A stretch of DNA of 24,598 bases from Candidatus Micrarchaeota archaeon. Lineage in GTDB: Archaea > Micrarchaeota > Micrarchaeia > Anstonellales > Anstonellaceae. The stretch lies in contig JAHFEN010000001.1 in assembly GCA_023248455.1 (NCBI GenBank), forward strand, positions 1-24,598, given 5' to 3'. The stretch's first letter is position 1, and the number at the start of each line of letters is the position of its first letter. The translations under genes were made by a program, and so were the position numbers. The notes beneath the pieces are model-generated. The model saw only the letters and a program-made list of their open reading frames with translations, made no database searches and had not been told where the DNA came from. This document shows positions 1 to 24,598 of this stretch, piece after piece.

Positions 1-368
1 ATATTCAAATAGACTAGGAAAATCCCGGTTTTGTAGTCCTGCGGTACAGAGAACGGCACTGAAACTGTGGATGTTGCCCCGGCTCCAATGTCCCCTGCAT
101 AGACCGAGGATGACTGGCTTGGCGTTGTGAAAAATACTGTCACGCTGTCCGCGGTGTCAGAACCGGCATTCTGCAGCGTTACCTGGAGCTGGCCGTTTGT
201 GCCTGGATAAATCGTTTGGGGCACAACGGAAGTGCCTGCAAGCTGCAGGGCTGCTGAGCTGGAGCTAGCTCCTGAGCTTGAGCTCGTGCTGCCTGTGGTT
301 GTTGCTGCGTGCGCAATGCCCGCACTCATCACCAGCATTACAAAGACCAATATGGTATTCCGTTCCAT
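1..368 (-). CDS. Secreted COG1361/S-layer-domain-like protein (partial; runs off the left edge)
   Basis: Manual translation from ATG 368: MERNTILVFVMLVMSAGIAHA (signal peptide), a Ser/Thr-rich linker, then Ig/CARDB-like strands (PQTIYPGTNGQLQVTLQNAG...GDIGAGATSTVSVPFSVP). The frame is open to base 1, a GAGGTGA RBS lies upstream, and the gene directly follows an ABC ATPase. Absent from the ORF track because it has no stop. Confidence 0.75.
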   Translation of the reverse strand, partial: MERNTILVFVMLVMSAGIAHAATTTGSTSSSSGASSSSAALQLAGTSVVPQTIYPGTNGQLQVTLQNAGSDTADSVTVFFTTPSQSSSVYAGDIGAGATSTVSVPFSVPQDYKTGIFLVYLN

Positions 369-383
369 TCATCTCACCTCGCT

Positions 384-1115
384 CTACTTTGCCCTAATAT
401 CCCCGAATGAAGCTATAGGCTTTTGCCTGGCGTCCTTTTCGACCATTCCGTCTCTTATGGATATTTTCCTTTCAGCATAGGCCGCGACCAGCGGCTCGTG
501 CGTAACGACTATGACCGTGATAGCCTTTCTTTTCCAAAGGGCGGAAATGAAATTCATAACCTCGAGGCCTGACTTCGAATCCAGGTTGCCCGTTGGCTCG
601 TCTGCCAATATTATGTCCGGATCGGTTGCAAGTGCGCGCGCAATCGCCACCCTCTGCTTTTCGCCACCTGAAAGTTGTGAGGGCATATTTGCCATTTTCG
701 GGGTCAGGCCCACCGCCTGCAGCCTGTCTCTTGCAATTTTTTCTCTTTTCTTCTCATCCTCCTCCCTAATAATTAATGGAAGTTCGACGTTCTTAAAAAC
801 AGTTAGCGTGGGGGCAAGGTTGAATGCCTGAAAAACAAAACCAATTTTTCGGTTCCGCGCCTCAGCAAGCTCGTCGCCGCCCATGTTTGAGACAGGCACT
901 CCGCCCAGGTAGACCTCACCCGAAGTTGGCACATCAAGGCAGCCAAGCATGTGCAAAAGCGTGGATTTCCCACTGCCAGACGGGCCGACTATGGACACGA
1001 ATTCGCCGTGTTTTATTGAAAGGCTTACTTCCCGAAGCGCCTGGAAGGTGGACTTTTCCATGGCATATTCTTTGGTGACCTTTTCCAGCCTTATGACATC
1101 CTTTGCCGTTCCCAT
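384..1115 (-). CDS. ABC transporter ATP-binding protein, LolD/MacB-like family
   Basis: Walker A GPSGSGKST, FVFQAFNL, signature LSGGEKQRVAIARAL, Walker B ILADEPTGNLD and H-loop VTHE. Start moved to ATG 1115 (AGGTG-ATG) rather than 1187. Confidence 0.95.
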   Translation of the reverse strand: MGTAKDVIRLEKVTKEYAMEKSTFQALREVSLSIKHGEFVSIVGPSGSGKSTLLHMLGCLDVPTSGEVYLGGVPVSNMGGDELAEARNRKIGFVFQAFNLAPTLTVFKNVELPLIIREEDEKKREKIARDRLQAVGLTPKMANMPSQLSGGEKQRVAIARALATDPDIILADEPTGNLDSKSGLEVMNFISALWKRKAITVIVVTHEPLVAAYAERKISIRDGMVEKDARQKPIASFGDIRAK

Positions 1116-1157
1116 CACCTGTGATTTTGAAGTACACAGTGATGAGTGGACAATCGG

Positions 1158-1215
1158 CTTATATTGGCTTCCCGACTTTATGCCCAAATTCTACCCAAAT
1201 TATGACGTATTTCTG
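1158..1215 (-). promoter_or_regulatory. TATA-like box preceded by tandem 11-bp direct repeats (array A)
   Basis: The minus strand reads cagaaatacgt-cataatttggg-tagaatttggg-cataaagtcgg-gaagcc-AATATAAG, about 45 nt upstream of the ABC ATPase start. Confidence 0.6.
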
Positions 1216-1248
1216 CCAATGATAAAGCCTCCAATGCAGAATTGCAGC

Positions 1249-1755
1249 TTATTCGCTCGAAAGTTTGGCAAAAATCAGCAAGCCGATTGCAGAAAAGAGC
1301 ATGGGCACGTAGGAAAGCAGGCTTGCCCTTCCGTATGGCCCCAATATTATGTGTATCAACGGAAGGGTAGATAGGGCATACAAGAAGAAGGAAAACAGGA
1401 ATGCAATGAGCCCAAGCGTGAAACTGGAGCGCAGCTTCAGGTAATCCTTAATATGTATGAAAAGAAGGTAGACTATGGCAGCCAAATTCACTAGCGAAAG
1501 CACCAGCCTGATGGTGAAATAATTGGTGATTTCCGCGGGCAAGTCAGCACCGGGCTGCACCGGCCTTACCCTATCAAAGAACCCGTCTCTGCCAGGCTCG
1601 CGCAGCACCGGGTCGAAAGTCGGGAGCAGCCAGGCTGAGAACACGATTATCGCAAGCGCCGCTGCTATGAGCCCCAAGGTGTAGAGCAGCGCAATGCCGA
1701 TATAATTCCGCTTGGAATCTTTCTTTTCATCGTTTGTTTTTTGCTTTCCTGCCAT
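1249..1755 (-). CDS. Multi-pass membrane protein coupled to the wHTH regulator
   Basis: About 4 hydrophobic segments; the C-terminal half contains YLLFIHIKDYLKLRSSFTLGL. The start overlaps the end of the regulator gene, with a GGGTGG RBS before ATG 1755. Confidence 0.8.
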   Translation of the reverse strand: MAGKQKTNDEKKDSKRNYIGIALLYTLGLIAAALAIIVFSAWLLPTFDPVLREPGRDGFFDRVRPVQPGADLPAEITNYFTIRLVLSLVNLAAIVYLLFIHIKDYLKLRSSFTLGLIAFLFSFFLYALSTLPLIHIILGPYGRASLLSYVPMLFSAIGLLIFAKLSSE

Positions 1756-2035
1756 TGTTACCACCCTTTAACTTTGCGGCAAAATCCTTGTCTGCAAGCG
1801 CTATGTCTGAAATGAAATGCACCTGCCCATACCCGTCTCCTGTGCTCTCTAAAACTGAATTTTTTTCAAGCAGTTCCACATGGTGCTCCACTGTCTTATA
1901 ATCCAGCCCGGCAGCAAGCGAAAGCTGGCGCGTGTTCATGGGTTTTTTTGCAAGAATGGAAAGTAGGCTGAGCCTGGTGGGCCCTCCCTTTGTGCCTTCA
2001 AGCAACCAGAAAAGCAGCCGTTTCATCGGGTCCAT
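1727..2035 (-). CDS. ArsR/SmtB-like winged helix-turn-helix transcription regulator (archaeal type)
   Basis: LLFWLLEGTKGGPTRLSLL...KKPMNTRQLSLAAGLDYKTVEHHVELL...GYGQVHFIS fits an HTH plus wing. It has no cysteines, so no arsenic-binding motif. Confidence 0.85.
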   Translation of the reverse strand: MDPMKRLLFWLLEGTKGGPTRLSLLSILAKKPMNTRQLSLAAGLDYKTVEHHVELLEKNSVLESTGDGYGQVHFISDIALADKDFAAKLKGGNNGRKAKNKR

Positions 2036-2112
2036 AAACGCACTGAAGTGGCTTGATGCAGGGAAAGTTTAAATGACTAATCAGATTCCATGCCTGAGTA
2101 TCATGAGTCCGA

Positions 2113-2161
2113 AAAGATTTGGGTATTAGTTGGGTGTTATTTCGGAAAATCTACTTATATG
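2113..2161 (+). promoter_or_regulatory. Tandem 11-bp direct repeats (array B) followed by a TATA-like box
   Basis: aaagatttggg-tattagttggg-tgttatttcgg-aaaatctac-TTATATG, about 43 nt upstream of ATG 2204. Confidence 0.6.
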
Positions 2162-2203
2162 CGGACAGAGAAGGTTTAGCCAGCATCAAAAAGGGGTGGG
2201 AAA

Positions 2204-2668
2204 ATGGAAAAGAAAATATTGGCAGCTGCATCGGCAATCATACTTTTTGTTTTGGCAGGATTGGTGTTTGCGATGCCAGGCTGGCAGAAATGGGGAGAAG
2301 GTGCGCAGAACGGCACATGGCCTGCCCCTCCGTGGCAGAACAAGACCTGGCAAGCTGGCAACTACAGCCAGTTCAATTCCACGCAGGTTCGGGAGTTCAG
2401 GTCGTCAGTGGAATCAGGCGACTTTGCGACTGCAAAGCAGCTTCACAACAAATACGGATTCGGCGGCCCCCTGTTTGGCAGGCTGAATGAGAGCACGTTC
2501 GCGCAATACTCGCAGATATTCCAGCTGAGAAGCCAGCTTCAAAACCTTACAGGCGCGCTCCATCAGGAGCTTGGGCTGACAGGAGCCATGGGCCATCGCG
2601 GGCGTGCTTTCATGGGAGGCTATGGAATGGGGGTTGCCATGGGCATTCGCCACGGCAAGATGCGTTAA
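2204..2668 (+). CDS. Secreted helical glycoprotein with a Gly/Met/His-rich tail
   Basis: Signal peptide MEKKILAAASAIILFVLAGLVFA, six N-x-S/T sequons (NGT, NKT, NYS, NST, NES, NLT), C-terminal GAMGHRGRAFMGGYGMG, and an AAGGGGTGGG RBS. Confidence 0.85.
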   Translation: MEKKILAAASAIILFVLAGLVFAMPGWQKWGEGAQNGTWPAPPWQNKTWQAGNYSQFNSTQVREFRSSVESGDFATAKQLHNKYGFGGPLFGRLNESTFAQYSQIFQLRSQLQNLTGALHQELGLTGAMGHRGRAFMGGYGMGVAMGIRHGKMR

Positions 2669-2786
2669 TGCAAGGAATCACCAAGGATGGAAATAGTGGT
2701 CGCCCCTACGCCCCCTCCCCTCTCCCATTTTTCTCCAAATTTTATGGGCGCCTCACGTCCCCCTATTCTTCCTTTTCCCTCAAACC

Positions 2787-2833
2787 GCCAATTTCTGCCG
2801 ATTTTCAGCCGTTGTCTCAGTGCCCTATATAAA
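2787..2833. promoter_or_regulatory. Third 11-bp repeat array (C) next to a strong TATA box (TATATAAA on +, TTTATATA on -)
   Basis: Minus-strand units tgagacaacgg, ctgaaaatcgg and cagaaattggc. TATA box at 2826-2833 with BRE-like GAAAAAC on its right side. Direction of transcription is unresolved. Confidence 0.45.
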
Positions 2834-2854
2834 GTTTTTCTGGAAATTACGAAA

Positions 2855-2910
2855 GCTCCGCAAGGGGCGTGGGAGGTGGGATGGAGCCTTCGGGTCTACC
2901 ATTCCCCTCT
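2855..2910 (+). ncRNA. Candidate structured small RNA or 5' leader with two tetraloop hairpins
   Basis: GCUCC-GCAA-GGGGC (GNRA loop), followed by a stem of about 16 bp with three bulges capped by C(UUCG)G. No family recognised. Confidence 0.45.
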
Positions 2911-2951
2911 ATTAATAACCCCTAATCTGGATACTGTTTCTAGATGGTGCC

Positions 2952-4538
2952 ATGCTCGCCGACATAGCCAAATCCGCGCCCCATTCGCCAGGTGTGTACC
3001 TATTCAAGGACAAGGCAGGCGCCATTCTCTACATCGGAAAGGCAAAAGACATACGGAAAAGGGTGGCTAACTACTTTTCTCGCGACATTTTGGACAGGAC
3101 TTCGCAAATGGTCTCGAACGCAGCTACTCTGGAGTTCATAGTAACAGACAATGAGTCCGAAGCCCTTTTGCTCGAAAGCGGGCTCATCAAGCAGCATTTC
3201 CCAAAATACAACATTGACTTGAAAGACAATGAAAAATTCACCTACATACTCATTACGGGCGAGCAATTCCCAAGGATGCTGCTGGTGAGGCGCAGCAGGG
3301 GAGGAAAAGTGAGGGTGCACGGCGGATTATACGGCCCTTTCACCTCCGGCTCCGCCCATGTACTTGTTGCTTCTACGCTTCGGAAGATATTCAAGCTGCG
3401 GACCTGCCGTGTGGGGCAGGGAAGGCCATGCCTGCAGTACCACCTGGGCTTCTGCATGGGCCCGTGCGCAGGATTGGTGACGCCGGATGAGTATGACAGG
3501 CAGGTGCAAAAACTCAGAGACGTGCTATCCGGCCGAAAAAAGCTCGAGGAAGTTATGGGTGAAATGGAAAAGGAGATGAAAAAATCCTCAACTGCGCACA
3601 ATTTCGAGCGGGCATTGGTGCTCCGCAATTCCATCCGTTCGCTTTCTTCACTCTTGGAGCGGCAGAAAATCGAATCGGCAGGGGAGGCAAATGAGGATTA
3701 TCTTTCGCTTGTGGCGCAAGGGGGAAGGGTGCATGTCCAGCTTTTCAGGCAAATTGGCGGCGTAATACGCGACAGGAAGAAATTCGAGTTCGAGGCTGTG
3801 GATGGAGATGCGCTCGGTGAATTCCTTCCAAGATTCTATGAAGCAGGCGGCATTCCAAGAAGGATATATGTTGAAAAGGAACCGGAATTGAAAGCTGCAG
3901 TGGAAAAATACCTGGCTGAAAAGCGGGGGGGACCTGTTTCACTGGTTGTTCCTGAGAAAGGGGACAAGAAAAAGCTGCTTGAGCTGCTTCTCAAAAACAT
4001 ACTTCTGGAAATTAGCGGGCACGCAGACCCTGCAATTGTGGAGCTCCAGCACGAACTTGGCATGTCAGCCCTCCCGCGGGTTATCGAGTGCTTTGACATA
4101 TCCAACCTATTCGGAACCAGCATTGTCGGCTCCATGGTGCAGTTCGTGAACGGAAAACCGAACAAAAGCAACTACCGCCGCTTCAAAATCCGCACAGTGG
4201 AGGGGCAGGATGATTTTGCTTCAATGAAGGAAATAGTTTTCAGGAGATATTACAGGATTAAGAGGGAAAATTCGACCCCTCCGGATCTCATATTGGTTGA
4301 CGGTGGGCCAGGCCAGCTTAATGCCGCTCTTTCCGCCCTTTCCGAGCTTCAGCTTTCCATTCCCTGCGTGTCGCTGGCAAAAGAATTCGAGGAAATCAAT
4401 CATCCTGACCTTTCCGAGCCAATCCGCCTGCCACGTTCCTCTCTGGCGCTCAAGGTTCTCCAATACGCGCGCGACGAGGCACACAGGTTCGGCATTGCGT
4501 ATCACAGGCTGTTGAGGAAGAAAAACTCGCTTAACTGA
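2952..4538 (+). CDS. uvrC: Excinuclease ABC subunit C (lacks the C-terminal HhH2 domain)
   Basis: GIY-YIG (GVYLF...LYIGKAKDIRKRV), Cys cluster, FERALVLRN UVR motif, RNase H-like IECFDISN/DLILVDGGPGQ, and RDEAHRF. Confidence 0.97.
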   Translation: MLADIAKSAPHSPGVYLFKDKAGAILYIGKAKDIRKRVANYFSRDILDRTSQMVSNAATLEFIVTDNESEALLLESGLIKQHFPKYNIDLKDNEKFTYILITGEQFPRMLLVRRSRGGKVRVHGGLYGPFTSGSAHVLVASTLRKIFKLRTCRVGQGRPCLQYHLGFCMGPCAGLVTPDEYDRQVQKLRDVLSGRKKLEEVMGEMEKEMKKSSTAHNFERALVLRNSIRSLSSLLERQKIESAGEANEDYLSLVAQGGRVHVQLFRQIGGVIRDRKKFEFEAVDGDALGEFLPRFYEAGGIPRRIYVEKEPELKAAVEKYLAEKRGGPVSLVVPEKGDKKKLLELLLKNILLEISGHADPAIVELQHELGMSALPRVIECFDISNLFGTSIVGSMVQFVNGKPNKSNYRRFKIRTVEGQDDFASMKEIVFRRYYRIKRENSTPPDLILVDGGPGQLNAALSALSELQLSIPCVSLAKEFEEINHPDLSEPIRLPRSSLALKVLQYARDEAHRFGIAYHRLLRKKNSLN

Positions 4539-7350
4539 GCACTCTCTTCAGATACTGCCCTGTATAGCTGTCCTTGTTCCTCATCACGTCCTCTGGCGTG
4601 CCTGTGGCAATTATTTCACCGCCGTTATCCCCGCCCTCGGGTCCCAAGTCAATTAGGTAATCCGCTGATTTCACCACGTCTAGGTTGTGCTCTATAATCA
4701 GCACTGTGTTGCCCTTGTCCACCAGCCTTTGCAGCACTGCGAGAAGTTTCGAGACGTCCGCAAAGTGCAGGCCTGTTGTTGGCTCGTCCAAGATGTAGAA
4801 GGTTGTGCCAGTGTCCCTCTTGGAAAGCTCGGCAGCAAGCTTTATCCTCTGCGCCTCGCCCCCTGAAAGCGTGGTCGCAGGCTGCCCGAGCGAAATATAC
4901 CCCAGCCCTACATCGTTCATGGTCTCAAGCTTGCTCTTTATCGCGGGGATGTTCTGGAAGAAATTCAGCGCCTCCTCCACGCTCATGGAGAGCACGTCGT
5001 GCACGTTCTTGCCCTTATAGCGTATCTGAAGCGTTTCAGAATCGTATCTCTTTCCTTCGCATTCCTCGCACGTTACATAGACATCTGGCAGGAAGTTCAT
5101 CTCAATCTTCTTCACACCGTCGCCCTCGCAAGCCTGGCACCTTCCCTTCTGCACGTTGAATGAGAACTGGCCAGGTTCATAGCCACGCGCCCGCGCCTCT
5201 GGTACTCCTGCGAAAAGCTCGCGAATCGGCGTGAATGCGCCTATGTAAGTGGCTGGGTTGGAGCGTGGCGTCCTGCCTATGGGCGACTGGTCGATCGCTA
5301 TCACGCTGCTCACGTTCTCAGCGCCCTCTAACCTGTCAAATTTACCCGGCTCCTCGCGCGACCCATTGAATCGCTTCATCAGCGCCTTGTAGAGTATTTC
5401 ATTTATGATGGTGGACTTGCCCGAACCTGAAACGCCGGTTATCCCGACAAAAACGCCAAGCGGTATCCTCACGTCTATTTTCTTGAGGTTGTTCTCGCGC
5501 GCCCCCCTGACCGTCATCCAGCTTCCAGGCTTGCGCCTGATGCCTGGTGTGGGTATGAACTGCTCGCCGCGAAGGTATGCGCCTGTAAGCGATTCCTTGT
5601 TTTTTTCTATCTCCTTCGGGGTTCCTGCCGCCATCACCCTGCCGCCATGCACCCCGGCTCCAGGCCCAAGGTCCACCATGAAGTCCGAGCTCCTCATGGT
5701 CTCTTCATCATGCTCCACCACGATTAGCGTGTTTCCCAGGTCGCGCAGCGATTTCAGCGTTGCAATCAGCTTGGCATTGTCCCGCTGGTGCAATCCAATC
5801 GATGGCTCATCAAGCACGTACAGCACCCCTGTCAGGTTTGAGCCAATCTGCGTTGCCAGCCTGATTCTCTGCGCTTCGCCGCCCGAAAGCGTCCCTGATA
5901 TGCGGGATAGCGAAAGATAGCCCACGCCGACGTTCAGCAGGAAATCCAGCCTCGCAAGCACTTCCCGCAGCACAGGCTTTGCAATTGTTTCCTCGCTCTT
6001 GCCCAGTCGAAGCGATGTAAAAAAGCCATAAGCAGAGTCAATGGAAAGGTCAGTGACCTCTATTATGTCCTTGCCATTCACTTTCACCCCAATCACTTCG
6101 GGAATCAGCCGCTTTCCCTTGCAGGACGGGCAGGGAAGCTCGCGCATGAACCTCTCCATCTCCTGGCGCCTGTATTCGGATTGCGTCTGCCTGTGAAGAC
6201 GCTCTAGATTTGGGATGACGCCCTCGAATTTGGAGCTGCCTTCCCAGGATGAGTCGCCGCTTTTGGATTCCAGCCTGTAGCTTATTTTCTCGTCCGAACC
6301 GTAAAGGATCGCCTTCTTCGCCTCTTCGGCAAGCACATTCCACTGCGTGTTCACCGAAAAGCCGAACTTCTCCCCAAGCCCTGCAAGAAGCTGCTGGTAA
6401 TAGCCTCCCATCATGGTATTTTTCCAGGGCAAAACCGCTCCCTCTGCAAGCGTCTTCCTCTTGTCAGGCACTACCAGCTCCTCATCGAATTCAATCTTCA
6501 CACCAAGCCCGTGGCACTCAGGGCAGGCGCCGTAAGGCGAGTTGAATGAGAACATCCTGGGCTGCAGCTCGCCGACCGATATGCCACAGTCAGGGCAGGA
6601 GTTTTTCTGGGAAAAAAGCAGCTCCTTTTTTTCCAGCAGCACTATTACCAGCCCTTCCCCGCCTTCGCGGATTCCGGTTTTCAGCGCTTCGAGGAGCCTC
6701 TGGCGGTTCTGGTTGGTGGCTGTGAACCTGTCCACAATCACCTCGATTGTGTGCTTCTTGTTCCTGTCAAGCCTGGGAATGCGGCTTCCAAGCTCCATGT
6801 GGTTTCCGTTCACGCGCACCTTGGAATACCCCTTTTGCTGAAACTCGTCGAAAAGTTTCTCATAGGTGCCCTTCTTGCCGCGGATTACAGGCGAGATAAC
6901 TTGAACTGCCTTCCCCTCCCCCTGCTGCAATATGGCATTTGCCATCTGGTCAGTGGTCTGCGTGGTGATCCGCTTGCCGCATTTAGGGCAGTGCGGTATG
7001 CCTATTCGCGCATAAAGCAGCCTCAGGTAGTCGTAAATCTCGGTTGCAGTGCCCACAGTGGAGCGGGGATTCTTGCTGGTGGTCTTCTGCTCGATTGAAA
7101 TGGCGGGCGATAGCCCGTCAATCGTGTCAACATCCGGCTTGTTCATCACGCCCAGGAACTGGCGAGCATAGGATGAGAGCGACTCCACGTAGCGCCTCTG
7201 CCCCTCGGCATATATAGTGTTGAACGCAAGCGTGGATTTTCCAGAGCCAGAAATTCCAGTGACAACAGTAAGCTTGTTGCGCGGTATCTCAAGATTGATG
7301 TTCTTAAGGTTGTGCTGCCTTGCGCCCTTTATGACTATTTTGTCCTGCAT
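4531..7350 (-). CDS. uvrA: Excinuclease ABC subunit A
   Basis: [10 protein letters not shown], two Walker A motifs ([18 protein letters not shown]), LSGGEAQRI twice, and zinc fingers. Start taken at ATG 7350 after GGAGAGG. Confidence 0.98.
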
Positions 7351-7438
7351 TTTAAGCCTCTCCAAATGCCTAGTGGTCGCCTAGTTATGCCGAAGAAGCT
7401 TTATATCCTGAGCTACACTACAATTCCAGTGCAGGGTG

Positions 7439-8708
7439 TCAATTTTCCAGGGTCTTATTGAACCATTTCGGTATTTTTGAATAGGCCGCTGCTGCTTCGC
7501 TTTGCTTTTTCCGGTAATATATCGTTCCCGCATCTCCAATTTTTTTTGCATAGTTCTTTATTCGCAAGTAAAATGTTAATCCACCCTGCATACTCGTTTT
7601 CATCCCTGCACGCTATCAGACCCGGGCATTCGCCATGCGGGTCCATTCCTTCTTTAATAAAATGAGAGACCAGGGCCGGAATCCCAGCTTCCATTGCATC
7701 GAGCGTCTTGCTTGAGCTTCCAGCTCCGCTTTTTATAGATAGAAAATAGATCTCCGATGAGGCGACCATCTCACGGTAGTTTTTGACATTTTCCAGAATT
7801 TCAATACTAATGGCAGAATCTTCTTTCTGATACGATCTGATTTTTTTCCGCAAGGTTTCACCCGGGTTTATGCCCATTATCAGCACATTTGTATTAATCT
7901 TTATTTTGGGAAATACCTTTTCAATTGCATAATCTAGGTAGTCCCTATTCGGCTTGTAATCCCAGGGTCCTGATATTATTATTCCATACCTTTTCTTTGC
8001 CTTAATTTCTGCGGCGGGCTTCCTTAGAAATGGCAGCACCTAGAATTCACCCTCCTTTAAACCTAGCCATCTGCCGTCCCTGCTGTTTATGAAAGCCAAT
8101 GTTTCGAATTTCCTTGCCATCTCCAATTCGAATCTCCTAGATATGAAACCATCGAGTTTCATCAAATAGCGTATGATCGGGTTATCTTCAACTTTTGACA
8201 AATTGCCATAAAGAAATGATATCGAGTCGCACAAATCCAAAATTTTATTCGGCTTCTTAATGTTCCTGAAATAGAGCCCGCCTAGGACTCCAAAGGCAAA
8301 TATGTGTTTTATATTCCCGGTTTCTATTATTTTGTATAGTTCTCTCTCCGCCCTTTGTGAATAATACGGTGAAAAAAACAGTGGGCTGCCGTATCTCAAG
8401 GCATTCCAGGCCATTCTTGTAAAAAATGGAATTTCCGGCAGTATTGACAAATTCCGAATTATATTGATTATATCGCTTGTGGATTGCATCCTGTCAAAAC
8501 CACAGTCAATCCGGTGTTCTTGTTTTATCGCGTTCCCCAGGTCTATCAATTCCTTTTTTCCCTTTTTTTCAAAAACATAGATGAACACTACATCATAGAT
8601 ACTGCTCAGGAATTTGATCTCGCCGCTTATGAGATTTCCATATCCTCCAATATACGGGTAATCATGCGCAAAAAATGCAACTTTAACCCTCTTATTTGCC
8701 TTTGTCAC
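7439..8708 (-). pseudogene. GT-B fold (GT4-like) glycosyltransferase disrupted by an in-frame TAG (8040-8042) and an apparent +1 frameshift in an A8 run (7540-7547)
   Basis: ORFs 8040..8708 and 7455..8039 share a frame and are separated only by TAG (...EGEF*VLPF...). N-terminal KVAFFAHDYPYIGG; C-terminal GSSSKTLDAMEAGIP (GT4 E-x7-E-like region). Removing one A gives ELCKKIGDAGTIYY...TLEN* ending at 7439. GC is low. Confidence 0.75.
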
Positions 8709-10683
8709 GGTTCTTTTCCCCCTTTATAGATGTTTTCTTGCCCCGGGGTTTCCCCTTTCCAATTGTTCTTTGCACATCCAGCAGCTGGTCGCGGAGCTCG
8801 ATCGCCCTCTCAAAGTCAAGGTCCTCCGCTGCCTTCTGCATCTCCATCTCAAGGTTGATTGAAAGGGCCCGCAGGTCCGCCATCCCCAACTTCTTTTCAT
8901 CCTCCTTGAGCTCAAGCTGCGAGGCGCCAACATTCTTCTGTATTGTTTTGGGCGTGATACCGTGCTTTCTGTTGAAGTCTTCCTGCACCATCCTCCTACG
9001 ATCAGTTTCGCGCATAGCTGCGTCAATCGCCTCTGTTCTCTTGTCGCAGTAAAGTATCACAGTGCCGTTGACGTTGCGGGCCGCACGCCCAATAGTCTGG
9101 ACAAGGGAGGTCTCATTCCTCAAAAAGCCCTCCTTGTCCGCATCCAATATTGCCACAAGCGACACTTCAGGTATGTCCAATCCCTCTCGCAAAAGGTTGA
9201 TCCCCACCAGGCAGTCGAATTCCCCCAGCCGAAGCCTCCTGATTATTTCAGTTCTTTCCAATGTCTCGATTTCCGAATGCAGGTAGCGCACCTTGATCCC
9301 CTTCTGGGTCATGTAGTCCGTCAAATCCTCGGACATCCTCTTGGTGAGCGTGGTGACAAGCGTCCTCTCGCCATTCTGAGCCCGAAGCTGCACCTCCCTC
9401 ATCAAATCATCGATCTGCCCCTTGGACGGGCGGATGGAGATCTGCGGGTCCAAAAGTCCGGTTGGGCGGACAAGCTGCTCCACCACCTGGAAAGAGTGCT
9501 CACGCTCGTATACCGATGGCGTGGCAGAAACAAATACCACATTTTTCAGGTAATTCTCGAATTCCTCATATTTGAGGGGCCGGTTGTCGTATGCGCAGGG
9601 CAGCCGAAAGCCGTAGTCAATCAGGTTTTTCTTGCGAGTGTGGTCGCCGTGGTACATCCCATGCAGCTGGGGTACGGTCACGTGCGATTCGTCAATCACG
9701 ATGAGCGCGTCATCGGGCAGGAAATCCATGAGCGAATAGGGCGGCTGGCCCGGAGAACGGCCGTCAAAGTGCCGCGAATAATTCTCAATGCCCTTGCAAT
9801 AGCCAAGCTCTTCTATGAGCTCCAAATCGTAATTCGTCCTTGTCTTGAGCCTGTGCGCCTCAAGGTCTGAAAGCTCGGGCAACCTCTGCCCCAGTTCGGT
9901 CCGGATGTCGCGAAGCGCCCGCTCGCGCGTTCCCATCGGAACGATGTAGTGCTTGGCAGGGAAAATCCGCACCTCCTCCAGCTCTTCCAGGGTTTTTGCT
10001 GAAACCGGCTCAAGCACCTGTATTTTCTCCACCACGTCCCCATTCAATATTACGCGTATTATTTCCTGCTGGTAGCCAGGAACCACGTCGATGGTGTCGC
10101 CCTTCGCCCGGAAAACCCCTGGCTTGAGCTCAAACTCGTTCCGTTCATACTGTATTGAAATAAGCGAGGCAAGAAGGGATGATCGCACCACGGTTGCGCC
10201 CTTCCGAACATCCAGCGACATATCCAGCCATTCTTTTGGCGAGCCAAGCCCGTAAATGCATGAAACCGTGGAAACAATGACAGCAGGGCCAGGTGACAGC
10301 AGGTACGCAGTGGACTGAAGCCGCAGCCTCTCGATTTTCTCGTTTATCTGCGCATCCTTCTCTATGTACGTGTCGGTCTGCGGTATGTAGCTTTCGGGCT
10401 GGTAGTAGTCATAATAAGAGACAAAGTAGCCAACTTTGTTTTTCGGGAAGAACAGCTTGAATTCCGAGTAAAGCTGCGCTGCAAGTGTCTTGTTGTGCGA
10501 AATCACCAGGCAGGTCTTCCCTGTTTTCGCTATGAGATTGGCAACCGTGTAAGTTTTGCCAGAGCCGGTGACTCCAAGCAGCGTCTGCATTCCCTTTGCT
10601 CTAACTCCTGAAACCAGCTTTTCAATCGCCTCAGGCTGGTCGCCTGCCGGCTCGAAGGGCGCCTCTAGCTTGTAATTGAGCAT
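8692..10683 (-). CDS. uvrB: Excinuclease ABC subunit B
   Basis: PAGDQPEAI, LGVTGSGKT, YFVSYYDYYQPE, DESH, GINLLREGLD, and C-terminal UVR motif FERAIELRD. Confidence 0.98.
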   Translation of the reverse strand: MLNYKLEAPFEPAGDQPEAIEKLVSGVRAKGMQTLLGVTGSGKTYTVANLIAKTGKTCLVISHNKTLAAQLYSEFKLFFPKNKVGYFVSYYDYYQPESYIPQTDTYIEKDAQINEKIERLRLQSTAYLLSPGPAVIVSTVSCIYGLGSPKEWLDMSLDVRKGATVVRSSLLASLISIQYERNEFELKPGVFRAKGDTIDVVPGYQQEIIRVILNGDVVEKIQVLEPVSAKTLEELEEVRIFPAKHYIVPMGTRERALRDIRTELGQRLPELSDLEAHRLKTRTNYDLELIEELGYCKGIENYSRHFDGRSPGQPPYSLMDFLPDDALIVIDESHVTVPQLHGMYHGDHTRKKNLIDYGFRLPCAYDNRPLKYEEFENYLKNVVFVSATPSVYEREHSFQVVEQLVRPTGLLDPQISIRPSKGQIDDLMREVQLRAQNGERTLVTTLTKRMSEDLTDYMTQKGIKVRYLHSEIETLERTEIIRRLRLGEFDCLVGINLLREGLDIPEVSLVAILDADKEGFLRNETSLVQTIGRAARNVNGTVILYCDKRTEAIDAAMRETDRRRMVQEDFNRKHGITPKTIQKNVGASQLELKEDEKKLGMADLRALSINLEMEMQKAAEDLDFERAIELRDQLLDVQRTIGKGKPRGKKTSIKGEKNRDKGK

Positions 10684-10756
10684 CGCTTGTTTTCAGCCTG
10701 CCCCTGTTTTTTAATCTTATAGTCTGAAATTTGGCTACAGATGGGGAGATGTTGCC

Positions 10757-11812
10757 ATGAGATTGCTTACACCCGGCCCGGTCGAGCTTGCAGACCCTAT
10801 CCGCCTGTCGCAGAGCCAGGAGATGATTTACCACAGGGGGCCTGAAATCAAGGTGCTTATAGGCAATATCGTCCCACGCCTCAAGAAGGATTTCAACGCT
10901 GACCATGTTTTCCTGGTGAGCGGCTCGGGCACAGCCGGCATAGAGATGGGGTTTGCCAACCTTACCACGCCCATTGACAAGGCGCTAGTGCTTGCCAACG
11001 GCATATTCGGGGACAAGCTGGGCTCGTGCGCCAAGGTGTTCTGCAATGCGCAGGTGGAAAAGCTGCCCCTTGGCAAGGGCTGGTCGCTTGAGCTCGCAAA
11101 GGAGCTCATTGACAAATCGGGGGCAACAGTTTTCGCAATGGTCTACAACGAGACCTCAACAGGCGTGCTGAATGACGCTAAGGCAGTCTGCAAATACGCA
11201 AAGAGCAAGGGGATGGTGACCATTCTCGATGCAGTGTCAGCATGGGCGGCAGCGCCCCTTGATATAAATGAGTTCGGAGTGGACTTTGCTGCGACAGGCT
11301 CTCAAAAAGCAATGGGCGCTGCCCCTGGCATGGGAATAGTGGCGCTTACAGACGCAGCAATGAAGCGGGCAGAGTCGATCACTGCCAGAAGCTTCTATCT
11401 TGACATGAAAAAGTACAGGAAGGACATGGAAAACAGCCAGACTCCTTTCACGCCTGCGGTTTCAGTGCTCTTTTCAATGAAGGCAGCGCTGGACTACATT
11501 GACGCCCGGGGCGGATTCGACGTCCACCGCAAAAAACACCAAGCAGCGGCAGAAAAGTCGCGGACGTTCGTGGAGAGCATGGGCTACAAGGTTTTCGCAG
11601 AGCCTGGGTTCTATTCGCCCACAATCACAGGTTTCATCCTCGAAAATGCGGATGACATAAGAAAGCAGCTGCGCGAAAAATACCAGCTCGTCACTGCACG
11701 GGACTTTGGAGAACTGCAGGGAAAATTCTTCAGGGTTTGCCACATCGGGAACTTTGACGACGCGCACCTTGATTACGCGTTCGATGCAATCAGGAAAGTT
11801 TTGGGCAAATAA
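10757..11812 (+). CDS. Class V PLP aminotransferase (serine-pyruvate / archaeal phosphoserine aminotransferase type)
   Basis: LLTPGPV, SGSGTAG, NETSTGV, DAVS, PLP-lysine motif GSQKA, PFTP and FRVCHIG; upstream of serA. Confidence 0.9.
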   Translation: MRLLTPGPVELADPIRLSQSQEMIYHRGPEIKVLIGNIVPRLKKDFNADHVFLVSGSGTAGIEMGFANLTTPIDKALVLANGIFGDKLGSCAKVFCNAQVEKLPLGKGWSLELAKELIDKSGATVFAMVYNETSTGVLNDAKAVCKYAKSKGMVTILDAVSAWAAAPLDINEFGVDFAATGSQKAMGAAPGMGIVALTDAAMKRAESITARSFYLDMKKYRKDMENSQTPFTPAVSVLFSMKAALDYIDARGGFDVHRKKHQAAAEKSRTFVESMGYKVFAEPGFYSPTITGFILENADDIRKQLREKYQLVTARDFGELQGKFFRVCHIGNFDDAHLDYAFDAIRKVLGK

Positions 11813-11825
11813 TCTTTGGGATTTT

Positions 11826-12704
11826 ATGAAAATCGTCATTGCAGACAACATGGAAATGGATGTGGTTGCCGAAATACGGAAGCTCGGGCACGTGGTATTG
11901 GCGCCAAACGACATTTTGGCTGAAATAAAGGACGCCGAAATACTTGTTGTCCGAAGCTCCACACAGGTGGCCGGAAAGCTTCTTTCCCATGCGCACAAGC
12001 TCAGGATAGTCGCCCGTGCAGGGGTTGGCCTGGACAATGTGGACAAGGCAGCCTGCGAAAAGAGGGGCATAAAGGTGCTAAATACGCCCGGGGCTTCCTC
12101 AAACGCGGTTGCCGAACTTGCCATAGGGTTGATGTTCGCTGTTAGCAGGAAAATCGCCAAAGCTGATGCCAGCATGAAAAACAAGACCTGGATAAAAAAG
12201 GAGCTCGTAGGCACCGAGCTTGAAGGGAAAACGCTCGGAATAGTGGGGCTTGGGCGGATCGGCTCGCTTTTGGCGATCAAGGCAAATGCCCTGGGCATGA
12301 ATATAATCTATTACGACCCTCACACATCAGTTTCCACACTTGGCACGCCTGTCAACCTGGAGAGCATCATGGCAATGTCAGATTACATCAGCCTTCATGT
12401 CCCTTTAGCGCCAGAAACGCGCGAGCTCATCAACCCATCCGCAATCGCAAAGATGAAGAAAACCGCGGTGCTGATAAACACCGCCCGCGGGGGTCTGGTG
12501 GATGAAGAGGCGCTTTATTCTGCCATAAAGGAAGGCAAAATAGCGGGGGCTGCACTGGATGTCTATCCCGAGGAGCCCTACATGGGCAAACTTTGCGAGC
12601 TTGACACCATAGTTCTCACCCCTCACATCGCTGGAAACACCAAAGAGGCGCAGATGCGCATCGGCAAAGAGCTAGTCGAATCCCTGAAAAAAGAGTTGAA
12701 GTGA
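11826..12704 (+). CDS. serA: D-3-phosphoglycerate dehydrogenase / D-2-hydroxyacid dehydrogenase, short form without ACT domain
   Basis: RAGVGLDNVD, GIVGLGRIG, SLHVPL, INTARGG and TPHIAG. The real start is MKIVIAD at 11826; the ORF-track extension overlaps the upstream gene. Confidence 0.85.
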   Translation: MKIVIADNMEMDVVAEIRKLGHVVLAPNDILAEIKDAEILVVRSSTQVAGKLLSHAHKLRIVARAGVGLDNVDKAACEKRGIKVLNTPGASSNAVAELAIGLMFAVSRKIAKADASMKNKTWIKKELVGTELEGKTLGIVGLGRIGSLLAIKANALGMNIIYYDPHTSVSTLGTPVNLESIMAMSDYISLHVPLAPETRELINPSAIAKMKKTAVLINTARGGLVDEEALYSAIKEGKIAGAALDVYPEEPYMGKLCELDTIVLTPHIAGNTKEAQMRIGKELVESLKKELK

Positions 12705-12763
12705 ATATCCGCACAAAAGCCAGCTTCGGAATAAAAGCTGGCGCACCCGGAGTTGAAGTGAAT
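12693..12763. repeat. 14-bp direct repeat (GAGTTGAAGTGAAT) flanking a 43-bp segment containing an 8-bp stem hairpin
   Basis: Copies at 12693-12706 and 12750-12763; stem GCCAGCTT (12719-12726) / AAGCTGGC (12735-12742). Confidence 0.85.
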
Positions 12764-14021
12764 GCTGTCTCTAAAATTGATCAGGGATGATCCGTCCATA
12801 CTCGAAAGAAGCCTCAGGCAAAGGGGGCAGGAGGCCGAGCCTGTGAAAAAGCTTGTGGAGCTTGACAAGAAATGGCGGCACCTCAAAGGCGAGGCTGACA
12901 AGCTGAAAGGAGAAAAGAATGCGATTTCGCTCACAATTTCCGAAGCAAAGAAAAAAGGCGGGAATATCGAGCCGATTGTGAAAAAGACCAAGGAGCTATC
13001 CGAGGGTATCGCGACGCTTGACGCAAAGGCAGAGAAGCTTGAGGTGCAAATGGCCGAAATCCTGCTAACGGTCGCAAACATCCCTGACAATTCCGTCCCA
13101 TTGGGAAAAAGCGAGGCGGACAACCCGGAAGTGCGAAAGTGGGGTGAGCCCCGGAAGGACAGCAAGTCCGCAAAGCCTCACTACGAGGTTGCTGAGAAAA
13201 GCCTGATTGACTTTGAGCGCGGGGCAAAAGTTGCTGGCCACCGCTTTGTTGTGCTGAAGGGGCTTGCCGCGCGCCTGGAGCGCTCTCTTGTCAATTTCAT
13301 GCTGGATCTGCAGGTCATGAACGGCTACGCTGAAGTCCTGCCCCCTTTCCTTGTGAATTCGAAAACAATGACTGGAACAGGCCAGCTTCCAAAATTCGCT
13401 GAAGAGCTCTACAGGTGCAGGGACGATGACCTTTGGCTGGTTCCAACTGCCGAGGTGCCTGTTACCAACCTCTTTTCCGGGGAAATACTCGAGGAATCCG
13501 CCCTGCCCATGAAATTCTGCGCCTATACGCCCTGTTTCCGGAGGGAGGCAGGCTCCTACCAGAAGGACATAAAGGGAATCATGCGCCAGCACCAGTTTGA
13601 CAAGGTGGAGCTTGTGAAATTCACTCTTCCCGAGCAGTCTTCTGCGGAACTGGAAACCCTGACCAGGAATGCGGAGTCTGTTCTCCAAAAGCTTGAGCTT
13701 CCCTACCGCGTCATCGAGCTTTGCACTGCAGACCTAGGATTCGCTTCAGCAAAAACGTATGACATAGAGGTGTGGCTGCCCTCCCAGGACAAGTACCGTG
13801 AAATATCATCATGCTCAAACTGCACTGATTTCCAGGCCCGCCGCGCCAACATACGGTTCCGCCGCGCAGGCAAAATGGAATTCGTGCACACGCTCAACGG
13901 CAGCGGAATCGCGGTTGGAAGGACAATGATTGCCATAATGGAAAACTACCAGGACGGGAACGGCTTCACCGTGCCAAAAGCGCTCCGCGACTACATGCGA
14001 TGCGACAGGGTGGATTTCTAA
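12762..14021 (+). CDS. serS: Seryl-tRNA synthetase (bacterial-type, class II)
   Basis: N-terminal coiled coil, LVPTAEVP, FRREAG, RQHQFDKVEL, EISSCSNCTDFQARR and HTLNGSG. Confidence 0.98.
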   Translation: MLSLKLIRDDPSILERSLRQRGQEAEPVKKLVELDKKWRHLKGEADKLKGEKNAISLTISEAKKKGGNIEPIVKKTKELSEGIATLDAKAEKLEVQMAEILLTVANIPDNSVPLGKSEADNPEVRKWGEPRKDSKSAKPHYEVAEKSLIDFERGAKVAGHRFVVLKGLAARLERSLVNFMLDLQVMNGYAEVLPPFLVNSKTMTGTGQLPKFAEELYRCRDDDLWLVPTAEVPVTNLFSGEILEESALPMKFCAYTPCFRREAGSYQKDIKGIMRQHQFDKVELVKFTLPEQSSAELETLTRNAESVLQKLELPYRVIELCTADLGFASAKTYDIEVWLPSQDKYREISSCSNCTDFQARRANIRFRRAGKMEFVHTLNGSGIAVGRTMIAIMENYQDGNGFTVPKALRDYMRCDRVDF

Positions 14022-14049
14022 GCTGGCTGGCTCGCAGGTGAAAGAACAA

Positions 14050-14841
14050 ATGGGCGATTATGATACTGAAAGCACTGGATTGCCCTTGACTACCCTGCTT
14101 GCGATCGGTTCGTTGCTTTTTCTGTATATATTCGTCCTCCAGCCGCTTCTTGCCTGGGCGGACGAAAACCCTTTGCTGTTCATGGCAATGTTCGGCATAA
14201 CCGTGATCCTCCTCTGCTTTTTTGTCATTTCATATCTGGCGATTAAACTTCGTGAGGGAGCGGGAAGGCCGGGCGGACCCGATGTCGGCGGAGTAATGTA
14301 CAAGCCCTCCGAACCATCCGGAATAACTGGGCTTTTTTCGGCATTGAAACCGCCTCTTGTGTCTGGTAGCGCCAGAAAGCACCGCGGATTCCACACTTAC
14401 TATCCAACAGGCATTGAAAAAAAAGTGAATGAATCAGAAAAGGAAGCCAGCAATGAAAAAGCCAGCTTTAGCCTTCCGGATGAAGTTGCCGAAACAATAA
14501 GGAAATTTAAGCCACCCGAAAATTATGGTGGCGCATCTGGCTACGGGCTTGCTCTTATGGAAAAGCTCAAGAAGGCCTTCCCGCCCCTGGCCATTGAAAT
14601 GCATCTTGACAATTCGCATCCCATGCTAAACGTAGAGGAAATTGCCATTGAGCTTCTAACGCATTACGAGGCTCTTCATCCTGATGCCCTGCTTGAAAAA
14701 TGCCAAAAATATTCCCCCAAATACCGGTTTCTAATCGCAATTATCCTTGAGCCGCGTTTCGGAGAGGATAAATATGAAAAAACGCTTTCAGGGCTGGAAA
14801 AAGAGTTCGATAGCTTGGCGATTGTGCTCAAATACACGTAG
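14050..14841 (+). CDS. Membrane-anchored hypothetical protein (2 N-terminal TM helices, C-terminal alpha/beta domain)
   Basis: Two hydrophobic helices, a Gly/Pro linker and a globular C-terminus; AGGTGA RBS before ATG 14050. Confidence 0.75.
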   Translation: MGDYDTESTGLPLTTLLAIGSLLFLYIFVLQPLLAWADENPLLFMAMFGITVILLCFFVISYLAIKLREGAGRPGGPDVGGVMYKPSEPSGITGLFSALKPPLVSGSARKHRGFHTYYPTGIEKKVNESEKEASNEKASFSLPDEVAETIRKFKPPENYGGASGYGLALMEKLKKAFPPLAIEMHLDNSHPMLNVEEIAIELLTHYEALHPDALLEKCQKYSPKYRFLIAIILEPRFGEDKYEKTLSGLEKEFDSLAIVLKYT

Positions 14842-14846
14842 GCATC

Positions 14847-15974
14847 TTATCCGCCTTTCTCAATATTTTCCCTGATCTTCTGCAGAAACGAGCCATCCAG
14901 CAGGTTTTCGAATATTTTTTCAGGGTCGCCGAGCGAATAGCTTGTGCCCTCCAGCTTCTTTCTAAGGATCTGCATTGCCAGCTCCTTTGAGCTCCTCTTC
15001 TGCTCCCTTGAGAGCTTTATCTGGGCAATGCGCTCCCGCAGATTTTCGGAATTCATGGAATTGTCAACGAAAACGCCTTTGCCCATATCTTGCATGCGGA
15101 GGTCTGCAGAATGGAAACCAGGGGCAAGAGTGCCTTTAATGATTATCTTCACGAGCGCGGATGGCGATTCCGAAAGGATGACATTTGCCTCATTTTCCAC
15201 TGCCACCCTTATTTCGTCCGGCTTGGCCAGGTGGAATTCCATCACCCTTCGGTGAAGCTCGCGCGATTTTACAGGCCGGAACTGCGGCATTCTTGTCCGT
15301 GTGTCATACAAAAGCCAGCCCCGCTGCCCAGCCTCGTCCTCGCGGAGCTGCGTTACCACCGTGCTTCCGGGATTGAGCACCTTGCCTGTCAGGTTCTTTT
15401 TGTGCACGTGCCCGCACAAGTACAGGTCAAAGCCTTCGGGCAAATCGTCGAATGTGATGAGCTGCTCGTTGCGCATGGCGTCAAATTCCTGGAATGACTG
15501 GTGCACTACAAATATGTTGAATGCTCCGGGAACAGGTTTGCACAAAATTTGCTTCAGCCCCTCTCGCGCCAAATCCTCGGGTACGCTTCCCATCCCTGAT
15601 ACCGCCACCCTTTCCCCGTTCAGCTCGTAGAGCAGAGTCCGGTTGTGGAAATTCCGCAAGAAACCGCCCTGCGCAAGCAGTTCGGTCGGATGGACGTATC
15701 CCCTTGCTCTCCTGTCGTGGTTGCCGTGAATTGCGAATATTGGCGTGCCGGAAATCTTCCGCGAATGGAAAATGTCAAGCGCCTCGCGGAGCATCTGCGT
15801 TACCTGGGCAAGCGTTTCCATCCTTGGAAGGGGGGTGTCAAAGTTGTCCCCGCCCAAAATGAGCAGGTCTGCCTCGCTTGCTGCGGCAAGAATCGCCTCA
15901 CGGCCCTGGGAAAGCGCGTCAGGCTCAAATCGCCTGTAGCCAAAATGGGTGTCAGTGACAAAGGCGACCTTCAT
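14847..15974 (-). CDS. mre11: Mre11/SbcD DNA repair nuclease
   Basis: Calcineurin-like motifs DTHFG, GGDNFD, GNHD, VHQ and GHVH, plus NPGS. Start at MKVAFVTD (15974). Confidence 0.9.
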   Translation of the reverse strand: MKVAFVTDTHFGYRRFEPDALSQGREAILAAASEADLLILGGDNFDTPLPRMETLAQVTQMLREALDIFHSRKISGTPIFAIHGNHDRRARGYVHPTELLAQGGFLRNFHNRTLLYELNGERVAVSGMGSVPEDLAREGLKQILCKPVPGAFNIFVVHQSFQEFDAMRNEQLITFDDLPEGFDLYLCGHVHKKNLTGKVLNPGSTVVTQLREDEAGQRGWLLYDTRTRMPQFRPVKSRELHRRVMEFHLAKPDEIRVAVENEANVILSESPSALVKIIIKGTLAPGFHSADLRMQDMGKGVFVDNSMNSENLRERIAQIKLSREQKRSSKELAMQILRKKLEGTSYSLGDPEKIFENLLDGSFLQKIRENIEKGG

Positions 15975-16027
15975 GGAGCGAAATTTATTGTGCAAGGTTT
16001 AAATATAGTTAAAGAGGATACAAAACC

Positions 16028-16102
16028 ATGGTCGACAAGCTGGTGTTCACTGGCCTTGTAATCGTGGTAATCATTGCCGTGGTCTACTTTCTCTCACGTT
16101 AA
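16028..16102 (+). CDS. 24-aa single-TM microprotein MVDKLVFTGLVIVVIIAVVYFLSR
   Basis: ATG start and TAA stop, AGAGG upstream, TTTAAATA box near 15997-16004, fully hydrophobic core. It fills the gap between mre11 and tfb. Confidence 0.65.
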   Translation: MVDKLVFTGLVIVVIIAVVYFLSR

Positions 16103-16123
16103 TCCCGCTCCTGCCTACTTATA

Positions 16124-16183
16124 GAAAAGTTTTTAAATCCATGTATACATATACGGGGTTAACGATTTGGAAACTTTTTAAAA
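16124..16183 (+). promoter_or_regulatory. Tandem BRE-TATA promoters upstream of tfb
   Basis: GAAAAGTTTTTAAAT (16124-16138) and GGAAACTTTTTAAAA (16169-16183), with palindrome ATGTATACAT (16141-16150) between them. Confidence 0.6.
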
Positions 16184-16231
16184 CCTAACTATTAGATGAA
16201 GCAGATGAAGCGCTATTATAGAGGTGGAATC

Positions 16232-17137
16232 ATGACTGACAAGTGCCCAGAATGCGGAAGCAAGAGGCTCACCCGCGACTACGAGAAAGGGGAGCTGGTA
16301 TGCTCCAACTGCGGTCTTATTATCGCCGAGAACATCGAGGATCCCCGCCCTGAGTGGAGGGCATTCGACGCAGAGCAGCGCGAGAAGCGCGCCCGGGGGG
16401 GCGCGCCCATAAAGTACATGAGGCCGAACAAGGGCCTTGTCACCGAAATCGACCAGTACAACCGAGACATAAGGGGTGCAAAAATATCCCCGAAGAAGCA
16501 GGCGCAGCTCTACCGCATGAGGAAGTGGCACAAGAGGGCGTCTATAGCATCCTCGATGGAAAGGAATCTCGCAATCGCGCTTTCCGAGCTTGACAGGATA
16601 GCATCCTACCTGGGCTTGCCTGACTCCATACGCGAATCCGCGGCGCTTCTATACAGGAAATGCATCAAAGCGGAGCTTATCCGAGGGAGGCTGATCGAGT
16701 CCGTTGTGTCTGCGGTCATCTATGCGACTTGCCGCATGCAGGGCATACCGCGCACGCTTGACGAGATATCCCGCGTCTCCGGCATAGAAAAGAAGGAAAT
16801 CGGCAGGGCTTACCGCTTTGTCAGGCGCGAGCTTGACATTGAAGTCCCGCTCACTGACCCAGCCCACTACGTGCCGAAATTCACTGCGGCCCTGAAGCTT
16901 TCAGGCCATGTGCAGGAGCGTGCGATATCGCTCCTCAAGAAGGCCATCATAAAGGGGCTGATATCTGGCAGGGGGCCCACGGGCGTTGCTGCGGCCGCGG
17001 TTTACATCGCATCGGCAATGTACGGCGAGAGGCGCACTCAGAAGGAGGTCGCGGACGTGGCGGGCGTTACCGAAGTGACGATCCGGAACCGCTACCGGGA
17101 GCTCAAGAAGGAGCTTGGCTTGAAGGTAACGCTGTAA
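16232..17137 (+). CDS. tfb: Transcription initiation factor IIB
   Basis: Zinc ribbon CPECG...VCSNCG, EWRAF B-reader and two cyclin repeats ending VTEVTIRNRY. Start at ATG 16232 after GAGGTGG. Confidence 0.98.
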   Translation: MTDKCPECGSKRLTRDYEKGELVCSNCGLIIAENIEDPRPEWRAFDAEQREKRARGGAPIKYMRPNKGLVTEIDQYNRDIRGAKISPKKQAQLYRMRKWHKRASIASSMERNLAIALSELDRIASYLGLPDSIRESAALLYRKCIKAELIRGRLIESVVSAVIYATCRMQGIPRTLDEISRVSGIEKKEIGRAYRFVRRELDIEVPLTDPAHYVPKFTAALKLSGHVQERAISLLKKAIIKGLISGRGPTGVAAAAVYIASAMYGERRTQKEVADVAGVTEVTIRNRYRELKKELGLKVTL

Positions 17138-17172
17138 ATTTTTTTGTTTACTTTCTTCTTCGTTTTTATTCT
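17138..17172 (+). terminator. Oligo-T archaeal terminator after tfb
   Basis: ATTTTTTTTGTTTACTTTCTTCTTCGTTTTTATTCT directly follows the tfb stop. Confidence 0.55.
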
Positions 17173-17216
17173 TATTAATCAACCGTCGGATACAACCCTG
17201 CGCTAGGAGGTGCTGT

Positions 17217-17354
17217 TTGCATACGATAAACTCCTATTTAATGCCTCGAATAAGCATAGAGTGGTGGGTCGTGTCTTCTGGGCTCTTTCTGTCTTTTTTG
17301 TTCGCTGCCTTCGCCCTTCACTTCACCCCATCGACTAACGGCCGGCGTGCATGA
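17217..17354 (+). CDS. Putative 45-aa small membrane protein (TTG start; alternative ATG 17241)
   Basis: GGAGGTG at 17206-17212, 4 nt before TTG. Product MHTINSYLMPRISIEWWVVSSGLFLSFLFAAFALHFTPSTNGRRA has one hydrophobic segment. It overlaps the convergent gene by 37 nt. Confidence 0.4.
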   Translation: MHTINSYLMPRISIEWWVVSSGLFLSFLFAAFALHFTPSTNGRRA

Positions 17355-17686
17355 TATATTGGCTGTTTGAATATTACGGTCATGCCGTTACTCTTTGAGA
17401 ATCTTATCTTGTTCTCATATTGCCTCAATCTCTTGTCGAGCTCTCTCATATCGCTTAATGCAGCTTGCGGCAGGTCAAAATCACGCATTGACCTAAGGTC
17501 TTTGAGCAAGCTGTCGAAAGTTGAAGACCGTTCTTTCAGCTCATCGTAGTTGTGGTGCCCGTTTAATTTCCTCATCTTTGCACTCATATTGTTTACGTCT
17601 TTAATGGCAGTCCCGATTCTTCTTCTGAACTCGTCTTTTTTAGCAGTTAAACCTGCCTGGTTCACTTTTTGCTCGGTTATCTGCAT
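17318..17686 (-). CDS. Hypothetical helical/coiled-coil protein
   Basis: 122-aa ORF with a G-rich RBS (GGGGGGGGA) downstream of the permease; no recognised motif. Confidence 0.65.
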   Translation of the reverse strand: MQITEQKVNQAGLTAKKDEFRRRIGTAIKDVNNMSAKMRKLNGHHNYDELKERSSTFDSLLKDLRSMRDFDLPQAALSDMRELDKRLRQYENKIRFSKSNGMTVIFKQPIYHARRPLVDGVK

Positions 17687-17717
17687 TCAATCCCCCCCCA
17701 TTTTGACGCTATTTCTG

Positions 17718-19142
17718 CTAAGAAGTGTTTTTATTTGTGTGTATCATTTCAGCAGCGTCCTTCTTGGTGCGGTAATCCCGATACATTATGAAGTAGATTA
17801 TCCCGAACACGAACCAAAGCGCGGCGAAGTTCCTGCCTTCCACGTGCAATGACGCCACAAGTGCGAACACCACAAGGCAGCTTCCTATTCCGATGAATGA
17901 GATGAGCGATATCTGCCTGCCCATTATCCTGACATTGAGGGGCATCCTGTAGGGCCTTGGCAAGCCTGGCTCTTTAATCCTGAGAGCTACTGCCGAAAGG
18001 TTGGTCACGGTGTAGGCAGTGAGCGCGCCGAACGCGTAAAGTTCTCCAAGGAAAACCATGTTGCCCACGAATGCCAGGAGCATGGCGATGATAGAGAAGA
18101 CTACTATGGTGATCCAGGGCGTGTGGAAAGTAGGATGCACCCAGTTTATTCTCCTTGCAAGCAGTCCCGCGTGGCTCATGGAGTATGCGACCCGCGAAAC
18201 GCCTATTATCCCTGTGTTTGCAGAAACGAGGCAGACCAGGAAGCCTGCCAGCGCAACAACCGGGACAAGGAGATCTGCAAACGGCATTGCCTGCACGACT
18301 GGGATGAACGGATTGTTCATATTGTCCTTGAGCACCTGCCAGTCCACTATGCCAAGGGCCATGGCGGAGACTATCAGCGCGAAAAAGACCACCACGACTA
18401 TGGCCATCAGCGTGGCACGGGGTATGATTTTTTCGGGATGCTTGGTTTCTTCCGCGCCCTGCGAAATGCTCTCAATGCCTACGAAAGTGACCATGGCGAG
18501 GGTTATCGAATAGAGAAAGCTCTCCCAGCCTGGGTCAGACTCGACAGGTGTCAGCCCTGCGAAGAATTTAGAAGAATCCCAGCTGTAGTTGAAACCTACG
18601 AACAGCAGGGCAAGAAGTATGCCGACCACTATGACCGTAAGGGCCGAATTCACTGTTGCCGACTCCTTAATTCCCAGAAGGTTGATTATCATCAGCACGA
18701 AAATGAGCATGGCTGCCGCCAAAGGGATTATCGGCACAAGGTGCGGCAGGAAAAACGACAAATAGCCAGCTGATGCGAACGCGAACAGTGAAATATCTAT
18801 TGTGTAGTCTAGTATGAGCCCCCAGCCGGCGATGAAGCCAGCCCCCAGGCCGAATGCGCGCTTTCCGAAAGAGGATGAGCCGCCCGCAAGGGGTATGGCG
18901 GCCCCTAGCTCGGCATATGCAAGCCCAGATGTGATATATACAACAGACGCGGCAAGTATGGCAAGCGGCATCAGCCCGTGGGCAAACGCTGCAATCAGCC
19001 CGAGCGCAAGGAATATGTCCGCCCCCACATCGGCAAATCCCATTGAGAAGCTTGCCAGGAGGCCAAGCTCCTTTTTCAGCACGCTTGGTATCGGGACAAT
19101 GGCAGGCAGGCGGATTTCACGGTCAACTGAGTCTAAACCCAT
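17718..19142 (-). CDS. APC-family amino acid permease
   Basis: About 12 TM segments; GFADVGADIF, GLAYAELGAAIPLAGGS, FVGIESISQGAEE and RPYRMPL. Confidence 0.92.
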   Translation of the reverse strand: MGLDSVDREIRLPAIVPIPSVLKKELGLLASFSMGFADVGADIFLALGLIAAFAHGLMPLAILAASVVYITSGLAYAELGAAIPLAGGSSSFGKRAFGLGAGFIAGWGLILDYTIDISLFAFASAGYLSFFLPHLVPIIPLAAAMLIFVLMIINLLGIKESATVNSALTVIVVGILLALLFVGFNYSWDSSKFFAGLTPVESDPGWESFLYSITLAMVTFVGIESISQGAEETKHPEKIIPRATLMAIVVVVFFALIVSAMALGIVDWQVLKDNMNNPFIPVVQAMPFADLLVPVVALAGFLVCLVSANTGIIGVSRVAYSMSHAGLLARRINWVHPTFHTPWITIVVFSIIAMLLAFVGNMVFLGELYAFGALTAYTVTNLSAVALRIKEPGLPRPYRMPLNVRIMGRQISLISFIGIGSCLVVFALVASLHVEGRNFAALWFVFGIIYFIMYRDYRTKKDAAEMIHTNKNTS

Positions 19143-19176
19143 TTTCTTCCTTCCAATCAGGTGGTCGCCTTTTATG

Positions 19177-20097
19177 CTATTCCTTTCCCTCTAAATACAG
19201 ATATGCCGAATAAATTGCCTCAACAGCTTCGCCCACCCCGACAATCGCCTGCTTGAAGCGCGTGTCGGTCACATCGCCCGCAGCAAAAAAGCCCGGAACG
19301 TTGGTTTCGGAGTCGCGGTTTATTTTTACAAACCCGTTCGCATCAGTCTTCACCCCTGCAACTTTCGCAAGCTCTGAAAGCGGCAGGTGCCCGATTGCCA
19401 CGAAAACGGCATCCAGCGCAAGCTTGCTGCTTCCATTGTAGGGCCTGTCAAGCATTACCGAACTCACCTTCTTCTCGCCGTGTATTTCAGTGGCGCAGGT
19501 CTTGTAGATTATCTCAATTTTCTTGTTTGCCTTGACCCGCTCATAATTAACCGGCTCAGGGCGTATTCTGTCGCCCCTGTAAATGATATAAACCTTGGAA
19601 GCCCACTGTGTGAGCACGAGCGCATCTTTTGCAGCTGTGTCCGAGCCGCCGATCACTGCCACCACCTTGTTCTTGTAAAACGCCCCGTCGCAAAGCGCGC
19701 AGTAGTGCACCCCCTTGTTGGCGAATTCCTTCTCGCCCGGTGCGCCAAGCTTTTTCCACTCAGTCCCGGTTGCGAACAGGATGGTTTTTGCCTCATGCTT
19801 GCCAGCGTCGCTTGCCACGGCAAAAGTGCCATCTTTCATCCGTTCAATGCGGCTCGCCTTTTCGTCTTTTATCTCAACAGCAGGGTAGGCCCGCGCGTGG
19901 TCCTCAAGCTTCTGCGCAAGCTCCAAGCCTGTAAGCGAAATGAAACCAGGGTAGTTCTCCACCAGGTGGGTGAGCGTGATGGTGCCCCCTCGCAGGTCCC
20001 CGGCGAGGACAAGCACCTTCATGCCTAGCCTGCCTGCATACATTGCACCGGCCAATCCCGCACAGCCGGCTCCCACAATCAGCATGTCGTATATCAT
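19177..20097 (-). CDS. trxB: Thioredoxin reductase (FAD/NAD(P)H disulfide oxidoreductase)
   Basis: GAGCAGL, ATG, GVHYCALCDG (CxxC), VIGGSDTA, AAGD and QAIVGVGE. Confidence 0.93.
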   Translation of the reverse strand: MIYDMLIVGAGCAGLAGAMYAGRLGMKVLVLAGDLRGGTITLTHLVENYPGFISLTGLELAQKLEDHARAYPAVEIKDEKASRIERMKDGTFAVASDAGKHEAKTILFATGTEWKKLGAPGEKEFANKGVHYCALCDGAFYKNKVVAVIGGSDTAAKDALVLTQWASKVYIIYRGDRIRPEPVNYERVKANKKIEIIYKTCATEIHGEKKVSSVMLDRPYNGSSKLALDAVFVAIGHLPLSELAKVAGVKTDANGFVKINRDSETNVPGFFAAGDVTDTRFKQAIVGVGEAVEAIYSAYLYLEGKE

Positions 20098-20157
20098 TAA
20101 TATCGTTGATGTAATCGGAAGTAAGCGTTTTTATCTGTATCTTTCCCAACCCAACCT

Positions 20158-20610
20158 ATGAAATGCCCGTTCTGCCAGCACAAGGACACGGATGTAATAG
20201 ACACGCGCGACACCGATGACTTTCGCATCCGCAGGCGCCGCGAGTGCTCCAAATGCAAGAGGAGATTTACGACTTACGAGGAGATCGAGCATGAGGATCT
20301 CTTTGTCATCAAGAAGGACGGCAGGCGCGAGAAGTTCGACAGGCGCAAGCTCATGGGCGGAATTGATAAGGCCTGCGAAAAGCGCCCTGTCTCCCGCGAG
20401 CAGATTGAAACAATGGCAGCCTGGGTGGAAGGAAGGCTCAGGAAAAGCGACACGCGCGAGGTCACCACCAGCGTAATAGGGGAGCTTGTGATGGAGAGGC
20501 TGCGCAAGATTGACGACGTCGCTTATATAAGGTTTGCATCGGTATACCGCTCATTCACTGACATAGATTCGTTCGAAAAGGCGCTTCGCATATTGAAAAC
20601 AAAAAAGTGA
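20158..20610 (+). CDS. nrdR: Transcriptional repressor NrdR
   Basis: MKCPFC...IRRRRECSKCKRRFTTYE zinc ribbon, ATP-cone VIKKDGRREKFD, and VAYIRFASVYRSF. Confidence 0.95.
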   Translation: MKCPFCQHKDTDVIDTRDTDDFRIRRRRECSKCKRRFTTYEEIEHEDLFVIKKDGRREKFDRRKLMGGIDKACEKRPVSREQIETMAAWVEGRLRKSDTREVTTSVIGELVMERLRKIDDVAYIRFASVYRSFTDIDSFEKALRILKTKK

Positions 20611-20619
20611 GTTGGGAGC

Positions 20620-21129
20620 TTGGAAGAAAAAATCCTATTCGTTCTGACCGGCGGTACCATTGATTCAAAATTCGAGCCAACAAAAGATGCTGTGGTGCCA
20701 AATGAAGAATCCACAGTTTCGAAATACATTGCCAAACTAAAACTTTACAATCATTGTATTTTTTCCAAGGTCTGCATGAAGGACAGCAGGGACTTGACTT
20801 TGGGCGACAGGAAAAATATGCTTGCTGCGATTGAGGATTCAGGCTGCAAAAAAGTCATCATAACACACGGAACCTATACTATCGCTGAAACCGCGCAGTA
20901 CCTGCAGCAAAAGCTGAAAAACAACAACCTGTCAGTTGTTCTCAATGGAGCCATGATCCCGCTCGAGGGCTTTTACCCCTCCGATGCGCCATTCAACATT
21001 GGTTATGCGGTCTCATCTATCCAGCACCTTCCAAATGGCGTGTATATCTGCATGAATGGCAAGGTGTTTAAACCAGAAAAAGTTGATAAGAACGAAGTCG
21101 AAGGAAGGTTCGAGGAAAAACGGGAATAA
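20620..21129 (+). CDS. Short single-domain asparaginase-family protein
   Basis: TGGTID, KDSRDL, ITHGTYT and GAMIP; TTG start after GGGAG. Confidence 0.85.
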   Translation: MEEKILFVLTGGTIDSKFEPTKDAVVPNEESTVSKYIAKLKLYNHCIFSKVCMKDSRDLTLGDRKNMLAAIEDSGCKKVIITHGTYTIAETAQYLQQKLKNNNLSVVLNGAMIPLEGFYPSDAPFNIGYAVSSIQHLPNGVYICMNGKVFKPEKVDKNEVEGRFEEKRE

Positions 21130-21144
21130 ACCAGATTATCTTGC

Positions 21145-21828
21145 GTGGTACTCATGGCACAATCAGCAGAAAGTGGCAAAAATCTTAGAATCTGCCTTCT
21201 CATACCTGTTTCAGATTCCATACCTGGCATGTTCTTGCCTGTTTTTTCAGGGATTGAGGCCGAGATTGTCAAAAGGGGCGGCAATTACCTTTTCCTAACC
21301 ACCGACATGGTGCCGCTTGACAAGGCAAGGGAGTTCCTTCTGAGGACTGCTGTTACTGTGGTGCCAGAGCCGAATTACATCCTATGGCTGGATGCAGACA
21401 TGTTTGTCAAGCAAGGCCAGGTATCTGCGCTTTTGGACTACATGGAAAGCAATGGAGATGTGGCTGCGGTTTCAGCCCTGTATTTCAAAAAGGTGAGTTT
21501 TGACCCGGTCTGTTTCCGGCATATCATAGAAAATGGCATAGAGGAGTATAGGTCATTTTACCCTCCTGGTGTCGAACCAACTGAAGTTGATGCGGCCGGG
21601 CTTGGTTGCATGCTCATGAGGACAGATTTTATAAAAAGGCATCTCGGCGGATATATAGAACGCAATTCAAAGCTGTTTTGGTTTGACGAGTATCCTGAGG
21701 ACATAAATTTCTGCTCGCTTGTCCAAAAAGAAGGCGGCAGGATAGTTGTCCTTCCAAATGTTGTGGTTCCGCATCATGGCGGGTATGTGTCCGAATCCCA
21801 CTACAAAAAATTGAAAGTGAATCAATGA
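21145..21828 (+). CDS. GT-A fold (GT2-like) glycosyltransferase
   Basis: WLDADM (DxD), VSALYF, EVDAAGLGCML and EDINFC. Start could be GTG 21145 or ATG 21154. Confidence 0.75.
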   Translation: MVLMAQSAESGKNLRICLLIPVSDSIPGMFLPVFSGIEAEIVKRGGNYLFLTTDMVPLDKAREFLLRTAVTVVPEPNYILWLDADMFVKQGQVSALLDYMESNGDVAAVSALYFKKVSFDPVCFRHIIENGIEEYRSFYPPGVEPTEVDAAGLGCMLMRTDFIKRHLGGYIERNSKLFWFDEYPEDINFCSLVQKEGGRIVVLPNVVVPHHGGYVSESHYKKLKVNQ

Positions 21829-22757
21829 AGCCTTACTACCAAGTAGCAATGTTCTTTGCTCTCACCCAGCTTCTGGGCATCTTCTCAGGCATAGTGCTCA
21901 TACAGGGCTCTGCAACCAGCCAGGATATACGAGACATATCCGTGGTTCCAGCCTTCCTGGTTTCCAACCAGAACAGCCCAATGGATGCGCTTGCGACAGC
22001 TGTGCTTTTCATGTTCTACATTCTGTTCGGCGCTGTAGCCATAGTGCTGGTGGCGCGCTTCTACAAAGGCATGGTGTTCTTCAAGTTGCTTGAAACAGCT
22101 GTGATAGCATCTGCATCCGCAATTGTATTCTTCACAATTGCCATTTCGCTCGGGTTAGGTTTCATCTCCGCATTCTTCCTTGGGGGCGCAGCAGGCTTCC
22201 TTCTCGCGGTCCTGAAATTCTTTTGGGTGGACCTGAAGAATACAGCTGCAATAATCTCAAGCGCCGGGGTGGGCGCCCTGTTTGGGTACTCGCTCGCAAC
22301 CACATTCGGTGTTCCGCTCGGCTTTTTTGCCACAGTGGCATTTATCATACTTCTGTCCATTTATGATTACGTTGCGGTATTCAAAACGCGCCATATGATT
22401 GAAATGGCGCGCGAGCTTTCCACCCGCCAGCTTTCGTTTGCGGTGACTGCCAAAAGCGTGCCAGAGCGCAAGCCTAAGGAATCACGCAAAGTATACGTGG
22501 AGAGGGCAATGAGCGAAGGCGAGCGGCTGGACCTTGGCACAGGCGATCTTTCTGTTCCTGCCATGATTTCTGTTGCAGCATTCACACTTGGGCCAAACGG
22601 TTTGCTCTACTCTCTCACAATTGCCGCTGGCTCCACGATCGCGCTTTTCCTGCTGCTTCGCTTTGTTTCCAAGCAAAGGGTTTTCCTGCCAGCGCTTCCG
22701 CCCATCTGCCTTGGGGGCATGGCAGCCCTTCTGCTGGTCAAGCTGGCGGGCCTATAA
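21825..22757 (+). CDS. Presenilin-family (GxGD, A22) intramembrane aspartyl protease
   Basis: About 9 TM segments with catalytic YD (SIYDYVAV), LGTGD and PALP motifs; ATGA overlap with the GT gene. Confidence 0.93.
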   Translation: MKPYYQVAMFFALTQLLGIFSGIVLIQGSATSQDIRDISVVPAFLVSNQNSPMDALATAVLFMFYILFGAVAIVLVARFYKGMVFFKLLETAVIASASAIVFFTIAISLGLGFISAFFLGGAAGFLLAVLKFFWVDLKNTAAIISSAGVGALFGYSLATTFGVPLGFFATVAFIILLSIYDYVAVFKTRHMIEMARELSTRQLSFAVTAKSVPERKPKESRKVYVERAMSEGERLDLGTGDLSVPAMISVAAFTLGPNGLLYSLTIAAGSTIALFLLLRFVSKQRVFLPALPPICLGGMAALLLVKLAGL

Positions 22758-22772
22758 TTTGGAGGTGGTGAA

Positions 22773-23486
22773 ATGGGTGGAAAAAATGACATATATTACG
22801 CGGAAATGATAGGGACTTTCCTATTGACATTCATCGGCTCCATGGCAGTGGTGTCATTTGCAGGCACCTCTCTTGCCTTTGGGGCGGGAAGCCTTCTTGC
22901 AATTGCGCTTGCGCACGGGCTTGCTTTGTGCATAACCGTCTACGCGCTTGGGCACATTTCAGGCGCGCATGTGAATCCTGCAGTCACGGTCGGCTTCCTG
23001 GTTCTTGGAAAAATGAAGCCGGATGAGGCAGGAAAATACGTGCTCAGCCAGCTTGCTGGCGCTGCGCTTGCAGGCCTGCTGGTCGGATATCTCGCGACAA
23101 GCCAAGCGCTGCATGCGAATTTCGGAGCTCCACTTCCAGGCGAGGGAATTAGCCCAACGATGGCGGTTGCCATTGAGGCAGTGCTCACAGCAATACTGGT
23201 CTTTGTGGTTCTGTCGACAGCCGCTGACAGGCGCGCCACGCCTGGCTGGCACGGTTTTGCAATCGGAATGACGCTTGCAATGGCAATTCTCGCAGGCGGA
23301 ATTTTCAGCGGAGCCTCGTTAAACCCTGCGCGCTCATTCGGGCCTGCGATCGCGACTTTTGCATTCAGCTTCGCAGGCGAGCCAACACCGGCAATTTCCA
23401 TGCTCTGGATATACATAGCCGGCCCCATTATCGGCGGAATACTGGGCGCATACGTGCACAGGTTCAGCGTGTCTTTAGGTAAATAG
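22773..23486 (+). CDS. MIP-family channel (aquaporin/aquaglyceroporin)
   Basis: AEMIGTFLL, SGAHVNPAVT and SLNPARSFGP; six TM segments; GGAGGTGG RBS. Confidence 0.95.
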   Translation: MGGKNDIYYAEMIGTFLLTFIGSMAVVSFAGTSLAFGAGSLLAIALAHGLALCITVYALGHISGAHVNPAVTVGFLVLGKMKPDEAGKYVLSQLAGAALAGLLVGYLATSQALHANFGAPLPGEGISPTMAVAIEAVLTAILVFVVLSTAADRRATPGWHGFAIGMTLAMAILAGGIFSGASLNPARSFGPAIATFAFSFAGEPTPAISMLWIYIAGPIIGGILGAYVHRFSVSLGK

Positions 23487-23494
23487 CTGCGAAA

Positions 23495-24034
23495 TTATGC
23501 AACATCCGAGCCTTTGCCTTCCGCCGCATTCAGTCTTTTCACTGGCTCACCATGCCAACGCGCAGTGGCTTCTTGTATTTGCTGCCCAAGTGCGTCTTCA
23601 TGCACGCGTATTGCCATTGCCAATATTTCGTCCAGCAAGTTCCTGGCTTGAAGTGCATCATCTATCAACCCATGAGGCAAATGGTTCCATCCCAAGAACG
23701 CGGCTTCAAGATGCTCAGTGGCAGCCTTGGATTCCTCATTGAAATACAATGCAGAAGCGAGCTTGGCTGAGCAAAGCGCCTTGAAATACGGGGAATGGAT
23801 TTGCTCAAGAAGGAGCCTGGCATATTTCAAGTGCCCTATTAATCCATACTCAGGTGACTTAATCCAGACTGGCCTGTCCAAAGCCTGCAGGAAAAGCCCC
23901 ACTGTAAGCCCATGAGGCAGTTCCGCCAACACAGACTGCCTGCAAAATCCTGTGTTCAATCCGTGCGTGTCATTTTTTCTTTCCGTCTTCTCAATTTTTT
24001 CTGTTTTATTTGCTAGGTAAATCACCCAGCACAA
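23495..24034 (-). CDS. Hypothetical helical protein
   Basis: 179-aa ORF convergent with the aquaporin. The start is uncertain (TTG 24034 or GTG 24025) and no motif was recognised. Confidence 0.6.
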   Translation of the reverse strand: MCWVIYLANKTEKIEKTERKNDTHGLNTGFCRQSVLAELPHGLTVGLFLQALDRPVWIKSPEYGLIGHLKYARLLLEQIHSPYFKALCSAKLASALYFNEESKAATEHLEAAFLGWNHLPHGLIDDALQARNLLDEILAMAIRVHEDALGQQIQEATARWHGEPVKRLNAAEGKGSDVA

Positions 24035-24187
24035 GATTCGATATTCTTATATTAATATTTTTCTGTTCAAATTATTCCAATTGTAATTGAGGGCAATAGG
24101 CCGCAGACAGATGCAGAATCATTTTTTCTTTTCTTTTCCCTCGGTGCGGTATCGGATTTTTAATAACATAGTAAATAAAGGTTTAAT

Positions 24188-24598
24188 ATGGTTCAATTGG
24201 GTAAAAGCAAAGATGCACATACAAATGTTTGGCATAAAATTGCAACCCACATAAAAAATCACAATCCGTTTTCGATACTCAAAACTCAAACAGAATCACT
24301 CCAACCAGAAATCTCAAATGAAAAAAAAATTATTCTGATTCGAGATATAGCAAACATGATAAAAAATAATGAAAATTTAGATCATTATGGTTTTATTGCG
24401 CGTCATGTAGCAAAATATTTGGATTTATTCGATTCAAGCGACCAGCCCGCTATGCTTTTCTTCATCGCAGAAAACTTTGAAAAAAATAACAGATTCTCCA
24501 AAGCAGGTGAATATTATGAATTATATGCGGATCGACGTTCTCAGACTAATCCCAGCATATCAGTTATCTACTATCTAAAAGCCATTGAGTGCTTCAGC
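24188..24598 (+). CDS. AT-rich hypothetical protein with a TPR/SNAP-like helical segment (partial; runs off the right edge)
   Basis: Manual translation from ATG 24188 is open for 137 codons to the window end: MVQLGKSKDAH...MLFFIAENFEKNNRFSKAGEYYELYAD...IYYLKAIECFS. Confidence 0.7.
   Translation, partial: MVQLGKSKDAHTNVWHKIATHIKNHNPFSILKTQTESLQPEISNEKKIILIRDIANMIKNNENLDHYGFIARHVAKYLDLFDSSDQPAMLFFIAENFEKNNRFSKAGEYYELYADRRSQTNPSISVIYYLKAIECFS

Follow-up and report, generated by a model that had tools for sequence, protein, structure and literature searches.

A predicted structured RNA of the archaeal order Anstonellales, located upstream of uvrC in a Micrarchaeota genome

Does the pair of hairpins that precedes uvrC in a Candidatus Micrarchaeota genome belong to a leader controlling that gene, or does it form an RNA gene in its own right? 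The window analysed here, a stretch of 24,598 nucleotides, is part of a genome assembly of 927 kb that is 55% complete. A preliminary description of the locus had proposed either a stand-alone small RNA or a translational-control leader (uORF or thermometer) of uvrC, and all the sequence strings it quoted are present at their coordinates. Judged from comparative sequence analysis, the element is very probably a gene that stands on its own in a single copy, encodes a structured non-coding RNA of approximately 58 nt and was inherited through the Anstonellales. The family of this predicted RNA, new but of a broad kind already known, is near-universal in this order of small genomes and is found there in single copy.

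Organization of the locus upstream of uvrC

The predicted RNA (2855 to 2912, plus strand) was delineated as a covariance-model family, and its two ends were placed by inference from the spacing to a TATA box and from the point where conservation stops. The TATA box (2826 to 2833, plus strand), which is nearly invariant within the genus, is separated by 21 nt, previously given as about 20 nt, from hairpin 1 (2855 to 2868), a 5'-terminal stem-loop that, as had been claimed, is comprised of 5 bp and, in this genome, a GCAA loop. It is followed by a purine tract, GUGGGAGG (2869 to 2876), which resembles a Shine-Dalgarno (SD) sequence and was recognised by column information and motif counts. The tract runs into hairpin 2 (2872 to 2910), supported by RNAalifold and pair counts, which carries a UUCG loop here and a variable apical loop family-wide. 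The stem of about 16 bp originally reported for hairpin 2 corresponds to its single-sequence fold, which has 16 pairs; the conserved fold obtained with RNAalifold has 15, arranged as 5 bp, a U bulge, 7 bp, a 1x3 internal loop and 3 bp. The near-invariant core of this hairpin (2883 to 2900) contains two G-C pairs, A2885 facing positions 2896 to 2898 (NNA), and a G-Y and a C-G pair.

Three further plus-strand features overlap or follow the RNA. The 14-codon ORF with its AUG at 2881 (2881 to 2925) was correctly placed in the preliminary description, ending 26 nt before the uvrC ATG at 2952; it is not conserved, and we judge it incidental. A TATA-like box (2910 to 2917), located 42 nt before the same ATG and overlapping the 3' end of the RNA, probably represents a separate uvrC promoter. 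The uvrC gene (2952 to 4538; TIGR00194) lies outside the element and is its neighbour in this genus only. In the window, uvrC, uvrA and uvrB are clustered (2952 to 10683), and with the query used uvrC was found throughout the family but in only three of 16 other genomes of the order. Periodic repeats of 11 bp are present at 2787 to 2808, 2113 to 2145 and 1172 to 1204, near an ArsR-like gene (1727 to 2035); one of these arrays, which ends 17 nt before the TATA box of the RNA on its left side, could not be recognised in the upstream regions of relatives.

Structural conservation and distribution

The two-hairpin fold displays a z-score of -2.1 on the plus strand versus -0.3 on the minus strand, more than expected by chance. 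For the 58-nt core the z-score is -2.8, and one of 3000 58-mers drawn at random from the genome reaches an equally good fold. Conservation is stronger evidence for a real element than folding energy. RNAalifold, applied unaided to the genus alignment, recovered the same 20 pairs; in the genus MAFFT alignment (A3) 98.4% of the cells are paired, with double-sided change in only five of the 20 pairs. In an alignment of 70 diverse homologues (A4), 94.7% of the cells are paired, compared with 48 to 62% in slid controls. The compensatory changes that the preliminary description had suggested looking for in relatives affect 15 of the 20 pairs of A4, including all five pairs of hairpin 1, counts that overstate covariation since A4 had been fitted to the model and the related genomes are not independent. 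Across the homologues, G-U combinations outnumber A-C combinations by 194 to 23, which fits an RNA read from the plus strand and not a DNA cruciform.

The structural conservation on which that description had made its proposal depend was found in 21 of the 22 genus relatives and, using a broader model (R3) for the order-wide search, in 125 of the 151 sampled genomes of the order and 58 of the 62 high-quality genomes; the model built from the genus (R2) matched 119 of the 151. The R3 matches are distributed over 38 of 45 genera and 11 of the 12 sampled families, nearly always as a single copy, and such persistence despite the rearrangement of neighbouring genes points to lasting selection. It is believed that archaea with small genomes require few non-coding RNAs. 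Exact-pattern matches in GTDB are all from Micrarchaeota, two of them labelled Anstonellaceae, and we infer that the order carrying the RNA is the Anstonellales. The covariance model can be used directly for annotation.

In the R3 search the element was not found in five genera of one family (f9) nor in a second family (f3); in two of the f9 genomes without a match, the S2 gene runs directly into the EF-1alpha gene, leaving no space for the RNA. No credible model match was obtained in approximately 100 sampled genomes of other Micrarchaeota orders, and the two model matches outside the order (E ~0.3) both lack the core. The core pattern, searched over 401 genomes of the class, gave one match outside the order versus three control matches. 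Outside the order, no homologue was found beside EF-1alpha or beside the divergent gene described below, and no copy was found in viral and phage collections. A REP or MITE repeat was ruled out by the presence of one copy in the source genome and in nearly all relatives. Possible paralogues were noted in two genomes: in G035 (L257:500-590) a second TATA-led hairpin has the purine tract and lacks the internal loop, and in G034 (L194:1317-1420) two copies of the RNA are arranged in tandem.

Promoter and gene status

The distance from the start of the TATA box to the first base of hairpin 1 is 25 to 32 nt in 62 homologues, with a mode of 29 nt, and the start of hairpin 1 stays fixed relative to the box although the length of the hairpin varies. 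The distance from the box to the conserved tract is far looser (34 to 75 nt). Since leaderless genes of the source genome have their TATA box peak at -31 to -28, and the SRP RNA promoter of the same genome displays the same geometry as the RNA's TATA box, transcription is predicted to start near G2855. The stand-alone small RNA envisaged in the preliminary description is thus favoured by a TATA box of its own at a near-fixed distance, by compensatory changes on one strand, by single copy number and by independence from the neighbouring genes, all of which is sequence evidence. Three metatranscriptomes of the same study yielded no contig showing the organism over this stretch, which speaks neither for nor against transcription.

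Read on the minus strand, the TATA box likewise conforms to a BRE-TATA consensus, and in 34 loci a divergent gene is present that may share it. Together with the single copy number, this would be compatible with a DNA-level site (a cruciform, origin or operator) beside the TATA box of a leftward gene. Such a site is nevertheless highly improbable, given the excess of G-U over A-C and the presence of RNA-type tetraloops on one strand, and given that loci with a plus-strand NAC gene upstream, where no divergent user is possible, retain the spacing between TATA box and hairpin 1.

The divergent gene (L153:69-1406, minus strand, and its homologues) encodes a repeat protein that is rich in Cys, anchored in the membrane and unmatched in Pfam, is arranged head-to-head with the RNA in the 34 loci, and possibly shares the TATA box with it. 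The protein is present in 47 of 47 RNA-positive and in none of three RNA-negative genomes of the order, with weaker matches in other orders. It was rejected as a partner of the RNA, because it occurs outside the order with no RNA nearby and because linkage can explain the joint loss.

Relation to uvrC and other neighbouring genes

A leader acting in cis on uvrC, or on any gene placed after the RNA, whether as a uORF, a thermometer or an attenuator, would account for the same-strand adjacency to uvrC in most loci of the genus. Among the loci examined, however, uvrC is located downstream of the RNA only in this genus, where the gap between the two is 19 to 213 nt, 1124 nt with two genes in between, or approximately 2.6 kb. 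Elsewhere in the order the RNA is followed in 19 loci by EF-1alpha and in further loci by genes such as those for a HAD hydrolase and proteasome beta. A convergent gene, verified with Pfam, comes next downstream in at least five loci, the convergent neighbours encoding Trm5, Asp/Asn-tRNA ligase, Lrp, an HTH-CBS protein and an ankyrin protein. A TATA-like box within 22 to 50 nt of the uvrC start is present in 15 of the 21 genus loci, those with long spacers included; the six loci with no visible uvrC TATA box may be read through, and in two loci of the genus the uORF is in frame with uvrC. Among the genus relatives, the regions upstream of uvrC diverge freely except for the TATA box, the 21-nt spacer and hairpins 1 and 2.

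The SD and AUG are indeed buried in hairpin 2, as had been pointed out, but the start codon is unconserved: of 85 homologues, 53 have AUG, 13 GUG and four UUG at this position, and 15 have no start codon while keeping the stem. The AUG within the stem varies together with its partner strand, ACG and GCG being seen with the pair retained, and the ORF ranges from 3 to more than 110 codons in changing frames. The SD and AUG are spaced by 2 nt here, versus a GGUG-to-ATG mode of 5 to 7 nt in the source genome. The hidden SD, which is not that of uvrC, remains paired in silico throughout 10 to 80 °C, with an unpaired probability of 0.15 to 0.23. RNA thermometers and uORF leaders likewise hide an SD and AUG in a stem, but the element differs from them by its very stable stem, its unconserved start codon and ORF, and its lack of a fixed downstream gene. 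The uORF leader and the thermometer of the preliminary description are both rejected in view of the missing start codons, the unconserved ORF length, the genus-restricted adjacency, the convergent neighbours and the absence of melting, and a cis-acting leader of any of these types appears very unlikely.

In genomes similar to G014 (L096:6049-7066), a gene pair resembling nucleotidyltransferase and HEPN genes was recognised by eye between the RNA and uvrC; the first gene of the pair has no Pfam match.

Conserved core and comparison with known RNA classes

The fixed core of the RNA can be written as GG-A-GC facing GY-NNA-CC: both core G-C pairs and the A on the 3' side of the loop are present in all 70 homologues, and the A on the 5' side in 69 of them. 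The purine tract carries 1.3 to 2.0 bits per column, compared with 0.6 to 1.1 on its pairing strand. In the alignments it is thus the 1x3 internal loop and the purine tract that are conserved, and not the tetraloops, which had drawn attention in the preliminary description and turned out to occur in a minority (of 85 homologues, 25 have C(UUCG)G; GNRA closes hairpin 1 in 14 of 70). Neither apical loop is fixed in sequence or length, and the same is true of hairpin 1, which is absent from a few homologues and probably shields the 5' end of the RNA.

In agreement with the earlier statement that no known family could be recognised, neither the window nor eight diverse homologue loci gave a match at or above the gathering threshold in Rfam 15, where only irrelevant matches with E > 1 were obtained. 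A literature search, most subscription papers being outside its scope, found no description of the RNA. The archaeal SECIS element is built of a stem, an asymmetric 1x3 loop, a 3-bp GC-rich helix and a variable apical loop, with GAA in the 5' strand of the loop and A in its 3' strand, and is located within the 3' UTR of an mRNA. The Anstonellales RNA shares this layout of stem, 1x3 loop, 3-bp GC-rich helix and variable apical loop; it was rejected as a SECIS element because its loop is mirrored, A standing in the 5' strand and NNA in the 3' strand, and because it has its own promoter.

Box C/D and H/ACA guides were excluded, as no C/D boxes, K-turn, ACA tail or guide pocket were found among the conserved positions, and a Y RNA was rejected, as no Ro60/TROVE match (PF05731) was found in five genomes, two of which carry the RNA. 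A detached piece of SRP, RNase P, 5S or 23S RNA was discarded since all of these are present as separate genes, and a missing piece of 23S RNA in particular since the L1 stalk is intact. A trans-encoded SRP helix 6 was rejected because a short SRP RNA and lack of SRP19 are found phylum-wide, with or without the element: the SRP RNA copies read lack helix 6, also outside the order, and SRP19 (PF01922) was not found in 151 genomes. The Micrarchaeota SRP RNAs are mostly about 260 to 270 nt long (L079-L083, L271-L290; source genome C130:5000-5266). Two 23S rRNA genes span 4057 nt (G019, L248) and 5113 nt (G032, L250), which implies large insertions or introns.

Orphan structured non-coding RNA motifs (PMC2864571, PMC5737381) are likewise intergenic, with covarying stems, a conserved internal loop and no assigned function; unlike these, the present RNA is confined to one DPANN order, in which it is near-universal, and has its own archaeal promoter. 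The archaeal ribosomal leaders of eL15, S15 and L4 (PMC7247131) are also small structured archaeal RNAs with possible rRNA mimicry, but each acts in cis on one gene, whereas the Anstonellales RNA switches neighbours and can face a convergent gene.

Putative function

Our overall reading, to which we assign a probability of roughly 0.5, is that of an independent non-coding RNA gene whose product acts by binding a protein, probably a translation-related one. The RNA would be transcribed from its own TATA promoter, starting at about G2855, and would terminate in a U-rich stretch after hairpin 2; the variable hairpin 1 would cap its 5' end, and the long stem would present the near-invariant 1x3 loop and the purine tract to the protein, leaving hairpin 1 and the apical loops free to vary. 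Sites that bind proteins are usually marked by invariant internal-loop bases in surroundings that vary, and the near-invariant loop bases on an otherwise free scaffold therefore favour a small RNP or a decoy. The possible link to translation is drawn from recurrent neighbours of the RNA, which include the translation genes NAC, EF-1alpha and S3Ae; this is weak evidence, such genes being common neighbours in compact archaeal genomes. The conservation of the purine tract can also be explained by pairing in trans. The RNA points to an unrecognised RNA-protein or RNA-ribosome function in these host-dependent archaea, and it is short enough for synthesis, so that binding to uL1, to the 30S subunit or in cell extract can be tested directly.

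A tentative and distinctly less probable possibility is a housekeeping translation RNA that would control ribosome supply, either as a mimic of an mRNA start or as a ribosomal-protein decoy; genomes of roughly 1 Mb would then retain the RNA beside tRNA, rRNA, SRP RNA and RNase P RNA. As a start mimic, an opened hairpin 2 would let its SD and AUG dock on the 30S subunit, parking or titrating ribosomes with no meaningful peptide being made. The predicted pairing to the 16S tail has a median of -12 kcal/mol and reaches -9 kcal/mol or lower in 63 of 85 homologues, compared with -5.7 for the uvrC start region; a start-type codon is kept in 70 of the 85, and conservation is higher on the SD strand than on the opposite one. 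We consider this mimicry rather unlikely nonetheless, as the SD is buried in a hairpin of -21.7 kcal/mol, the 2-nt spacing and the missing start codons are unfavourable, and in one genus (g10) the SD is weakened (about -6 to -7) although the 16S tail is ordinary.

Doubtful, and less probable again, is that the RNA serves ribosomal protein uL1 as a decoy or buffer, a narrower form of the protein-binding reading in which the core would be a compact mimic of 23S H77/H78. Details of uL1 sites beyond the lineage's own sequences are general knowledge. The 23S site of the genus reads AUGG-GA-GCC / GGC-G...A-CCAU and the commonest RNA core AUGG-A-GCC / GGU-GUA-CCAU, so that the flanking helices and loop-closing bases are nearly identical; the preferred U-A pair and the two invariant G-C pairs match the H77 helix, the purine tract is similar to the 5' strand found in uL1 sites, and the rpl1 leaders of these genomes bear L1-type sites. 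It is established that uL1 binds the same type of target in rRNA and mRNA (PMC2175363). The RNA, however, lacks the G of the tandem GA, and its 1x3 loop differs from the 2 nt facing at least 5 nt of the 23S and leader sites; with no tandem G-A/A-G pairs and no longer 3' loop strand, it falls outside the uL1-site class. An alternative L1-like fold reaches only -2.9 kcal/mol versus -21.7, uL1 and its leader site are also found in a genome outside the order, and the RNA, unlike L1 operators (PMC2175363), is stand-alone and not ahead of ribosomal-protein operons. About equally improbable is a trans-acting sRNA that would pair via the purine tract or the pyrimidine-rich 3' arm. The purine tract is conserved on one side only and the 3' arm is by construction complementary to SD-AUG regions, but the two arms are already paired with each other, a complementary stretch in the SRP RNA of the genus is not kept order-wide and shows no covariation, and neither a covarying site in the 16S rRNA of genus g10 nor a 23S site common to three genomes was found.

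In the rpl1 leaders (L242-L245, at about 1400 to 1460), an apparently circularly permuted uL1 site is located over the SD, and these leader sites suggest L1 autoregulation in Micrarchaeota.
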